Shown: positions 1-64,000 of the stretch, piece after piece
How the letters are laid out: each line of letters begins with the position of its first letter
Numbering within the stretch: position 1 is the first letter of the stretch
IMG/VR virus record: IMGVR_UViG_3300036770_007703
Location: 21,289-85,288 of that record
Direction: 5' to 3' (one strand)
DNA: 64,000 bases
DNA from: a virus
The notes under the pieces: generated by a model
The model's database searches: none
Told to the model about the DNA's origin: nothing
The model's input: the letters and a program-made list of their open reading frames with translations, nothing else
Made by a program: the position numbers and the translations under genes

Positions 1-168
1 GCTGGGGCCCAGCTTGAAAAATTGGTGTGGTAGCCATGAAAAAGACATATATACTCGCAGCCATTGGTTCCTGGATCACGAAACTGTGCAGGATCTCATG
101 CTGCTAAACATCGTGTGCCACAACATCGTGAGGCGGACGATACCCATCATAAAGGTAAATAATTGACT

Positions 169-333
169 ATGGCAAAGATACAAGAAGAAATCATCGTGAT
201 CAAAATCAGTCAGCTCGTCAAAAATGACGACGAGTCTGCGCCCCGGGCCACTGCCGAAGTGGTGGCTGCCCTTGCCCAAGTGGCCGAAGAACTCGTGGGA
301 GCCGGTGCAGTGGTCGAGATCGAACAAGCATAA
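169..333 (+). CDS. small hypothetical protein (54 aa, MAKIQEEIIVIKISQLVK...), not in ORF track
   Basis: Translated by hand; ATG 7 nt after TAAATA (156-161); TAA overlaps next ATG. Confidence 0.7.
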   Translation: MAKIQEEIIVIKISQLVKNDDESAPRATAEVVAALAQVAEELVGAGAVVEIEQA

Positions 334-698
334 TGAAAACAACCACGTTCCAGTTGTTGCCCACCACCACATATGGCACACCATCGGGCAACTATGATGG
401 TAGCAGCGAAGATTTCGCCGGTGATGCGCAAAAAGCCGCCAACTACTATGTCAGCACAGGTGGTCTCCAGACCGTGGCTGTGTTTTTGTCTGGATTCGTG
501 GGCAACATCGTTTTGCAGGCCAGCCTAGATTCATCTCCCACCAGTGATGCCAATTGGTTTGACGTGGATCGACTCGAGTACACGTCAAGCACCACCAGCA
601 ATTTCAGTCGCAACATCACTGGCAACTTTACTTGGTTACGGGCCAAGGTCACTGACTTCCAAGCCGGCAGCATCGAAAAAATACAAATGTCGTACTGA
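333..698 (+). CDS. hypothetical beta-rich, possibly virion, protein
   Basis: ORF track; Ser/Thr/Gly-rich; translationally coupled to upstream ORF. Confidence 0.6.
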   Translation: MKTTTFQLLPTTTYGTPSGNYDGSSEDFAGDAQKAANYYVSTGGLQTVAVFLSGFVGNIVLQASLDSSPTSDANWFDVDRLEYTSSTTSNFSRNITGNFTWLRAKVTDFQAGSIEKIQMSY

Positions 699-699
699 C

Positions 700-1134
700 A
701 TGTCTGGCACGCTGGAATTTGATATCAGCGCCACTGGCCAGGACCTGGTCCTAGAGCTTGCGCTAGATGGCAAGATTTTCTGGCGCGGCAATCCTGGGCT
801 GGTCATGACCACAGTGACACACGAGTTCGATGACACCAAATTCCAAGATCATTGTGCCACTGCCACATTGTCAAACAAACTACCCCATCACACCATGTTG
901 GACTCACAAGGAAACATAGTGCATGATCGTGTTGTGCGCTTGCATGACCTTCGTCTGCGGGGACGCAGCATATGGCATCAGATACAAGGCACCAACATCT
1001 ATCGACACGACGGCAACGGCGATGCCCAGATCCAGGATCATGCTTTTTTTGGCGATCTCGGCTGCAACGGCACAGTGAGCGTGGAGTTCCGCAGTCCGGT
1101 GTTGTTGTGGATGCTAGAATATCCTGGCGCATAA
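700..1134 (+). CDS. hypothetical protein
   Basis: In-frame ATG at 700 just after previous stop. Confidence 0.55.
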   Translation: MSGTLEFDISATGQDLVLELALDGKIFWRGNPGLVMTTVTHEFDDTKFQDHCATATLSNKLPHHTMLDSQGNIVHDRVVRLHDLRLRGRSIWHQIQGTNIYRHDGNGDAQIQDHAFFGDLGCNGTVSVEFRSPVLLWMLEYPGA

Positions 1135-1141
1135 ATAAGTG

Positions 1142-2068
1142 ATGCGCAAATTAGTGATCATCCCTGGTGGTTTCCACCCTTTCCATGCCGGGCACAAGGC
1201 TCTCTACGATGCTGCCCAGGCGGCTTTTCCCTCGGCCGAAATCTATGTGGCCGCTACAGCAGACACCAGCAACCGACCTTTTCCCTTTGAAGTCAAACAA
1301 AAGCTGGCTCACCTAGCTGGTATACCCAAGCACCGATTCATCCAAGTGCGATCACCGTTCCAAGCTCGTGAAATCACTCAACACTTTGATCCCAACGATA
1401 CCCAGCTGATTTTTGTGCGCAGCGAAAAAGATCGAGAACAACAGCCACAGGCCGGTGGCGTCAAACGCGATGGCACGCCGGGTTACCTGCAACCTTACAA
1501 ACGCAACGGCCTTGCTCCCATGACTCAGCATGGTTACATGGCCTATCTACCTGTGGTGCAATTCGCCGATGGCATGACTTCGGCCACAGAGATCCGCGCC
1601 AAATGGCCGGAAATGCAGCCCGAACAAAAAGCTGCGCTGATCAACAAACTGTATCCCGCCACACAGGGCAATGATCGTCTCATCGACGTAGTGGTGAAAA
1701 TGTTTGACACTGTGATGGCACCTTCCGAACCCAAAGTCAAAGAAGCTGTGCTGATCAATGATCCCGATGCTGGTGTGCAGATACAACCCGACGGCGGCAT
1801 GGGCACCTGGGACGAAGCCAGCTTGGTCAGCAATCTCGCACGCAAGTTCGCTGACATGGTGAACATGGTCAAGAATCAGAACTATCAGGGACTGTATCAT
1901 GTGTTGTACAAGTCAGGTGCCACAGAAAACATGGTGCGTGCTTTGGCCGAACTGGAAGGTTTCCAAAAGCAGCAGGGTCGCAGACCCATCGCTCGTGGAC
2001 GCTCCATCGATCTCACTGACTATCTCGACGAAAAAAGAACCGATCAAGAAACAACCAACCGGGATTGA
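1142..2068 (+). CDS. HIGH-motif nucleotidyltransferase (cytidylyltransferase-like) with extra C-terminal module
   Basis: N-terminal IIPGGFHPFHAGH (HxGH) and MTSATEIR (SxT-R) motifs. Confidence 0.75.
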   Translation: MRKLVIIPGGFHPFHAGHKALYDAAQAAFPSAEIYVAATADTSNRPFPFEVKQKLAHLAGIPKHRFIQVRSPFQAREITQHFDPNDTQLIFVRSEKDREQQPQAGGVKRDGTPGYLQPYKRNGLAPMTQHGYMAYLPVVQFADGMTSATEIRAKWPEMQPEQKAALINKLYPATQGNDRLIDVVVKMFDTVMAPSEPKVKEAVLINDPDAGVQIQPDGGMGTWDEASLVSNLARKFADMVNMVKNQNYQGLYHVLYKSGATENMVRALAELEGFQKQQGRRPIARGRSIDLTDYLDEKRTDQETTNRD

Positions 2069-2074
2069 TACTGT

Positions 2075-2233
2075 ATGCGTGCTCGTGAATTCGTCGGCGA
2101 AAAACAAGATGCCTGCTACCACAAGGTAAAAAGCAGATACAAGGTGTGGCCAAGCGCCTATGCATCTGGTGCATTGGTACAGTGCCGCAAGAAAGGTGCC
2201 AAGAACTGGGGCACTGGCGGAAAGAAAAAATGA
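2075..2233 (+). CDS. small basic two-Cys protein with capsid-targeting-like N-terminus (MRAREFVGE-KQDACYHKVKSRYKVWPSAYASGALVQCRKKGAKNWGTGGKKK), not in ORF track
   Basis: Translated by hand; ATGA overlap with next gene; N-terminus shared with neighbours. Confidence 0.8.
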   Translation: MRAREFVGEKQDACYHKVKSRYKVWPSAYASGALVQCRKKGAKNWGTGGKKK

Positions 2234-2637
2234 GACAGTACATCAACCTCCTGGAAGCCATCGAACGGGGCTGTCCTCCTGCCACACAAAGCATCGATCT
2301 CAACCTCGAGAATCGTCAGAAAGCCATCGACGAATATCACTATGGTCCGCTCAATCCTGCAGAGCCCAACGAAGAATACTGGCAAGAGTTGGCTGACAAG
2401 TGGAACACCGATGACATCGAGTCGGTGAAACAGAATCGCTGCGGCAACTGCGCAGCCTTTGACATCACAGAAAAGATGTTGGACTGCATAGCCCGGGGCA
2501 TCGGTGAGGAGCCGGGCAGTGATCCGCACGACACCATTGATGCTGGCCAGTTGGGCTACTGCAAGTTCCTCAAGTTCAAATGTGCTGCCAAGCGTACCTG
2601 TGATGCTTGGGTGGAAGGCGGACCTGTTCGAGACTGA
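2230..2637 (+). CDS. Cys-rich protein, HiPIP-like metal-binding domain
   Basis: CGNCAAF...GYCKFLKFKCAAKRTCDAW resembles HiPIP cysteine spacing; start moved to MRQYINLLE. Confidence 0.55.
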   Translation: MRQYINLLEAIERGCPPATQSIDLNLENRQKAIDEYHYGPLNPAEPNEEYWQELADKWNTDDIESVKQNRCGNCAAFDITEKMLDCIARGIGEEPGSDPHDTIDAGQLGYCKFLKFKCAAKRTCDAWVEGGPVRD

Positions 2638-2638
2638 T

Positions 2639-3304
2639 ATGAGAGCACAGGAATTCGTCCGAGAAAAGATCAATCCCAGCATACTCGAGCCCGATTTCTC
2701 TGAAGAAAAAACAGTGATGATCCAAGGCGAGCCCTACGTGCTGCGGGCATCCACCTTGAACAGTCGCATGGTACCACAGATACGCATCGAAGCCATCGCT
2801 CCCAATGGCAAGAGCGTGGGCTATGTGAGATTCGTGGTACACAATGCCGATCAGCGCCCGGGGTGGTTTTCCCGCCCCGAAGAACCTTACTTGTCGGCAG
2901 GAAATCTCTCGGTGTGGAACGACTACAAGCGCCGCGGCATAGCTTCGGCCATGTACAACTTTGCACGTGAGCTGGGCAACGACATCCAGCCCAGCGGTAC
3001 ACAAACCGATCAAGGTCGTGCTTTCTGGCGAGCTGGTGCCGGTGAACGTGATCTCCAAGTCATGTCGGAAAATCTGCGCAAGTGGTTCCGTGAAAAATGG
3101 GTGCGGTTCAACCCCCAAGGCAAGATCATGGGACCATGCGCCCGGGGTAGCAGCCGAGAAGGCAAGCCCAAGTGTTTGCCACAAAGCAAGGCACACGCCC
3201 TAGGCAAAAAAGGTCGTGCATCAGCTGCGGCCAGAAAGCGCAAGCAAGACCCCAATCCCGAACGCCGGGGCGCTGCCCGAAACGTGGCCACAAAGAAAAA
3301 ATAA
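2639..3304 (+). CDS. GNAT acetyltransferase fused to basic two-Cys module
   Basis: GNAT motif A LSVWNDYKRRGIASAMY and QTDQGRAFW; after VMSE a basic module LRKWFREKWV...CAR...KPKCLP. Confidence 0.7.
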   Translation: MRAQEFVREKINPSILEPDFSEEKTVMIQGEPYVLRASTLNSRMVPQIRIEAIAPNGKSVGYVRFVVHNADQRPGWFSRPEEPYLSAGNLSVWNDYKRRGIASAMYNFARELGNDIQPSGTQTDQGRAFWRAGAGERDLQVMSENLRKWFREKWVRFNPQGKIMGPCARGSSREGKPKCLPQSKAHALGKKGRASAAARKRKQDPNPERRGAARNVATKKK

Positions 3305-3368
3305 AAATTTGGCCGTCGTACTGCCACTCTCGTAAATATATGCATATATTACCTACCGAGAGGATCAA

Positions 3369-4274
3369 ATGGCAGACCAAACCCAAGAACAGCAAACTCC
3401 CGCTGGACAGCAACAAGTCACAGTAAACGTAGACTATCTACGCACCACTCGTGTGCATATCTGCATGCCTTGTTATGGTGGCATGCTCACAGAAAGCACG
3501 TTCATGAGCTACATCAAATGGGCCAACACTTGTCGACAGCTGGGCATCGATTGGACCATGGAGACCATGACCAATGAGAGCTTGATCTCGCGTGCTAGAA
3601 ACACCCTGGTGGCCAAGTTCCTCAACAACCCTGATTCGACACACCTCATGTTCATTGACGCTGACATTGGCTGGGAGCCTTGGCATCTACTGGTCATGCT
3701 GAATCGTGACGTTGATGTGATTGGTGGTCTCTATCCCATGAAGACTTTGCCGGTGCGTTGGGTAGTGAACGGATTTGATGGTGCCGAAACCGGGCCCGAT
3801 GGGCTCCAGGAAGTATCAAAGACCGGTACCGGATTCATGTTGGTCAAGCGTCATGTGTTTGAAAAACTCAATGCACACCCTGCAGTGAAACCATTCCGCA
3901 ATGACATCGGTCTTCCCAAGGAGCTGGACAAGCATCTCAAGACCTACTACGATACCGCAGTGCGGGAAAATCGCTACTACAGCGAAGACTGGACTTTCTG
4001 CGAAAACTGGCGTGACATCGGCGGCAAAGTATGGGTAGACAAGCGTGTGCTGCTCAAGCACACCGGTACCTATGTGTTTGATTTCCAGGCACAAGAACCC
4101 TTGTACAAGGCCTTGCATGAAATGGCACAGCAAAACCAGTCGCCCGTGGACAAGCCTGCCGCAGTGTCGGAATCCGCACCAGTGGCTGAGCCGCGAGTGG
4201 TGGCCACCAACAAAGATGCCAAGCCGGCTGCCAAACCCGCGGCCAAACGGGCCAACGCCAAGAAAAAAGACTAA
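3369..4274 (+). CDS. GT-A (GT2-like) glycosyltransferase-like protein
   Basis: VHICMPCYGG, ESLISRARN, HLMFIDAD (DxD), YSEDWTFC; SD GAGAGGA. Confidence 0.7.
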   Translation: MADQTQEQQTPAGQQQVTVNVDYLRTTRVHICMPCYGGMLTESTFMSYIKWANTCRQLGIDWTMETMTNESLISRARNTLVAKFLNNPDSTHLMFIDADIGWEPWHLLVMLNRDVDVIGGLYPMKTLPVRWVVNGFDGAETGPDGLQEVSKTGTGFMLVKRHVFEKLNAHPAVKPFRNDIGLPKELDKHLKTYYDTAVRENRYYSEDWTFCENWRDIGGKVWVDKRVLLKHTGTYVFDFQAQEPLYKALHEMAQQNQSPVDKPAAVSESAPVAEPRVVATNKDAKPAAKPAAKRANAKKKD

Positions 4275-4288
4275 GCTAAATATAGTTC

Positions 4289-7200
4289 ATGCAGATACAT
4301 GAACTAGGTCCTAGTCCCGAGTACCCCAAACCACTGTACGTCCAGGAGCTTGCACGCTTCTGGCGTACATCCTCGGAACAAGAACGCATGGCCATGCGTG
4401 TGGCCTTGAAAATGAAGGATAGAGATGCTGTGATGCGTCTCTTGACCCCTTACACCGATGCAGCTCTGGCCGAAGCACGCCGGAAAAAAGGCCGCAAAGC
4501 CAGCCAGCGCCCAAAGAAAAAATTCCAGTACGGTGTTTATGGAGGATGGTTCTATCCCGGTTATCACAACAACAGCGGGGCTGACTCCAGCAGCTCGGAC
4601 AGTGGTGCCGAGGGCGGCGGTGGCGAAAGCATACACGAAAACACTGAAAATCCACAAGACATCATAGAGAGATTCTCCAAAAGTTGTTGTCAATATCTCG
4701 GATTGAAAAATGCACCCCGGATACGGCTGCGACGAGATCCTGAATGGACACGCAGAAACGGCACGTTTGGTCGTTACATTGCCGAACCCCACAACACCAT
4801 CGAGCTGGCCACTGCGGGCCGACACATCATCGACATACTGCGCACACTGGCGCATGAAATGACCCATGCCGCACAAAACGAGCGTGTGGGCTTGCCTGAC
4901 CATGCCGGGGAAACTGGCAGCGAGTTCGAGGATGGTGCCAATGCCATGGCTGGTCGTATCATGCGCCACTGGGCCGAACAAGAACCCGAACTGTTTCAAG
5001 GCATGGATCTCGACGAAAACTGGAGGCGCACTGCCGGGGCCGCCGCTGCCGCTGCGTGTATCGCCGGCACACCTGGATGCGCTACCACCAAGGGCGTGTC
5101 TGGCATGGATGCCTTGAGAACCATACAAACTGTTGGGCGTGCTGCGCAGAATCTTCCCACTCGTGCCGGTGCCGAAGAAGAGCTGCGACAAGAATTGAAA
5201 AACATAATCAACAAAGGTCGTGGCACACATGTAGAACCTCGTATAAAAGAAACTGTTGCGACACCGGTCAAGAAAAACAAAGATGCTCATCAAGACTACT
5301 ACAATTTTTTAAAAGCCAAGCGCATCGCAGGGCGTCCACTCAGCCGTCAAGAACAACAGTTTCTAATCAGCTTCGCGGCACTGAAAAATATACGTTCCAA
5401 GGAAGTGGCCGAAAGCTCGGGTTACATACCCACTGCGGCCGAAAAAAATGATCCACGTTTCTCCATGGCTCTCACTGTGGATGTTCGACCCGGTGAAACT
5501 GGCCGCCAAGCCAACAAGTTGGGTTTGAAGACTGACAGTGAAGGTCGTCCTGCGCTGTTGATGAAGCGACTCGAGAATCTCTTGGAAAGCGTCAAGACTG
5601 ACGAAGATTGCTGGTCAGGATATCAACAACAAGGCATGAAGAAAAAAGGTAACCGCCAGGTACCCAACTGCGTGCCTGTGGCGGAAGACGAAGAGTTGAT
5701 GGAAGTAGAGATGAGCCCATCGGCGTTTAAAAAGTTCCTCAACAGTCCCGAAGCCGAGGGTATCCGTGCCGGCTTCGAAGCCGAACTCATATTCCGCAAC
5801 GCTCAGCACGACAGCGACAGTGGTGAGAGCGAGCCCGACTGGGACATGGACGAGCGTACTGGTAGCATACAAGACATCATAGCCTTCTTCCAGGGTGGCG
5901 AAAACGGCATGACCGGTCGACAGGCTGATCGCTTGAACCAAGAACTCACAGAACAGTTCATGGACTGGGCCAGAGAAGAGTTTGCCAACAATTATTTCGA
6001 TCAAGATCGTTTCATGTCATGGGCCGAAGAAAATGTGTGGCCCGACGATGCTGACAGTTATCGCGAAGATGCCCGTGCCAATCTCGATGATGAGGATGCC
6101 ACCGACGAGGACGTCGAGAAAGAAGCAGTGACCCTGTTCCGCGATGATGTGGAACGCGACTGGGATCGCAGCGGAGCCTGGTACGAGATGGCATCGGAAG
6201 AACTGTTCGACGAATTCATGGGCGACTTGGACGAATCAGATTGGTTAGATAGTGCTGGTCTCCGCTACATGAGCGATGTCTCCAACGAATACAGCCTGGA
6301 CTGGCCTTACTGGACCGAAGGCAGTGGCGGCGGGGGCGAGCGTGATTGGCAAGAGATTGGTAATAGTCTGGCGCGTGCCACCAGCCGAGATGTCAAGGTC
6401 AGCAGTGGATATCACAACACGCGTCGCGGCGATTACTATGTGATAGAACCCGACAGCAGCCTGGATTCTGATGATTCAGAAGATTTTGGACTAGAAGTGG
6501 TATCACCGCCCATGCCCTTGCCCGAAGCCATCGAGCAACTGAACAAGGTCATAGACTGGGCCAACGGCGACGGTGATGCCTACACTAACTCAAGCACAGG
6601 ACTGCACATGGGCGTGAGCCTGCCGTTCAAGGGCGAGGATGTGGATCCCATCAAGTTGATCCTGTTCATGGGCGACAAGAACATACTAGAAACATTTGGT
6701 CGAGAAAGCAACACCTATGCTCGATCCGCTTACGACAAATTGCAAAGCAAACTGAAAAGTCTGCGATATTCTAACTCGGAAAATTTTGAAAATGCGCTGA
6801 GTCTCATGAAAGGCAATCTCATCGAATTGGCCGAGCGCGAACTCAAGCGCGGTGTGTTGGGCGAAAAATATGTGAGCGTGAATCCGCACGATGGCTACAT
6901 CGAATTCCGTGGGCCCGGTGGCGACTATCTCAGCAAAGAGAGCGAGATCGACGGTGTGTTGGAAAACACCATGCTGAGATTGGCCTATGCCATGAGCATA
7001 GCCGGCAGACCCGATCTATATAGACGAGAATACGCCAAGAAACTCTACAAGGTGTTGACTGGTTACAAAGGTGCCGAGATTTCCAAAGGTGCCCAAGACA
7101 CCCGGTACAAAACCCGTATCGAGACCGAGGGCGAAAATCCCTTTATGCGTTTGTTTGCCGACTATTCGGCCGGTGTCATCTCAGGCGATGAACTCAAGCG

Positions 7201-8164
7201 CCAGTGGGCCGATACTGTGCTGGATGCCGAGCGTCAAAAAGACATGGAAGATGTACCTCTCTACACCACCACCGGTGAATACGAAGTGTACGACCGAAGC
7301 ACTGGCACCCGAGGTGACCGAGACAGTTTCACAGTGATCGATACTTTCCGTGCCGACAGCGATGAACAAGCTCTGGAGATCGCACAGCAAAAATGGTCAG
7401 GCAAAGGCATCAGCTTTGGTGTGCGTGTGAAAGTAGTGGAGCCCGAAGGTAAAAAATCTTCCAGCCGCAGAGCCGAACTGGCCAAGCGTGTGACCCGCAG
7501 CACGCGGGATGTGGGCGAGCAACTGTGGCGCGTGAATCATCACAGCAGTGTCCGGTATGTGACAGCACGCAGCCAGGCCGAGGCCGTGAAAAAAGCCGTG
7601 AAGATGGATCGTGCATTCAACGATGTCGAGACCCGTGCCAGGATCGCCACCGATCAGGAAAAGATGCAATATCAGCAGGATCAGGAACGTGAGCGGTTGA
7701 GAAACGTGGCCTCGGGCGCGGTCGAAACACTCCGTAACACCAGCAGAGACCCCAATGCCAACTGGGCCATCGCTCGCAAACACAACGACGAAATCGTGAT
7801 ACCTTTCACTAGGAATACACAGCAAGAGGCCGAAAAGTACTTTAGAGACTGGATACAGGACAGAGTCGGTGGGCCCGATCAGTACAAATTGGTGCAGCTG
7901 GCTTCATCGGCCCAGCTCGGCCAACAGCAGGCTCTGGCTCGTGAACTAGAGCAGATGGCGGATTTACACAATCGAGCGATGGATGATGCCCAGGGTGAAT
8001 GGACCGGTCATTGGATCGTGAGAGATGCCTCGGGACGAGAACTCACTAGATTCCACGGTATAGGCAACAATCAAAGCGATGCCAACCGTTATGCCATGAA
8101 CTGGCTGCGACAAAACCCAGGACACATGCAGACAGGTGTCGAAGTAGTTCCGGAGATGCAGTGA
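4289..8164 (+). CDS. polyvalent protein: zincin-like metallopeptidase + two-Cys micro-module + amidoligase (COOH-NH2 ligase)-like domain
   Basis: LAHEMTH (HExxH); CWSGYQQQGMKKKGNRQVPNCVP; GFEAE...IEPDSSL...GLEVVSPP...NSSTGLHMGVS...YIEFRGPGG. Confidence 0.7.
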   Translation: MQIHELGPSPEYPKPLYVQELARFWRTSSEQERMAMRVALKMKDRDAVMRLLTPYTDAALAEARRKKGRKASQRPKKKFQYGVYGGWFYPGYHNNSGADSSSSDSGAEGGGGESIHENTENPQDIIERFSKSCCQYLGLKNAPRIRLRRDPEWTRRNGTFGRYIAEPHNTIELATAGRHIIDILRTLAHEMTHAAQNERVGLPDHAGETGSEFEDGANAMAGRIMRHWAEQEPELFQGMDLDENWRRTAGAAAAAACIAGTPGCATTKGVSGMDALRTIQTVGRAAQNLPTRAGAEEELRQELKNIINKGRGTHVEPRIKETVATPVKKNKDAHQDYYNFLKAKRIAGRPLSRQEQQFLISFAALKNIRSKEVAESSGYIPTAAEKNDPRFSMALTVDVRPGETGRQANKLGLKTDSEGRPALLMKRLENLLESVKTDEDCWSGYQQQGMKKKGNRQVPNCVPVAEDEELMEVEMSPSAFKKFLNSPEAEGIRAGFEAELIFRNAQHDSDSGESEPDWDMDERTGSIQDIIAFFQGGENGMTGRQADRLNQELTEQFMDWAREEFANNYFDQDRFMSWAEENVWPDDADSYREDARANLDDEDATDEDVEKEAVTLFRDDVERDWDRSGAWYEMASEELFDEFMGDLDESDWLDSAGLRYMSDVSNEYSLDWPYWTEGSGGGGERDWQEIGNSLARATSRDVKVSSGYHNTRRGDYYVIEPDSSLDSDDSEDFGLEVVSPPMPLPEAIEQLNKVIDWANGDGDAYTNSSTGLHMGVSLPFKGEDVDPIKLILFMGDKNILETFGRESNTYARSAYDKLQSKLKSLRYSNSENFENALSLMKGNLIELAERELKRGVLGEKYVSVNPHDGYIEFRGPGGDYLSKESEIDGVLENTMLRLAYAMSIAGRPDLYRREYAKKLYKVLTGYKGAEISKGAQDTRYKTRIETEGENPFMRLFADYSAGVISGDELKRQWADTVLDAERQKDMEDVPLYTTTGEYEVYDRSTGTRGDRDSFTVIDTFRADSDEQALEIAQQKWSGKGISFGVRVKVVEPEGKKSSSRRAELAKRVTRSTRDVGEQLWRVNHHSSVRYVTARSQAEAVKKAVKMDRAFNDVETRARIATDQEKMQYQQDQERERLRNVASGAVETLRNTSRDPNANWAIARKHNDEIVIPFTRNTQQEAEKYFRDWIQDRVGGPDQYKLVQLASSAQLGQQQALARELEQMADLHNRAMDDAQGEWTGHWIVRDASGRELTRFHGIGNNQSDANRYAMNWLRQNPGHMQTGVEVVPEMQ

Positions 8165-9786
8165 TGAGAGATTTATTGAACAAATTAGATGAAGTGTTGC
8201 TCGTTGAAAAAGCCCGGGGTCTGTTGTATCGTGATCCCGGTGATACATTTTTCCAAGGCACACTACAGTCTCCCACGGCCGAGATCGTGTTCCGCGATCT
8301 AGACTACTATCCGTCACAGCCCGGGGCCTATGACAGCTACGAAGAGATGGCCCAGGCCGGACAAAAATTAGCTGCCCAGTATCCCAATGGCATCATCTGG
8401 AGCAATCGACCCGGTGCTCGCAGTCGTGCTTTTGCTGTGCTCACTTTTGATGGCCCCGGCAAAGGTGAGACCACCAGTTTTGGTAGATTCTTTGATCAAA
8501 TCAAGCCCGACATGTCGGGACTGTGGAAGAACAATGAGCTGCCTGGCAACTGGCAATTGAAAAAGGCCACCAGCCTCAAAGGCAGTTACTACAAACTCAA
8601 GCCTTCGGATCTGTTTCCACCCGAGAGCAAATTTGATTCACCTGCAGACTGCATCTCCGGCATCGGCAGCAATGCCGACGCTTCGTCCCCGGGGCAGGAA
8701 CAGGCCATACAACAGATACTACCTGGCATGCAGATGCTGCTGAAAAAGCAGTATCCGATTTTCTCCAACATTGACCCCAACATGATATCGGCTGTGAGAG
8801 ATGACCTCGGTGAAACCATTGGTCCCATAGCCATGGTCCAGGGCATGATCAAAGATGCCACGCTGGACAAAGCTCGAATAGACATACTCGGACAACGTGG
8901 CACATTCGCCGGCAGCCAAATTTACTTTCCGGCCAGCAAGATCAACGGTTTGGTCGACAGCTATCTCCTGCAGCCAGGTGGCGTCGAAATCGGTGTTTCC
9001 AGCAAAGGCGAAAGCGGGGCCAAGGCGTCGGTGAAGAACATCGCCGATGGTGTGGTGCGTGCCCGAGAAAAAGGCATGACCGATCTCTTAGACCAATACG
9101 CTGATCAAGTCGAGATCATCGAGCGTGTGGGATCTCTGGGCAGCCGAGATTTGCCCTTGGTGCTGGGACAAGAGTACGGATACATCACCAAGAGCCAGGC
9201 CGCTGCCATACTCAAGCTGATAGATTCGGGTGCCAAAAATCTCAATTCTGTCAATGTTGACAGCGAAGATCGCAAGGTCCTGCAAGGTCTCATGGATGAA
9301 TACAAGCCCAAGACCGACAACCCCAAATACAACGTGGGCTACCATGTGTTGGCGGTGCTGGCCAAGAAAGTCATGACCGACATCAACAAGGATCCCAAAT
9401 TTGGAGAAGCCTGTCTCAAGTTTCTCAACACCAGCCCCATCGTGCAACTGCACCTCAAGGGACGCGAAGGCAAGGATTCGTACACGGTGTCGGGTTTTGA
9501 TGTCAAATATCCTCCGGATTTCCGTGGCACAGTGGCCTTGGATGCATCAAAGGTGTATGCGGCCACCGGCACCAATGGTCGTGTGAGCTTTGCCTACAAT
9601 CCCACGGTCGACGCCGAAGCCTTGGTATCACCCGCAGACGAGCCCGGGGACAGTCCGGCGGCCTCTTCAGCGGCTGCTGTAGATCAAGATTTCGAAACAC
9701 CGCGATCCAATATCAAAGCTCGCAGAGAACCAGCGAAACCCGCCGGTGATCAAGCAGTGCTGGGAAGACAGCGCAGATCACGGTAA
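8164..9786 (+). CDS. hypothetical internal-virion-type protein, possible divergent PD-(D/E)xK fold
   Basis: 541-aa ORF; MRDLLNKLDEVLLVE N-terminus; LVDSY...EIGVSSKG weakly nuclease-like. Confidence 0.5.
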   Translation: MRDLLNKLDEVLLVEKARGLLYRDPGDTFFQGTLQSPTAEIVFRDLDYYPSQPGAYDSYEEMAQAGQKLAAQYPNGIIWSNRPGARSRAFAVLTFDGPGKGETTSFGRFFDQIKPDMSGLWKNNELPGNWQLKKATSLKGSYYKLKPSDLFPPESKFDSPADCISGIGSNADASSPGQEQAIQQILPGMQMLLKKQYPIFSNIDPNMISAVRDDLGETIGPIAMVQGMIKDATLDKARIDILGQRGTFAGSQIYFPASKINGLVDSYLLQPGGVEIGVSSKGESGAKASVKNIADGVVRAREKGMTDLLDQYADQVEIIERVGSLGSRDLPLVLGQEYGYITKSQAAAILKLIDSGAKNLNSVNVDSEDRKVLQGLMDEYKPKTDNPKYNVGYHVLAVLAKKVMTDINKDPKFGEACLKFLNTSPIVQLHLKGREGKDSYTVSGFDVKYPPDFRGTVALDASKVYAATGTNGRVSFAYNPTVDAEALVSPADEPGDSPAASSAAAVDQDFETPRSNIKARREPAKPAGDQAVLGRQRRSR

Positions 9787-9793
9787 ATAGAAA

Positions 9794-10612
9794 ATGCGCC
9801 TTGTAGACTTGTTCGAAGATTCTCCCCGCGACCGATTTGAACGTGATCCCTCGGCCACGGGCAAGCTGGTGATCTTTGACATCGACGATACCTTGGTGAA
9901 CACCACTACAAAAGTGGGTGTGCGCAGAAATGGCAAACTTGTCAAAAAACTCAACAGCCATGATTTCACGCACTACGAACTACAGCCCGGCGAAGAGTTT
10001 GACTTTGGAGGATTCCGCGACGCTCGCGAATTCTACACACAGGCCCGACCCATCCCGGGCATGATCCGACAGCTCAAACAGGACATAGAGTCGGGCAACA
10101 AGGTGATAATGCTCACAGCACGCAGCGACTTCAATGATCGTGACGTGTTTCTGGATACATTCCGGCAGTACGGTATTGACATGGATCGCATACACGTTTA
10201 CCGCGCCGGCAATCTGGTCACCAAAGCCGCCACAGAAGAAAAGAAAAAGATAATCTTGAAGCATTTGCTGGGCAAGCATCCCTACGAAAAGGTCATCATG
10301 TATGACGACTCGGTGCCCAATCTCAATGCTTTCCTCAGCCTCAAGCAAGACTTTCCTTACACAGAATTCTATGCCTGGCATGTGGATCCCAATGGGCAGG
10401 CCGCGGAATATCACAGAACCAATGCAGGCGTCAAAGAAAACTTTGCGGATGGTAAGGTCAAAGGTAAGAGTCGCCCTGGCCGTGTGAAGCGTAGTGGTGC
10501 TAGTTGTAAAGGCAGCGTCACAGACCTGCGTGCCCGGGCAAAAAAGTATGGTGGTGAGCGCGGCCGGATGTACCATTGGTGCGCTAACATGAAGAGCGGT
10601 AAGAATAAGTAA
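9794..10612 (+). CDS. HAD-superfamily phosphatase fused to basic two-Cys module
   Basis: IFDIDDTL (motif I), MLTAR (II), K (III), MYDDS (IV); after GVKE a basic module NFADGKVKG...HWCANMKSG. Confidence 0.8.
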   Translation: MRLVDLFEDSPRDRFERDPSATGKLVIFDIDDTLVNTTTKVGVRRNGKLVKKLNSHDFTHYELQPGEEFDFGGFRDAREFYTQARPIPGMIRQLKQDIESGNKVIMLTARSDFNDRDVFLDTFRQYGIDMDRIHVYRAGNLVTKAATEEKKKIILKHLLGKHPYEKVIMYDDSVPNLNAFLSLKQDFPYTEFYAWHVDPNGQAAEYHRTNAGVKENFADGKVKGKSRPGRVKRSGASCKGSVTDLRARAKKYGGERGRMYHWCANMKSGKNK

Positions 10613-10616
10613 ACAC

Positions 10617-10820
10617 ATGAGAGCGCGAGACTTCACCAACCGTCAGTTAAAAACACTGAACACTTATCGTGTTCGCCTGCGTTTAAAGCAACCGGGTGGG
10701 TATACCCAGCAGCTGGACACCACGATCATGGCGAGAAATCCCATGATGGCTAGACGCATGTTGCAACAGCAATACAGCAATCGCAATGTCATGGTAGGAA
10801 ATCCCCGACTCATCAAATAA
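10617..10820 (+). CDS. small basic protein (MRARDF N-terminus)
   Basis: ORF track; TAAGTA 5 nt upstream. Confidence 0.65.
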   Translation: MRARDFTNRQLKTLNTYRVRLRLKQPGGYTQQLDTTIMARNPMMARRMLQQQYSNRNVMVGNPRLIK

Positions 10821-10840
10821 AACACGCGGATAAATACAAC

Positions 10841-11140
10841 ATGGGAAAAAAGAACAGTCCATGTTTTGTCCGTGCGGTGTTTGATCTCGACTGCGAATGG
10901 GAGGGATTGCCTCCGGTATATCGCATCTATTTCAACGAAGAGCTTTTTACCGAGCGTGAATGGAGATGGCAAAATGTCTATCTCCAGGAAAATCTGCGCA
11001 TAATGGCACCTCCCGGACGTTACGTGGTGCGTATACAGCCCGTGGGCCCAAATCTAGCCATATTCAGACCCTCCAATCATCGTGTCATGGCCGGCAATGC
11101 CGAATGGATAAGACCAGACATACTGGAGATACGTCGATGA
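10841..11140 (+). CDS. hypothetical protein
   Basis: ORF track; TAAATA 4 nt upstream. Confidence 0.65.
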   Translation: MGKKNSPCFVRAVFDLDCEWEGLPPVYRIYFNEELFTEREWRWQNVYLQENLRIMAPPGRYVVRIQPVGPNLAIFRPSNHRVMAGNAEWIRPDILEIRR

Positions 11141-11313
11141 GAGCTCGAGAATTCATACGCGAAAACTCAGACAGTGTCACCAGCGGTGACATAGCCACAG
11201 CAGCGGCACCCATTGGTGGAGTTATTAGTCGCATGTTGAAACCAGTGACAACTAAATATAGAAATGCTGTGACAAATTACACCCTGGAAAAGACAAAAAA
11301 TGTTGGTAGATGA
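11137..11313 (+). CDS. small protein with MRAREFIRE N-terminus
   Basis: In-frame ATG at 11137 with ATGA overlap. Confidence 0.65.
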   Translation: MRAREFIRENSDSVTSGDIATAAAPIGGVISRMLKPVTTKYRNAVTNYTLEKTKNVGR

Positions 11314-11743
11314 CCTCAAAACACTGTTGGCCACGCAATATGCGTTCGTGATCAAAGCACAGTTCTTCCACTGGAACGTGGAAGGTCCTGACTTTGCACA
11401 ATTACATCGATTCTTTGGCAAGATCTACGAAGAGGTGTACGAAAACAGCATAGACCAGACCGCAGAATTCATACGCATACTCGACGACTACACACCTGGC
11501 AGTTTTGAGAGATTCGGCGAGCTCAGCCTCATCACTGGACAGATCAAGGTACCGCGTGCCAGTCTCATGATCCAGGAGCTCTTGGCCGACACACAGACCT
11601 TGATCGATCAGCTCAACACCACGTTTGATGCAGCCGAGGCCGAAGATCAACAGGGCATCATGGACTTCCTGGCCGGACGAATCGACGCCATGGGCAAACA
11701 CCGTTGGATGCTGAAGAGTTTCCTGAAAGAAGATCGAGCATGA
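11300..11743 (+). CDS. dps: Dps / DNA-protecting ferritin-like protein
   Basis: AQFFHWNVEGPDFAQLHRFF..IYEE...DQTAEFIR...KHRWML Dps signature. Confidence 0.9.
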   Translation: MLVDDLKTLLATQYAFVIKAQFFHWNVEGPDFAQLHRFFGKIYEEVYENSIDQTAEFIRILDDYTPGSFERFGELSLITGQIKVPRASLMIQELLADTQTLIDQLNTTFDAAEAEDQQGIMDFLAGRIDAMGKHRWMLKSFLKEDRA

Positions 11744-12501
11744 AGATACGCGATGTCAAACAATTGCCGGCCCGCTTTCAGCCCGCCAATACATCACCGC
11801 AGCTGAGTGGTCCCTATCCCGGACGCAATGCCACACGCGGATATCTCGTAGGTGAAGACCAAGAACAAAATGTTTCGGAAGCTGGCTACAATCCCTTGGA
11901 TGCGGAACGTCGCGAGCAACGTGCCATGGATCAAGAACGTCGGCAGTTCAAGAGAGATGAACTTGAATTTGAACTGGGCGGCGAAGAAGAGCGCATGCGT
12001 GCCTACAATGAAGGCACCTTCTATCTGCGCATCAACGGACGCATCTGGCGGCGAAATGGAGAACCTGTTGCTTTCCAAGGACGCCAGCATGCAGCACGCG
12101 CCGGACAGACCATCAAGGATCGTGATCCTAAACGCGATGTGGTGATCACCCGTGATGCTCGAGATCAGACTCCGGTGTCTGAAGCACGTGATACCACCTA
12201 CGAGGACATACTCAGTAGCCTACAGCGCAAACTGGGCGACTATCTACAGGATGTGGCCACTGCTGTGAAAAACGATCCCGACCTCCTGGACAAAAAGCCG
12301 CAGCTCAAAGACATACAAGCTGTGAAAACTCTGCGCACCGATGATGGGCACGAGATCAAGATACACGGCAACGAAGATGATGGATTCCGTATTTCGATCC
12401 GCAACCGAGACATCCCCACACATTTCCGAGATCTCGATGAGGCCATCATGGCTTCGGAGATGTACTGCCAGCGCCGGCGTGATTATCGACAAGAAGCCTG
12501 A
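11740..12501 (+). CDS. multi-module hypothetical protein with LVGE/NVSE/PVSE linkers
   Basis: ATGA overlap with dps; linker motifs. Confidence 0.6.
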   Translation: MKIRDVKQLPARFQPANTSPQLSGPYPGRNATRGYLVGEDQEQNVSEAGYNPLDAERREQRAMDQERRQFKRDELEFELGGEEERMRAYNEGTFYLRINGRIWRRNGEPVAFQGRQHAARAGQTIKDRDPKRDVVITRDARDQTPVSEARDTTYEDILSSLQRKLGDYLQDVATAVKNDPDLLDKKPQLKDIQAVKTLRTDDGHEIKIHGNEDDGFRISIRNRDIPTHFRDLDEAIMASEMYCQRRRDYRQEA

Positions 12502-12503
12502 TC

Positions 12504-13667
12504 ATGAACCTACAAGATCTATTTGAGAACAACGAACCCACTGCCATGGCCCAGGCTGTGACACGGAGGATACTGAGCACACGCAGTGACCTCTTGAGCC
12601 GCTACGGAGTCGAAGCTGTGAGCCAGGCCATTGATGATGTCACAGGCGACGGTGATTGGGAAGAGATCGGCAGCTCAGACGTGAGTGCTTATGTGAGATA
12701 TGTGGAAGATTACCTGCGAGATCACCATGGCAGCCGCGAGGAGATGGCGGACCGAAAGCCATTCGCCGAACAAGGTGTCTCGGAAGGCTTCATAGACACC
12801 ATAAAGGGTGCTGCCAAAGAACTCACCAGAGACAGCCTGCAGAAGAAGATCAAGCAGGCCTGGGAAAATACATTCTGGCCCCGGCATGTGGAGCCTGCAC
12901 TGAACCGCATCCAGATCGATGGTCGACCATTCCGCAAAATGGTCTTGGGAGAGCCACGCATGATCGAAAATGATCGCAGCCAGCGTGCCTTGCTCAAGCA
13001 GTATACCGTGAACATAGTGTTCCCCATCGACCCCCAGGACTGGTCCGGTGATGAGATCCGGTATCTAGAAGGACAACTGCAAGACATCCAAGATGGAGCA
13101 TGGAATCCCAAGGTACAGGGGCTGGGATTGGTCAGTTTCGACCAGCCCATGAAGAGTTTCCAATATACCCGCAGCGAGACACCCGACCTTGTGATACCTG
13201 TGAGGATCACCAGCCTGGACATCAATCGAGGATTGGTGGGCGAGCAAGGTGTGGCGGAAAACCAACGCCGTTTCAACAACGTCAACGACGATGATCTCTA
13301 TGCTGTAGATCCACGAACCAAAGAGATCATAGCTCACCTTGGCAATCCCTACAACAATAGAACGGCTGTATTGATCAAAAAGAGACAGCATGAACAGCAG
13401 GGCCATGAGGTCATGTCAGGCATGCGAGCTAAATTCAACAGAGATGTCAACGAGCAACAGATCCAAGAAGATCGTGTTGTGCCTGTGGTCGTCATTGGAT
13501 CTGACAACAAGAAAATAGATCGTCGAATTCGTATCGCACCTGGCACCAAAGATCCCATACTTGCCATCATGAGATACTACGCCCGGCAAGGACAAGAACT
13601 TTACTCGGTGAACGGCCAACGAGTGGGAGCGGGTGCTCTGGCCGAAGCAGACTCAGATCATGAATGA
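12504..13667 (+). CDS. multi-module hypothetical protein with EQGVSE/EQGVAE/EQQIQE linkers
   Basis: ORF track; MNLQDLFE N-terminus; repeated linkers. Confidence 0.65.
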   Translation: MNLQDLFENNEPTAMAQAVTRRILSTRSDLLSRYGVEAVSQAIDDVTGDGDWEEIGSSDVSAYVRYVEDYLRDHHGSREEMADRKPFAEQGVSEGFIDTIKGAAKELTRDSLQKKIKQAWENTFWPRHVEPALNRIQIDGRPFRKMVLGEPRMIENDRSQRALLKQYTVNIVFPIDPQDWSGDEIRYLEGQLQDIQDGAWNPKVQGLGLVSFDQPMKSFQYTRSETPDLVIPVRITSLDINRGLVGEQGVAENQRRFNNVNDDDLYAVDPRTKEIIAHLGNPYNNRTAVLIKKRQHEQQGHEVMSGMRAKFNRDVNEQQIQEDRVVPVVVIGSDNKKIDRRIRIAPGTKDPILAIMRYYARQGQELYSVNGQRVGAGALAEADSDHE

Positions 13668-13842
13668 TGGATTGTTGCGCGAGTATCGATTCGAAGTGAT
13701 CGATCGCCAAGAGCGGATCACCGAATACTTGATCATGGCCAACAATTTTGAACAAGCCCGGCTTGATCTCAGCAAACTCATCATGCCCGACACTGTGATC
13801 AAACTGATCGATCGACAGGCCAACCCGGATCGATATCTATGA
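13660..13842 (+). CDS. small hypothetical protein
   Basis: In-frame ATG overlapping upstream stop; fills gap. Confidence 0.5.
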   Translation: MNDGLLREYRFEVIDRQERITEYLIMANNFEQARLDLSKLIMPDTVIKLIDRQANPDRYL

Positions 13843-14498
13843 GAGCAAAAGAATTCGCCCAATCAGTAAAAGAATATGAACAGGACACCACTCGATCAAA
13901 CGAGATAGAGAGAGTGATGACTCGAGCCGGTTACAAAATGTTGGGTGGCGGTGCTGAGGCAACAGCATGGGCTCGACAGTCTGGACCAGTCATCAAAGTG
14001 ATCATGCCTGATGAACACATCATAAACACCGATCCGGCCATGCAGTCATTTAAACGTTTCTATAAACTTACTAAAAAATATCCCAGCAAACATTGGCCAA
14101 TTTTTTACAGTATGAAGGATGAGAATGGTGTCGCTTCAGAGTTCGCCAAGTTCCGAATCGGAAACAGAAAGTACATGCAAATAGCCATCGAGAGACTGCA
14201 AGAACTAACTCCCAGAGAAGAAGAACTTGTAGAAGAAATGTCATCGCTTATTGCTGATGGAACATCATACAAAGAGTTCGTGGAAGAAGAACTTCCAGTG
14301 ATAAAAAGATTCAATCCACCCACATACAAAATAGCACAGGCAATAAAACTTCAGTTGCCCACGTTATGGGCTGCCATGGAAATGGCATACAAAAAATCAA
14401 GTCATAGATACGAGTGGGATCTACATGGCGGCAATGTCATGAAACGTGCAGATGGAACCCTGGTCATCACCGATCCTTTTATACAATGGGCAGGTTGA
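13839..14498 (+). CDS. protein-kinase-like enzyme (T7 gp0.7/APH-like fold)
   Basis: LGGGAEATAW Gly loop, VIK, WDLHGGNVM catalytic loop, LVITDP. Confidence 0.75.
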   Translation: MRAKEFAQSVKEYEQDTTRSNEIERVMTRAGYKMLGGGAEATAWARQSGPVIKVIMPDEHIINTDPAMQSFKRFYKLTKKYPSKHWPIFYSMKDENGVASEFAKFRIGNRKYMQIAIERLQELTPREEELVEEMSSLIADGTSYKEFVEEELPVIKRFNPPTYKIAQAIKLQLPTLWAAMEMAYKKSSHRYEWDLHGGNVMKRADGTLVITDPFIQWAG

Positions 14499-14499
14499 T

Positions 14500-14787
14500 A
14501 TGAGAGCCAGCGAATTCGTCACCGAAAAGTGGAGCCAAAAATACAAGCGTAGCATCAACTGTGATCGTCCCCGTGGATTCAGCCAGCGTGCGCATTGTGC
14601 TGGGCGCAAGAAAACCGACGAAGAAGAGCAATTGGATGAGCTGAATTTCTTGGGCAGTCCCTGTACCAAGGATTGCAGTGGGCATCGTGCCGGTTATGAA
14701 TGGAGCCGTCGAAACGGAGGACGAGCTCCGGCTTCTTGGAGTCCCAGTTTCAACAAAGGTGCGGCTTTACAACGATCGGGCAAATAG
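14500..14787 (+). CDS. two Cys-containing micro-modules behind MRASEFVTE N-terminus
   Basis: WSQKYKRSINCDRPRGFSQRAHCAGRKK, linker QLDE, FLGSPCTKDCSGHRAGYEW. Confidence 0.7.
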   Translation: MRASEFVTEKWSQKYKRSINCDRPRGFSQRAHCAGRKKTDEEEQLDELNFLGSPCTKDCSGHRAGYEWSRRNGGRAPASWSPSFNKGAALQRSGK

Positions 14788-14801
14788 TGTATACTAAAGG
14801 C

Positions 14802-15035
14802 ATGCCCAAGAATCCTGTGATTTTCGAAAGTCCCGATGGCGGACATACTGTGTACCAAAGAGAAATAGGCAGCGATCATCGAGAACTCATCATAGAGGAC
14901 TCGACCATACTCACTCAGCGCGAACGATTGGTGGAAAAACAGTTATGGCACAACATACTGGAGGCCAGCCGCAGCGATGCCGTGCTCCGAGAACTGTTGG
15001 ATCGAGCTCTTGTCTACTATGAACTCAAAAAATAA
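14802..15035 (+). CDS. hypothetical protein
   Basis: In-frame ATG just after TATACT; IFESPDGGHTVY. Confidence 0.6.
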   Translation: MPKNPVIFESPDGGHTVYQREIGSDHRELIIEDSTILTQRERLVEKQLWHNILEASRSDAVLRELLDRALVYYELKK

Positions 15036-15597
15036 ATCCATATCCGAAAGCAGCGGATACAGCCTCAAAGGCAGCTTCACTCGAGACCTCACCACCAGCA
15101 AGGTATGGTTGCTGATGGAACTTGCTCGCATACGACCACGAGTGGGAACTGTTTACAATCTAGGTTCTTGGTATGGAAATCTGGCCATGTACTTCAATCT
15201 GCTGCCCCTGGTTCGAGCTCGCAAAATCATCAATGTAGAACAACAATCTCAATGGTTGCGCCAAGGTGCACGCATGCTGCGCCTCATGGGTGCCCAGAAC
15301 GTGATCAACATGCACCAAGATGCCAATGATCTAGACTATCCACAGCTGGATGGCAACGGAGTGGTCATCAATACCAGTGTCAACGACATGCCTGGACGAG
15401 ACTGGTATGATCATGTGCCAAACAACACACTGATGATCATGCAGACCCGAGATCACAATCCCAATCGCAGCGACTACGAAAACAACGACGAAATCTTGCA
15501 AGCGTTTCCCTTGCGCCGTGTGCTGTATCGCGGCCGCCTGGATCTCACAGACCCTGAAACCGAATACACACGCTACATGGTGATTGGCATCAAATGA
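15019..15597 (+). CDS. class I SAM-dependent methyltransferase-like protein
   Basis: SKVWLL...VYNLGSWYG (motif I), VVINTS, RYMVIG. Confidence 0.65.
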   Translation: MNSKNKSISESSGYSLKGSFTRDLTTSKVWLLMELARIRPRVGTVYNLGSWYGNLAMYFNLLPLVRARKIINVEQQSQWLRQGARMLRLMGAQNVINMHQDANDLDYPQLDGNGVVINTSVNDMPGRDWYDHVPNNTLMIMQTRDHNPNRSDYENNDEILQAFPLRRVLYRGRLDLTDPETEYTRYMVIGIK

Positions 15598-16727
15598 CAT
15601 TGAACGCAACAGTGTCAGGCCTGGATCATCATCTCCTCACTCCGCACGAAGGTTTTGATATACAGCACTGGGATCAGTGTTTGGATCATACCCAACGGGT
15701 GTTTGATTGGTTGCCTTCGGTGTTTCGAGATGGAAAATCCACCTATTGCCTGCTCAATGTCAACAATCCCACGGACTCCACCATACCCGATCTCCCACAG
15801 CATTACGATCGCTATGTGATATCTTTCCATCTCGAGTATCCGCGTTATTGGTGGATAGAGAAATTTTGTCAGCATTTCTCGGATCGAGAAGTGGTGCTGA
15901 TAACCCAGTTCGATCATTTTCATCTCCACATACCCAATCTCCGTGTGCTGTGCTATGATGTGTGGCCCGAGGTTCTGGAACTGCTGCGCGAACACGGCCA
16001 TTTCGTTCCGTTACCATCAACACCGCGCACACACAAGCTCAGCGCACTGTGCAACCGTGTCAGCCAGATCAAGGCTTACGTGGTGTGGTATCTCTATCGA
16101 AGACACGATGCCGACCAATGCATATTGTCATGGCATTGCAATGTGACCAAGCCCGAAGATTTGTTTTTTATGTCGGCCACTGGCAATGCCCGCATCGACG
16201 ATCTCACGACGTGGATGCAACAAAACCGTGTGCTAGAAAAGCGCATCATACCCGATCGTTTCTCCAACACTCCACTGGCCAATTTTGACTATAGCATACC
16301 GGCCTATCTAGACTGCGTGGTCAACTGCACCAACGAAAGCTGGAACCATTCGTATCAGCGTGTGGATGGTCGAGAATATGTGTTGCCCGGACCTTATCTC
16401 ACTGAAAAGACCTGGAAACCTTTGCTGTCCGGCACCGCGCTGTTGCCGGCCGGGCAGTACAACAACTATCGCACCCTAGAATCCCTGGGATTCCGCTTTG
16501 ATTATCCCTGGGATCTCAGTTACGACGACGAAGTTGGCGACCTAAAAAGATTTGATCGACTGTTTGATGTGCTGGATTCCATCATGTCCCTGGATCTAGA
16601 TTATCTGCGACGGCGCACACAACGCAGCAATGAGCACAATCAGCGCCACATACTACAGGGCGGCTTCACCCAGCGTGCTCGACGAGTCAATCAACAACGA
16701 TTGGAAAAATATCGATATGGTCAATGA
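15594..16727 (+). CDS. glycosyltransferase-like (GT10-like C-terminus) protein
   Basis: CTNES...YLTEKTWKPLL...LESLGF.FDY..SYD. Confidence 0.5.
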   Translation: MTLNATVSGLDHHLLTPHEGFDIQHWDQCLDHTQRVFDWLPSVFRDGKSTYCLLNVNNPTDSTIPDLPQHYDRYVISFHLEYPRYWWIEKFCQHFSDREVVLITQFDHFHLHIPNLRVLCYDVWPEVLELLREHGHFVPLPSTPRTHKLSALCNRVSQIKAYVVWYLYRRHDADQCILSWHCNVTKPEDLFFMSATGNARIDDLTTWMQQNRVLEKRIIPDRFSNTPLANFDYSIPAYLDCVVNCTNESWNHSYQRVDGREYVLPGPYLTEKTWKPLLSGTALLPAGQYNNYRTLESLGFRFDYPWDLSYDDEVGDLKRFDRLFDVLDSIMSLDLDYLRRRTQRSNEHNQRHILQGGFTQRARRVNQQRLEKYRYGQ

Positions 16728-17535
16728 GCTGGGCGTGACTGGTGCCAGTATATCACGCTGTCCTTGGTTGACCTGGGTGGACTTTTTGCTCGACGATCTA
16801 GGATCGCCGGCCCTGCGCAACTATGCTTGCAAGGGTGCCGGAAATAGGTATATTTCGCACAGCGCCATGAAACTGTCACAGGATCTAGTTGATGAAGCTG
16901 TTGTGGCTGTGATGTTCACCAACTTTGACAAGTTTGATCAATGGGTACAAGGCAGTGTATTGGAAAGCCTGCGCGATGAACGGCATGTTCCAAGATGGAT
17001 CAACGGCGACGTGGCACGAGATCGCGGCTATTGGTGTACCGGCAGTCATTTTCCCAAAATCAAATCTCTGTATCGAGACCACTACTTCGATGTCACGCAG
17101 TTGGCTCTCCAGTCGTTGAACGACATCGCAGCCGCTGTGGCTGTGCTGAAACGGCGCCGTCCTTCGCTGTTGGTGATGTTTGACAGTCCGGTGTTGTGTT
17201 GCACCGAACAACACATCAACACGCTGACACAACGCAGCCATGGAGATCTATCACTGGAATCTGATCGGTCCATGCAACCGTTGATCGACTATGTACGAGA
17301 TCATGTCGTGGATTTCCGGGGACTGATTGGACACTGCTGGGACCACGATCTTCCCTGGCAGCACTCGGTGTATGGACCGCACCCGCCCAGCAACAGCCAC
17401 CTCAGTTACTACGAACTGTGTGTGAGACCCTGGATACAAAGGAATTGGACCCACTGTGATCTAATGGGCATAGCAAATGAAACTCGCAGCATGGCCGACA
17501 AGATGACGAAAAAATGGCATCAGTCGGGATTTTGA
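16717..17535 (+). CDS. SGNH/GDSL-like protein
   Basis: GASIS..TW, GAGNRYI, C-terminal HP. Confidence 0.5.
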
Positions 17536-17546
17536 TATATAATCTT

Positions 17547-18832
<1,286 letters not shown>

Positions 18833-18836
<4 letters not shown>

Positions 18837-18860
18837 CATTCTTCTAGCATCTGTTATACT
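18833..18860 (+). promoter_or_regulatory. sigma70-type promoter
   Basis: TTGACA-16 nt-TATACT with TG extended -10. Confidence 0.7.
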
Positions 18861-18881
18861 AGTATTTTTCCTGGAGATAAA

Positions 18882-19142
18882 ATGGACACTCGAACTTTCA
18901 GCGCAGAACAAAAAGCCAAACTCACACAGATCATCAACGAAGGCATGCAGGTCATGCATGAAGTGGAAACACTCAACGGTGGACTCAGCGACACCATCAA
19001 GGCCGTGGCCGAAGAACTTGAGATCAAACCCAATGTGCTCAAAAAGGCCATACGACTGGCACACAAGGCTGAATTTGGCAAAGAGCAGCAGGATCATGCC
19101 TTGCTGGAAACCATCCTTACCACAGTGGGCAAAACTCTTTGA
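18882..19142 (+). CDS. T4 DsbA/GapR-like dsDNA-binding protein
   Basis: 86-aa helical protein, DTIKAVAEELEIKPNVLKKAIRLAHK; SD GGAG. Confidence 0.6.
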   Translation: MDTRTFSAEQKAKLTQIINEGMQVMHEVETLNGGLSDTIKAVAEELEIKPNVLKKAIRLAHKAEFGKEQQDHALLETILTTVGKTL

Positions 19143-19925
19143 ATGTTTGTGCGCAGATCGTACCTGGAACAGAACCCGGTATTTTCGATCGCGCACGATT
19201 TTGGATATGAAAATCTGGTAGTAAGTGGTTGCAGTTTCACTTTCAACAACAGTGAAACCCATGCCAGCAGCTGGCCCTACTACCTGAGAGAGTTGGGTGG
19301 ATTCAAGAAAGTGTATGATTGTTCGTTGCCCGGGGCCGGCAACTATCACATCAGTCATGCATTGCAATGGTCACTGACCCAAGAAGGCCTGGATCCCAGT
19401 GAGACCTTGGTATTGGTGATGTGGTCCGGCCATGACCGAGATGACACCATTGCCGGTGTATCAGCATTGGATCCCGGCTACACGACCAAACACTACTACA
19501 CCCCGGGAGTGGTGTCTGCGGTCACAGGAGGCAGCATCTTGGATGCTCGCGGAAACACACGCAATGGACTGGACTGCATGCGATCGATCAAGACTCCAGA
19601 GTCTCGAGCCGTGGAAAACTATCTCTACATCGATGCTCTGCGAGCCTGGCTGGTTCACAATGGTTATCGGTCGGTGTTTGTGGATTATCTAGATCCGTCT
19701 CTGCCCAATCGCACCCGGAATTTCAACATACGAGATCATCTCCCAACTGCGTGCCAACAACGATTGGATGCTGTGTTTGCTGACTGTGTGGACATCTATG
19801 CATTTTGTGTCAAAAATGATCTGTTGTACGAAGATGATCTGCACCCCAGTGCCAACGGACATCTGGCTTGGACCCGCCAATGTTTGATACCTTGTCTCAA
19901 ATCGCTGAACATCGACAACAAGTGA
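19143..19925 (+). CDS. SGNH/GDSL-like protein
   Basis: VVSGCSFT, GAGN, DDLHPSANGH. Confidence 0.65.
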   Translation: MFVRRSYLEQNPVFSIAHDFGYENLVVSGCSFTFNNSETHASSWPYYLRELGGFKKVYDCSLPGAGNYHISHALQWSLTQEGLDPSETLVLVMWSGHDRDDTIAGVSALDPGYTTKHYYTPGVVSAVTGGSILDARGNTRNGLDCMRSIKTPESRAVENYLYIDALRAWLVHNGYRSVFVDYLDPSLPNRTRNFNIRDHLPTACQQRLDAVFADCVDIYAFCVKNDLLYEDDLHPSANGHLAWTRQCLIPCLKSLNIDNK

Positions 19926-19932
19926 GCACATC

Positions 19933-20823
19933 GTGTCCAATCAAGCGCGGATCACACTGACTTCGCCCGATGGCAAGGATTCGGTGTGGGCCACCATCAA
20001 CCTCATTGACAATCCCGGAGTGCAGGCCTGGCAACAAGCCGTGAGGAAGAATCCCCGGCAGCGTGATGTTTTGCCCATGCATCGATTCCGAGAACCCTAT
20101 GCTCGAGATCCGCAGTTCGATCGAGCATATCGAGATCTCTTGATCGTGGCCCACCAGTTAAAGGACACCGATTATGCACTGCCCGAACCAGTGCCCTCGG
20201 TGCAGGAAATATCACAGCCGTGGTGCAATCGTGCGCATCGGCATTTCACTCACGCACATCAACGATTGACCGAAAACTACAGCTGGGATCACCCGCACTA
20301 TGTGAAACACTATCCGTTGCTGTCGCGATTGAACGATCATGTACACATGGTAGAGATATATCATGATTGTTGGCCGCGGCACATGAACACTTGGTTCACT
20401 CCACACATCACTTGCTTGGCCAACATGGACTACGAAGCTGTGCCGATTCCTGATGCTGGTCAGTATCACAGCTGGCAACATCATGACGTGATACTGGATG
20501 CCTACATCTTGGGCAAGACCACTATATGCAGTTTCCTCGACGACGACGATCCTCGAGATTGGGATACCACCGGACATCACATCACTGCCGGTGGATTCAT
20601 GATACTGTTTGACGATCATCGCCAGAAAATCTATCAAAGTCCGGAGTTCCAGGCATGGCTGTCTAAATACCAGGTCACCAAGCAAGATATTCCCGGAGAC
20701 TTTCCCTTGGGAAATCTGGATCCAGCTCACCGACAACGGTTGCAGCAGTTTTGGCCACGCATGGATCCAAATTGGCGATGCGACATCGAATTGACCGTTG
20801 ACCATCACAGAGAAACATGTTAG
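19933..20823 (+). CDS. hypothetical protein
   Basis: 296-aa ORF in operon. Confidence 0.6.
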   Translation: MSNQARITLTSPDGKDSVWATINLIDNPGVQAWQQAVRKNPRQRDVLPMHRFREPYARDPQFDRAYRDLLIVAHQLKDTDYALPEPVPSVQEISQPWCNRAHRHFTHAHQRLTENYSWDHPHYVKHYPLLSRLNDHVHMVEIYHDCWPRHMNTWFTPHITCLANMDYEAVPIPDAGQYHSWQHHDVILDAYILGKTTICSFLDDDDPRDWDTTGHHITAGGFMILFDDHRQKIYQSPEFQAWLSKYQVTKQDIPGDFPLGNLDPAHRQRLQQFWPRMDPNWRCDIELTVDHHRETC

Positions 20824-20826
20824 AAT
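20798..20826 (+). promoter_or_regulatory. sigma70-type promoter for DNA polymerase
   Basis: TTGACC-17 nt-TAGAAT with TG extended -10. Confidence 0.6.
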
Positions 20827-20848
20827 AACTCATCAACGAGGGAAAACA

Positions 20849-23509
20849 TTGAGCTACATTGACGCTTTATACGACCGAGAACGCGATCGCATACATGTGG
20901 TAGGGCGACGGGATGGCGAACGCTATTACGAAGAGTTTCCGGCCAACTATGTGTTTTACTACGACGATCCGCGAGGCAAATTCCGCAGCATCTATGGCAA
21001 CCCAGTAAGCAGATTCAGCACACGCAACAACAAAGAGTTCCGCAAAGAATTGGCCATACAAAAAGGCAAACGCTGTTACGAAAGTGACATCAATCCGGTG
21101 TTCCGTTGCCTGGAAGAGAATTACAAAGGTGTCGATGCTCCCAGGCTGCACACAGCGTTCTTTGACATCGAAGTAGACTTTGATCCCGAGCGTGGGTTCT
21201 CGCGCCCCGAAGATCCCTTCAATCCCATCACTGCTATTTCGGTGTACATGGACTGGTTGGATCGACTGGTGACTTTGGTGATCCCACCTCGTTCCATGAG
21301 TCGTGAAACAGCTCAAGAGATCGCGGCCGAGTTCGAAGACACCTTCGTGTTCGAGCAGGAATCACAACTGCTGGATGCGTTCCTCAACATCATCGAAGAT
21401 GCCGATGTGTTGAGTGGTTGGAACTCCGAGGGTTATGACATACCTTACACCGTGCAACGCATCACACGGGTGCTGTCAAAAGATGACACGCGGAGATTTT
21501 GTCTCTGGCATCAATTGCCCAAACAGAGGACTTTCGAGCGCTTTGGTGCCGAAAACATCACGTTTGATCTCATAGGTCGTGTGCATCTCGACTACATGCA
21601 ACTGTACAGGAAATACACCTACGAAGAGCGACACAGCTACAGCCTGGATGCCATTGGTGAATACGAAGAGCTGGGGAGCAAGACTGCGTTCGAAGGCACC
21701 CTGGATCAGCTCTACAACCAAAACTGGAAGACATTCATCGAGTACAACCGGCAAGATGTCCGGCTCCTGGCCAACATCGACAAAAAACTCCGGTTCCTGG
21801 ATCTAGCCAACACGCTGGCACATGAAAACACTGTGCTCCTGCCCACCACCATGGGTGCGGTGGCTGTCACAGAGCAGGCCATCATCAATGAAGCACACGA
21901 ACGTGGCATGGTTGTGCCCAATCGTCGAGATCAACTGTCAGACGAAGAGACACAGGCCGCTGGCGCTTATGTGGCCTATCCCAAGAAAGGCATGCATGAC
22001 TGGGTGGGATCGATAGACATCAATAGTCTATATCCATCTACCATCCGGGCCCTGAACATGGGACCCGAGACCATCGTTGGTCAGCTTCGGCCCACGATGA
22101 CCGATCGTTACATACGCGAACGACAACAAGGTGGCATGAGCTTTGCGGCTGCTTGGGAAGGCCTGTTTGGAACGCTGGAGTACACGGCCGTGATGGAGCA
22201 ACAGCGAGGCACAGAGATCACCATCGACTGGGCACAGGGCGGGGATGATGTGCTCAGTGCCGCTGAAGTATGGCAACTGATATTTGACAGCAATCGACCC
22301 TGGATGCTTTCGGCCAATGGCACCATATTCACCTACGAGACTGAGGCAGTGATCCCTGGCTTGTTGAAACGCTGGTATGCAGAACGCAAAGAAATGCAAG
22401 CCAAACTCAAGGAGTCGACTACAAAAGAAGACGAGGAATACTGGGACAAAAGACAGCTGGTCAAGAAGATCAATCTAAATAGTCTGTATGGAGCTATCTT
22501 GAATCCCGGCTGTAGATTTTTTGACAAACGCATCGGTCAGAGCACCACGCTCACGGGCCGGGCCATCGCACAGCACATGGATGCCTATGTCAACGAGTGC
22601 ATCACCGGAAAGTATGATCACGTGGGCGAAACCATCATCTACGGTGACACAGACTCGTGTTACTTCTCGGCCTGGCCTGTGCTACGCAAAGAAGTGGAGG
22701 CCGGCCACATGCAGTGGAGCAAAGAGACCTGCATCCAGCTCTATGATGGCATCGCCGAACAAGTGAACCAGAGCTTCCCGGGATTCATGGAGCGTGCTTT
22801 CCATGTGCCGCGTGAGATGGGCAGTGTGATCCGAGGCGGTCGCGAAGTTGTGGCCAGCCGGGGCTTGTTCATCACCAAGAAGCGTTATGCTGTGATGATC
22901 ATTGACAAAGAAGGCAAACGCATCGATGTCAACGGTCGCCCCGGTAAAGTCAAGGCCATGGGTCTGGATCTCAAGCGCAGTGACACACCTCGTGTGATCC
23001 AGGACTTCCTCAGCGATCTCCTGGAACGTGTGCTAAATGGATCTCAGCGCGACGAGATCGTGGAAATCGTCAAGGAGTTCAAGTATGCGTTCAAAGAGCG
23101 TCCAGGCTGGGAGAAAGGTTCGCCCAAGCGTGCCAACAACATCACACAATATGCCAAGAAAGAAGAACGCGAAGGCCGAGCCAACATGCCGGGACATGTG
23201 CGTGCCAGCTTGAACTGGAATACCATGCGCCGAATGAACAGCGACAACTACTCGATGCAGATCGTGGATGGCATGAAAGTGATCGTGTGCAAGCTCAAGT
23301 CAAATGCCTTGGGCTGGACATCGATAGCTTATCCCACAGATGAACTGCATCTACCCACGTGGTTCAAAGAACTACCGTTTGATGACGGAGAGATGGAAGC
23401 CACCATCATTGACGGCAAGATCGATAACCTCTTGGGTGTGTTGGATTGGGATCTAGAATCTGCCACCAATACCGACAACACTTTCCAGACCTTGTTCGAA
23501 TTCCAATGA
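20849..23509 (+). CDS. family B DNA polymerase (T4 gp43-like)
   Basis: FDIEVD exo I, GWNSEGYDIPY exo II, DINSLYPS, KKINLNSLYG, YGDTDS, KKRYA; probable TTG start at 20849. Confidence 0.97.
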   Translation: MSYIDALYDRERDRIHVVGRRDGERYYEEFPANYVFYYDDPRGKFRSIYGNPVSRFSTRNNKEFRKELAIQKGKRCYESDINPVFRCLEENYKGVDAPRLHTAFFDIEVDFDPERGFSRPEDPFNPITAISVYMDWLDRLVTLVIPPRSMSRETAQEIAAEFEDTFVFEQESQLLDAFLNIIEDADVLSGWNSEGYDIPYTVQRITRVLSKDDTRRFCLWHQLPKQRTFERFGAENITFDLIGRVHLDYMQLYRKYTYEERHSYSLDAIGEYEELGSKTAFEGTLDQLYNQNWKTFIEYNRQDVRLLANIDKKLRFLDLANTLAHENTVLLPTTMGAVAVTEQAIINEAHERGMVVPNRRDQLSDEETQAAGAYVAYPKKGMHDWVGSIDINSLYPSTIRALNMGPETIVGQLRPTMTDRYIRERQQGGMSFAAAWEGLFGTLEYTAVMEQQRGTEITIDWAQGGDDVLSAAEVWQLIFDSNRPWMLSANGTIFTYETEAVIPGLLKRWYAERKEMQAKLKESTTKEDEEYWDKRQLVKKINLNSLYGAILNPGCRFFDKRIGQSTTLTGRAIAQHMDAYVNECITGKYDHVGETIIYGDTDSCYFSAWPVLRKEVEAGHMQWSKETCIQLYDGIAEQVNQSFPGFMERAFHVPREMGSVIRGGREVVASRGLFITKKRYAVMIIDKEGKRIDVNGRPGKVKAMGLDLKRSDTPRVIQDFLSDLLERVLNGSQRDEIVEIVKEFKYAFKERPGWEKGSPKRANNITQYAKKEEREGRANMPGHVRASLNWNTMRRMNSDNYSMQIVDGMKVIVCKLKSNALGWTSIAYPTDELHLPTWFKELPFDDGEMEATIIDGKIDNLLGVLDWDLESATNTDNTFQTLFEFQ

Positions 23510-24504
23510 AACTAAGCGAACTCATCAAATACCGAGAAAATCTCGCACAGCTAAGACCGCAAGATCCCGAGTCCACTATATCGTTGTCCTTGGATCCGGT
23601 GAGGCATCATATCATGACTCATGAACCGCGTTTTAAAAAGCTCGCAGCCGATCTCGAGCAATCGCGGATACGAGTCAGCGCAGGCATACAAGATTATCTC
23701 AACACGCTCAATGCCTATGATCACGAAGTCCAACGCCAGATCGATCAACTGCATGCCGAGTACATGGCCCGCAGTTATCGCATCTACGAACAAGAAATGA
23801 GCCGCGACGACGTGGACGTGATATTGAATCGCAAACTGGGTTACGAGCTGGAAAAACGCGAATACCTACGAGGTAGGATCGCGGCCCAGTGCGATTGGAA
23901 AAATCCCGGCATGATCTTGAGACCGGCACGCGAGCAGTGGATACTCAAACTGGTGGGCTTGGATCCGCTTTACATCGTGGATCAAAGCCATGATCTCTTG
24001 CGACCATCTATCACGCAGTTCACTCCCGAATATCAGCGTCGGTTGAGACCGTACATCATACGAGAAAGCGTGAGCGGCACCGTGGGACTGGATCTTCCCG
24101 ATCGGCAAATGGGCTATGCGCTGATCTACAATTTTTTCAACTACAAGCCCATGGAACTGATAAGAGCCTACATGGAATGCATCGACAAAAAAATGGCCAC
24201 GGGATCCATAGTTCATCTCACCATCAATGATTGTGACCGCAGTGGCGGTGCTTTGCTGGCCGAAAGTGGTTACATGTGTTACACGCCCGGTGGCATGGTC
24301 ATCAGCATGTTGGAAAGCATGGAGTACGATCTCATCAACAGTTTTCACATCGATGAGGCAGTGACCTGGCTTGAGTTCCGCAAGTCCGGTGAGAGGATCA
24401 GTTATCGAGGCGGACAGACTCTGGCTAAAATTATTGACAAAAGCAATCGTTTCTATTACAATGACGATGACGTAGATACATCAAACCCCAAGGAGATATT
24501 ATGA
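23506..24504 (+). CDS. hypothetical protein, degenerate methyltransferase-like C-terminus
   Basis: ATGA overlap with polymerase; YNFFNY...GSIVHLTINDC. Confidence 0.5.
   Translation: MKLSELIKYRENLAQLRPQDPESTISLSLDPVRHHIMTHEPRFKKLAADLEQSRIRVSAGIQDYLNTLNAYDHEVQRQIDQLHAEYMARSYRIYEQEMSRDDVDVILNRKLGYELEKREYLRGRIAAQCDWKNPGMILRPAREQWILKLVGLDPLYIVDQSHDLLRPSITQFTPEYQRRLRPYIIRESVSGTVGLDLPDRQMGYALIYNFFNYKPMELIRAYMECIDKKMATGSIVHLTINDCDRSGGALLAESGYMCYTPGGMVISMLESMEYDLINSFHIDEAVTWLEFRKSGERISYRGGQTLAKIIDKSNRFYYNDDDVDTSNPKEIL
24434..24462 (+). promoter_or_regulatory. sigma70-type promoter
   Basis: TTGACA-17 nt-TACAAT upstream of SD AAGGAG. Confidence 0.65.
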
Positions 24505-25232
24505 GAGATTACCTATTAGATTTAGTATCACACACCTACGATCTTGGCTGCATAGATCTTGTCAAGATCACTGGCACAGACCAAGAAACCGTGATCGATG
24601 GCTTGGCCGAAGATCGTTCAGTGGTGCTCAGTGCTCGGTTCTCGGGACCTGTGGCCGACTTCATTGGCACGTTTGGCATGCCAAATCTCGCCAAGCTCAA
24701 GATCCTGCTGAATCTACAAGAATATCGCGAGGATGCTGACATCACTGTCAAGCGACAGGACCGCAACGGACAAGAAGTTCCTGTGGGACTGCACTTCAAG
24801 AACGCAGCCGGTGATTTCAAGAACGATTATAGATTCATGACTTCGGAGATCGTGGCCGAGAAACTCAAGACCGTGAAGTTTCGCGGTGTGAACTGGAACA
24901 TCGAGTTCGAGCCCACAGTGGCAGGCATCCAGCGTCTCAAGATGCAGGCCCAAGCCAACAGCGAAGAGCCCATGTTCCAGGTCAAAGTAGACAACGGAAA
25001 CTTGTTGTTCCAGTTCGGTGATCATAGCACACACGCCGGTGAGTTCATCTTCCATGCCGGTATCACTGGAGATCTCAAACGCACCTGGAGCTATCCGGTC
25101 AAACAAGTGATCTCGATCCTGGATCTCGTGGGCGACAAAGTGGTTCGCATCAGCGACGACGGAGCTGCTGAGATCACTGTGGACTCGGGCATGGCCCAGT
25201 ATCGTTACATCCTACCAGCTCAAGTCAAGTGA
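24501..25232 (+). CDS. DNA polymerase sliding clamp (gp45/PCNA-like)
   Basis: 243 aa, alternating alpha/beta, FGMPNLAKL, C-terminal YRYILPAQ; near polB. Confidence 0.65.
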   Translation: MRDYLLDLVSHTYDLGCIDLVKITGTDQETVIDGLAEDRSVVLSARFSGPVADFIGTFGMPNLAKLKILLNLQEYREDADITVKRQDRNGQEVPVGLHFKNAAGDFKNDYRFMTSEIVAEKLKTVKFRGVNWNIEFEPTVAGIQRLKMQAQANSEEPMFQVKVDNGNLLFQFGDHSTHAGEFIFHAGITGDLKRTWSYPVKQVISILDLVGDKVVRISDDGAAEITVDSGMAQYRYILPAQVK

Positions 25233-26755
25233 CCGAACAATACGACCTCACTGGCCGACAACAGGATTATGCTGTGTTTTTGCCGGCCATATCCAGCTTT
25301 TATGCCACTTACATAGGCAAGCAACGCTACGACAACAATTTTGTTCCAGCTTCGCGCATGCCCGCTGGCATTCCTGACATGGAACAACTGAACTGGTTGA
25401 ATGCCCAGAAATCGTTGTTTCCCTATCGTTGGAGCCTGTACTCAGCGGGCCATGCCAACTTGGACGTATCAAAGTTGGTGCCCAAAGAAGACATGGTCAG
25501 GAACCGTGACCCCAACACCGTGATGTTGTGCGACTCAGGTGGATTTCAGATCGCCAAAGGTGTGTGGCCAGGACGCTGGGCCGATCCACGAGATCAGGCC
25601 GCAGAACGAAAACGCAGAGAAGTCCTGGAGTGGCAATGTAGTATCGCCACTTATGGCATGACCATGGACATTCCCACCTGGACCTATCGCAATCCCGAAT
25701 GGGCTGCGTTGGCTGGAATTTCCAGCTACGATGATGCTGTCACAGCCACCAAAAACAACAACGACTTCTGGATCGCCAATCGCCACGGTGATACCAAGAT
25801 ACTCAATGTGTTGCAGGGCGGTAACCATGCCGAAGCCGACCACTGGTACGACATCATGAAAGTGTATTCGGATCCCAAGCACTACCCAGAACGACACTTC
25901 AACGGCTGGGGCATGGGCGGACAAAACATGTGTGACGTGCATCTCGTTCTCAAACGTCTGGTGCATCTCATACACGATGGCTTGCTGGAAAAAGGTGCCC
26001 ATGATTGGATGCACTTCTTGGGAACATCAAAACTGGAGTGGGCCGTGTTGCTCACTGACATCCAGCGCGCCATTCGCAAGTATCACAACAGCAACTTCAC
26101 CATCAGTTTCGATTGCGCTTCACCGTTCTTGGCCATCGCCAATGGTCAACTCTATCACGAGATCGTTACCGGAAATCGGGAAAAGTGGAGCTATCGCATG
26201 GAGCCCACGGCCGACAACAAAAAGTATGCCACAGACAATCGTCTGTTCCGAGACGCAGTGATACAGGACAGCATACATTCTGTTTTTGAGGACAGTCCGG
26301 TGAGCTCGCGTCTCAAGATTTCCGATGTGTGCGTGTACCGTCCTGGCGACGTCAACAAAGTGGGAAAAGAAGGCAAGACGTCATGGGACAGCTTCAGCTA
26401 TGCTCTTCTCATGGCGCACAATGCCTGGATGCACATTGAAGCGGTACAGCGAGCCAATCGACTCTATGATCAAGGCATCGTACCAGACATGATGGCACAC
26501 CCCACCGACAATGCTTTTGATGCCCGGACCGTGATAGACAAAGTGTTTGCCGCTCGTGATCGCCAAAAGAGCTTGCGCATAATCGATGAACATGCTAAAG
26601 TTTGGGAACGGGTGATTGGTACTCGTGGATTCACCGGAAAACGAGCTGTCAATGCCCATACCATGTTCAACAGTCTTTTTGATGTGACAGAAGAAGTCGA
26701 ACCCGACAACGAATTTGACCAAACCTGTCTTGACCGACTCGAGGAAAGTGTATAA
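25229..26755 (+). CDS. dpdA: TGT-fold guanine transglycosylase (DpdA-like)
   Basis: CDSGGFQ, MTMDIP, LNVLQG, GWGMGG, WMHFLG, ISFDCASP; lacks bacterial tRNA-TGT N-terminal motifs; clustered with folE/queD/queE. Confidence 0.75.
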   Translation: MTEQYDLTGRQQDYAVFLPAISSFYATYIGKQRYDNNFVPASRMPAGIPDMEQLNWLNAQKSLFPYRWSLYSAGHANLDVSKLVPKEDMVRNRDPNTVMLCDSGGFQIAKGVWPGRWADPRDQAAERKRREVLEWQCSIATYGMTMDIPTWTYRNPEWAALAGISSYDDAVTATKNNNDFWIANRHGDTKILNVLQGGNHAEADHWYDIMKVYSDPKHYPERHFNGWGMGGQNMCDVHLVLKRLVHLIHDGLLEKGAHDWMHFLGTSKLEWAVLLTDIQRAIRKYHNSNFTISFDCASPFLAIANGQLYHEIVTGNREKWSYRMEPTADNKKYATDNRLFRDAVIQDSIHSVFEDSPVSSRLKISDVCVYRPGDVNKVGKEGKTSWDSFSYALLMAHNAWMHIEAVQRANRLYDQGIVPDMMAHPTDNAFDARTVIDKVFAARDRQKSLRIIDEHAKVWERVIGTRGFTGKRAVNAHTMFNSLFDVTEEVEPDNEFDQTCLDRLEESV

Positions 26756-26964
26756 TGTACGAAAATCGTATCCGGCACCTAGAAGAAATGCACCAGAATC
26801 TCAACAAGCGCATCGATGGTTTGGAAAAAACCGGTGTTTTCGAAGACAAGAATCTGCTCGAACTCAAGAAACAAAAATTGGCCATACGTGATGAATTGAG
26901 CCGATTGCAGAAACTGCAATGGGAGCATAATCACGAAAGCGTGAACTTGGAGGAAGATCGATGA
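26755..26964 (+). CDS. DUF465/YdcH-like coiled-coil protein
   Basis: HQNLNKRI...LKKQKLAIRDEL. Confidence 0.6.
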   Translation: MYENRIRHLEEMHQNLNKRIDGLEKTGVFEDKNLLELKKQKLAIRDELSRLQKLQWEHNHESVNLEEDR

Positions 26965-27485
26965 ACCGACCCGGGCACAAAGACACCGAGTTTTTCTGGG
27001 GCGACGAAGTAGAGCATACTCCGGTTCATGGTGAACCTACCTTGTTCGTGGTAGGATATCAGACCCAAGAAGCCATTGACTCTGCATTGCGTGACGCCAA
27101 CTTTGCCAACATTCCCGGAACAATCCGACACATCTTTTTTGGTGCCAACGACAGCTATCGTCCACGCACCGCAGATGATTTCACAGCCTGGGAGAACGTG
27201 ATCATGACTTATCTGGATCGTGGATTCTGGTGCAGTCTGGACGTTCCGTTCCAGTATGTGGAAGAGTTCCACGAAGGTGGCTTGTGCGAGCGTGATCGAT
27301 TCATCCCCATCATCAAGGTTCCCGTTCCTTACATCCGGCTCTGGAACTACAACACCTGTGTCAAGATCGATGATAGAGATTTCGCAGCCAGCAATCCCGG
27401 TGTGTGGGTACATCAGCTACATGACCTCTTGCCACGTGACCGTTTCACGTCATGGGCCGACTACGACAAGGACCGCACTGTATGA
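26961..27485 (+). CDS. hypothetical protein in deazaguanine cluster
   Basis: ORF track; SD GGAGG; ATGA overlap. Confidence 0.7.
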   Translation: MNRPGHKDTEFFWGDEVEHTPVHGEPTLFVVGYQTQEAIDSALRDANFANIPGTIRHIFFGANDSYRPRTADDFTAWENVIMTYLDRGFWCSLDVPFQYVEEFHEGGLCERDRFIPIIKVPVPYIRLWNYNTCVKIDDRDFAASNPGVWVHQLHDLLPRDRFTSWADYDKDRTV

Positions 27486-27796
27486 AATGGTTTGACCGAT
27501 GGTTTGTCCGCAAATGCAAATGGGCCTGGGACAATCGAGATATCGCCGATGTGGCAGAGACATCGCGTCTCAATTCGGCGAAATATGCCACAGCAATAGA
27601 AGAGGATTCGACACCATGGAACGATGGTCTCCGCATCAATATAAAAAAGATGATCGGCGGGTTTGTTGTTAGTTTCCGTGTGTATGATCGAAAAACAGAT
27701 CGCACAGATGACCGTGCTTACATCATCACCGACGAGCAGGATTTCAACACCGAACTGGGCAAGATTATAACCATGGAATCAATGAGGCAGACATGA
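27482..27796 (+). CDS. hypothetical protein
   Basis: ATGA overlaps on both sides. Confidence 0.65.
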   Translation: MKWFDRWFVRKCKWAWDNRDIADVAETSRLNSAKYATAIEEDSTPWNDGLRINIKKMIGGFVVSFRVYDRKTDRTDDRAYIITDEQDFNTELGKIITMESMRQT

Positions 27797-28233
27797 ATCA
27801 AGACGAAAGAGCCACAGCAGAACGCATCAAAGACCGAGCACGGCGCATGATCTGGGTCACTTTCCGCAAGGAAGGCATCCATCGTTATCCGGCAGCGGCC
27901 ACAGATCCCCGACTGTGTGCCGCCGGCGAGTATGATGTCAGTTTCCTGGCCAATGCACACAGACACATCTTTCACTTCCGGGTGGGCATCCAGGTGTTCC
28001 ACAATGATCGGGACATCGAGTTTATCCAGTTCAAACGCTGGCTGGAAAATCTCTATAACAAAGGCACCTTGGAGTTAGACTTCAAAAGTTGCGAGATGAT
28101 TTCTGACGACTTATATATACACATAGCAGATCGATATCCCGGACGCGACGTGTACATCGAAGTGGCAGAAGACGGCGAGAACGGTTGTGAGATCCGCTAC
28201 GAAACCCATCAACCACAAACCATTTCAGTCTAA
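27793..28233 (+). CDS. QueD-paralogue T-fold enzyme (DpdL-like candidate CDG decarboxylase)
   Basis: EGIH, LANAHRHIF (LxxxHRHxF), RDIEFI, SCEM, EDGENG. Confidence 0.65.
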   Translation: MNQDERATAERIKDRARRMIWVTFRKEGIHRYPAAATDPRLCAAGEYDVSFLANAHRHIFHFRVGIQVFHNDRDIEFIQFKRWLENLYNKGTLELDFKSCEMISDDLYIHIADRYPGRDVYIEVAEDGENGCEIRYETHQPQTISV

Positions 28234-28245
28234 CAAGGAGTAATC

Positions 28246-28458
28246 ATGGGCCGGCCCCAGATCAAATCCAATCCACGAACCCAGTCCACTTTTGAGGATC
28301 TGGAAAACTTTCTGGACTTTTGTCGCAACTATGGATACAAGTTCCATGAAGGTGATCTCTACAACTGGAAGAGCTACGCCTTCCAGCAATTCAACAAATT
28401 CCAACAAGGCAAGCCCGCCAAAGACATGTGGGCCATCGACGCACGCCGCGCAGGGTAG
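28246..28458 (+). CDS. hypothetical protein
   Basis: SD AAGGAG. Confidence 0.65.
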   Translation: MGRPQIKSNPRTQSTFEDLENFLDFCRNYGYKFHEGDLYNWKSYAFQQFNKFQQGKPAKDMWAIDARRAG

Positions 28459-28459
28459 C

Positions 28460-29149
28460 ATGGACTTTGATCGAGTCGGTCCAAAGTCTCGCGAACTGTG
28501 GCAACGTGTTTTTGATGGCAAGTCCGTCTTAGACATTGCCAGTCACACCGGGCGCACCAGTCAAGACATATTAGATTTTGGTGCGCGACGAGTCGTGGGA
28601 CTAGAGCCCAGACCCGACATGGTGATAGAAGCCCGCAGACAGAGATCCGATCCAAGGATAGAGTTCATCTGCGGTGATGCCACCGATGCCAGGATCATGC
28701 CGGCTTTGCTCGCCGAGGTAGACACAGTGGCCTGCCTGGGTGTACTATATCACATGCATGATCACTTCAACTTCTTCAAGTCGGTATGCGTGAGTCCGGT
28801 GCGATATCTCGTGATCGAGACCTTGTTTGGACTCGAAAGTCCCAATCCCACCATGCTATGCAACGTGGAATCGTCGCAGGAACAGGACCGAACATGTGGC
28901 ATCAACGTGGGATTTGATCGTGTCATGGTGGGCGCTCCCAACTTGGCCTGGATACATTCGGTGTTGGAGATATTTGGGTGGCACATCACATGGTTCAGCA
29001 CCTACATCAGCCACTTGCCCGATGACCGGATGTTGATCGTGGCCGAGAACAGCAGATACAGTGCTGGGACGCTGTTGCCCGGAGATCTCTGGCAGTGGCA
29101 TGTTGAACCCGGTCACACAGTTGGTAGCAAGCATTTCAGTTTATATTAA
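28460..29149 (+). CDS. class I SAM methyltransferase
   Basis: VLDIASHTG, GLEPR, CLGVLYH. Confidence 0.75.
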   Translation: MDFDRVGPKSRELWQRVFDGKSVLDIASHTGRTSQDILDFGARRVVGLEPRPDMVIEARRQRSDPRIEFICGDATDARIMPALLAEVDTVACLGVLYHMHDHFNFFKSVCVSPVRYLVIETLFGLESPNPTMLCNVESSQEQDRTCGINVGFDRVMVGAPNLAWIHSVLEIFGWHITWFSTYISHLPDDRMLIVAENSRYSAGTLLPGDLWQWHVEPGHTVGSKHFSLY

Positions 29150-29158
29150 CAAGGACGC

Positions 29159-30379
29159 ATGATGAGAAAACTTTTTTACATGGGGCTGGAAAGTTATGAG
29201 GCCCGTTATACCCTGCAACTCACAGAGTGGAACCGCCGTGTGTTTGAACGACGCGGTATCGATGTTGTGTATGTGCCCGGCAGCACCATCGATGACACCC
29301 AGAGTATCTCTGTGGGACAGGTCTTGGATGCACATGGTCGCAGTTATTTCTCAATGAGCCAGATGATGAATCTGGTACAATGGATGCGCAACGGAGAGGT
29401 CACCAATGAAGATGTTATCTACTTTGAAGACATGTTTCAGCCCGGTATCGAGAGCTTACCTTATATTCTTGATCAAGTGCCTGAGTCTCAGCGTCCTCGC
29501 ATTTTTGTCCGTTGTCTTGCTCAAGCCATTGATCCTGATGACTTCGTTCATGTCTGGGGCATGGCAGGCTGGATGTCAACGTATGAAAAGATGGTGAATC
29601 AGATCCCCGGCGTCACTGTGTTGGCCACCAACGAAGAGATGGTTGCTCACATGCGTATCGCGGGCTGGACTGCTCCCATCTACAATATCTCGGGCCTGGC
29701 GTTTGGCAAGGCGGAAGTGCTGGAACGCATTGGTGGTGCTGATTACATAAAACCATTCGCAAACAGAACCATGCGTGTAGGGTTTGCTGCCAGATTTGAT
29801 CAGGAGAAACAGCCCGACTTTTATATGGACTTGATCGAGATGTATCTTGCGCAAGGTCGTCACAAGCACGTTGAGTTCGCTGTGTTTTCGGGTGGACCCT
29901 TGCGTAGCAATAATCCTCGATACCTCGAACGTGCTCGGGACATGCAAGCCCAAGGCAAGTTAAAAATCTATGACGGGCTGAAGAAAAATGATTATTACCA
30001 TCTCCTCAATGATACTCGCGTGTTGTTCAATTGCGCCCTCCAAGATTGGGTCAGCAACACTGTTAGCGAAGCCGACACCTTGGGTTGTAATGTGCTGTAT
30101 CCTGCATATCGCAGTTTCCCCGAGACCTTTGCCAACGACCCCCAGCGCTTGTATGTGCCTTGGAGCATAGATGATGCCTTCCACAAGTTGGAGAATCTCT
30201 TGGCAGAGCCACATCACAACATGGGCTTGATCTCGGCATGGACCAATGGCACAGTGGATCGTTGTCTAGACATCATGCTGGGCCAAGGCGAAGAATGGCG
30301 CAGAGACGGTGCTCGTTATCGAGATCATGTGAACACAGCCAAGTATGCTGTGCGGAAAGTCGAGGATCAAAATGTCTGA
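29159..30379 (+). CDS. GT-B (GT4-like) glycosyltransferase
   Basis: FAARFDQEKQP, QDWVSNTVSEA (ExxxxxxxE-like), LYPAYRSFPE. Confidence 0.75.
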   Translation: MMRKLFYMGLESYEARYTLQLTEWNRRVFERRGIDVVYVPGSTIDDTQSISVGQVLDAHGRSYFSMSQMMNLVQWMRNGEVTNEDVIYFEDMFQPGIESLPYILDQVPESQRPRIFVRCLAQAIDPDDFVHVWGMAGWMSTYEKMVNQIPGVTVLATNEEMVAHMRIAGWTAPIYNISGLAFGKAEVLERIGGADYIKPFANRTMRVGFAARFDQEKQPDFYMDLIEMYLAQGRHKHVEFAVFSGGPLRSNNPRYLERARDMQAQGKLKIYDGLKKNDYYHLLNDTRVLFNCALQDWVSNTVSEADTLGCNVLYPAYRSFPETFANDPQRLYVPWSIDDAFHKLENLLAEPHHNMGLISAWTNGTVDRCLDIMLGQGEEWRRDGARYRDHVNTAKYAVRKVEDQNV

Positions 30380-31331
30380 ACGTGTGGTAGTTACCGGTAG
30401 TTCGGGTTATATCGGAGGCCAGACCACGATACGCCTCAAGGAACTGGGGTATCATGTGATCGGTATCGATGTGCAATCGTGTCCGCAAAGGTTGCGCAGT
30501 TATCAGGATCGTTCCTTTCAAGAAGACTACGCCAGTCGATTCGCCTTGGACTTGATCGCAGACTCGCAGCCCTTGGCCATCATCCATTGTGCTGGCACCA
30601 GTTTGGTGGGTCCCAGCCTCTTGGACCCAGAAAGATACTACAACAACAACTTCGTGAAAACCAAGCGTTTGATGGATCATGTGCGGGTGCGTGTTCCAAA
30701 AACACGCATGGTGTTTTCGAGCTCGGCTGCGGTGTACGGGGAACCAGTGATGACTCCATGTCACGAAGTTGATCCCACTCTCCCGATATCGCCTTATGGC
30801 GAAAGCAAACTCATGATCGAAATGCTGCTACAGGCCTATCAACGTGCGTATGGAACCGATTTCGTGGCACTGAGATATTTCAATGCCGCCGGCGCTGACC
30901 CCAAGGGACGTCATGGACAAAATCCAGCAGCCACACATCTCGTGGCTCGTGTGTTAGAGGCCAGCTTGAATCAATCCATGTTCACGCTCAACGGCAACGA
31001 TTACCCCACACCTGATGGAACCTGCATCCGAGATTACATACACGTGGACGATCTCGCCGATGCACATGTGCGTGCCATGCTGCCAGAAACTGCGCCCGGG
31101 ATTTACAATCTTGGCACCAATTCAGGACACAGCAATCTAGAAGTGATCGACACTGCCCGGAAAATCACTGGCATCGAACTGACCGTGGCACAAGGCCCCG
31201 CACGGGTGGGGGATCCAGCACAGCTCACTGCGAACTCAGAAAAGTTTCGTTTGGCCACCGATTGGAAGCCCAAGTGGACGCTCGAGGACATCATTGCACA
31301 TGCCTGGAGATGGTATCGCGATGGCGTTTGA
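30372..31331 (+). CDS. galE: UDP-glucose 4-epimerase
   Basis: TGSSGYIG, SSSAAVYG, YGESK, LRYFNAAGA, DGTCIRDYIHV. Confidence 0.9.
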   Translation: MSERVVVTGSSGYIGGQTTIRLKELGYHVIGIDVQSCPQRLRSYQDRSFQEDYASRFALDLIADSQPLAIIHCAGTSLVGPSLLDPERYYNNNFVKTKRLMDHVRVRVPKTRMVFSSSAAVYGEPVMTPCHEVDPTLPISPYGESKLMIEMLLQAYQRAYGTDFVALRYFNAAGADPKGRHGQNPAATHLVARVLEASLNQSMFTLNGNDYPTPDGTCIRDYIHVDDLADAHVRAMLPETAPGIYNLGTNSGHSNLEVIDTARKITGIELTVAQGPARVGDPAQLTANSEKFRLATDWKPKWTLEDIIAHAWRWYRDGV

Positions 31332-31902
31332 TGCTCTGTTTGATTTCGAAAAAGCCTTGGCCGAATTCACTGGTGCACCTTATGTGGTGGTCACTGACGG
31401 TTGTACACATGCCATTGAACTTTGCATGAGATACCACGGTGTAAAGAAAACACGATTCACAGCATTTACCTATCTCAGCATACCGCAGCTGATGCGTCAA
31501 CTTGACATCGAACACGATCTGATCGGAGAAGAGTGGCACGGAGAATACCAATTCTATGACACCTGTATCTGGGATTCGGCCCGGCGGCTCGAATCCAACA
31601 TGTACCGCAGTGGACAACGACAGTGCGTGAGTTTTGGTTTCGACAAACCGTTGGCCTTGGGCAAGGGTGGTGCTGTGTTGTTGGATGATCATCACGAATG
31701 GGAAGTGCTGTCACGCTGGCGAGCCGATGGTCGAGATCTGCGAATATCACCGTGGCAACAACAGGTGAGATTTGGTCCTGGATGGCATTATTGTCCCACT
31801 CTAGAACTGTGTCGCCAAGGTTTGGCATTGCTGTCGGGGTTCTCTGGTGCTTGCCAGACAGCAAAGTATCCAGATTGTCGACAAATAGTGCTGGAATCTT
31901 GA
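31321..31902 (+). CDS. short DegT/DnrJ-type PLP aminotransferase
   Basis: FEKALAEFTG, DGCTHAI, WDSA, SFGFDKPL..GKGG. Confidence 0.7.
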   Translation: MAFDALFDFEKALAEFTGAPYVVVTDGCTHAIELCMRYHGVKKTRFTAFTYLSIPQLMRQLDIEHDLIGEEWHGEYQFYDTCIWDSARRLESNMYRSGQRQCVSFGFDKPLALGKGGAVLLDDHHEWEVLSRWRADGRDLRISPWQQQVRFGPGWHYCPTLELCRQGLALLSGFSGACQTAKYPDCRQIVLES

Positions 31903-31927
31903 CCACGACCTAAATATCTTGTACAAT
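31899..31927 (+). promoter_or_regulatory. sigma70-type promoter with embedded TAAATA
   Basis: TTGACC-17 nt-TACAAT; TAAATA at 31911. Confidence 0.6.
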
Positions 31928-31966
31928 AACAGCATGGCGATCCACCGCCCTAACTCGGAGACTGTA

Positions 31967-32665
31967 ATGGAAAATGGGAAATACCTCAGCGATATTATCC
32001 GCAAGAACATGCGGGACAACAACAAACGATTCTGGGCCGGAGACAACATCTCCGACTATGTGCGTGACACAGATGTACCGTTCCTGATAGACGAAGCCAC
32101 CGAAGCCTTTGAACTGGTGTTGGATCGGCTCCTGATCGATAGAGAAACCGATCCCAACTCAAAGGGCACAGCACGCAGATTGGCCAAGATGTACTACAAC
32201 GAGATCATGGCCGGTCGCTATGATGCCGCGCCTGATTGCACAGCGTTTCCCAATGATTCAGAGGATAGATATGAAGGAATGTTGGTGGTGCGGAGCGAAA
32301 TCCGCAGCATGTGCAGCCATCATCACCAACCTGTTGTGGGTGTGGCTTATATTGGCATATTGGCTGCTCACAAGCTCATCGGGCTTTCCAAATATACCCG
32401 GATCGCCCAGTGGTGCAGCCGGCGTGGCACGCTACAGGAAGAACTCTGCAACGACATCGCCAGAGAGATCATGAAGGTCACTGACAGCCAGGACGTGGGA
32501 GTGTATATCCAAGCCACCCACGGCTGTTGCGAGAATCGTGGCATCATGGCACATTCCAGCCTCACCCAGACCACTGTGCTACATGGCATGTTCAAGACCG
32601 ATCCTGCCGTGAAAAAAGAGTTCATCGACAACATCAAACTACAGCAGGACTTTGCACCAAGATGA
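31967..32665 (+). CDS. folE: GTP cyclohydrolase I
   Basis: TARRLAKMY, SMCSHH, GLSKYTRI, LQEEL, HGCCENRG. Confidence 0.93.
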   Translation: MENGKYLSDIIRKNMRDNNKRFWAGDNISDYVRDTDVPFLIDEATEAFELVLDRLLIDRETDPNSKGTARRLAKMYYNEIMAGRYDAAPDCTAFPNDSEDRYEGMLVVRSEIRSMCSHHHQPVVGVAYIGILAAHKLIGLSKYTRIAQWCSRRGTLQEELCNDIAREIMKVTDSQDVGVYIQATHGCCENRGIMAHSSLTQTTVLHGMFKTDPAVKKEFIDNIKLQQDFAPR

Positions 32666-33057
32666 CAGATCTAGAACAAGCCCAACAACAACGAATAGCA
32701 CCCTGGGATGACGTGGTATGGGAGGACTTCCATGTCACGGTGTTTCGTGATCGGTATCCCGTGACTCCCGGCCATTTGTTGTTTGTGCCCAAATACAACA
32801 ACAACGGCGTGATACGCGAAGCACTGGCCAGTGCCCAGATCGAAGGAGACAACATGGTAGCCCGTGGCGACTGCGACGGCTACAACATCGGTCTCAACCA
32901 GGGACGATCGGCCGGACAAACAGTGATGTACCCTCATGTGCATCTCATTCCGCGACGCACCGGCGACTGCGCCGACCCCACAGGTGGTGTTCGTGGTGTG
33001 ATACCCACTCAACAGAATTACAAAAACACAGACTACAAAGATCCCACAGGTAAGTAA
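32662..33057 (+). CDS. HIT-family nucleotide hydrolase
   Basis: DRYPVTPGHLLFVP, NIGLNQGRSAGQTVMYPHVHLIPR. Confidence 0.88.
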   Translation: MTDLEQAQQQRIAPWDDVVWEDFHVTVFRDRYPVTPGHLLFVPKYNNNGVIREALASAQIEGDNMVARGDCDGYNIGLNQGRSAGQTVMYPHVHLIPRRTGDCADPTGGVRGVIPTQQNYKNTDYKDPTGK

Positions 33058-33143
33058 CTGCTCAGCGGTCTCTCAATGACGCTCATCCCGCTCTATAAAT
33101 TCTGCGTGTCATCAAACTTGCCCCTTATCACAGGAGACTAGAG

Positions 33144-33659
33144 ATGGCAAAATTCTATTCAACAAAAACCTATGGCAATGATCGCGGACTCAGCTGTTGT
33201 TTCCGGCAGTGGAGATCCACTCACAGTCATTGTTCTACCTTGCATGGATACAGCATAGGTATACGATTGATCTTTGAAAGCGAAACACTAGATGAACGCA
33301 ACTGGGTCATGGACTTCGGTGGACTCAAAGACTTCAAGGCCTGGGCCGACTACATGTTTGATCACACTCTGGTCATTGCCGAGGATGACCCGCATCTAGA
33401 CTTTTTTAAAATGATGGCCCAGCAGGTCACTGCGGGGTCCGAGAATCCCAACAGCTTTGTTCCACACGAGCGAGGAGCATTGTGCGACTTGCGTATAGTG
33501 CCAGCTGTGGGCTGTGAAATGTTTGCCAAACTGGCCTATGACAAAATGGCCGAATTGCTAAAGTCCGGCAAATCTAGGTATGTTATCAACCCAGGAGTTC
33601 GTGTAAAATCAGTTGAAGTATTCGAACACGGCGCCAACTCAGCGATCTACGAGGGCTAA
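33144..33659 (+). CDS. queD: 6-carboxy-5,6,7,8-tetrahydropterin synthase
   Basis: HCSTLHGY, WVMDFGGLK, FDH, GCEMFA, EHGANSAIY. Confidence 0.88.
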   Translation: MAKFYSTKTYGNDRGLSCCFRQWRSTHSHCSTLHGYSIGIRLIFESETLDERNWVMDFGGLKDFKAWADYMFDHTLVIAEDDPHLDFFKMMAQQVTAGSENPNSFVPHERGALCDLRIVPAVGCEMFAKLAYDKMAELLKSGKSRYVINPGVRVKSVEVFEHGANSAIYEG

Positions 33660-33665
33660 AAGGAC

Positions 33666-34385
33666 TTGGTCATGTCATACATCTATGAATACCGATACTA
33701 TCAACGCAGTGATGGTATTCAAAGCTGGAAGAACCGTTCGTTAAAATTCGGTGACGCCATGGCTGCCTTGTGTTATGCCCACGACATACCCTGGGACTAT
33801 CTCGAAGTATCGTTCCCCGAATGTTTCAAGCGCAACGAACTGGGACGATTGGAACGTCATCCCTACAGCGTCGACGATCAGATCGAGTTCATGCAAGAGA
33901 TGGCGCAGCGGCACCCCAAACGTGTGCTGGAGATTGGTGGCGGAAGAGGTGAGGTGGCCAATGTGTTGACACACATGGGCATACCCACAGTCAGCATCGA
34001 GACCGGACCCGATTGTGATCGATGGTATCGAGAAACCGGACAGCAATTCTTTGGCAACGATGCATTGGTACAGCCCTTGAACATTGGTCTAGATCAAGCT
34101 CGGCGCGATCTAGATCTGTCTGAGTTTGACACCATCATCATGGTAGAGACACTGGAACACATTCCTGTCGAAGAGTTTGATCCTTTCTGGGATCATGTGG
34201 TAGAAAAATTCCGTGGTAGATTCGTAGTCACTAACTGGAAAAATTTCCATCCCATTTGGGTAGGTCGTGGTGCAGGCCCCCAAGAACATTGCCGTTTGGT
34301 AGACGACGATCTCTATGATCGATTCAGTTCGCAGGCACGAGAAGTCGTGATCCGAGACGGTAGCCATCTAGTATTGGATTTGTAA
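33666..34385 (+). CDS. class I SAM methyltransferase
   Basis: VLEIGGGRG, ETLEHI. Confidence 0.7.
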   Translation: MVMSYIYEYRYYQRSDGIQSWKNRSLKFGDAMAALCYAHDIPWDYLEVSFPECFKRNELGRLERHPYSVDDQIEFMQEMAQRHPKRVLEIGGGRGEVANVLTHMGIPTVSIETGPDCDRWYRETGQQFFGNDALVQPLNIGLDQARRDLDLSEFDTIIMVETLEHIPVEEFDPFWDHVVEKFRGRFVVTNWKNFHPIWVGRGAGPQEHCRLVDDDLYDRFSSQAREVVIRDGSHLVLDL

Positions 34386-35183
34386 ATGTTATCTATATTA
34401 TTGCCCACTCGCGGTCGACAGGAATCTCTCAAGCACAGCGTGATGAGCCTGGTAGATCTGGCCAACGACAACACCCAGATCGAATGGTGGTTTGGTTTTG
34501 ACGACGATGATCAAAGCAGTTTGGAATATTGCCAGCGTGAAATCTTGCCCGAGCTTGATCGTCGAGGCAGTGTTTATACCGTGATGCAGTTCCAGCGACT
34601 GGGCTACGGTCGCCTCAATGAATACGTGAATGCCCTGGCACGTGATGCCACCGGCGATTGGTTGATCTTCTGGAACGACGATGCTGTGATGCGCACCCAA
34701 GACTGGGACGTGGTGATACGCAGCCACACCGGGAAGTTCGTGATACAGGCGTTTGACACACACAAAAAACACCCGTATTCGATATTTCCCATCGTTCCGC
34801 GCGAGTGGAGAGACGAACTTGGGCTGTTGAGCCATCATCCGCTCAATGATGCCTGGATCAGCCAGATCGCCTGGATCTTGGACATCATGGTGAGGATCGA
34901 CGTGGTAGTGGATCACGAACGATTTGATCTCACCGGCAAAAACGGTGATGACACCTACAAAGAACGGCAGATCTACGAAGGCAATGTCAACGATCCCAGA
35001 GATTTCAATCACATCAGCAATCGACGTGTGAGACTTGATGCTGCTAACCGGCTGGCCCGCTACATGGCCAAACGCAAAGATTGTGATCTCACTCACTGGA
35101 ACGAAGTGGCACAGGGACGCAGAGATCCTTGGTCCAAGATGCTGGAGTCAGATGTCAACAACCAAATGATGAGGATAGTTTGA
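34386..35183 (+). CDS. GT2-family glycosyltransferase
   Basis: SILLPTRGR, FDDDD, GDWLIFWNDD. Confidence 0.8.
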   Translation: MLSILLPTRGRQESLKHSVMSLVDLANDNTQIEWWFGFDDDDQSSLEYCQREILPELDRRGSVYTVMQFQRLGYGRLNEYVNALARDATGDWLIFWNDDAVMRTQDWDVVIRSHTGKFVIQAFDTHKKHPYSIFPIVPREWRDELGLLSHHPLNDAWISQIAWILDIMVRIDVVVDHERFDLTGKNGDDTYKERQIYEGNVNDPRDFNHISNRRVRLDAANRLARYMAKRKDCDLTHWNEVAQGRRDPWSKMLESDVNNQMMRIV

Positions 35184-35758
35184 TGAAAAAAGTCTATGTG
35201 AGTTGGACCGATGTACAACGTCAAACACAGGATATCATTCGTCAGATGAATCTAGACGACTGGAGACCCGACTACGTGGTGGGTATCACTCGCGGAGGAT
35301 TGGCGCCAGCGGTGCTGATAAGCCAATATCTAAATGTGCGCATGGAAACGCTCAAGGTCAGTTTGCGTGACAACGTGGATTGTGAAACCAATTGCTGGAT
35401 GCCCGAGGATGCGTTTGGATATGTGTGGAAAGAACATCGCAAGGATCCAGAGGTCACCAGCGACATCGATCGCAGACAACGCATACTCATCGTGGACGAC
35501 ATCAATGATTCCGGTGAAACCTTGAACTGGATAAAAAACGACTGGCAAAGTTCTTGCATGCCCAATGATCCGGCCTGGCAAGACATATGGAATCACAACG
35601 TGCGCATCGCTGTGTTGTACCAAAACGAAAGCAGCCATTCTGAATTGACTCCTGACTATGCAGCCGAAGTCATCAACAAACTGGAGGAACCACAGTGGGT
35701 GGTGTTTCCCTGGGAAGAGTGGTGGCGGAGATGGAACCCCAGCGAGGAGCATCAATGA
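35183..35758 (+). CDS. purine phosphoribosyltransferase (Gpt-like, type I PRT)
   Basis: VGITRGGL, ILIVDDINDSGET, WVVFPWE. Confidence 0.88.
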   Translation: MKKVYVSWTDVQRQTQDIIRQMNLDDWRPDYVVGITRGGLAPAVLISQYLNVRMETLKVSLRDNVDCETNCWMPEDAFGYVWKEHRKDPEVTSDIDRRQRILIVDDINDSGETLNWIKNDWQSSCMPNDPAWQDIWNHNVRIAVLYQNESSHSELTPDYAAEVINKLEEPQWVVFPWEEWWRRWNPSEEHQ

Positions 35759-36090
35759 AGGATCAGCCAGATCTCAACATCATGACCACCGGTGTTTATG
35801 ATGATGCACGCTCATTTCGTGTGGCCTGTGACTGCCATGACAATGATCACGATGTCGACGTCTGGATCGAAGTTGAAACTGAGGAGGAATCGCCGGGAAT
35901 CACCGTAACATTTTATCGTGAACTAGATACTCCGTGGTGGGAATCGGGTTTCAACCGATTCCGCGAAGCCTGGCGCATCCTGGTGCATGGACGCAGCCGA
36001 TTCTCTGGCACATTGATCATGCAGGCCGAAACTGCCGAGGCCTTGTGTGACGCTATCCGATCATCAATTGAAAGATTAAAGAAACGATGA
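35755..36090 (+). CDS. hypothetical protein
   Basis: SD GAGGAG; ATGA overlap. Confidence 0.6.
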   Translation: MKDQPDLNIMTTGVYDDARSFRVACDCHDNDHDVDVWIEVETEEESPGITVTFYRELDTPWWESGFNRFREAWRILVHGRSRFSGTLIMQAETAEALCDAIRSSIERLKKR

Positions 36091-36338
36091 CACTACCCGA
36101 CGAACGCTATCGTGCCGTCAAGCACACTGAACAGTTCCTACGGCGTCTAGCAGCTGGAGATATTCCCCGTGTGCCCAAGGCAGTTCGCGATGAAGCTCGA
36201 GCCCTGTTGCGACACTATCCTAATCAATGGGATATAGACAGGTTGGCAGAAAAATCACCTGATGTGATAACAAAAGAAATGGAACCACTCACCAAAATGG
36301 TGATGCAATACGATATCAACCAAAAGGAAAATCCATGA
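36087..36338 (+). CDS. hypothetical protein (MTLPDERYRA...LLRHYP family)
   Basis: ORF track; coupled on both sides. Confidence 0.65.
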   Translation: MTLPDERYRAVKHTEQFLRRLAAGDIPRVPKAVRDEARALLRHYPNQWDIDRLAEKSPDVITKEMEPLTKMVMQYDINQKENP

Positions 36339-36697
36339 GCGACGTTTTCAGCGATCAAAGAAAATTCATGACCGTGTCCGGCCAGTCCGTGGACCGTTAC
36401 AATCCCGACCAATTCGAGCTTTACAAACGCTTGATACAAGAAGAAGTCACTGAACTGGAAGAAGCTGTTGACATGGAGGCCGAACTGGATGCTCTCATCG
36501 ACATCTTGGTGGTGACTGTGGGTGCCATCCACAGCATGGGCGCCGATGCTGAAAGTGCCTGGAAAGAAGTGTTCCGCAGCAACATGGCCAAAGTGGATCC
36601 CATCACAGGTCGTGTGATGAAACGCGAAGATGGCAAAGTGCTCAAACCCGCCAATTGGGAACCACCTAGGTTGTCTGGTTTTCTCAGGAAATCATGA
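36335..36697 (+). CDS. MazG-like all-alpha NTP pyrophosphohydrolase
   Basis: EEVTEL, DALID, SNMAK, REDGKVLKP. Confidence 0.8.
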   Translation: MSDVFSDQRKFMTVSGQSVDRYNPDQFELYKRLIQEEVTELEEAVDMEAELDALIDILVVTVGAIHSMGADAESAWKEVFRSNMAKVDPITGRVMKREDGKVLKPANWEPPRLSGFLRKS

Positions 36698-37131
36698 CTG
36701 CCATGATCGAACCCTTGCGCGATGACCTCATGGTACAGCAACAACTGCCGGCGGGGTTTGGCCCGATTGGTGCCTGGCAACACATGGTGGCAGTGATCAT
36801 GCTGAACCAGACTGGACGAAAACCTGTGAAAACGGTATTTCCCATTTTCATGCACCGATGGCCCACACCCCTGTCTTTCTACAAGGCCACGGAACAGGAA
36901 GTCAAAGATGTGATATGGCCTCTGGGTATGATGAATGTGCGTTATAAACGACTCAAAGGCATGACCCAAGACTTCTTGACGTGGGACCAAGATGATGCTA
37001 CAATGTTGTATGGCATCGGCAAATATGGTTCGGACTCATATGAGATCTTTTTCAAGAACAACTACACTGTGGAACCCACTGACAAAGAACTGCGGCGCTA
37101 CTTGGACGAAGAAATTTTCACAACGGCCTAA
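36694..37131 (+). CDS. HhH-GPD DNA glycosylase (MBD4-like)
   Basis: [41 protein letters not shown]. Confidence 0.8.
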
Positions 37132-37139
37132 ATAAAATC

Positions 37140-38027
37140 ATGGAAAAAATCACTTACACTGAAATCTTTTACAGCCTGCAAGGCGAGGGCAAATGGGCCG
37201 GTGTGCCCTCGGTGTTCTTCCGCACATACGGTTGCAACTTCCGTTGCCGCAAGTTTGGTCGCACAGACGACTTCGAAGGGCACAACCCCGAAGTGGTGGA
37301 CATCATCAAGATGGTGCAAGCCGAGCCCGAGAAATACAAAAAGTTCGAAGACTTGCCCCTTGTGACCACAGGCTGCGATACCTATGCCAGCATCTATCCC
37401 GAATTCAAGAGTTTCAACGAACAGGATGATGTTGACACCATCGTGGATCGCATGCATGCCTTGATTCCCAACAACACCTGGGACCAAGGCTGGAACGATG
37501 ATGTGCATCTCGTGATCACGGGTGGAGAACCACTCTTGGGTTATCAAAAATTGTATCCCGAGATGCTTCAACGCTGCCGAGACAATGGTCTACGCAACCT
37601 CACATTTGAGACCAACGGCAGCCAGGAGCTCTATCCCGAAGTCGAACGATATCTCTTTGAAGAATTTACACGCAACGGTAGAGACTATGATCGGCTCACA
37701 TTCAGTGTCAGCCCCAAATTGCCCTGTTCGGGTGAGCGGTGGGAATCGGCTATCAACCCCAAGGTGGTCAAAAGCTACGAGATGGTGGGTATGACCTATC
37801 TCAAGTTTGTAGTGGCCACGAGGCAGGACGTAGAAGATGCTGAACGTGCTGTCACAGAGTTCCGCGAAGCCGGCTTTGGTGGACCGGTGTATCTCATGCC
37901 CATGGGCGGTGTGCCGCAGGTTTACAATCTCAACACACAAGAAGTGGCTCGCTTGGCCATGGAGCGAGGTTGGCGCTACAGTCCCAGGCTGCAAGTGGAT
38001 ATCTGGAGGAACGCATGGGGAACTTGA
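37140..38027 (+). CDS. queE: 7-carboxy-7-deazaguanine synthase (radical SAM)
   Basis: [21 protein letters not shown]...GCDT, ITGGEP, ETNG, SVSPK, SPRLQ. Confidence 0.9.
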
Positions 38028-38782
38028 CCACCAAACAACGCATCAAATCCATCACTGGCTGGATCAAAGACTACGCCAAGAAAAATCGCATCAAGACCTT
38101 GGTGGTAGGAGTTTCTGGCGGCATCGATTCCGCAGTGGTCAGTGCCTTGTGTGCTCGCACTGGCTTGCCCACCATCGCAGTGAGCATGCCCATCCATCAG
38201 AGCAAAAAGACACACAGCCTTAGCGTGGCCCACGGTGCTTGGTTGAGAGAAAATTTTGAAAACGTGCGGCACGAGACTGTAGATCTCACACCCACGTTCC
38301 GGCAGTTTGAACGACTGTTTGATGGCGGATCCGAGCTGGGCTTGGCCAACAGCCGTGCCCGACTCAGGATGATGTGCCTATACCAGACTGCACAAGATGC
38401 TGGTGGTATCGTGGTAGGCACCGGTAACCGTGTGGAAGACTTTGGTGTGGGCTTCTTTACCAAGTACGGTGATGGCGGTGTGGATATCAGCCCCATCGGC
38501 GACTGTCTCAAAACCGAAGTCTGGGCCATGGGACGCGAGTTGGGCATTCTCGACGAAATCATCGATGCACCCCCCACTGACGGTCTCTGGGCCGATGGAC
38601 GCACCGACGAAACACAATTGGGCATGACCTATCCCGAACTGGAAGAGGCCATGCAGCTGGACGAGGTCGCCGAGACCGCTGACCTAGATCGCGGGCAACG
38701 AGCAAGGTTGAAACGCTATCGAGAGATCCGTGCCCGTAACTTGCACAAGATGCTGCCCATCCCGGTGTGCAAGATAGATTAA
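38015..38782 (+). CDS. nadE: NH3-dependent NAD+ synthetase
   Basis: [37 protein letters not shown]...DE..LG..Y. Confidence 0.92.
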
Positions 38783-38797
38783 AAAGAAAGGCAACAC

Positions 38798-39898
38798 ATG
38801 AGTTATCTGTTTACCAGCGAAAGCGTCAGTGAAGGTCATCCCGACAAAGTGGCCGATGCCATCTCGGATGCAGTGGTGGATTATTTCATGGAGCAAGGCA
38901 CCGATCGTGTGCGATGTGCCTGTGAGACCTTGGTCACCACAAATCGCGTGATCATTGCCGGCGAGTACAAAGGCGAATTTGATGCCGGCAACATCGAAGA
39001 TCGCATACGCGAAACCGTGCGCGGCATTGGCTATCATCAGAGCGGATTTGATGCCGACACTTTTACATTCACCAACCTCATGCACGGTCAGAGCGCGGAC
39101 ATCGCCTTGGGCACCGATTCGTTTGGTGCCGGAGATCAAGGACTCATGTTTGGCTATGCATGCAAAGAAACCGATGCTTACATGCCTGCAGCCATTTACT
39201 GGAGTCATCGCATCGTGGAAACACTGGCACAACTGCGCCACGGTGGCAAGATGTCATGGCTGGGACCCGATGCCAAAAGCCAGGTCACGTTCGAATACAA
39301 CGACAGCGGAGTACCAACTCGGGTGGCTCGAGTGGTGTGTAGCACGCAGCACGAAGAAGGCATGAACATCGAATCTCTTCGACATGCTGTGGAAACCGTG
39401 ATACGATCAGTGTTGCCGCAAAAATACATAGACTCCAACACTGAATTTTACATCAATCCCACGGGACGGTTCGTTATAGGTGGGCCCGATGGCGACACTG
39501 GTGTCACGGGACGCAAGATCATCGTGGACACTTATGGTGGTTCAGCACCGCATGGCGGAGGTGCATTTTCTGGCAAAGATCCCACCAAAGTGGATCGCAG
39601 TGCTGCCTACATGATGCGTTACATTGCCAAGAACATCGTGGCCTCGGGACGAGCATCATGGGCCACCTGCCAAATCAGTTATGCCATTGGTGTATCCCAG
39701 CCCATGAGTTTTTACATCGAGTGTGATGACACAGCATTGGCAAGAGACTTGACATTACTGATTCCAAAGGTAGTAGACTTGACTCCTCGGGGAATCATCG
39801 AGCGCTTTGATCTTTTCCGACCCATATATCACAACACCACTAATTACGGACACTTTGGAAAACCAGGATTGCCCTGGGAAAAAATCGATTTGTTCTAA
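38798..39898 (+). CDS. metK: S-adenosylmethionine synthetase
   Basis: FTSESVSEGHPDK, GAGDQG, GRKIIVDTYGG, GGGAFSGKDPTKVDRS. Confidence 0.97.
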   Translation: MSYLFTSESVSEGHPDKVADAISDAVVDYFMEQGTDRVRCACETLVTTNRVIIAGEYKGEFDAGNIEDRIRETVRGIGYHQSGFDADTFTFTNLMHGQSADIALGTDSFGAGDQGLMFGYACKETDAYMPAAIYWSHRIVETLAQLRHGGKMSWLGPDAKSQVTFEYNDSGVPTRVARVVCSTQHEEGMNIESLRHAVETVIRSVLPQKYIDSNTEFYINPTGRFVIGGPDGDTGVTGRKIIVDTYGGSAPHGGGAFSGKDPTKVDRSAAYMMRYIAKNIVASGRASWATCQISYAIGVSQPMSFYIECDDTALARDLTLLIPKVVDLTPRGIIERFDLFRPIYHNTTNYGHFGKPGLPWEKIDLF

Positions 39899-40150
39899 GT
39901 GATGCCGGTACCATTCATGGACATACAGTACTATGATTTTTTTGACGAGCTTGCCACTCTACAGCATCGCTGGAGTTGGTGGCCGCGTCGATGCCATATA
40001 TCCGGGCGTTGGTTGTTTTGCCAACCAGCAGTTCGTGCCCGTGTTGTGTACACTGGTCCCGGTGATCCCGTCGTAAAAGATCGATGGTATCACCGTCAAG
40101 AAGCATTGGTAAAAATTATGAGAGGATCACATCATGGGTTTGTTCGATAG
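39899..40150 (+). CDS. hypothetical protein
   Basis: ORF track; fills gap. Confidence 0.5.
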   Translation: MMPVPFMDIQYYDFFDELATLQHRWSWWPRRCHISGRWLFCQPAVRARVVYTGPGDPVVKDRWYHRQEALVKIMRGSHHGFVR

Positions 40151-40523
40151 ATTTAAGAAAAAACCTGCGGCCCCTGCAGAACCTAAAGAAAAACCTGAAA
40201 AGGTAACAAAAAAATCTGCCAAGGAACTGGCCACCGAACGCGGAGAGCCCTATGTGTCGATCGTGCGCATGGATGTCAATCCCGAAAATCTGCACGAAGG
40301 CAGTTTCGAACTGGACTGGAACGACAAGTTCATAGCCAACCTGGTGCGAGCAGGATATCAGATGAAGCCCAACGAATCCGAAGACATCATAGTAGATCGT
40401 TGGTTCCAGAATGTGTGCCGCAACGTGGTCATGGAGACCTGGGAACAAGAACAGGCCATGAACCCCAATGTTCGTTACACCCAGAGTCGTGATCTCGGTG
40501 GAGGTCGGCGAGAAGTATCATGA
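40134..40523 (+). CDS. hypothetical protein
   Basis: SD GAGG; ORF track. Confidence 0.7.
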   Translation: MGLFDRFKKKPAAPAEPKEKPEKVTKKSAKELATERGEPYVSIVRMDVNPENLHEGSFELDWNDKFIANLVRAGYQMKPNESEDIIVDRWFQNVCRNVVMETWEQEQAMNPNVRYTQSRDLGGGRREVS

Positions 40524-41083
40524 ACATCCTGCTGTGCGGTGACAGTTTCGCTGCCGACTGGAATCATCGTTCCACCCAGGCATGGTGGCAACAACTGTCA
40601 CAGCATCATGACATGGTCAATGTGGCCCAGGCCGGATGCAGCGAATATCGCATCCTACAACAACTGAGAAATCAATGCCTCAACGACTTTGACGCTGTGA
40701 TCATTTGCCACACCAGTCCATATCGCATCTATGTGCAAAAGAATCCCTTGCACCCCAGTGGTACTCATGCCAACAGCGATCTCATATTCAGTGATGTGGA
40801 AAACAGCAAAAACACTGAGGTACGTGAGCATCTGCTGTACTGGTTCCAGCATCTCTTGGATCTAGATCATGCCAGAGACATGTATGGCATGATACGCAGA
40901 GAGATACAAGACCTGGTGTCCGGGCGGCCATGCCTGCATCTCAATTTTTTTGAACAAACACTTTCCGGTGACGTCAGCATGCATAGATTCTGGCGAGATC
41001 ATCCCGGCGACATCAATCACATGGATCCCACTGGAAATCGCAGGGTCTACCAATACATCAAGGAACTGATCAATGATCTTTAA
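40520..41083 (+). CDS. SGNH/GDSL-like protein
   Basis: LLCGDSF, AQAGCSE, NHMDPTGN. Confidence 0.65.
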   Translation: MNILLCGDSFAADWNHRSTQAWWQQLSQHHDMVNVAQAGCSEYRILQQLRNQCLNDFDAVIICHTSPYRIYVQKNPLHPSGTHANSDLIFSDVENSKNTEVREHLLYWFQHLLDLDHARDMYGMIRREIQDLVSGRPCLHLNFFEQTLSGDVSMHRFWRDHPGDINHMDPTGNRRVYQYIKELINDL

Positions 41084-41549
41084 TCACATCAAACAACTCA
41101 AAGCCGAAGGCAAAAAGATCGGCATCACTTTCAGCACCTTTGATATGCTGCATGCCGGGCACATCGCCATGCTGAGTGAAGCCAAGAACCACTGCGATTA
41201 TCTCATCTGTGGCTTGCAGACCGATCCCACCATAGATCGTCCCGACACCAAGAACCGTCCAGTGCAGAGCATAGTAGAACGCCAGATCCAGTTGGCCGCT
41301 TGCCGCTATGTGGACGAAGTGGTGGTGTATGAGACCGAGCAGGATCTCGTGGATCTCTTGCTGATCCTGCCCTTGGATGTTCGCATCCTGGGAGTAGAGT
41401 ACGAAGGCAAACACTTCAGCGGCCGGGACGAATGCGAACATCGCTGCATCGACATCATCTTCAATGCCCGAGATCACAGTTTCTCTAGTTCAAGTTTGCG
41501 CAAGCGTGTGGTTCAAGCCGAAGTAGAAAAAGGTCTCCGTCAATCATGA
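41073..41549 (+). CDS. glycerol-3-phosphate cytidylyltransferase-like (TagD-like)
   Basis: STFDMLHAGH, RDHSFSSS. Confidence 0.85.
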   Translation: MIFNHIKQLKAEGKKIGITFSTFDMLHAGHIAMLSEAKNHCDYLICGLQTDPTIDRPDTKNRPVQSIVERQIQLAACRYVDEVVVYETEQDLVDLLLILPLDVRILGVEYEGKHFSGRDECEHRCIDIIFNARDHSFSSSSLRKRVVQAEVEKGLRQS

Positions 41550-42259
41550 AACTCTACATCAACGGTGACAGCCATGCTGCAGCCGCCGAGGCTGTGAATA
41601 CCTATGCTTTTGCCGAAGACGATCACAAATTCTTGTATCTAGGTCGAGCACCGCACCCCGACAATGCTCGCGTGAGCTGGCCACGCAGGCTGGCCGATGT
41701 CATGAAGGCCACTTTGCACAACGACTCTGAAAGTGCCAGCAGCAACGACCGCATCATGCGCACCACGCGCCAGTGGTTGCAACAACATTCGAGATGGTTG
41801 CCCGAGACCTTGGTGATCATACAGTGGAGCACCTGGGAGCGCGAAGAATGGTGGATCGATGGTAGATCCTATCAGGTCACTGCATCTGGTACCGACGATG
41901 TGCCAGAAAATCACCGCGAACAATACAAGCAATTTGTGAGCCAGATCAATTGGCAGCAGACCACGAAACGAGCACATCAGCGTGTGTGGGATTTCCACGT
42001 CGAGCTCCAGAATCTGGGCGTGCGCCATGTGTTCATGAACGGCAACAATCATTTTGGTGACATTTCTGGACCAGAACAACGCGACTGGCAAGGCAGCTAC
42101 ATCTCTCCGTATGACCCCGCGGGCACCTATGATGCGTGGCTCAAACACAACGGATTCCACACGGTTTCTCCAAAATCCTGGCATTTTGGACGAGATGCTC
42201 ATGCGGCCTGGGCCAATTTTGTGTTACAATATGTTATCGACAACCAACTCATGACATGA
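41546..42259 (+). CDS. SGNH/GDSL-like protein
   Basis: YINGDSH, SSNDRI, IQWS, WHFGRDAH. Confidence 0.65.
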   Translation: MKLYINGDSHAAAAEAVNTYAFAEDDHKFLYLGRAPHPDNARVSWPRRLADVMKATLHNDSESASSNDRIMRTTRQWLQQHSRWLPETLVIIQWSTWEREEWWIDGRSYQVTASGTDDVPENHREQYKQFVSQINWQQTTKRAHQRVWDFHVELQNLGVRHVFMNGNNHFGDISGPEQRDWQGSYISPYDPAGTYDAWLKHNGFHTVSPKSWHFGRDAHAAWANFVLQYVIDNQLMT

Positions 42260-42262
42260 TCT

Positions 42263-43264
42263 ATGCGATATCTATTGATGGACACTGCCAATGTATTTTT
42301 CCGAGCCAGGCACGCGGCTTTTCGTGCCGCTGACGCTTGGGAAAAAGTCGGCTACGCTCTGCACATCACCTTGAGTTCTATCAACAAGGTGTATCGGCAG
42401 TTTCCCGCAGATCATGTGGTGTTTGCGCTGGAGGGTCGCAGTTGGCGCAAAGATGTGTATGCACCCTACAAGCGCAATCGTGCCGATGCCCGGGCAGCTC
42501 TCACTGAAAAAGAACGCGAAGAAGATCAGCTGTTCTGGGAAACCTATGATAATCTGACTAAATACTTGGCTGAAAACACCAACTGCTCGGTGATCAGACA
42601 CGAGCGAGCCGAAGCTGATGACGTGATAGCTCGCTGGATAGCATTACATCCCAACGACGAACACATCATCGTTTCCAGCGACACTGACTTTGCACAACTC
42701 TTGGCCCACAACGTGCGCCAATACAATGGCATCACAGACGAGTTGATCTCCATCCAGGGCGTGTTTGACAGCAAAGGCAACCCAGTCATTGACAAAAAAA
42801 CCAAAAATCCCAAAACAGTTGATGATCCACGATGGATCTTGTTTGAAAAGTGCATGCGTGGCGATCCCACTGACAATGTGTTTTCGGCTTATCCCGGGGT
42901 GCGTGTGAAAGGTACCAAAAACAAAGTGGGATTGCAAGAAGCCTTTGAAGATCGCGAGCGCCAGGGCTATGCTTGGAACAATCTCATGCTGAGCCGATGG
43001 ACCGATCATGACGGACAAGAACATCGTGTGTTGGACGATTACCTCAGGAATCGAACGCTGATAGATCTCACAGCACAGCCCGATGACATCAAGCAGCTGG
43101 TGGACCAGGCCATACGTGATGGTGTCAGCCACAAGGACGTGGGACAGGTGGGCGTGAGATTCATGAAGTTTTGCGGAAAATTCGAGTTAAATCGTGTCAG
43201 TGAATCAGCCGAGCAGTTTGGGCAGTGGCTGAACAAGACATATCAAGGAGTGTTAGATGCTTAA
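42263..43264 (+). CDS. RNase H / 5'-3' flap exonuclease (T4 rnh-like)
   Basis: LMDTAN, SWRK..Y..YK.NR, EADD, SSDTDF.QL, GDPTDNV. Confidence 0.9.
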   Translation: MRYLLMDTANVFFRARHAAFRAADAWEKVGYALHITLSSINKVYRQFPADHVVFALEGRSWRKDVYAPYKRNRADARAALTEKEREEDQLFWETYDNLTKYLAENTNCSVIRHERAEADDVIARWIALHPNDEHIIVSSDTDFAQLLAHNVRQYNGITDELISIQGVFDSKGNPVIDKKTKNPKTVDDPRWILFEKCMRGDPTDNVFSAYPGVRVKGTKNKVGLQEAFEDRERQGYAWNNLMLSRWTDHDGQEHRVLDDYLRNRTLIDLTAQPDDIKQLVDQAIRDGVSHKDVGQVGVRFMKFCGKFELNRVSESAEQFGQWLNKTYQGVLDA

Positions 43265-43706
43265 AGCCAAGACCATCGTTCCCAATCAGTACTGGATATT
43301 GCGCGACAGTGATCGCAAGATTGGCAACATCGAAGCCAACAGTTCGGGTTATGCCATCAATTATGTGGATGGCAAGACCATGCAATTCGAGGATCTCAAG
43401 ATCTTGCAACAACGACTAGACGTGGATTTTGAATCTGTGCCGCGTGTGGCCACCAAAACCACCACCAATCAAGTGCATGGCTATCCCACGAACCGTCGTC
43501 CCTACAATCCCATGTTTGATGTCAAACACCAGCTTCCGTTGTGGACATCAGAACCACGCAGTCGATCCTGGTTGGCCGCGGGATGGTATCGAGTGAGTCG
43601 CAACGGCCGCGATTGGAAAATCGTGCAATGTCCCAAACTGATCATGCTGGAAAGATATCCCTATCAAGGTCCGTTTCACACCGCTGACGCGGCACGCAAA
43701 GCATGA
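43257..43706 (+). CDS. hypothetical protein
   Basis: SD AAGGAG. Confidence 0.7.
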   Translation: MLKAKTIVPNQYWILRDSDRKIGNIEANSSGYAINYVDGKTMQFEDLKILQQRLDVDFESVPRVATKTTTNQVHGYPTNRRPYNPMFDVKHQLPLWTSEPRSRSWLAAGWYRVSRNGRDWKIVQCPKLIMLERYPYQGPFHTADAARKA

Positions 43707-43903
43707 GCCTGCACATCTCTCGTCTCATCGACAAGATTCGCGCAGCCGAAAGCCGACAGCAACGCGACATAATACTCACCATCAACGAAGCCCGTGATCT
43801 TCACGGCGAAATCACTCGATTGTTGTTGGCCTTGGAACAGTTGCGCACTGTCCAGGTAGATCAACAAACCGTGACTGTGGAGATGCAAGGAGGGTCGTTC
43901 TAA
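43703..43903 (+). CDS. hypothetical protein
   Basis: ATGA overlap. Confidence 0.6.
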   Translation: MSLHISRLIDKIRAAESRQQRDIILTINEARDLHGEITRLLLALEQLRTVQVDQQTVTVEMQGGSF

Positions 43904-43933
43904 CAATCCTATGATAAATAATCATAGGAGATA

Positions 43934-44245
43934 ATGATGAGCAGACCCAAACCTCGAATACTCACCGAGATCACAGACAAGAAAACCTATCGAACCGAAC
44001 AGGTGTTAGCAGCCACTGGCATCTATGCGGTTTTCTATGACGGTGCTCCCATCAATCTCAAAACTGCCAACATGCTGGTGCAGTATCCGGGACCCAAGTA
44101 CAAAAAGGTGAGTTTTTCCAACAGTGGACATGCCATTAACCTGGCTCGCAAGCTCAATAGCATGTTCCATACCGACAAGTTTTCGGTGGTGTTATTGCAA
44201 CAAGGCAACACCATTTATCCCAGTGAATCACCATCGAAAAACTGA
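43934..44245 (+). CDS. hypothetical protein
   Basis: TAAATA (43915) plus SD AGGAG. Confidence 0.7.
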   Translation: MMSRPKPRILTEITDKKTYRTEQVLAATGIYAVFYDGAPINLKTANMLVQYPGPKYKKVSFSNSGHAINLARKLNSMFHTDKFSVVLLQQGNTIYPSESPSKN

Positions 44246-44588
44246 GATCACGCTTTGGGTGCTAGACAAACTGGAAATCCGGCACCATCTAGATCAAGCC
44301 TTGAATTCTTGGTATTTCAATCTCAGGAAAAATGGTGGTTTGAGATTGACGCAGGTCGGGCGACAATGTTTCGAGAAGGCCGGTGTGCAATGCTGGCGCC
44401 TTGACATCGATCCGCGAGGAATAGACAAACGCATCTTACTCGAGCTTGATCGCAAACTGGAATGGCCATACTACATAGATTTCCGGAAAAAGAGTTTGAT
44501 TTTTTACAGCAGTCGCGAAGCCATGATGGCCACGCTCTACGGTGATCTCCGTGCTTGGTTGTGCGGAATCGACCAGGTTGACCAATAA
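44223..44588 (+). CDS. hypothetical protein
   Basis: In-frame GTG at 44223; start uncertain. Confidence 0.55.
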   Translation: MNHHRKTEITLWVLDKLEIRHHLDQALNSWYFNLRKNGGLRLTQVGRQCFEKAGVQCWRLDIDPRGIDKRILLELDRKLEWPYYIDFRKKSLIFYSSREAMMATLYGDLRAWLCGIDQVDQ

Positions 44589-44638
44589 ATCATTTCTGTG
44601 TAAACTACAACAGAAGCATAAAAGAAAGGAAACATGCT

Positions 44639-44989
44639 ATGAAACACGCACTTGCAGGAATCGCTGTCATTGCAGCCTTGGCTTCCGCACCGGTGCAAGC
44701 CAAAGACGGGCAGATCACAGCAGCCGTGATCGGTGGTATCATTGGTTACAGCATCGCCAACAGCCAATCCAGCCCTTATCCGGCCATGCCCGTTTATCGC
44801 GAGTCTCCGGTGTATGCACCAGCCCCGTCTCTGCCACCGGTGGTGATCAATTTTCCCACGGACCAGGGACGACATCGTCATCACGGATATCACGGATATC
44901 ACGGTCATCGTGGAGCCTGCGATCCCGTGCGGGTCCCGGTGTATCGACATGGCAGGATCGTGGAATATATCCAGCACTGCTCGCGCTGA
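44639..44989 (+). CDS. exported/membrane protein with signal peptide and glycine-zipper-like helix
   Basis: MKHALAGIAVIAALASAPVQA signal; AAVIGGIIGYSIA; His/Gly-rich tail. Confidence 0.65.
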   Translation: MKHALAGIAVIAALASAPVQAKDGQITAAVIGGIIGYSIANSQSSPYPAMPVYRESPVYAPAPSLPPVVINFPTDQGRHRHHGYHGYHGHRGACDPVRVPVYRHGRIVEYIQHCSR

Positions 44990-45034
44990 TGTTGGTAAGC
45001 ACTAACTAACTTTTGGGTTAGTGCTTGCTAACAT
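44989..45034. repeat. 19-bp inverted repeat / hairpin
   Basis: ATGTTGGTAAGCACTAACT pairs with GGTTAGTGCTTGCTAACAT (3 G-T pairs). Confidence 0.75.
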
Positions 45035-45040
45035 GCGAGG

Positions 45041-45069
45041 TTGACCAGAAATTGCCATTTTCGTATAAT
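45041..45069 (+). promoter_or_regulatory. sigma70-type promoter
   Basis: TTGACC-17 nt-TATAAT; ATG 6 nt downstream (leaderless). Confidence 0.75.
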
Positions 45070-45075
45070 ACGAGT

Positions 45076-45420
45076 ATGGACACTAAGAAAACACCCCGTA
45101 AAAAGCGAGCAGATCGCACACACATCGTGTACCGTATTTCGTCGGGACGTGACTTCTACATCGGAGTCACTGCCAAGACTGAGAGCACCGTGCTCAAAAG
45201 TGTGCGAGTTCGCATGAACAAGCATCTCTATCGCAGCCGTAGCGAAGACAAATCTTGGGCACTCTACGAGGCACTACGGGCTCGTGGTCCCGAATCGTTT
45301 GTGTTCGAGATCGTGGCTGTGGTGCGTGGCAAGTCGGCTGCGCACCAATTCGAGCGTGGCTTGATCCGCGAACTGAGACCCACACTCAACACCGATGTGA
45401 GAGAAAGGCAGGCAGCATGA
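45076..45420 (+). CDS. GIY-YIG-like nuclease
   Basis: HIVYRI...FYIGVT...R..KH...FE..LI...PTLN. Confidence 0.65.
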   Translation: MDTKKTPRKKRADRTHIVYRISSGRDFYIGVTAKTESTVLKSVRVRMNKHLYRSRSEDKSWALYEALRARGPESFVFEIVAVVRGKSAAHQFERGLIRELRPTLNTDVRERQAA

Positions 45421-45620
45421 ACAAACGGATACGAGAACTTGCTGAACAGGCTGGATACCAGGAAGATATGTTTGGCATAGGACACTGGGACATGCCGGAA
45501 TGTAAAAAGTTCGCCGAGTTGATCGTCAGGGAGTGTGCTGACATCGCTGATGGCCTGCTGGAAGACAACACTGGCTCAGAAGTCATGTTCCGGATCAAAG
45601 AACATTTCGGAGTCGAATGA
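45417..45620 (+). CDS. small protein, MNKRIRELAEQAG family (copy 1)
   Basis: Paralogue of 46160-46357. Confidence 0.7.
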   Translation: MNKRIRELAEQAGYQEDMFGIGHWDMPECKKFAELIVRECADIADGLLEDNTGSEVMFRIKEHFGVE

Positions 45621-45790
45621 TGAATGTGTTCTTAGTGTACTACCAAGAAGCAGATTATGCTGGTGATGTGGGTCGCACGGTCTGGGATGGCGTGTACGAT
45701 TCAAGAGAAAAAGCACAGGCTCGAGTAGATGAGTTGAACAAAGAAGAAGGCGTCGAAGACGCTGACTACGAACCATTTGAGGTGAAATGA
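45617..45790 (+). CDS. small acidic hypothetical protein, not in track
   Basis: Translated by hand (MMNVFLVYYQEAD...); ATGA overlaps. Confidence 0.55.
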   Translation: MMNVFLVYYQEADYAGDVGRTVWDGVYDSREKAQARVDELNKEEGVEDADYEPFEVK

Positions 45791-45951
45791 TGAAAGCCAT
45801 ATATTTTGATTCGGATTGGCCTGAAGAATTTGGTGAGACTATATTGGTTACATATGTAAGGACCGATGAACAAGAATCCGATGCTGTGCTCCGTGCTATG
45901 GAATTATATGGTCCAGATAAAGACTATTATCTGAAAGAAATAATGAGATGA
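45787..45951 (+). CDS. small hypothetical protein, not in track
   Basis: Translated by hand (MMKAIYFDSDW...); SD GAGG. Confidence 0.5.
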   Translation: MMKAIYFDSDWPEEFGETILVTYVRTDEQESDAVLRAMELYGPDKDYYLKEIMR

Positions 45952-46160
45952 TGAGAACTGGACAAACCTTGAATGTTGTTGCAAGTGGTAAGGGTAAATC
46001 AATTTTTTGGAGTGAAATGATGAATTACGCCGTGGTCATTTGCCATGCAGGTGAACAGGTTCGCTTGGCTTGCGATACCATGGAACAAGCACAGATAGTG
46101 CGCCGCAGTTTCGTCAACTGGGGTGGCATGGGGTTTGATATTCGAATTGAGGTAAAGTGA
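45948..46160 (+). CDS. hypothetical protein
   Basis: ORF track; start uncertain. Confidence 0.5.
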   Translation: MMRTGQTLNVVASGKGKSIFWSEMMNYAVVICHAGEQVRLACDTMEQAQIVRRSFVNWGGMGFDIRIEVK

Positions 46161-46357
46161 TGAACGAACGTATCCGAGAACTTGCTGAACAGGCTGGCTA
46201 CAAACCACTATCGCCTCCGACTTTTGCTGATGAGTTGAATGAAATTTTTATGCGAAAGTTCGCCGAGCTGATTGTTAGAGAATGTGCTAACCAATGCCTG
46301 AGTGATGACAGTATGCGTATTCTAAATCATATGGGTGTAAAGGCAGAGGAATCGTGA
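46160..46357 (+). CDS. small protein, MNERIRELAEQAG family (copy 2)
   Basis: Paralogue of 45417-45620; SD GAGG. Confidence 0.7.
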   Translation: MNERIRELAEQAGYKPLSPPTFADELNEIFMRKFAELIVRECANQCLSDDSMRILNHMGVKAEES

Positions 46358-46509
46358 CCAAAGTCAAGACACAGACACGACAGCGCAACTGGGTGGCCAA
46401 GCACAACTTCAATCGCCCGGCACGCCATCGTAATCGCACCGATTATCAACGGCGTGCCAAGCATGCCCAAAAGTTTGACCTTAAATCCCTAAGAAAGGAA
46501 ATGACATGA
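46354..46509 (+). CDS. small very basic protein (RNWVAKHNFNRPARH...YQRRAKH), not in track
   Basis: GTG start with SD GAGG; overlaps both neighbours. Confidence 0.55.
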   Translation: MTKVKTQTRQRNWVAKHNFNRPARHRNRTDYQRRAKHAQKFDLKSLRKEMT

Positions 46510-46688
46510 GCAAATTCCGCAGTTGGTATACACGACATCAAGACGCCATCACCTGGTGGATCATTGGATTCTGGACCGCGACCATGATCGACGCTGTGGC
46601 CAAACAGAACTGGAGCATGCTCGCTCTGGGTCTGCTGGTGGTTGTCAGTAACTGGTTCTTTTACAGCCATCGATTGGTGGAACAATGA
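46506..46688 (+). CDS. small two-TM membrane protein
   Basis: Two hydrophobic stretches; SD AAGGA. Confidence 0.6.
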   Translation: MSKFRSWYTRHQDAITWWIIGFWTATMIDAVAKQNWSMLALGLLVVVSNWFFYSHRLVEQ

Positions 46689-46909
46689 TAGAGATTCCGG
46701 GACTTAATGCACTGCAACGCGACTTGTGCGATCGCATCTGGAGCATGGAATCCAAGGAAGAGATCGAGTCTTGGTTTGATACCTTGCCTAGGAATGTGCA
46801 GATACAAGCCTATGCCATGCTCAATCTCATAGTGGCCGAGATGCTGGACCAAGAAGATCTCGATCTCACCACCGCCAACCTCGTGATCGAACGTGTGAAA
46901 TCATGCTGA
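46685..46909 (+). CDS. hypothetical protein
   Basis: ORF track. Confidence 0.6.
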   Translation: MIEIPGLNALQRDLCDRIWSMESKEEIESWFDTLPRNVQIQAYAMLNLIVAEMLDQEDLDLTTANLVIERVKSC

Positions 46910-47583
46910 TGTATCAAGAGATAGTGGCCTACAATCAGGCCCGGCGCAGGCTCTCCAACTCGAATTATGCCTGGCTGCAAATCGATCACACTCGAGAAAG
47001 CGACAAGTTGTTGGCGTTCACTGCCGAGAAACATGCACGCATCGAAAGCCAACACAATTTCAACTGGCTGATCCAGCAGGCTCGAGAGCTTGGTGCCAGT
47101 GTGTTGGTGTTCACTCCCAACATTGTGCAATTACTGGGACGAAAACTCAACGACCGTGTGTTAGACACAGTGTGGTGCCAACAATGGCAGAAAGACTATC
47201 AGGACTTTCTCAATCGCGAATACCGCACCCATACCATCATGCGTCAAGACACCGATCTTGGATCAGTGGCTGTGTTCCGGGACTACAATCTCACCATGAC
47301 CATGCCAGAATATCAAGGCGTGTACGACGTTGGCACCGAACAACGCATGACAAATCGTCGACACACCATCGAAGTGTTTTGGCAATACGGGTTCACAGCG
47401 CGGCGTGGCCGGCCGCTCAATGTGGGCGACCTCAACTGGAGCGGTCAGAGAAACGAGATCGAAGAGATGTGTGAGTTGGCTGATAGATACTGGGACCGGA
47501 CACGCAACAGCGAGGTGGCCCGCAAGTTTTGCAGTGCCTATACTTCCATCAATCGCTATCATGCCTGGCCCGGCCATTGGTGA
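46903..47583 (+). CDS. hypothetical protein
   Basis: ORF track. Confidence 0.6.
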   Translation: MLMYQEIVAYNQARRRLSNSNYAWLQIDHTRESDKLLAFTAEKHARIESQHNFNWLIQQARELGASVLVFTPNIVQLLGRKLNDRVLDTVWCQQWQKDYQDFLNREYRTHTIMRQDTDLGSVAVFRDYNLTMTMPEYQGVYDVGTEQRMTNRRHTIEVFWQYGFTARRGRPLNVGDLNWSGQRNEIEEMCELADRYWDRTRNSEVARKFCSAYTSINRYHAWPGHW

Positions 47584-47640
47584 CATTGTCACAATTTGAT
47601 CGGTGTTTTTTCGTAAATACTTGTCAAGGAGGAGTGAGCC

Positions 47641-47799
47641 ATGAAACAGCGCAAGTTGATTCGACGGTTGTACGAGGCTTGCTTCGCCCACGACACAGAA
47701 AGATTAGCCCAGCTCCGTGAACTGGAGTTTGCTAAGATCCTGAAACGCCGGGCCGAAGGCAAGCAGTTCGACGCCAAATGGACCTTGGTACGGATCTAG
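47641..47799 (+). CDS. small basic protein (MKQRKLIRRLYEAC...), not in track
   Basis: TAAATA at 47614, SD AAGGAGG, 52 codons to TAG. Confidence 0.65.
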   Translation: MKQRKLIRRLYEACFAHDTERLAQLRELEFAKILKRRAEGKQFDAKWTLVRI

Positions 47800-48806
47800 A
47801 TGATATCTACCAGGTTGTCTCGGAAAATGGACCAGCAGTGATGCCAGGTCCATTTTTCACTGCTGGCCTGCACGACTGATCTATCCAAACTCAGGCAACG
47901 CCGGATGGCCTCGGCGAGGTCTTCGCCCAAGTAACCATTCACTCCTGGTTCCACGATGTCCAGGGGCCCTGGACACGGATGACCGGCCACGGGAGTGCCT
48001 ACGCTGAGACTTTCGATCATGACTATGCCAAATGTGTCAGTGAGGCTGGGGAAAGCAAACACATCGGCCTGGGCATAACAGTCGGCCAATGCTGATCCGG
48101 ATCTATAACCCGGGAATCGAACTCTACGATAAGTTTGCTCCAGTCGCGCACGATCGGGGCCATCGCCCACTATGGTGATGTCAAATTCGTCCTGCAGTCT
48201 GCATAGTTCGTCGAGATTTTTTTCCACACTGATCCTGCCCACGTTGAGAACTCGTGGTCTTTGATTGAACCGACGCTCGTGTTTCCAGGGCTGACTGGGG
48301 CGCAGGTGATCTCGGTCCACACCGCGAGTCCAGGCCCGGATGTCTCCACGGAACCCTCGATCCTGTAGTTCTCGCACCATGGTGTCGGTGGTGGTGAGCA
48401 CACGACCTGAATGCTTGTGGAACCAACGCAGATAACGATAGGTCCAGCTCACAGGTATGCCATACATTTTATGCACGAATTCCGGGAACCTTGTGTGATA
48501 GCTGGTGTTGTAACGCCAACCACGATGGTCTAACCAAAGCCGCGCCGCAAGACCCAGCGTCCCTTCAGTAGCGATATGCACATGATCCGGAGCGATCTCA
48601 AGTATCCGCCTACCAATGCCACGCGGCCAAGAGACCTTGACTTCAGGGTAACCAGGGCAATCGCAATGAGGGAACTGCCCGGGGTCAAGATAAACAACAT
48701 CGTAACCATCACTGCCAGCAACACGTTCGAGATTGCGGAAAGTAGTGACCACGCCATTTATCTGCTCCGGTAGATTGTCGGTGACGATCAGGATCGTTTT
48801 TCGCAT
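47796..48806 (-). CDS. GT4 glycosyltransferase (Agt / glycolipid-synthase-like)
   Basis: IVTD..PEQINGV, HIATEG, YHTRFPE, VGRISVEKN, FPSLTDTFGIVMIES. Confidence 0.88.
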   Translation of the reverse strand: MRKTILIVTDNLPEQINGVVTTFRNLERVAGSDGYDVVYLDPGQFPHCDCPGYPEVKVSWPRGIGRRILEIAPDHVHIATEGTLGLAARLWLDHRGWRYNTSYHTRFPEFVHKMYGIPVSWTYRYLRWFHKHSGRVLTTTDTMVRELQDRGFRGDIRAWTRGVDRDHLRPSQPWKHERRFNQRPRVLNVGRISVEKNLDELCRLQDEFDITIVGDGPDRARLEQTYRRVRFPGYRSGSALADCYAQADVFAFPSLTDTFGIVMIESLSVGTPVAGHPCPGPLDIVEPGVNGYLGEDLAEAIRRCLSLDRSVVQASSEKWTWHHCWSIFRDNLVDII

Positions 48807-48967
48807 CGTCCCTCCATTCGAAAATTGTCAAACTTCAAACGATAGGTCATGGTGGACAACACCTGTTCGCAGGTGGCTTGATCCGCGAACGTGAGTTCTA
48901 CACGACCGGGAATGTCTCGGGGATTATTGACGTGCACCGCTATCAATATCATCAACCACATCATCAT
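48788..48967 (-). CDS. small exported protein (MMMWLMILIAVHVNNP...), not in track
   Basis: Translated by hand; hydrophobic N-terminus, two Cys; bridges the two minus-strand genes. Confidence 0.5.
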   Translation of the reverse strand: MMMWLMILIAVHVNNPRDIPGRVELTFADQATCEQVLSTMTYRLKFDNFRMEGRCEKRS

Positions 48968-49712
48968 GCTCCCGTGTCCAAGTCACGATTTCCCACTTGC
49001 CATCTAGATGCTCGACCAGGGCTGTGCAACTTTCCACCCAGTCGCCGTCATTCATGTATACCACTCCATCAATGTTTTTGATCTCAGCATGATGAATATG
49101 TCCACAGATGACTCCGTCAAAACCGCGTTTTCGGCAGTAGGCCGCGAGATTTTGTTCGAACTGAAACATGAAGTCCACGGCCTTCTTGACACGATGCTTG
49201 AGAAACTTAGACAGGCTCCAATAACCAAAACCAAATCTACGACGTATCCAATTGAACTTGGAATTGAGAGCCAGGATGAAATCATATGCGCGATCTCCAA
49301 GAAACGACAACCAGGGCGCCAATCTGGTGATACCGTCGAAGAGATCTCCGTGTGTCACGAGATATCGGCGTGAATCTAGTCCCACGTGTTCGGCTTGGTT
49401 GACGACATTGATACGTCCGAACGTGAAGCCCAGCGGAATCATTGGTCGCAAGAACTCGTCGTGATTACCGGCCACGTACACCACATGTGTACCGCGTTTG
49501 GCATGTCCCAACACTCGTCGTACCACATTGGTGTGACTCTGTCGCCAACGCAGTTTGTTCTGTTGCATTTTCCAACCATCAATGATGTCGCCCACGAGAT
49601 ACAAGGTGTCACAGGAGTTGTGTTTGAGGAAATTGTTGAGCTGTTCGGCTTTGCAGTCCCGAGTACCCAGATGAACATCGCTGATGAATATGGCACGATA
49701 ACGCATGTCCAT
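48924..49712 (-). CDS. metallophosphoesterase, PlcP-type phospholipase C / LpxH-like
   Basis: FISDVHLG, LVGDIIDGW, AGNHD, THGD.FD, CGHIHH, NDGDWVESCTALVE; paired with GT4 gene. Confidence 0.8.
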   Translation of the reverse strand: MDMRYRAIFISDVHLGTRDCKAEQLNNFLKHNSCDTLYLVGDIIDGWKMQQNKLRWRQSHTNVVRRVLGHAKRGTHVVYVAGNHDEFLRPMIPLGFTFGRINVVNQAEHVGLDSRRYLVTHGDLFDGITRLAPWLSFLGDRAYDFILALNSKFNWIRRRFGFGYWSLSKFLKHRVKKAVDFMFQFEQNLAAYCRKRGFDGVICGHIHHAEIKNIDGVVYMNDGDWVESCTALVEHLDGKWEIVTWTREHDDVVDDIDSGARQ

Positions 49713-49776
49713 TTATTTAACCAGAAGGTGGCACCGATAACTCACAGGATAAGTATCACAAAAATGTAACACTGGC

Positions 49777-49805
49777 TTGACTTAAATATCTCGATACTGT
49801 ATACT
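49777..49805 (+). promoter_or_regulatory. sigma70-type promoter for tRNA
   Basis: TTGACT-17 nt-TATACT directly upstream of tRNA. Confidence 0.7.
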
Positions 49806-49813
49806 GTGAACAT

Positions 49814-49890
49814 GGGCCTTTAGCTCAGTTGGTTAGAGCAGGCGACTCATAATCGCTTGGTCGGGGGTTCAAGTCCCTCAAGGCCCACCA
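49814..49890 (+). tRNA. tRNA-Ile2 (anticodon CAT, lysidine type)
   Basis: Full cloverleaf with CCA; GGCGACTCATAATCGCT arm resembles bacterial ileX rather than Met tRNAs. Confidence 0.85.
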
Positions 49891-49905
49891 AACAAAACAC
49901 ATACC

Positions 49906-50133
49906 ATGACCGATCAAGACAAAAAACTCAAAGTAGAATTTGCGCCCGGATGTTTCGACGACTTCGATGGCACACAACAAGAACTGGACGAATTGGTGGC
50001 CGAAATACATCGATTGGTCGAAACCGGCGAAATCTTCGAAAACAGTGTGGATCTCGACATCGAAGATCTCGAGGATGCACGACAGCAATTACTGGATCAG
50101 GATGTTCAGCCCAGGCCACGCACTCGACAGTAA
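49906..50133 (+). CDS. acidic hypothetical protein
   Basis: ORF track. Confidence 0.65.
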   Translation: MTDQDKKLKVEFAPGCFDDFDGTQQELDELVAEIHRLVETGEIFENSVDLDIEDLEDARQQLLDQDVQPRPRTRQ

Positions 50134-50770
50134 AATAAAACACATAGTCGCTGCCGGTTCAAGTTTTACCGCAGACGGTCGCGGTGGTGTGCCTTTACAG
50201 GGCAACAGTTTCTTTCCCGATGGTGCAGTCCCGCGTACATGGGCGTCATGGTTGGCAAAATGGTGCCAAGCTCAAAGCATGATCAACCTGGCCGCCAGTG
50301 GCCACGGAAACATGCTCACTGCATTGGCCCTGCCTTGGATACTAGAACACTGTGATTATGATCCCGACCATACCTTGGTGCTGGTGCAGTTTACCACCAA
50401 ACCTAGATACGATGAGATGTGTGTGTGGGACCACCCACATCGCAGTCCACATGTGCCTTGGACACAACAAGATTTGCCGTTCACGTTCCTAGATCGCAGT
50501 CATGCCGACGAGATCTTGCGTGCCCAAGACATTGACATGATCGAATGGCAGAACTTGCAGGCCGCGAGATCCTGCCTGGCTTGGCTGAGCCAGAGTCCCT
50601 GGCGCTGGCGAGCAGTGATAGACCAGGGCAACATAGGCGTCGATCATGCTTGGTTGGATCCCATGGCCATGCTTGACCGGTCTCGAGATCTCGACGATGT
50701 CACAGCCGATCAACATCCCGGTGATCGAGCGCACAGAGCGATCGCTGAAAAAATTTTTGATACTCTTTGA
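50102..50770 (+). CDS. SGNH/GDSL-like protein
   Basis: VAAGSSFT, NLAASGHGN, DQHPGDRAH. Confidence 0.65.
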   Translation: MFSPGHALDSKIKHIVAAGSSFTADGRGGVPLQGNSFFPDGAVPRTWASWLAKWCQAQSMINLAASGHGNMLTALALPWILEHCDYDPDHTLVLVQFTTKPRYDEMCVWDHPHRSPHVPWTQQDLPFTFLDRSHADEILRAQDIDMIEWQNLQAARSCLAWLSQSPWRWRAVIDQGNIGVDHAWLDPMAMLDRSRDLDDVTADQHPGDRAHRAIAEKIFDTL

Positions 50771-51087
50771 TCATGAACAAGCCCGATCTCGAACGCGACT
50801 TGCTCGGCACCGATTGGATATTGACCAAAGTGCGTGACAATCCTGTATACGCACAAAAACTTTACAGTGCCTTGTGCAACCAACGGTTCCAAAAAATCGA
50901 AGTCATGCCCATACTCCTGGATCAGGAATGGTCGTGTTCGTGGCGTTATGCCGGGGGCATCATCGCGGAGATGTTGGGGCAAGGTGACTATATTGATTGG
51001 TATTGCAGTGGCAACGAAGGCTTGATCGATCCCGAGATCGCTGTGGATTTGCGAGAATTGGGATGGACTGTGTTGAAAGATGAATGA
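50767..51087 (+). CDS. hypothetical protein
   Basis: ORF track. Confidence 0.65.
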   Translation: MIMNKPDLERDLLGTDWILTKVRDNPVYAQKLYSALCNQRFQKIEVMPILLDQEWSCSWRYAGGIIAEMLGQGDYIDWYCSGNEGLIDPEIAVDLRELGWTVLKDE

Positions 51088-51310
51088 ATGGTACGAACTC
51101 TGTTTGTGGGATTACACCGCCGGTCAAGTCAGCGACTTGGTGAGAGACATACAATCAACCTTTGGCATCGATCGCGATGAATTCGAATTCAAATTCCGGC
51201 CAGCCTGGGTCAATGAACAGGATCTTGTTGTTTCCCAACATCGTAGATCCGTGGTTTTTCGATTCCGGGACCCGGCCATCATCACATGGCTGAAACTGAA
51301 ACTGACCTAG
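51080..51310 (+). CDS. hypothetical protein
   Basis: ORF track. Confidence 0.6.
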   Translation: MNEWYELCLWDYTAGQVSDLVRDIQSTFGIDRDEFEFKFRPAWVNEQDLVVSQHRRSVVFRFRDPAIITWLKLKLT

Positions 51311-51693
51311 AACACGAGCTGTGGCGCCAACTGCGTGGCATACGCAGAGTGGTGATCAATGCCTGTCATGGTGGATTCAGTCTCAGTCACGAAGCCATCC
51401 TGCGCTGGCATGAACTGCAAGGTATTCCAATCTACCATCATTGTTTGCCCGACAGCACAGTGATGCTGTATTATCGTGATCCCACGGATATCAAAAATTC
51501 AACATGGAGCGATGACGACATAGAGCGCGACGATCCTTATCTGGTGCGAGTGGTGCAGGAAATGGGCAGTGATCGCGCAGGTGGACCATATTCAATGCTC
51601 AAGATCGTGGAAATCCCCGAATCCGTGACCTGGGAGGTGCACGACTACGACGGCATGGAGTGGGTGGCCGAAAAGCATCGCACATGGTCTTGA
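51286..51693 (+). CDS. hypothetical phage protein
   Basis: VVINACHGGFSLS...RDDPYLV.VV...YDGMEWV. Confidence 0.65.
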   Translation: MAETETDLEHELWRQLRGIRRVVINACHGGFSLSHEAILRWHELQGIPIYHHCLPDSTVMLYYRDPTDIKNSTWSDDDIERDDPYLVRVVQEMGSDRAGGPYSMLKIVEIPESVTWEVHDYDGMEWVAEKHRTWS

Positions 51694-51732
51694 TCTGTGT
51701 TAAACTGAGTTTAACGATTCCAAGGATAGGAT

Positions 51733-52626
51733 ATGGCCACCAAACAGCAAAAACAAGAACTGATAGAAGCATTGAAGTTCACCCCTAGAGAGATCAGTAT
51801 CATGCTATCCGGTTACGGCGGCGAAATAGTCATGGGTCGCGTGAGCCGGGAAGCCTACAAGTGGTGGAATCAACGCGACGATGTCTCCATCGATGACTGG
51901 GTCTGGGGCTGGAATTGGGAAGATGAGCATCCTGACATAACAGTGCCCGAGCATGCGCAGTTCGTTGGCAACGGTGAGTGGCATGACTGTGATGATCTCG
52001 CTCATGAATCGGGTGTAGAAATCGGTGGGTCGTGCTGGATCACGGTCACTGATCAACTCACCGGAGAAACTATTTTAGAATCCACCCTGGATCACCACGC
52101 ACTGGAATCACATGGCATCGAGTGCGAATGCATGGGCAGTACCGAACGCGACGAAGCCGGTGTTGGCAACGCAGTGTTCGTGGGACAGAGTATCGAAAAG
52201 GGTGTGTTTTTTGAAGCCACCGTGACCATCACCCGCCCATTTGATCCCAGTCAACTGCGTCTTGGGTATTGGAGCATCGATGACTGGAATATTTGTCAAA
52301 GCGTGGAATACTGTGGCGAAGAGTTGGAGGGCACCGATGCATACAGCACCAACGGCAAAGGCAGCGAATGCTGGTTGGAGTACATCGGCGAAAACCCCGA
52401 CACCGATCCCTACGATGAAAAAACAGTGTGGGCTCCAAACCAACTCAGTGAATGGCATGCCATAGATTCTAGTTTTCCACAACATCCCGGCTGCTATCAA
52501 GTGCGAGAAAATGAGTGGGGGTTTGTGAGGCGCGCCTTTTTTGTGGACGGTGCATGGGTAGATCACGATGGTAAAAAGCTAGACGCTGACATCAACGCCT
52601 GGCGCGGACTGCGCGAGCCGGTATAA
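51733..52626 (+). CDS. acidic hypothetical protein
   Basis: SD AGGA; ORF track. Confidence 0.65.
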   Translation: MATKQQKQELIEALKFTPREISIMLSGYGGEIVMGRVSREAYKWWNQRDDVSIDDWVWGWNWEDEHPDITVPEHAQFVGNGEWHDCDDLAHESGVEIGGSCWITVTDQLTGETILESTLDHHALESHGIECECMGSTERDEAGVGNAVFVGQSIEKGVFFEATVTITRPFDPSQLRLGYWSIDDWNICQSVEYCGEELEGTDAYSTNGKGSECWLEYIGENPDTDPYDEKTVWAPNQLSEWHAIDSSFPQHPGCYQVRENEWGFVRRAFFVDGAWVDHDGKKLDADINAWRGLREPV

Positions 52627-52677
52627 TTTTTCCCGGATCAAGGTGGCAATAAGTATGTAGATATTGCCGAGGATGAC

Positions 52678-53631
52678 ATGATCAAATTCTGGTTCGATCG
52701 TTACCGTGTAAACCGCCCCAGTCATAGAATACGGGCTCGACTACCAGCCGAAGAATTGCAGAGGCAGGGTTACAACTCTGCCGTGGTCAGTGACTTGAAC
52801 CAAGTCACTGCCGGTGACATGGTGATCATCACCAAAGACAGCCGACCCGAGAGCCTGCACAATCTCCGTGCCCGTGGTGCAGTGGTAGGATTCGATCTCT
52901 GCGACAACAAATTCGATGAACCCGAAGAAGGCGACCTCTATCGTTTGATGTGTCGCGAAGCCGACTTTGTGACCGCCAATACTCCCACCATGCAGCAAGT
53001 GGTCAAACATCACACCGGCCTGGACAGCATGCTTTATATCGATCCCGTGGATCATCCCCGAGGTGAGGCACGGGCCCGACCCAACAACATACCCCTCAAA
53101 ATGGTTTGGTATGGTGGTCGTAGCAGTATCAAGTACGTGGGTTGGGAATCAGTGATGCGTGATCTCCACAAGTTGACTGTGCCCTGGGAACTCACTGTGA
53201 TCTGCGATCGCGTCAACAAAGTACAACCGGGATTTTCGCGCGATTGTTTGGACCCGGCCAGTCGCGTCAAGTTCCAGGAATGGAGTTGGGATATGCAACA
53301 ACAATGCGTGGATGAATGCGACATTGTTTTGATCCCCATAACCAACGGTGATGATCGCACACGACGCCGGACCGTGACCAAGAGCCACAATCGTTTGGTG
53401 GATGCGATATCACAAGGAAGATGGGTGATCAGTTCTTCGATACCCAGCTACGAGATTTTGGCCAATTACTGTTGGCTGGGCGATGTGCTGCGCGGAGTTC
53501 GTTTCTATCTCGAGCAACCACAACGAGTGGTAGAACGCATCCAACAAGGTCAGCAGTGGATACAAGAAAATGCTTCGGTGCAGGTGGCAGCTGGCCAACT
53601 CATCGACATCTATAACAAGACAAGGAAATAG
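52678..53631 (+). CDS. GT-B-like glycosyltransferase
   Basis: SHRIRA..P, FDLCD, VWYG, CDIVLIP, KSHNRLVDA..G..VI. Confidence 0.65.
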   Translation: MIKFWFDRYRVNRPSHRIRARLPAEELQRQGYNSAVVSDLNQVTAGDMVIITKDSRPESLHNLRARGAVVGFDLCDNKFDEPEEGDLYRLMCREADFVTANTPTMQQVVKHHTGLDSMLYIDPVDHPRGEARARPNNIPLKMVWYGGRSSIKYVGWESVMRDLHKLTVPWELTVICDRVNKVQPGFSRDCLDPASRVKFQEWSWDMQQQCVDECDIVLIPITNGDDRTRRRTVTKSHNRLVDAISQGRWVISSSIPSYEILANYCWLGDVLRGVRFYLEQPQRVVERIQQGQQWIQENASVQVAAGQLIDIYNKTRK

Positions 53632-53632
53632 C

Positions 53633-54658
53633 ATGAGCAAAACTGTGTTGGTAACTGGTGGTGCCGGATTTATAGCCCACCATCTCATTGACAAGATACT
53701 GGGAGAAACCGATTGGCGTGTGGTCACCTTGGATCGATTAGATTACAGCGGAAATCTCAATCGACTCAACGAAGTGGTCATGAGCCATCCTGTCAGTGAG
53801 CGACAACGAGTTCGAGTGGTACATCATGATCTCAGAGCCGAACTCAATCCACAGATAAGGGCCATGATCGGCAAAGTAGATCTCATCGCGCATCTAGCAG
53901 CCGGATCGCACGTGGATCGCAGCATCCAATATCCCATGGAGTTCGTGCAAGACAATGTGGTGGGCACTGTGAATCTCATGGACTATGCTCGTAATTTAGA
54001 CAGCCTGGATCTATTCGCATACTTCAGCACCGACGAGATCTTTGGACCTGCACCACCTGGTGTGGCCTATCGCGAAAACGATAGATACAACAGCACCAAT
54101 CCCTATTCGGCCACCAAGGCCGCTGCCGAAGAGATGGTGGTGGCCTATGAAAACACCTATGGTCTTCCGGCCATCATCACGCACACCATGAACGTGTTTG
54201 GTGAACGGCAGCATCCAGAAAAATTCATACCCTTGTGCATCAAGCGTGTGCGCGATGGCGAGACCATACACATACACAGCAACCCCGAACGCACACAGGC
54301 CGGCAGTCGTCATTACATACATGCCAAAGACGTGGCCGATGCTTTGATGTTTTTGTATCGCAGCGATCTCAGCAAACTGCCAACCGACTATGGCGGCGCC
54401 AAGTGCCAGAAATTCAACATCGTGGGTGCCAGCGAGATTGACAATCTCAGTCTAGCCAAATTCATCGCCCAGTGCCAGGGACGTGACCTCAAGTTCGAAA
54501 TGGTGGATTTCCATAGCAGCCGTCCCGGGCATGACCTACGCTACGCATTGGATGGAACCAAGATGCGTGATCTAGGCTGGCAGCCGCAGCCGGTGTTTGA
54601 TCGCTTGCAACAAGTGGTGAGCTGGACATTGGAAAACAATCGATGGCTCAAGATCTAG
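53633..54658 (+). CDS. rmlB: dTDP-glucose 4,6-dehydratase-like SDR
   Basis: TGGAGFI, HLAAGSHVDRSI, STDEIFG, YSATK, RPGHDLRYALD. Confidence 0.85.
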   Translation: MSKTVLVTGGAGFIAHHLIDKILGETDWRVVTLDRLDYSGNLNRLNEVVMSHPVSERQRVRVVHHDLRAELNPQIRAMIGKVDLIAHLAAGSHVDRSIQYPMEFVQDNVVGTVNLMDYARNLDSLDLFAYFSTDEIFGPAPPGVAYRENDRYNSTNPYSATKAAAEEMVVAYENTYGLPAIITHTMNVFGERQHPEKFIPLCIKRVRDGETIHIHSNPERTQAGSRHYIHAKDVADALMFLYRSDLSKLPTDYGGAKCQKFNIVGASEIDNLSLAKFIAQCQGRDLKFEMVDFHSSRPGHDLRYALDGTKMRDLGWQPQPVFDRLQQVVSWTLENNRWLKI

Positions 54659-55209
54659 CCAGCCGCGTCACAGAAGTGGCCCAGCAAGGCGGCGTGGTGC
54701 GGCTGCATCTGGGATCAGGTCCGGTGATCATGCCGGGATGGATCAATGTGGACGGAGATTACATGAGCCATCATCCCGATGTGATCATCCATGACATCAC
54801 CCAGCCCTTGCCCTTGCCCGATGGCTCGGTGCATGAGATACTTTCGGTGCATGTGATCGAACACATCATGCCGCATCTGGTGCCTGTGATGTTGCAGGAT
54901 TGGTTGCGTGTGCTTGAGCCTGGTGGATGCGTGGCCGTGGAATGGCCCGATCTCTTGAAGATATGCCAACGCATCGTAGAAGATCCCAGTTGTTTGTATT
55001 CTACCGAACCCAAGACCATGAAGGCCACTATCGCCGGGATTTTTGGAAATATCAGCAAGTATCGAGACGTGGCCATGTTGCATAAATGGGGCTACTCTGC
55101 CGAAAGCCTTTCGGTGTTGATGAAACGAGCAGGGTTCCAGCGTGTAGAGACACAAGAAAATCATTATCGAAAAAGCAAGGTGGACAGCCGAGTGGTGGGC
55201 TACAAATGA
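54643..55209 (+). CDS. class I SAM methyltransferase
   Basis: LHLGSG, WINVD, HVIEHI, RVLEPGG. Confidence 0.8.
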   Translation: MAQDLASRVTEVAQQGGVVRLHLGSGPVIMPGWINVDGDYMSHHPDVIIHDITQPLPLPDGSVHEILSVHVIEHIMPHLVPVMLQDWLRVLEPGGCVAVEWPDLLKICQRIVEDPSCLYSTEPKTMKATIAGIFGNISKYRDVAMLHKWGYSAESLSVLMKRAGFQRVETQENHYRKSKVDSRVVGYK

Positions 55210-55526
55210 AGCATCGACGTTTGGGCGAAGTAGGACGTCGTGGCTGGTTCATTGGCGACTACCCCGAGGCTGTGATACCGAGCAAGCACGTGGAAATCTG
55301 TTATGTCGAGGAAGGGCCGGGTCCGGTACCGCCTCACTATCATCGCGTGTGTTCCGAGATCGTGGTCATTGTGTCAGGGCATGTGCAGTATCAGGGAAAG
55401 GTCTATTCCGATCGTGACATACTGATACTCGAACCCGGTGAAGTCAACGACATGATCATGCTGGACCGTTGCCAGATCATCGGTGTCAAAATGCCGGCCG
55501 GTGGTGATGACAAGGTGTATGTCTGA
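55206..55526 (+). CDS. cupin-fold protein
   Basis: GWFIGD, HYH...E. Confidence 0.65.
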   Translation: MKHRRLGEVGRRGWFIGDYPEAVIPSKHVEICYVEEGPGPVPPHYHRVCSEIVVIVSGHVQYQGKVYSDRDILILEPGEVNDMIMLDRCQIIGVKMPAGGDDKVYV

Positions 55527-56100
55527 GCTCATCAGCGACCAATACCGCCGGCAACTGGAAAAACTGCATCAAGGTGCCAGCTTTGGCAAGCGGCGGAAAA
55601 TGCCGTTGCATCTAGCCGAGTTTATACAAAACGTCAATCCAGCATCTATCATAGATTTCGGATGCGGCAAAGGCAATCTCGTGTCCACGTTGCGAGATAC
55701 ATTTCCCAACATTTCGGTGCGTGGATATGATCCTGCTGTGCGAGAACATTCGGCATCCATAGACGATGTCAAGGTGGATCTCTTGATCAGCACCGATGCA
55801 TTAGAACATGTGGAACCCGATCACATCGATCACACACTGGCATGGTTGAGGGATCGCAGTCGTTACATATATCATCTCATAAGCCTGGCACCGGCCAAGC
55901 GTCGTTTGCCCGACGGAAGGAACGCTCATCTCATCCAAGAATCTCCCCAATGGTGGCGTGCAAAGTTCCTGGATTTGGGGTACGAGATCCTCGGCGAAGA
56001 CTATCGTGAATTCGAAAAAACTCCATCGGGTTGGACCAAACCGTTGCCGGTGCGACACTACATGATCATGGCACAAACTATTGAGTCTATAAAAAAATAA
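55519..56100 (+). CDS. class I SAM methyltransferase
   Basis: IIDFGCGKG, GYDP, STDALEHVEP. Confidence 0.8.
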   Translation: MSELISDQYRRQLEKLHQGASFGKRRKMPLHLAEFIQNVNPASIIDFGCGKGNLVSTLRDTFPNISVRGYDPAVREHSASIDDVKVDLLISTDALEHVEPDHIDHTLAWLRDRSRYIYHLISLAPAKRRLPDGRNAHLIQESPQWWRAKFLDLGYEILGEDYREFEKTPSGWTKPLPVRHYMIMAQTIESIKK

Positions 56101-56123
56101 TATTAAGAATACACGGAAATCAG

Positions 56124-56152
56124 TTGATTTCTATGATATATAAGTGTACAAT
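56124..56152 (+). promoter_or_regulatory. sigma70-type promoter for ahpC
   Basis: TTGATT-17 nt-TACAAT in AT-rich intergenic region. Confidence 0.55.
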
Positions 56153-56210
56153 TTATTCATGCGGCGCACAAAGTTTCGCATGACTCAACCTCAACCCGAA
56201 AGGAAACACA

Positions 56211-56744
56211 ATGAAAACTGTAGGACAGAAACTCTCCCCCTTTGCCATCACCGGCGTCAATCCCGGCAAAGACGATTTTTTCACCATCACCGAAGATAGC
56301 TTCGCCGGCAAGTGGAAAGTGATCGTTTACTACCCCAAGGACTTCACATTTGTTTGCCCCACAGAGATCGTGGCCTATGACAAACTGTTCCAAGACTTTG
56401 CGGACCGTGATGCTGTGCTGCTCACAGGTAGCACAGACAACGAGTTCTGCAAACTGGCCTGGCAGGCATCTCACGAAGATCTCCGGAAGATCCGGCACAT
56501 CCAGTTCGCTGATACCCAACGCAACGATCTCAGTCTGATCCAGCAACTGGGCGTGTTCTATGCCCCCGCTGGTGCTGCCTTGCGTGCCACATTCATTGTC
56601 GATCCCGACAATGTGATTCAGCACGTCACTGTGAACAACCTCAACGTGGGTCGCAGCCCCGAAGAGACCTTGCGTGTGCTGGATGCCCTGCAGACCGGCG
56701 AGCTCTGTGCCTGCAATCGCACAGTTGGCGGTGAGACACTGTAA
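56211..56744 (+). CDS. ahpC: 2-Cys peroxiredoxin AhpC
   Basis: YPKDFTFVCPTE, RATFIVDP, GRSPEE.LR.LDALQ, LCAC. Confidence 0.95.
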   Translation: MKTVGQKLSPFAITGVNPGKDDFFTITEDSFAGKWKVIVYYPKDFTFVCPTEIVAYDKLFQDFADRDAVLLTGSTDNEFCKLAWQASHEDLRKIRHIQFADTQRNDLSLIQQLGVFYAPAGAALRATFIVDPDNVIQHVTVNNLNVGRSPEETLRVLDALQTGELCACNRTVGGETL

Positions 56745-56746
56745 TC

Positions 56747-57376
56747 ATGCTCGAGACCATATGTGACACCATGGTCGAGGCTTACCGTCGCAATTGGATC
56801 ACCAGTCGCGACGGTAATGTCAGCATCCGGCATCACGACCGAGATCATTTTTATATCACTCCTTCTGGAGTTCGTAAGCAGACCCTGCAGCCCGATCAGT
56901 TCAAGAAGATTGGGTTGATGCCTGATAGCACTTGGAGCGAGTTGCCCTATACCGACATCAGCGCCCAGCTACGACCCAGCGGCGAAATACCGTTGCACTT
57001 TGGTCTCCAGAAGATGATGGGTCAGCACAGTCATGATGTGCGAGTGGTCATGCATTTCCATCCCACTTATTGTGTGGCTGCCATGCATGCTGGCATCGAG
57101 TTGGCAAACATAGCCACAGACTTTCCCGAGCTGAGTCGCTACACCCGAGTTGGCAAGAATGTCGGCGATGTTGCTCCCATCAGCCAAGAACTGGCAGATC
57201 AGTGTTTTGCTAGTTTCAAACTGAACAGCCGGGGATTCATCGACTGTGACATCGTGGGTATCAAGGGTCATGGTGTGGTTGCCGTGGACACCAGTCCCTG
57301 GCGTGCGTTCGAACACATCGAGCGTCTAGAGCATATCTGCAAAATCGTTCTTGTATCGAAAGGATATCAATCATGA
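56747..57376 (+). CDS. class II aldolase/adducin family (MtnB/FucA-like)
   Basis: DGNVS, ITPSG, PSGE..LH, HFHP, GHG. Confidence 0.85.
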   Translation: MLETICDTMVEAYRRNWITSRDGNVSIRHHDRDHFYITPSGVRKQTLQPDQFKKIGLMPDSTWSELPYTDISAQLRPSGEIPLHFGLQKMMGQHSHDVRVVMHFHPTYCVAAMHAGIELANIATDFPELSRYTRVGKNVGDVAPISQELADQCFASFKLNSRGFIDCDIVGIKGHGVVAVDTSPWRAFEHIERLEHICKIVLVSKGYQS

Positions 57377-57441
57377 GCTATAGAGAACAATTTGAATACC
57401 TCAAACAATATCACTGCCCCACGTGCAGGAAAGGAAAATAA
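57373..57441 (+). CDS. 22-aa CxxC micro-ORF (MSYREQFEYLKQYHCPTCRKGK)
   Basis: SD AAGGA, ATGA overlap with upstream stop, TAA 1 nt before ahpD ATG. Confidence 0.45.
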   Translation: MSYREQFEYLKQYHCPTCRKGK

Positions 57442-57442
57442 C

Positions 57443-57961
57443 ATGACACAATGGGTAGACCTACTCAAAGAAAACAGCATTCCTGAATACGCCAAGGATG
57501 CTCGACTCAACATCGACGCTGTGATCAAGCGTTCGACCATGCCGGTAGAAGAAGCCGAAGCCTGTGCCCTGGCCGCGGCCTTTGCCACTAGCAATTCCAA
57601 GTTCTGGACCTGGTTGCATGCTCAACTGGAAAACCGAGTAGAAGCTGACGCTGCTCTGGCTGCCGCAGTGACCATGGCGCAGAACAATGTGTGGTATCCC
57701 TATGTGGAAATGGCCGCTGACGATGCATTGTCAGGCTTGCCCGCACAGCTCAGGATGAATGCCATCATGTCACACGGTGGCACCACCAAGGCCAGATTCG
57801 AGGCCTACAGCTTGGCAGCAAGCATCGTGGGCAAGTGTCATTTCTGCGTGAAAGCACACTACGATACCTTGAAGAAAGAGGGCTACACTGTAGAGCAGCT
57901 CAGAGATATCGGTAGGATCGCTGCGGTGATGACGGCAGTGAGTCGCGTGATCGCCAACTAA
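57443..57961 (+). CDS. ahpD: alkyl hydroperoxide reductase AhpD
   Basis: PEYAKDARLN, MAQNNVWY, SIVGKCHFCVKAH. Confidence 0.92.
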   Translation: MTQWVDLLKENSIPEYAKDARLNIDAVIKRSTMPVEEAEACALAAAFATSNSKFWTWLHAQLENRVEADAALAAAVTMAQNNVWYPYVEMAADDALSGLPAQLRMNAIMSHGGTTKARFEAYSLAASIVGKCHFCVKAHYDTLKKEGYTVEQLRDIGRIAAVMTAVSRVIAN

Positions 57962-57962
57962 C

Positions 57963-57988
57963 AGGAACCGCCCCCGCGGCGGTTCTTT
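57963..57988 (+). terminator. intrinsic terminator after ahpD
   Basis: AGGAACCGCC/GGCGGTTCTT hairpin, short T run. Confidence 0.6.
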
Positions 57989-58046
57989 CCGCTAAATATC
58001 AATGTTCCCTTGATTCGTGAGATCGCGATCTCACCGGATCGCCTCG

Positions 58047-59861
58047 ATGAAAAACATCTACATTTTCCAACCACAATACGATGTTGATTATCGCGGAGAC
58101 AAACAATACTGGATCCCGTACAGCGCAGGCACGCTCTGGGCCTATGTGAGCCAGTTTGATGACATCCGCGACAACTTCTGCCTGGCTGACATCATCTTCC
58201 GTCGCGAAGACCTTGATCAGGTGCTTGCTCGCATGGAAGATCCGGTATTGTGCGCATTTAGTTGCTATCAATGGAATCGCACCTACTGTCTGACCGCAGC
58301 ACAACGCATACGTCAGCGTTGGCCTGGATGCTTTATAGTGTTTGGCGGTCCTGAAACCACGCTGGGGTTCCTGGATCATGATTACATAGACACCGTGGTC
58401 ATGGGCGAAGGTGAGCTTGCGTTCCGAGACATACTGCAATCATTGTCAAAATCACAGACACCCGAAGATGTTTATCGGCGTGAGCGCATCGAAAACCTAG
58501 ATATACCCAGTCCCTATGCCATGGGCATCTTTGACCCATTGATACAGCGGCATCCTGATGCGCTGTGGGCCACCACCCTAGAAACCAATCGTGGTTGTCC
58601 ATTCTCTTGCACCTTTTGCGATTGGGGATCGGTGACCTACAGCAAGATCAAGCGTTTCAGCCTTGAGCGTGTGCGCGAAGATCTAGACTGGATCAGTCGC
58701 AACCCCATCACCTATGTCGTGTGTGCCGATGCCAACTTTGGCATCTTCAAAGAACGAGATCTCATAATAGCCGAGATGGTGTCAGAGGCCGGTCGCAAGA
58801 ATCCAAGATTCGAAGTTTTCAATGCCACTTTCAACAAAAACAACAACGAGTGGAGTTTCCGGATACTGGAAGCACTGGGCGAACTCAATCGCGGATTCAC
58901 TGTGAGCGTGCAGAGCATGAATCCCGACACCTTGCGTGCCATCAAACGCGACAATCTCGGCATCAATGATCTAGAAAAAATCTTCCGGCTCGCCCGTGAA
59001 CACGGTGTCACCAACAGCTACACCGAGCTCATACTGGGTTTGCCATTGGAGACCAATCGCACGTTCCGCAAGTCTATCTGTGACTTGTTAGAACTGGGCC
59101 AACATGGACAGATCGAAGTCTATTTCACCGATTTGTTGGTCAACAGCGAGCTTGGCAATGCCCTCACCAAGCGCACTTATGGTATCAAAACTGTGCGCAC
59201 TCGCAGTTATCTCACGCTCACCGACCCCGAGCACGACGATGGGTTGGGTGACGAGATCGAAATCGTGTGTGCCACCAGCACCATGAGCACTGCGGAAATG
59301 GTGGATGCCTACATGTTTGGTTGGTTGGTGATGAACTTGCATCATCAAGGCTTCAGCCAAGTCGTTTCGAAATATCTGAGACATCATGGTCACAGCTACC
59401 ACGACATCTATCACGCCATCGAAGTCGATTTCAAAACACACCACACACTGGGCAGGATCTGGAGCAACACTCGAGACATGATAGAAAAATTCCTCACCAC
59501 CGGCGAGCTACCACCCGGGAGGTTCGCTCACAACATGATACTCAACAGCGCTCGCAGCATCTATGATCACAAAACAGATGTGTTTGCACTCTTGGATTCG
59601 GTGATGCAACGATTTTCTTGTCACGATCACAGCATATCAAAACTGCAAAAACTCATGATTTTTGATGCCAATCACTGCTATCCCATGGAGATTTCGCTGG
59701 ATACCGATCCCAACGATTTTGAGTCCAGGACATCCACCTGGATGATCAGCAATCGATACCAGGACAGTCTACAGCATTTCGAGGATGCTTACTACAATCT
59801 ACGGCGCAAAGGCGCTCTCAAAAACCGTGTGGTAGAAATCGCATCGCGCTCTTTGACATAA
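58047..59861 (+). CDS. B12-binding radical SAM enzyme
   Basis: FSCYQWN, GGPE, GEGE, ETNRGCPFSCTFCDW, DANFG, LILGLP.ET. Confidence 0.88.
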   Translation: MKNIYIFQPQYDVDYRGDKQYWIPYSAGTLWAYVSQFDDIRDNFCLADIIFRREDLDQVLARMEDPVLCAFSCYQWNRTYCLTAAQRIRQRWPGCFIVFGGPETTLGFLDHDYIDTVVMGEGELAFRDILQSLSKSQTPEDVYRRERIENLDIPSPYAMGIFDPLIQRHPDALWATTLETNRGCPFSCTFCDWGSVTYSKIKRFSLERVREDLDWISRNPITYVVCADANFGIFKERDLIIAEMVSEAGRKNPRFEVFNATFNKNNNEWSFRILEALGELNRGFTVSVQSMNPDTLRAIKRDNLGINDLEKIFRLAREHGVTNSYTELILGLPLETNRTFRKSICDLLELGQHGQIEVYFTDLLVNSELGNALTKRTYGIKTVRTRSYLTLTDPEHDDGLGDEIEIVCATSTMSTAEMVDAYMFGWLVMNLHHQGFSQVVSKYLRHHGHSYHDIYHAIEVDFKTHHTLGRIWSNTRDMIEKFLTTGELPPGRFAHNMILNSARSIYDHKTDVFALLDSVMQRFSCHDHSISKLQKLMIFDANHCYPMEISLDTDPNDFESRTSTWMISNRYQDSLQHFEDAYYNLRRKGALKNRVVEIASRSLT

Positions 59862-59886
59862 ATATGTGTATATTCTGAGAGAACAC

Positions 59887-62385
59887 ATGGCCTACGTCGT
59901 AAACAATTCACGCGGACAAGTTATCGCTGTAGTACAAGATGGCACCATCAATACCAACGCTACCAGCGTGACATTGGTGGGCAAAAACGTCACTCCCTAC
60001 GGCGAATACGAGGTAGAAAACCTCGTCAAAACCCTGGAAAACTTTGCCGACGACACACCGCCCATCAACGCCATCGAAGGGCAGCTATGGTGGGACACTG
60101 GCACAGATCAGCTCAAGGTCTGGACCGGTGACGCCTGGTCCGTGGTGGGATCGGTGATTGTGAGTCCGATCACACCGTCGGGCACCATCAACGTGGGCGA
60201 TCTCTGGTTCAACAGCAACAATTATACCATGCAGATCTATGCCGAGACCATGTCGGGGTTCCAGTGGATACCGGTGTATGTGATTCCCATAACCAATACC
60301 GAACCCACCTCTGGCATCGATGGCAGCCTTTACTACAACAATGTCAGCAACCAACTGTTCATACGCAGCGGTGGAGCCTGGCAGCTGGTGGGACCTGACA
60401 ATCTCCTGGGCTATGGTACCACGAGATGGCAGAGTCAACTGCTTTTGGATGTGTCTAGCATACCAAGGCCAGTGATCATCGGCTACGTGAATGGTGTAGC
60501 ACAGTCCATACTCAGCAACACTGAATTCACTATCCGTGCCGATGTGCGCCCCACTGGATTCGAAGACATCAAAATCGGTCTCAATCTCAGTGCCACGGGC
60601 ATGCTGCAGGGTCGAGCTTCCTCGGCCGATCGATTGGCCACACCACGCACCATCAACGGTGTAGAGTTTGATGGTACCGGCAACATCGTGATTCCCACCG
60701 ACGGCGTCACTGAAATCGGTATCATCGCCGGCCCGGGCATATCGGTGGGCAACAGTCCGGTCACTAGCTCGGGCAATATCACCATCAACAACACCGGTGT
60801 CACCAGCCTTTCCGTGGGCGCCGGTCTACGAGCCACTGCCACCACAGGACAAGTGGGCATCGTCAACACCGGTGTGTTAGATGTTCAAGGCGGTGAAAAT
60901 GTCATAGTGACATCGGCCAACGGCATAGTCACTGTGAGTGCACCTGGTGTGCGCGGTCCACAAGGTCCCATTGGACCGCAAGGTCCTGCAGGACCGCAAG
61001 GCCAAAACGGTCAAAACGGAGATCGATATCTTTGTTCCAGCAGCACCGAGCTCGAGCTATTTGCTGGAAGTTCCACGCGAGTGGTGTTTGTGCCACTGGG
61101 ATTGGCATACAGTCCTGGCCAGAGTGTGATCGTTGCCAACAGCGCCTCCAATTATTTCGAAGGCACGGTGCTAAACTACAGTGCCAGCAACGGACGCTTG
61201 GAGTTTAGACCAGTCAATGTTTTTGGAAGCGGTACTTACAGCTCCTGGACCGTGAACCTGGGTGGTGCTACCGGACCCCGCGGTCCACAGGGCGAAACTG
61301 GTGCCACTGGACCACGAGGCACAGCCGGTCCGGCTGGAGATCGATACAGTTCTACCAGTTCGACTCCTTTGATGGTGGGCAACGGATCGCGCAGTTTCTA
61401 CGTGGGCGTGGGCTACAGTTACAGTATCGGTCAGTATGTGGTCATCAGTAATTCGCCCAGCATTTACATGGAGGGTCGGGTCACTGCCTACAACAGTTCA
61501 TCGGGACTGATAACAGTAGAGGTATCTACTTCACGTGGCAGCGGTACTTACAGTTCATGGAGCGTAAATCTAGCTGGATTGCCGGGACCACAGGGTGCCA
61601 CGGGACCACAAGGACCAGAAGGACCCATGGGGCCGCCCGCCCAGGCCGCAGGTCCACAAAACAGTTTCCAATACAATGCTTCGGGTGCGTTTTATGGTGC
61701 CAGTCGTGTGCTGTATGAAAGCTCGGGAGGAAGACAATTCTTCACTGTCACCGGCGACAGCAGCGACGATGCCGGGGTGTTTTACCGCAAGAGCGGTGTG
61801 GCACAACTAGCCGGCACTGGCATAGTCAAAGAGTCTACCAACTACTTCGTGGCCGGCTGGATAGGTTCTACGGGCAGTAAAATTGGCATCGAACCCGGTG
61901 TCAACGGCAACATCCAACTCGAGGTGCAATCTGGCGGAAGAGTCAAATTGCCACAGGCCAGTCAAGTATCAATACTGGGCGGTGCCAATGGACAGTTACT
62001 CAGCACCGATGGCAACGGAAACCTGCGTTGGGTCACTGTGGGCGGCAATGAATGGAACGGCAATCTCACCTCTCCCAGCGGTTGGGCCAGGGCTTCCAAT
62101 GGATTGACGTTCCAGTGGGGGCGTGCTGTGACCGGCAGTGCCGGTCGTACCAGCATTGTTTTTCCTGTGACATTTACGCAGGCCTGTTTTTCGGTACAGA
62201 TCATGGAACTCAATGCACAAGGATGGGCAGCTTCATCGTCGACGTCTGAGCCCACAGTGTATGGAACTTACAATCCTCCCACTCGTAGTGGATTCACAGC
62301 CCAAGGCGTGCGTGTCAAATCAGCGTCAGGCACTGCACCAGGTGAATCTGGTTTGAGTTTTCAATGGTTCGCTATAGGATTCTAA
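59887..62385 (+). CDS. tail fibre protein with collagen-like repeats
   Basis: LENFA...P...EGQLWWDT attachment-like N-terminus; TPRTINGVEFDGT; three (GXY)n tracts; C-terminal NGLTFQWG...FP..F...C...WFAIGF; TAAATA at 59859. Confidence 0.85.
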   Translation: MAYVVNNSRGQVIAVVQDGTINTNATSVTLVGKNVTPYGEYEVENLVKTLENFADDTPPINAIEGQLWWDTGTDQLKVWTGDAWSVVGSVIVSPITPSGTINVGDLWFNSNNYTMQIYAETMSGFQWIPVYVIPITNTEPTSGIDGSLYYNNVSNQLFIRSGGAWQLVGPDNLLGYGTTRWQSQLLLDVSSIPRPVIIGYVNGVAQSILSNTEFTIRADVRPTGFEDIKIGLNLSATGMLQGRASSADRLATPRTINGVEFDGTGNIVIPTDGVTEIGIIAGPGISVGNSPVTSSGNITINNTGVTSLSVGAGLRATATTGQVGIVNTGVLDVQGGENVIVTSANGIVTVSAPGVRGPQGPIGPQGPAGPQGQNGQNGDRYLCSSSTELELFAGSSTRVVFVPLGLAYSPGQSVIVANSASNYFEGTVLNYSASNGRLEFRPVNVFGSGTYSSWTVNLGGATGPRGPQGETGATGPRGTAGPAGDRYSSTSSTPLMVGNGSRSFYVGVGYSYSIGQYVVISNSPSIYMEGRVTAYNSSSGLITVEVSTSRGSGTYSSWSVNLAGLPGPQGATGPQGPEGPMGPPAQAAGPQNSFQYNASGAFYGASRVLYESSGGRQFFTVTGDSSDDAGVFYRKSGVAQLAGTGIVKESTNYFVAGWIGSTGSKIGIEPGVNGNIQLEVQSGGRVKLPQASQVSILGGANGQLLSTDGNGNLRWVTVGGNEWNGNLTSPSGWARASNGLTFQWGRAVTGSAGRTSIVFPVTFTQACFSVQIMELNAQGWAASSSTSEPTVYGTYNPPTRSGFTAQGVRVKSASGTAPGESGLSFQWFAIGF

Positions 62386-62408
62386 ACACCGATTTTTGCC
62401 AAAAGTGG

Positions 62409-62437
62409 TTGACAAGGTATAAATAAACTCATACAAT
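62409..62437 (+). promoter_or_regulatory. composite promoter: sigma70 with embedded T4-type late TATAAATA
   Basis: TTGACA (62409)-17 nt-TACAAT (62432); TATAAATA at 62418-62425. Confidence 0.8.
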
Positions 62438-62444
62438 AGATGCT

Positions 62445-62576
62445 ATGATGACTTCAACACTATCACTGATATCCAAATTGCATGGTTGCCAGATCCAGGT
62501 GATGCCAGCCTATTGGCCCACATCAGGATCCACCTTCCGTGCGATTGAGAATAGTGATCATGGGGGGTCCAGGTAG
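62445..62576 (+). CDS. putative attenuator leader peptide (43 aa, all 20 amino acids)
   Basis: MMTSTLSLISKLHGCQIQVMPAYWPTSGSTFRAIENSDHGGSR*; ATG at predicted +1; stop lies inside the antiterminator 5' arm. Confidence 0.6.
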   Translation: MMTSTLSLISKLHGCQIQVMPAYWPTSGSTFRAIENSDHGGSR

Positions 62577-62609
62577 ATCGAATTGTAGCACCAAATCTAT
62601 CAGGACCCT
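62564..62609 (+). promoter_or_regulatory. antiterminator hairpin
   Basis: 62564-62578 pairs with 62595-62609 (14 of 15 pairs), overlapping the terminator 5' arm. Confidence 0.65.
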
Positions 62610-62639
62610 GGAACTAAACACTCCAGGGTTTTTTGTTTT
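62603..62639 (+). terminator. intrinsic terminator
   Basis: ACCCTGGA/TCCAGGGT stem followed by TTTTTGTTTT. Confidence 0.85.
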
Positions 62640-62640
62640 A

Positions 62641-62757
62641 CGCGCCCGGCAACGAGGGCCAGACGGCGCGCAACAAATGGTCAAACGGGCGGAGTCTGGG
62701 ATGAACATCGCGGCGGTAACGCGATCAGTAAAATCAGCAGGCAGGGGACGGCCCTGC
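62641..62757 (+). ncRNA. candidate structured RNA (H-type pseudoknot plus hairpins)
   Basis: CGCGCC/GGCGCG; loop GGCCA with TGGTC; ATCGCG/CGCGAT; GCAGGG/CCCTGC. Confidence 0.45.
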
Positions 62758-62775
62758 GATGTGGAGACTGTGCGG

Positions 62776-62804
62776 TTGACCAATAATTGGTGATTTGCTA
62801 TACT
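62776..62804 (+). promoter_or_regulatory. second sigma70-type promoter of RNA cluster
   Basis: TTGACC-17 nt-TATACT with TG extended -10. Confidence 0.7.
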
Positions 62805-62823
62805 GGCAGAACAGTAAGCAATG

Positions 62824-62835
62824 CGCTCTTTAACA
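62824..62835 (+). promoter_or_regulatory. boxA (NusB-NusE) antitermination element
   Basis: CGCTCTTTAACA matches the rrn/nut boxA consensus, about 20 nt after the -10. Confidence 0.75.
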
Positions 62836-62866
62836 ACATGCACAGCGTGGCCCAGAAGTTGGGCCA

Positions 62867-63001
62867 CCATATTGAAGCACATTCGACACTGCGGCGTTCT
62901 GTCCATCCCTGTTTCGAAGCAGGATATCGCCAAGCATTTCAAACCCCGGTCGCTCCGGTCTGGTGCCTAAAAAAGAGATGGATGAGTGTGTTTCAATATG
63001 G
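62867..63001 (+). ncRNA. long-stem RNA cassette A
   Basis: CCATATTGAAGCACATTC / GAGTGTGTTTCAATATGG 18-bp closing stem. Confidence 0.6.
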
Positions 63002-63097
63002 GAGTAAGTGGGGACCGAAAAGTCCTCGGGCTGATCCCAGACGCTGCGACTCCGACAGATCGTGATCGGATAGGCCTGACAGCACCTCAACGCTGTC

Positions 63098-63193
63098 ACC
63101 ATATTAGAGCACCGCGTGAGACGGCATTGGTGTGCTGGAACCTTGAGAAAGGTATCGCTTGACTGGTTCGAATCCAGTGTGCTCTAATATGGT
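63098..63193 (+). ncRNA. long-stem RNA cassette B with internal T-arm-like hairpin
   Basis: ACCATATTAGAGCAC / GTGCTCTAATATGGT perfect 15-bp stem; CTGGTTCGAATCCAG inside. Confidence 0.6.
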
Positions 63194-63410
63194 AGAGAGT
63201 CAATGTTAAAAATGGGTATTCAGAGTATCCGTTCTTGAAAGGTGCAAATCCTGAAAGGGTGTAGTTGGGCGTGTTGCCTGAGCAAAGGTTGGATATCACC
63301 CAATCGCTATACACTGCATAGAGCCAAGTGACAACAACATGGACTCGCCATACACGGTCGAGGTGCACCCGATCATTTCTAAAGGTCACTGACACATCGG
63401 AAAGACGGTG

Positions 63411-63527
63411 ACCATAGTGAAGCACATTGCTCTCAGCAACACAGAGCATCCGCGGAGAGGACTGATCACGCTGGATTATTCATCCAGGCTGCACATTCGA
63501 CGACTCAGCAGTGTGCTTCACTATGGT
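63411..63527 (+). ncRNA. long-stem RNA cassette C
   Basis: ACCATAGTGAAGCACATTGCT / AGCAGTGTGCTTCACTATGGT 21-bp stem. Confidence 0.6.
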
Positions 63528-63613
63528 TCCTGTTCCCTGCGGCGGACTGTAAATCCGTTGCCTTAATATGCAGGGTGGCTGGCGGTTAGGTTCGATTCCT
63601 TCAGGGACCACCA
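63525..63613 (+). ncRNA. non-canonical tRNA-like RNA with Tyr (GTA) anticodon arm
   Basis: 8-bp acceptor GGTTCCTG/CAGGGACC + ACCA; GGCGGA-CTGTAAA-TCCGTT; TTCGATT loop; no D-arm. Confidence 0.6.
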
Positions 63614-63614
63614 T

Positions 63615-63769
63615 AATTATAGGTAAGCGACGATACTGGTATCGTCTATGGACGCATAGACTATGCGGGTCCTCCCAGCCGGGGACGGATCCTGATATAA
63701 CAGACCTCGGCTTCGGCGCACTTAGCGGTGTATGCCCAAATTGGTGTTTCTCGTCGCTTACCTATGATT
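63615..63769 (+). ncRNA. long-stem RNA cassette D (different stem sequence)
   Basis: AATTATAGGTAAGCGACGA / TCGTCGCTTACCTATGATT 19-bp stem between two tRNA-type genes. Confidence 0.55.
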
Positions 63770-63844
63770 GGTCTCAAAGTGTTCATGGACGCACACCAGC
63801 CTGTCACGCTGGCAGAAGGGGATCGTTACCCCTTGGGACCGCCA
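63770..63844 (+). tRNA. tRNA-Asp (GTC)
   Basis: GGTCTCA/TGGGACC-G-CCA; CCAGC-CTGTCAC-GCTGG; atypical T-loop ATCGTTA. Confidence 0.85.
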
Positions 63845-63850
63845 AGTTTT

Positions 63851-63925
63851 GCACCCATCATCTAGTGGTTAGGATATCGCCCTTTCACGGCGAGTACACC
63901 GGTTCGAATCCGGTTGGGTGTACCA
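63851..63925 (+). tRNA. tRNA-Glu (TTC)
   Basis: GCACCCA/TGGGTGT-A-CCA; TCGCC-CTTTCAC-GGCGA; TTCGAAT. Confidence 0.92.
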
Positions 63926-63933
63926 ATAGCTGT

Positions 63934-64000
63934 CGCGGGATGGAGAAGCGGCAACTCGCCAGCCTCATAAGCTGGAGATCGCAGGTTCGATTCCTGCTCC
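63934..64000 (+). tRNA. tRNA-Met (CAT), initiator-like 5' end, truncated by window end
   Basis: CGCGGGA start; CCAGC-CTCATAA-GCTGG; GCAGG-TTCGATT-CCTGC. Confidence 0.8.

Follow-up and report, generated by a model that had tools for sequence, protein, structure and literature searches.

A leader ORF with the full amino acid alphabet as a putative attenuator of tRNA genes in a giant phage

The leader element and its surroundings

The DNA analyzed here is the last 64 kb (64,000 nt; hereafter, the window) of IMG/VR virus record IMGVR_UViG_3300036770_007703, which is 85,288 nt long. Because the estimated completeness of the record is 25%, the whole phage genome probably measures ∼340 kb. The phage is an uncultured, giant, freshwater virus. 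Its DNA polymerase is of the T4 type, and the nearest isolates by this protein are Sinorhizobium phage Phosso and Agrobacterium phage Atu_ph07, with 45–50% amino acid identity. Near the end of the window, a collagen-repeat tail-fibre gene (end at 62385) adjoins a small leader element on its upstream side; downstream of the element lie a noncoding stretch, tRNA genes, and the end of the contig. The features are as follows:

62409–62437, + strand: sigma-70-type promoter, TTGACA-17-TACAAT, 11 of 12 consensus matches
62418–62425, + strand: TATAAATA motif in the promoter spacer, T4-late-promoter-like, read directly from the sequence
62445–62576, + strand: leader ORF, 43 codons plus TAG, alternative start at 62448, all 20 amino acids, putatively leaderless or nearly so
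62450–62563, + strand: extended imperfect hairpin inside the ORF, predicted from the nascent-RNA fold
62564–62578, + strand: region 2, predicted antiterminator 5′ arm with a covarying complement; core GGGTCC at 62565–62570; contains TAG at 62574–62576
62595–62609, + strand: region 3, predicted antiterminator 3′ arm, from covariation; core GGACCC at 62603–62608; shares 62605–62609 with the terminator 5′ arm
62605–62639, + strand: intrinsic terminator, from covariation; 8-bp stem ACCCTGGA/TCCAGGGT, 9-nt loop ACUAAACAC, T tract at 62630–62639
62641–62757, + strand: X RNA, a conserved structured RNA directly 3′ of the terminator, with no promoter of its own
62776–62804, + strand: second promoter, TTGACC-17-TATACT, with an extended −10 TG; also in the close relative L015
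63524–64000, + strand: first part of the tRNA array, up to the contig end
63524–63610, + strand: Tyr-anticodon tRNA-like gene
63770–63844, + strand: tRNA-Asp
63851–63925, + strand: tRNA-Glu
from 63934, + strand: tRNA with anticodon CAU, cut by the contig end

A preliminary description of this DNA, made from the letters alone, had proposed a leader peptide attenuator at this site, and its reading of the individual features was accurate. The promoter and the TATAAATA motif embedded in it are present at the positions listed above. The 43-codon ORF does contain 20 amino acids and 33 different codons. Ile is encoded by each of its three codons, and Leu, Gly, Ser, and Thr by three apiece; CTA, ATA, and AGG are also used. 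The 14/15-bp hairpin is found at 62564–62578 × 62595–62609, with 14 of 15 positions paired, two of them as G-U, and the TAG included; the terminator reads ACCCTGGA / ACTAAACAC / TCCAGGGT at 62605–62629, followed by TTTTTTGTTTT. Given the T4-type DNA polymerase of the phage, the TATAAATA motif may by analogy function as a T4-type late promoter. Among the matches listed, 90 of 142 leaders have an (A/T)AAATA motif that precedes the ATG by 15–22 nt.

The start of the leader was less clear-cut. The ATG at 62445, which is followed in frame by another at 62448, lies 7 nt past the −10 hexamer, a spacing that fits the near-+1 position claimed earlier. Judged solely by this promoter spacing, the leader mRNA would start at or near the AUG and initiation would be leaderless; in part of the family, however, the ORF has a 5′ UTR resembling a Shine–Dalgarno (SD) leader. 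With a strict promoter pattern, 90 of the 149 small-ORF sites among the matches listed were classed as leaderless, and the remaining small ORFs have variant promoters or an SD-like AAGAGAAACAAA ahead of the ATG. Two further strong promoters in the window have an ATG 6 nt after the −10 hexamer, opening ORFs of 243 and 114 aa, which makes leaderless starts plausible in this phage.

The two alternative hairpins were compared by RNA folding. In ViennaRNA, the terminator is the minimum-energy fold (−22.7 kcal/mol), and the antiterminator is the centroid fold (−18.4 kcal/mol). The antiterminator overlaps five of the eight bases of the terminator 5′ arm (ACCCT) in the window. Because the terminator state is the more stable and the overlap is partial, a switch between the two would have to be kinetic. 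The 206-nt leader as a whole folds at −68 kcal/mol (z = −2.84 vs. shuffled versions). At the base of the hairpin inside the ORF, GACUUC (62450–62455) can pair with GGGGUC (62564–62569), and this predicted pairing is a possible anti-antiterminator.

We found no promoter-like sites between 62437 and 62776. Without a promoter behind the terminator and with the X RNA directly adjoining it, the terminator lies between the leader and the genes that it would regulate, as expected of an attenuator. The promoter at 62776–62804, raised earlier as a caveat, is present and could feed the RNA cassettes and tRNAs independently. As this promoter can bypass the switch, the attenuator would add to the control of tRNA transcription in the window rather than be its sole control. 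In an Rfam cmscan of 60000–64000 (E ≤ 1), the leader and the X RNA were unmatched, and only tRNA-type matches and one weak chance hit were returned.

Relatives of the element

Relatives were collected through the terminator. An exact copy of the 25-nt hairpin is present in 25 IMG/VR contigs, and all 24 that include upstream sequence keep the promoter, an ATG 6–10 nt past the −10 hexamer, and an ORF of 33–44 codons whose stop codon stands 23–31 nt before the hairpin; the body of the ORF is barely alignable. When the search was anchored instead on the promoter plus ATGAA, the hairpin recurred with covarying stems and the conserved loop ACUAAACAC. We then scanned IMG/VR phage contigs with two degenerate hairpin patterns that were blind to the ORF and obtained at least 193 nonredundant sites. 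Among the matches listed (193), the hairpin follows a small ORF at 149 sites and a long gene at 30; the other 14 sites are of other kinds. The small ORFs span 26–67 codons and end 16–34 nt (median 26) before region 3 (149 sites among the matches listed). By a covariance model of the hairpin, each near-complete genome of 330–350 kb has only one or two strong copies, and this record has one.

Other routes yielded little. A blastn search of isolated phages (50,697 records) with the element of one relative gave no match, and the window's own 2 kb matched isolated phages through tRNAs only. Scanning bacterial genomes for the hairpin returned just four contigs, all metagenome-assembled and uninformative on the host, and relatives sought through the C terminus of the upstream tail-fibre protein amounted to two irrelevant loci.

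Both stems covary. In an alignment of 44 terminator sequences, 98.6% of cells are paired, and compensatory changes occur at six of the eight pairs. For the antiterminator, a perfect 6/6 complement between region 2 and region 3 is found in 116 of 143 relatives, compared with none in a control stretch (among the matches listed). Under Watson–Crick pairing only, 105 of 143 have a 6-mer complement vs. 40.7 ± 4.5 when region 3 is permuted among sequences (again among the matches listed). The covarying pair types are GGGTCC/GGACCC, GGGTCT/AGACCC, and GGGTTC/GAACCC, together with one-base-shifted forms. Region 2 begins 6–28 nt before the stop, inside the last 2–9 codons, in all 116 scored members, and region 3, which makes up the first half of the terminator 5′ arm, begins 16–34 nt past the stop codon. 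Thus, the comparison that had been suggested earlier came out in favor of the attenuator: the ORF, the position of its stop, and the covarying antiterminator and terminator stems are kept while the peptide drifts, and its diversity is conserved and frame-specific.

Two observations limit what the hairpins say by themselves. The same hairpin and loop also end ∼30 ordinary long genes in other contigs (among the matches listed), so the conservation of the hairpin sequence is not specific to attenuation; we therefore rejected the loop as an attenuator-specific mark. In addition, the predicted partners of region 2 vary among members, being the 5′ end of the ORF, an AA(A/G)CCC ∼30 nt into it, or none, and a conserved partner of the 1:2 type that would sequester region 2 without a ribosome was not found among the relatives' folds. 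Some subfamilies carry a copy of the terminator 3′ arm, TTCCAGG ("IPG" codons). This copy could extend the antiterminator over the whole terminator 5′ arm.

The reading frame behaves differently from the peptide that it encodes. Frame 0 is free of stops in every member, whereas stops interrupt the +1 frame in 49 of 49 sequences and the +2 frame in 41 of 49. Substitutions between close pairs are spread over codon positions 1:2:3 as 130:116:154, and the codon changes comprise 184 nonsynonymous and 64 synonymous ones. An open frame with evenly spread substitutions indicates that selection retains the frame and not the peptide. By this pattern, the leader peptide is without purifying selection while its frame is held open, and the leader is probably translated. 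What conservation of residues there is largely maps to predicted RNA helices: Q..W corresponds to CCAGx/xCTGG, YS..NS corresponds to CTATT/AATAG, and the conserved G near the end of the peptide is the GGGTC of region 2. We considered whether W, NS, and G are conserved as parts of a functional micropeptide and rejected this on the even substitution across codon positions and the location of these residues within RNA helices. Many members also share an (N/S)DRxPE block with some synonymous variation.

What follows the terminator is of two main kinds. The X RNA was found at 26 nonredundant loci, including the window, with conserved blocks and a covarying helix; at these loci, long hairpins come after it and then a run of tRNAs, which often opens with tRNA-Trp or tRNA-Ala. 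At about half of the first-set loci, the terminator precedes an SD sequence and a gene for a protein of 50–58 aa, 14–37 nt past the T tract, and then tRNAs. This protein is conserved, basic, and helical, and searches against Pfam and PHROGs gave nothing significant. Two contigs have two copies of the element; in one of them (L006), the small protein follows the first of these and the X RNA follows the second, in no stated order. All 18 loci checked with ARAGORN lie within large tRNA arrays, many of which also include a tmRNA gene.

Leader composition and the downstream tRNA genes

The preliminary description had drawn attention to the presence of all 20 amino acids in the leader and had proposed shuffled controls. 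Taken alone, the window ORF does not stand out. The probability of all 20 is 2.2–2.4% per 43-codon ORF, and with 67 ORFs of similar size in the window, the content of this single ORF is not significant; at least 33 different codons likewise occur in 32% of shuffles. For the family, the same control gave the opposite answer. All 20 amino acids occur in 71 of 142 distinct peptides (found by hairpin, among the matches listed), including those of L214 and L007, which cluster with the window's, and the separately clustered L247; the L015 leader, whose peptide we inspected, is also complete. The statistics of this comparison treat related sequences as separate, so their P values overstate independence; cluster-level counts are nevertheless still far from expectation. 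When the peptides were grouped into 38 clusters (<∼45% identity), 15 representatives contained all 20 vs. 1.0 expected by nucleotide shuffles and 2.0 with Trp forced, and 18 of the 38 clusters had at least one complete member.

Length and frame were also controlled. Among leaders of 45–49 aa, 82% are complete compared with 3.9% of control ORFs from the same loci; at 40–44 aa, the values are 35% and 1.0%. Read in either of its alternative frames, this DNA encodes all 20 amino acids in just 1 of 142 cases. The excess is frame-specific, absent from control ORFs, and far beyond chance at the family level. Chance, which fits the window ORF taken alone, was therefore rejected as an explanation on the cluster counts, the control ORFs, and the other frames. 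For Ser, Leu, and Arg, leaders also combine the two codon families more often than expected (Ser, 134 vs. 114; Leu, 106 vs. 94; Arg, 82 vs. 60), an excess that may be partly due to conserved RNA motifs.

Completeness is, however, not the most exact description of the leaders. Where an amino acid has a tRNA gene downstream, it occurs in the peptide in 1,313 of 1,325 cases; where its tRNA gene lies only upstream, it occurs in 61 of 100 (odds ratio 70). Cys is in the peptide in 64 of 66 cases with a downstream tRNA gene vs. 0 of 9 with one only upstream, and Glu is in the peptide in 76 of 76 vs. 8 of 20. Counted from the leaders that lack amino acids, a tRNA gene is found downstream for 12 of 103 missing residues vs. 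551 of 917 present ones. The missing sets differ by lineage (CE, DEY, DY, DE, D, CD, and EY) and are mostly subsets of an upstream Asp-Glu-Tyr-Cys block. In the window, where the leader is complete, the Tyr-like, Asp, and Glu tRNA genes all lie downstream. By these counts, the amino acids of the leader match the set of tRNA genes downstream rather than simply comprising all 20. The expectation that the regulatory codons of an attenuator fit the regulated product thus takes a new form here, with correspondence to the downstream tRNAs (1,313/1,325 vs. 61/100) and no single-codon runs. We also looked for enrichment of the leader in codons read by the downstream anticodons; matches numbered 523 vs. 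485 expected by amino acid and 1,120 vs. 1,101 by codon, which is weak support, and no such enrichment is claimed.

Placement of residues within the leader was considered as well. Diversity is concentrated in the putative sensing part of the leader, at which a halted ribosome would keep region 2 exposed: this part contains 18.34 distinct residues vs. 17.60 ± 0.09 after permutation of residues. Even so, many leaders confine one or two of their residues, most often Glu, Asp, or Val, to the tail, and a ribosome that stalls there would mask region 2; Asp at codon 38 of the window leader lies in such a tail.

A putative attenuator and its alternatives

We propose that the element is a ribosome-mediated transcription attenuator that heads a phage tRNA transcription unit and takes a census of tRNA supply, and we put the probability of this at roughly 70%. 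Ribosome-mediated attenuation had been the reading of the preliminary description, and the comparison of relatives supports it. Transcription would begin at the 62409 promoter, and a ribosome would translate the 43-codon leader, the composition of which would sample each amino acid with a downstream tRNA gene (in the window, all 20). A ribosome that keeps pace with RNA polymerase to the end of the ORF would cover region 2, allowing the terminator to form and transcription to end at about 62630–62636. If a tRNA were short, uncharged, or cleaved, the ribosome would be delayed at any of the codons affected, region 2 would pair with region 3, the terminator would be spoiled, and polymerase would continue through the X RNA and toward the tRNA genes. 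In the window, the attenuator would govern the X RNA and contribute to transcription of the tRNAs. The phage probably makes more tRNA, then, when ribosomes decode slowly. In the best reading, the peptide would have no function of its own, and its composition would be the selected trait. We infer the triggering stress as well as the direction of the switch, the latter from the geometry: the position of the stop relative to regions 2 and 3 suggests that a terminating ribosome masks region 2 and leaves the terminator free. The reach of a ribosome from the stop codon is taken here from general knowledge of footprints.

The direction of this switch is what a reversed logic would dispute. Leader translation would then be needed for downstream expression, by protection from Rho or by opening of structure, and poor translation would lower tRNA synthesis. 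The direction is indeed read from geometry only, with the ribosome-free state not defined, and ribosomes near a terminator are reported to be able to repress it (PMC4824070). However, the stop lies 16–34 nt before region 3, which by general footprint knowledge is beyond the reach of a terminating ribosome; such a ribosome would sit on region 2 and leave the terminator arms uncovered. The downstream RNAs are moreover untranslated, so Rho polarity would need further elements, and we regard this explanation as quite unlikely.

Two other readings deny the ORF a sensing role, and both seem to us quite unlikely. The element could be a free-standing small gene or sRNA, of which the ∼190-nt terminated transcript acts in trans as RNA or as a micropeptide, with read-through as leakage. 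The strong structure of the leader RNA (z = −2.84) and its conserved internal helices fit such a role, and trans-acting attenuator RNAs and leader peptides are known, as in rnTrpL and peTrpL of Sinorhizobium (PMC6614838 and PMC7298713). The peptide is not conserved as a protein, however, and a pure sRNA would neither hold one frame open in every member nor retain all 20 amino acids or those of the downstream tRNAs; the next gene or RNA also follows without a promoter. The released RNA could still have a trans role alongside attenuation. Alternatively, a phage or host factor, protein or RNA, could control termination by reading the 9-nt loop ACUAAACAC, the ORF merely delivering or removing ribosomes. 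Conservation of the loop sequence while the stem covaries would be expected in that case, and the conserved basic helical protein of 50–58 aa behind the terminator in about half of the loci could act on the terminator. Nevertheless, the same hairpin also ends ordinary long genes, which suggests that the loop belongs to terminators of these phages or of their hosts in general, and a factor leaves unexplained the all-20 content, the mirroring of downstream tRNAs, and the covarying region 2 in the last codons.

Leader peptide attenuation is a textbook mechanism, but to our knowledge, the described cases are confined to amino acid biosynthesis and some resistance operons, where each responds to a single signal or a small number of them. 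Like the trpL, hisL, leuL, thrL, and pheL attenuators, the phage element has a short leader ORF and then an intrinsic terminator before the genes that it would regulate. As in these enterobacterial amino acid leaders, an alternative hairpin shares bases of the terminator 5′ arm, and the position of the stop would let a terminating ribosome mask the antiterminator arm; the nearest among them are the multivalent ilvGMEDA and ilvBN leaders. In contrast, the phage element would gate tRNA and RNA genes rather than biosynthetic enzymes. Its leader has no single-codon runs and instead has at least one codon for each amino acid of the downstream tRNAs, often all 20. Most phage members are also leaderless or nearly so by promoter spacing, and no conserved 1:2 hairpin was found. 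Covariance models of the Rfam leader families (Trp_leader, His_leader, Leu_leader, Thr_leader, and others) and of the T-box gave no match in 60000–64000 at E ≤ 1. T-box riboswitches resemble the element as cis leader RNAs in which a choice between terminator and antiterminator reports tRNA status; unlike the phage element with its conserved ORF, a T-box senses one uncharged tRNA by direct binding, with no ribosome required.

Closer in the kind of signal are bmrB-bmrCD of Bacillus subtilis (PMC4191407) and the mef/msrD leaders (PMC4335068), where a stall in a leader ORF leads to terminator read-through and general translation trouble is reported. These sense drug-bound ribosomes, however, and induce resistance genes; unlike the phage leader, they lack a complete amino acid composition, and tRNA genes are not among their targets. 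Among published systems, the nearest biological parallel is the trn operon of Anabaena sp. PCC 7120, a long tRNA array induced under translational stress (PMC8421152). It, too, is an extra, horizontally mobile tRNA array that goes up when translation is impaired. Its control is at the promoter, by the ribbon-helix-helix repressor TrcR on direct repeats (PMC10272220), and a leader peptide, attenuation, or a terminator is not mentioned for it in either paper (PMC8421152 and PMC10272220). In full-text literature searches, we found no published description of the present element or of such control of tRNA genes. What appears to be new is the use of attenuation logic on tRNA genes, with a leader that samples the whole amino acid alphabet or the subset of tRNAs under its control.

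If this interpretation is correct, large phages tune their tRNA arrays by feedback from decoding speed, which bears on why and when phages use tRNAs, and the element would be a natural, compact sensor of general translation capacity. A more specific and only tentative version, which we think doubtful, is that of an inducible counterdefense: with one codon for every tRNA species of the array that it precedes, the leader would detect the loss of any single host tRNA, for example to anticodon nucleases or another tRNA-depleting defense, and replacement phage tRNAs would be switched on, together with the X RNA or the small protein behind the terminator. In such a "tRNA census" circuit, sensor and remedy would share one alphabet. 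If the element works as proposed, a role of phage tRNAs in countering host defenses that target tRNAs would become directly testable. It would also mean that the composition, and not the sequence, of a drifting peptide can be a selected trait and can serve as a signature for regulatory small ORFs.

Structured RNAs behind the terminator

The region 3′ of the attenuator's terminator holds a conserved structured RNA, termed X RNA, and further RNA elements in the window:

62641-62757: X RNA, immediately 3′ of the terminator
62866-63769: four RNA cassettes, each closed by a 15-21 bp stem
63524-63610: tRNA-like gene; anticodon GTA (Tyr), acceptor stem of 8 bp, long variable region

Homologues of X RNA were found in L004, L005, L038, L084, L222, L231, and others of the related IMG/VR phage loci that carry the terminator hairpin (L-numbers). 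They share the blocks GGCAACGAGrGCC, GGGCGG, GGATGA, and GTAAAAAT, and an X RNA helix covaries, reading CCTGTAG/TTACAG, CCTACC/GGTAG, GCCGA/TCGGC, or ACTGG/CCAGT. X RNA had no Rfam match in a scan of positions 60000-64000, and a promoter scan of the window found no promoter of its own.

The stems of the four cassettes start with ACCATA(T/G)T immediately past CCA-like ends, and one cassette contains a T-arm-like GGTTCGAATCC. Comparable long stems (GTATTAAAGCA...TGCTTTAATAC) lie between X RNA and the first tRNA in related loci. The tRNA-like gene was missed by ARAGORN, and the tRNA-Sec model gave it a score of just 26 bits. Permuted tmRNA genes, as called by ARAGORN, adjoin the tRNA arrays of related phages (L005, L008, L011, L013, L018, L027, L035, L037, L053, L075, and L102); their predicted tags include ANDEQFALAA and AKASTGEVTVSAKN....

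At about half of the related loci, a Shine–Dalgarno sequence and a gene for a helical, basic protein of 50-58 aa come after the attenuator, ahead of the tRNAs. This protein (L008:2654-2812; homologues in L012, L013, L018, L021, L022, L035, L037, and others) follows the pattern MxIDYTKLNDRI...LT.E...KLI..K..RA and had no significant match in Pfam or PHROGs. Behind the window's terminator, no counterpart of this gene was seen.

Leader starts and a conserved peptide block

The window (at 62418-62425) and 90 of 142 related leaders have an (A/T)AAATA motif, similar to the T4 late promoter TATAAATA, 15-22 nt upstream of the leader ATG and inside the spacer of the sigma-70-type leader promoter. This suggests a second, late transcription start at the leader, from which the mRNA would have a short 5′ UTR lacking a Shine–Dalgarno sequence. 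Two further strong sigma-70-type promoters in the window have an ATG 6 nt past the −10 hexamer:

31899-31934: promoter and ATG of a 243-aa ORF
45041-45076: promoter and ATG of a 114-aa ORF

Leaderless mRNAs may therefore be common in this phage.

Many leaders recovered by a second degenerate-pattern search for the hairpin (L218, L223, L236, L254, and others) carry a conserved (N/S)DR(T/x)PE block upstream of the antiterminator 5′ arm, with synonymous variation within it (CGC/CGT; CCA/CCT/CCG); the window's leader reads SDHGG at this position. One possibility for the block is a signal in the peptide, for example a ribosome-arrest motif; another is an unpaired RNA element.

The hairpin at the ends of long genes

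The same hairpin, with loop ACUAAACAC, ends a long gene in at least ∼30 contigs (among them L156, L166, L172, L176, L177, L182, L184, L192, L197, L200, L209, and L279), the product of which has the C terminus ...GFQLDSCTSVGFKL. The hairpin's 9-nt loop is conserved. The attenuator hairpin thus represents a type of terminator that these freshwater phages use generally.

What the first reader, a model, noticed from the sequence alone, without database searches (positions are those of the whole stretch)
62867..63769. Repeated RNA cassettes with conserved long closing stems but unrelated interiors, interleaved with tRNAs
Seen: three elements (62867-63001, 63098-63193, 63411-63527) are closed by 15-21-bp stems sharing CCATAnTrrAGCAC...GTGyTyyAnTATGG, with compensatory differences between copies (TTGAAG/TTTCAA, TTAGAG/CTCTAA, GTGAAG/CTTCAC) and G-U pairs, while their 65-100-nt interiors differ. 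One interior has a T-arm mimic. A fourth (63615-63769) has a 19-bp stem of different sequence. C and D directly abut tRNA-type 5' ends. Inference: a standard processing or binding handle (RNase III-like site or phage protein site) releasing a variable set of small RNAs or tRNA decoys; alternatively miniature inverted-repeat mobile elements. This is not a CRISPR array because the repeats are inverted.
Basis: partly seen in the sequence, partly recalled or inferred. Interest (0 to 1): 0.72.

Follow-up and report, generated by a model that had tools for sequence, protein, structure and literature searches.

The report
Constant-stem RNA cassettes in phage tRNA array
Three hairpin-closed RNAs between this giant phage's tRNA genes belong to a large, phage-only, apparently undescribed family. 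One nearly constant 17-18 bp stem, starting on the CCA end of the preceding tRNA, encloses a different small folded RNA in each copy, and what these RNAs do is unknown.

Summary
Elements A (62867-63001), B (63099-63192) and C (63412-63526) share a closing helix, CCAUAUUGAAGCACAUU / AGUGUGUUUCAAUAUGG, around unrelated interiors.

The same helix closes at least 314 elements (236 distinct sequences, 129 interior families) in 145 IMG/VR phage loci. They almost always lie inside tRNA arrays and on the tRNA strand. The family was absent from one genome each of 185,579 prokaryote species. I found it in one cultured phage, Synechococcus phage BUCT-ZZ01 (host S. elongatus PCC 7942).

- **The helix is an RNA helix.** It is 97% paired, nine pairs show compensatory changes, and two conserved wobble pairs exist only on the tRNA strand.
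- **It is anchored on tRNA ends.** Its first three bases are the CCA of the upstream tRNA or of a small hairpin. Its last GG can be G1G2 of the next tRNA.
- **Interiors are separate conserved RNAs.** They are swapped between phages at the same site.
- **Element D (63613-63771) is a different family.** Its interior is conserved and its stem drifts freely.

Best reading: small-RNA cassettes transcribed with the tRNAs and freed by tRNA-end processing and/or host RNase III, with the stem as a common handle. Payload function is unknown. Ro60, an integrase and phage RNase III were not found.

This scan has reported the same family before on other genomes.

The parts
62776..62804 (+). Sigma-70-type promoter-like site (TTGACC, 17 nt, TATACT, with TG before the -10). 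It lies about 60 nt upstream of element A and is the likely start of the RNA/tRNA operon.
   Evidence: 10 of 12 consensus positions match. No terminator-like site lies between it and the end of the contig.
62849..62866 (+). Small hairpin (GGCCCA GAAG UUGGGCC) followed by A. Together with the CCA that opens element A it makes a CCA-ending mini-helix, sitting where a tRNA sits in other copies.
   Evidence: Read from the sequence. Family-wide, 46% of elements not preceded by a tRNA have a hairpin of at least 5 bp ending exactly 1 nt before the CCA, against 10-15% at other offsets.
62867..63001 (+). Element A. Constant stem (arms 62867-62883 and 62985-63001) around a 101-nt interior that is a conserved multi-hairpin RNA.
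   Evidence: 49.9 bits. Interior homologues in 8 loci (L145, L117, L006, L059, L129, L125, L063), with compensatory pairs. The same cassette sits directly behind a tRNA 3' end in another phage (X5 record 25).
63078..63098 (+). Hairpin GACAGC-ACCUCAAC-GCUGUC followed by A, preceding the CCA of element B (a mini-helix).
   Evidence: Read from the sequence.
63099..63192 (+). Element B. Variant stem (CCAUAUUAGAGCAC / GUGCUCUAAUAUGG) around a tRNA-like interior: a D-arm-like hairpin with a GG loop, a short stem capped by GAGA, and a T-arm CUGGUUCGAAUCCAG stacked on the 3' arm.
   Evidence: 36.3 bits. Homologue in L020, where the short stem covaries (ACCUU-GAGA-AAGGU versus ACCCU-GCGA-AGGGU). Not called a tRNA by ARAGORN or Rfam.
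63412..63526 (+). Element C. Stem CCAUAGUGAAGCACAUUGCUG / CAGCAGUGUGCUUCACUAUGG around an 81-nt interior. Its terminal GG overlaps the first bases of the next tRNA-like gene.
   Evidence: 49.9 bits. Interior homologues in L059, L077 and L051.
63524..63612 (+). Non-canonical tRNA-Tyr(GUA)-like gene ending in CCA. The anticodon arm is nested inside a CCCUGC/GCAGGG helix and there is no normal D arm. It separates C from D.
   Evidence: Rfam gives only a weak tRNA-Sec match (26.2 bits). ARAGORN does not call it. Conserved at 86-88% identity in 15 loci, with covarying helices in L008 and L097 (listing).
63613..63771 (+). Element D. Member of a different structured-RNA family of about 150 nt, with a conserved interior and a long closing stem whose sequence differs in every phage. 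It abuts tRNA-Asp.
   Evidence: 43 predicted pairs, 31 with compensatory changes among 6 sequences. No hit with model R1 and none in Rfam. Replaced by 264 other bases in related phages.
63770..64000 (+). tRNA-Asp (63770-63844), tRNA-Glu (63851-63925) and tRNA-Met (63934 to the contig end, cut off). This is the continuation of the same-strand array.

Best explanation
A, B and C are members of a large, phage-only family of small-RNA cassettes built into tRNA operons.

Each cassette is transcribed together with the tRNAs. Here transcription probably starts at the promoter at 62776-62804.

A constant 17-18 bp RNA helix closes each cassette. It begins on the (N)CCA of the preceding tRNA or CCA-ending mini-helix. 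It ends on UGG(U), which is sometimes G1G2 of the next tRNA.

Inferred mechanism:
- A tRNA can only work with a free CCA end and a free 5' end. The cassette must therefore be cut away at or inside this helix.
- The likely enzymes are the host's tRNA-end machinery (RNase P at the downstream tRNA, 3'-end maturation at the upstream CCA) and/or host RNase III acting on the helix.
- This would release the enclosed RNA as a stem-clamped, exonuclease-resistant small RNA.
- The stem is the common handle for processing, stability and possibly a shared protein. The interior is the payload.

There are more than 100 unrelated, individually conserved folded payload RNAs, some of them tRNA mimics. Their targets are unknown. 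Decoys or modulators used in host take-over or counter-defence are the most plausible guess.

Identical arms also let cassettes be exchanged between phages by recombination.

**Shown:** family membership, RNA-level helix, CCA/G1 anchoring, payload conservation, cassette exchange. **Inferred:** cleavage, stability, function.
For: **Family size and location.**
- Exact stem-pair pattern in 106 + 47 IMG/VR stretches.
- 314 elements, 236 distinct sequences, 129 interior clusters.
- 144 of 146 sources hold tRNAs, and the median distance from an element to the nearest tRNA is 8 nt.

**Strand and RNA-level selection.**
- Homologous interiors are never inverted relative to the tRNAs (0 reverse-strand matches).
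- The T-loop motif occurs 23 times in the tRNA sense and 0 times antisense.
- In the tRNA sense, 189 elements have G.U and no A.C in the arms, against 38 with A.C only.
- The helix is 97.3% paired and 9 of 18 pairs show double changes; 0 of 500 shuffles reach this.
- Position 11 (counted from the first C of the CCA) is G.U 55%, G-C 23%, A-U 20%. Position 16 is U.G 77%, C-G 16%.

**Anchoring on tRNA ends.**
- The upstream tRNA's CCA forms the first 3 nt of the stem in 120 of 311 elements (58 in the stricter strand-oriented count). The downstream tRNA starts 2 nt inside the stem in 36.
- Otherwise a hairpin ends 1 nt before the CCA in 46% of cases, against 10-15% background.
- The stem is followed by U (137 of 151), then an A/U-rich linker of 4-8 nt.
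- 96% of the tRNAs in these arrays encode CCA.

**Payloads are real RNAs.** Compensatory pairs occur in the A interior and in the B relative.

**Cassette exchange.**
- The tRNA-Ile(GAU) to tRNA-Ala(UGC) junction holds four different interiors with the same arms in different phages, and is empty in others.
- Cassette A lies behind a tRNA in another phage.

**Sequence constraint beyond pairing.** In the same arrays the D family keeps its interior while its stem sequence drifts freely.

**Excised-spacer analogy.** In G004 and G005 the spacer of the permuted tmRNA gene lies between the acceptor-piece CCA and the coding-piece G1. It has a degenerate form of the same stem, read by eye.

**Promoter.**
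Against: - No expression or end-mapping data exist; no RNA run holding the stretch was listed.
- No partner protein was found. There is no phage RNase III and no Ro60.
- The two ORF families that recur beside the elements are also present in phages without elements. These are an RNase H-like PF04308 protein and a metallophosphoesterase.
- A generic enzyme such as RNase III or RNase P does not by itself explain why 17 nt of stem sequence are nearly invariant.
- The census was seeded with the stem pattern. Conservation of positions 1-14 is therefore partly ascertainment; positions 15-17 and the CCA-adjacent base are not.
- Interiors show no above-chance complementarity to their own phage genomes. 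That removes one simple payload model.
Confidence: 0.5

Rival explanations
1. The stems are only processing signals for the tRNA array. They would be RNase III-type stalks that separate tRNA precursors, and the interiors would be disposable filler, like the intervening sequences of 23S rRNA.
For: - A perfect 17-22 bp helix flanked by tRNA ends.
- RNase III is present in the S. elongatus control genome; S. elongatus PCC 7942 is the host of BUCT-ZZ01.
- A similar degenerate stem occupies the excised spacer of the phage permuted tmRNA genes.
Against: - Only 88 of 1,398 distinct tRNA contexts in these arrays are followed by an element. Most tRNAs are separated by 4-8 nt linkers and evidently need no stalk.
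- Interiors are individually conserved across phages, with compensatory changes. Filler would not be.
- Many elements stand in runs without tRNAs between them.
Confidence: 0.15
2. The arms act mainly at the DNA level, as recombination or homing sequences of selfish, exchangeable cassettes (a miniature mobile element). The RNA helix would be incidental.
For: - Different interiors with identical arms occur at the same inter-tRNA site, and the site is empty in other phages.
- Cassette A is found in another context, with the breakpoint exactly at the outer edge of the stem.
- Arm sequence is far more conserved than pairing alone needs (compare the D family).
- HNH endonuclease genes sit inside 13 of these arrays.
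Against: - No target-site duplication at filled versus empty sites.
- Orientation relative to the tRNAs never flips.
- The wobble pairs are G.U on the tRNA strand; they would be A.C mismatches on the other strand.
- No tyrosine recombinase in four contigs or in the complete BUCT-ZZ01 genome.
- Copies do not share interiors, unlike MITEs.
- This reading can coexist with the RNA reading rather than replace it.
Confidence: 0.15
3. They are phage Y RNAs (YrlA-like). A conserved stem would bind a Ro60/Rsr ring and a variable or tRNA-like module would tether another enzyme.
For: A conserved closing stem with a variable loop region, and a tRNA-like module in some copies such as B. Bacterial and phage Y RNAs with tRNA-like domains are described in PMC4201824 (listed).
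Against: - No TROVE/Ro60 gene in G000, G001, G002, G004 or the complete BUCT-ZZ01 genome, and none in the S. elongatus control genome.
- No match to any Rfam family, Y RNA families included, at E-values up to 10.
- The stem is a perfect helix without the bulge that marks Ro binding sites (own knowledge).
- In B the long helix takes the acceptor position, not the anticodon position (the YrlA architecture is from own knowledge).
Confidence: 0.03

Closest known systems
RNase III processing stalks and excised intervening sequences (stems flanking 16S/23S rRNA; 23S rRNA IVS; phage T7 early-RNA sites; the RNase III step in T4 tRNA-cluster processing). Described from own knowledge.
   Same: A long, perfect double-stranded stem formed by sequences flanking an RNA inside a polycistronic stable-RNA transcript, at a place where something must be cut out.
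   Different: - One 17-nt stem sequence is kept across hundreds of copies and several phage lineages.
- The stem is anchored on the CCA and G1 of tRNAs.
- The enclosed parts are more than 100 different conserved RNAs.
- Cleavage has not been shown, and the phages encode no RNase III.
Phage T4 stable RNAs species 1 and 2 (rnaC, rnaD), in the T4 tRNA cluster
   Same: - Small RNAs of about 120-140 nt lying directly behind a tRNA in a T4-type tRNA cluster, on the tRNA strand. Their function is unknown (own knowledge).
- rnaC has a T-arm mimic next to its closing stem, like element B.
   Different: - No match to the stem model; the best hit in the T4 cluster scores 8.9 bits and lies elsewhere.
- No constant CCA-anchored helix.
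- Two fixed RNAs rather than a family of exchangeable cassettes.
Intervening segment of permuted (two-piece) tmRNA genes
   Same: It lies exactly between a CCA 3' end and a G1 5' end and must be removed for the RNA to work. In G004 and G005 the phage tmRNA spacer carries a degenerate form of the same stem.
   Different: The tmRNA spacer is a single site within one gene. The cassettes are free-standing, multiple, and carry conserved payloads.
Bacterial and phage Y RNAs (YrlA/YrlB; PMC4201824)
   Same: A conserved terminal stem with a variable interior; a tRNA-like module in some members.
   Different: No Ro60 in phage or host, no Rfam match, no bulged Ro-binding helix, and a different placement of the tRNA-like part.
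Functional RNAs from bacterial tRNA-operon spacers (for example 3'ETS-leuZ; own knowledge)
   Same: Small RNAs released as by-products of tRNA precursor processing.
   Different: Those are single-stranded sponge sequences at single loci. They have no constant clamp and no modular family.

Membership tests
Constant-stem cassette family of phage tRNA arrays (defined here by covariance model R1) | An 18-bp closing helix, ACCAUAUUGAAGCACAUU / AGUGUGUUUCAAUAUGGU, with wobble pairs at model positions 12 and 17 (stem positions 11 and 16 counted from the first C of the CCA). | tested here: met
   A scores 49.9 bits, C 49.9 bits and B 36.3 bits, with the + strand better in each. D is not hit at E-values up to 10.
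Constant-stem cassette family of phage tRNA arrays | Lies in a tRNA array on the tRNA strand, with the 5' arm starting on the CCA of a tRNA or CCA-ending hairpin. | tested here: met
   A and B follow hairpin-A-CCA units. C ends on the tRNA-Tyr-like 5' end. All are on the + strand with tRNA-Asp, Glu and Met.
RNase III processing stalk | A double-stranded stem of about two helical turns flanking the released RNA. | tested here: met
   Contiguous helices of 17-22 bp.
RNase III processing stalk | Staggered cleavage by RNase III within the stem. | not testable with these tools
   No RNA data. No phage RNase III. RNase III is present in the S. elongatus control genome.
Y RNA (Ro60-binding) | A Ro60/Rsr (TROVE) protein in the phage or its host. 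| tested here: not met
   No TROVE match in G000, G001, G002, G004 or the complete BUCT-ZZ01 genome. The S. elongatus control genome also lacks it.
Y RNA (Ro60-binding) | Match to the Y RNA or YrlA covariance models, or a bulged Ro-binding helix. | tested here: not met
   No such Rfam hit at E-values up to 10 over 62300-64000. The stem has no bulge.
MITE / transposon | Target-site duplication, insertion in either orientation, and a shared interior among copies. | tested here: not met
   No duplication at filled versus empty sites. 0 inverted interiors. 129 unrelated interior clusters.
Integron attC gene cassette | An IntI-type tyrosine recombinase, and cassettes that carry ORFs. | tested here: not met
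   No PF00589 match in four contigs or in the complete BUCT-ZZ01 genome. Elements are 63-146 nt and sit between tRNAs.
tRNA | Cloverleaf with an anticodon loop, recognised by ARAGORN or by Rfam RF00005. | tested here: not met
   A, B and C are not called. B has T-like and D-like arms, but a tetraloop where the anticodon loop would be.
CRISPR array | Direct repeats separated by spacers. | tested here: not met
   The repeated units are inverted pairs that form helices.

The most novel reading that the evidence does not exclude
The constant stem is the docking site of a sequence-specific protein not yet identified, from the phage or the host. The family would then be a programmable RNP system. 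The exchangeable interiors would form a library of aptamers or decoys, including sealed tRNA mimics. Phages would shuffle them among themselves to neutralise host RNA-targeting defences such as anticodon nucleases and other tRNA-directed immunity, or to redirect host RNA enzymes.
Probability: 0.2. Interest if true: 0.85.

Novelty: new variant of a known kind. Interest (0 to 1): 0.7.

Why it matters
Phage tRNA arrays are usually read as translation aids or as replacements for tRNAs cut by host defences.

Here the arrays of a whole group of large freshwater phages also carry a modular set of small RNAs. One constant clamp encloses more than 100 interchangeable, individually conserved payloads, and the family is absent from Rfam and from the papers I could search.

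- If the clamp is a processing or stability handle, it is a natural "RNA expression cassette" that uses the tRNA machinery.
- If the clamp binds a protein, this is a new RNP family.

Either way the payloads are candidate effectors of host take-over or counter-defence.

One member sits in a cultured phage of the model cyanobacterium S. elongatus PCC 7942, so the question can be tested at the bench.

Tried and rejected
**Databases and literature**
- Rfam, at gathering thresholds and at E-values up to 10: nothing on A-D.
- Six literature searches and one paper read (PMC10690425): no description of the family.

**Cultured phages**
- blastn of the region and of a canonical element found only tRNA matches or chance matches.
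- R1 found nothing in S-PM2, DSL-LC03, S-B05, Phosso, Atu_ph07, DLP_6 or the T4 tRNA cluster.

**Cellular genomes**
- The paired-arm pattern gave 0 hits.
- A single arm gave 14 scattered hits, below my rough chance estimate of about 35 and with no cyanobacteria. The stem is therefore not a copy of a conserved host sequence.

**Expression**
- No RNA holder was listed. The runs that were laid were DNA contigs only.

**Partner protein**
- Neighbour clustering and a presence/absence comparison were run. The element-bearing set was BUCT-ZZ01, G000, G001, G002, G004 and G005; the element-free set was S-PM2, DSL-LC03 and S-B05.
- This pointed to a metallophosphoesterase and an RNase H-like PF04308 ORF embedded in the arrays.
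- The metallophosphoesterase is in 1,563 cultured phage records, including 37-kb phage genomes. PF04308 is in DLP_6, which has no elements. Neither is specific to the family.
- Phage RNase III, Ro60 and integrase: none found.

**Other tests**
- Interiors as antisense RNAs to their own phage genome: the longest shared words are no better than for shuffles.
- CCA-anchored stems of any sequence: none in the element-free phages.
- I first read the loci as T4-like cyanophages from RegA, gp62 and Hsp20. CheckV figures put G000-G005 in phages of about 350 kb, so the group is broader than that.
- My first strand calls, based on pattern mismatches, were wrong for about 26 elements. I replaced them with orientation relative to the tRNAs.

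Full report
**1. Observation**

The region 62,800-64,000 holds, on the + strand:
- three elements closed by the same helix: A 62867-63001, B 63099-63192, C 63412-63526;
- a fourth long-stemmed element, D 63613-63771;
- a tRNA-Tyr-like gene (63524-63612);
- tRNA-Asp, tRNA-Glu and a tRNA-Met cut by the contig end.

The arm motif, with up to 2 mismatches, occurs six times in the window, exactly at the six arms. In the whole 85,288-bp contig no other site matches with fewer than 3 mismatches. A, B and C fold with long closing stems and z-scores of -3.7 to -6.3. The arm differences between copies are compensatory, and B contains a T-arm mimic.

**2. The source**

The window is the last 64 kb of a linear IMG/VR virus record that CheckV rates 25% complete. 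That points to a phage of roughly 340 kb.
- Its DNA polymerase is closest to those of the giant phages Phosso and Atu_ph07, at 45-50% identity.
- Most large ORFs have no PHROG match.
- No close relative is in the cultured-phage collection.
- The DNA runs that hold at least a quarter of the sampled words are mostly freshwater or lake metagenomes; the best holder is labelled subsurface.

**3. A large family**

The paired-arm pattern matches 106 + 47 stretches of IMG/VR.
- In these 145 loci plus the window I counted 314 elements, 236 of them distinct, of about 63-146 nt. Their interiors fall into 129 unrelated clusters.
- 144 of 146 sources hold tRNAs, and the elements lie inside the arrays.
- Five large contigs, 45-74% complete and implying genomes of about 350 kb, have 3-15 strand-hits each. 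All hits are confined to the tRNA region.
- The pattern is absent from one genome each of 185,579 prokaryote species. So the family is not prophage-borne or cellular.
- One arm alone gives only 14 scattered hits there, below my rough chance estimate of about 35. The stem does not copy a host sequence.

**4. It is an RNA helix on the tRNA strand**

When the elements are oriented by the local tRNAs:
- homologous interiors are never inverted;
- the T-loop motif is found 23 times in sense and never antisense;
- the arms have G.U without A.C in 189 elements, against A.C only in 38.

The helix runs 17-18 bp. Below, positions are counted from the first C of the CCA.
- Positions 15-17 lay outside the search pattern and are still 77-96% conserved.
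- Position 11 alternates G.U, G-C and A-U. Position 16 alternates U.G, C-G and U-A.

On a 60-sequence alignment, 97.3% of cells are paired and 9 of 18 pairs show changes on both sides. No shuffle out of 500 reaches these values, and slid registers collapse to 30-50% pairing.

Variant "dialects" of the stem keep the CCAUA base and the CACA top while the middle covaries. Examples are ACCAUAGUUCAACACA and ACCAUAUAUAAACACAUUC.

**5. Anchoring on tRNA ends**

- In 120 of 311 elements the first three bases are the CCA of the upstream tRNA. The stricter strand-oriented count gave 58.
- In 36 elements the downstream tRNA starts 2 nt inside the 3' arm, so its G1G2 are the final GG.
- In 49 elements a tRNA lies at or within 12 nt on both sides.
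- Where no tRNA precedes, 46% have a hairpin of at least 5 bp ending exactly one base before the CCA, against 10-15% at neighbouring offsets. A and B in the window show this.
- After UAUGG comes U (137 of 151), then an A/U-rich linker of 4-8 nt to the next tRNA.
- 96% of the tRNAs in these arrays encode CCA whether or not an element follows. The CCA therefore belongs to the tRNA, and the element is built onto it.
- Element-free relatives have no CCA-anchored stems of any sequence.

**6. Payloads and exchange**

The A interior is found in 8 loci (L145, L117, L006, L059, L129, L125, L063), with compensatory changes in four helices. The B interior has a relative, L020, in which the tetraloop-capped stem covaries.

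The junction between tRNA-Ile(GAU) and tRNA-Ala(UGC) carries four different interiors with the same arms in different phages. In others it is empty, with a 7-8 nt linker and no target-site duplication.

Metagenome contigs laid on the window show two things:
- cassette A sits directly behind a tRNA 3' end in another phage, with the breakpoint at the first base of the stem;
- D is replaced by 264 other bases in related phages.

**7. D is something else**

D's interior has homologues in 7 loci, each with a closing stem of different sequence. RNAalifold finds 43 pairs, 31 of them with compensatory changes among six sequences.

This gives an internal control. In the same arrays, a stem that only has to pair drifts freely. 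The A/B/C stem is therefore held by more than pairing: a sequence-reading partner, recombination between arms, or both.

**8. A cultured member**

Model R1 hits Synechococcus phage BUCT-ZZ01 (ON615601.1, complete, host S. elongatus PCC 7942).
- The best hit is at 117246-117370 (40 bits, arms AACCAUAUUAAAGCAUGCUUG).
- Weaker hits lie at 123164-123390 and 128720-128828.
- The variant stem there, ACCAUAAUUAUCUUAAAGCAC, resembles the start of D's stem.
- S-PM2, DSL-LC03, S-B05, Phosso, Atu_ph07, DLP_6 and the T4 tRNA cluster have no hit.

**9. Mechanism**

tRNAs need a free CCA and a free 5' end. The precursor must therefore be cut at or within the helix; this is an inference.

The permuted tmRNA genes of G004 and G005 carry a degenerate form of the same stem in the spacer between the acceptor-piece CCA and the coding-piece G1. 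I read this pairing by eye. That spacer has to be removed for tmRNA to work.

The promoter-like site at 62776-62804, with no terminator after it, fits one operon.

Which enzyme cuts is open. It could be the tRNA-end enzymes, host RNase III, or both.
- The phages encode no RNase III, no Ro60 and no integrase.
- Two ORF families that recur in or beside the arrays are also found in phages without elements. These are the RNase H-like PF04308 protein and a metallophosphoesterase.
- Interiors are not detectably antisense to their own genomes.

**10. What is known**

Rfam has no match, and I found no paper describing the family.

The nearest analogues are RNase III stalks and IVS, the tmRNA spacer, T4 rnaC/rnaD, Y RNAs and tRNA-operon spacer RNAs. 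T4 rnaC/rnaD lie directly behind tRNA-Arg, and rnaC has a T-arm mimic, but neither matches R1. None of these analogues shares the constant CCA-anchored clamp with exchangeable payloads.

**11. Earlier notes of this scan**

The same family has been reported several times on other genomes, with the same reading. I reached the family independently before reading those notes. The lead on the tmRNA spacer came from them, and I checked it here.

New in this report, as far as I can tell from those notes:
- the cultured BUCT-ZZ01 member;
- the separation of D as its own family;
- the exclusion of Ro60, integrase and phage RNase III;
- the negative tests of host mimicry and of antisense pairing to the phage's own genome.

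**Verdict**

This is a real, widespread, uncatalogued family of phage RNAs. Its anatomy and evolution are well supported. Its processing is inferred, and its function is unknown.

Noticed in passing
window 63613-63771: Element D belongs to a separate, uncatalogued structured-RNA family of about 150 nt. The interior is conserved (for example GGUAUCG..ACUAUGCGGG..GCCGGGGACGG..GUCCUGAnAUAAC..CGGCUUnGG..UUAGC..AAAUUGG). The long closing stem differs in sequence in every phage. 31 of 43 predicted pairs are compensatory among 6 sequences.
   Followed up: partly
window 63524-63612: A conserved non-canonical tRNA-Tyr(GUA)-like gene ending in CCA. The anticodon arm is nested inside a second helix and there is no normal D arm. 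It is present in 15 related loci at 86-88% identity, with covarying helices. ARAGORN does not call it, and Rfam gives only a weak tRNA-Sec match.
   Followed up: partly
window 62409-62640: A strong sigma-70-like promoter (TTGACA, 17 nt, TACAAT), then about 190 nt, then a terminator-type hairpin with a U run (about 62601-62640). Homologous in 8 related loci. It is either a small RNA or a 43-aa ORF (62445-62576).
   Followed up: partly
window 62641-62757: A GC-rich stretch between that terminator and the array promoter. Another first-stage note on this window calls it a pseudoknot candidate. I found partial homologues in 3 loci and did not analyse it further.
   Followed up: no
window 63002-63098 and 63194-63411: The spacers between the elements are themselves reused modules. 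Parts recur at 76-100% identity behind elements in L016, L075, L043, L091, L036, L118 and L021.
   Followed up: partly
L157 5053-5471 (BUCT-ZZ01); G004:C1:46123-46481; G005:C1:68661-69055; L156 722-1065 (DLP_6): ARAGORN calls permuted (two-piece) tmRNA genes in these phages. In BUCT-ZZ01 the call begins inside the 3' arm of an element, and the region is annotated as a hypothetical protein.
   Followed up: partly
for example L143 4949-5548, L156 5995-6477, L157 5977-6453: An RNase H-like (PF04308/DUF458) ORF of about 157 aa is embedded inside phage tRNA arrays, on the tRNA strand. This holds in 21 of 27 loci and also in cultured phages with large arrays (DLP_6, BUCT-ZZ01, KVP40-like Vibrio phages). 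Its role is unknown.
   Followed up: partly
window 59866-62385: An 839-aa ORF just upstream of the RNA region has a collagen-like Gly-X-Y run (about 61590-61650). It looks like a tail-fibre-type protein. The contig start (G000 1-1188) is also an open, fibre-like ORF, so the apparent tRNA-Met across the contig ends is not evidence of circularity.
   Followed up: no
S-PM2, DSL-LC03, S-B05 versus the element-bearing arrays: Element-bearing phages encode CCA on 96% of their tRNAs. ARAGORN found only 7, 1 and 4 CCA-ending tRNAs in the three element-free cyanomyoviruses.
   Followed up: no
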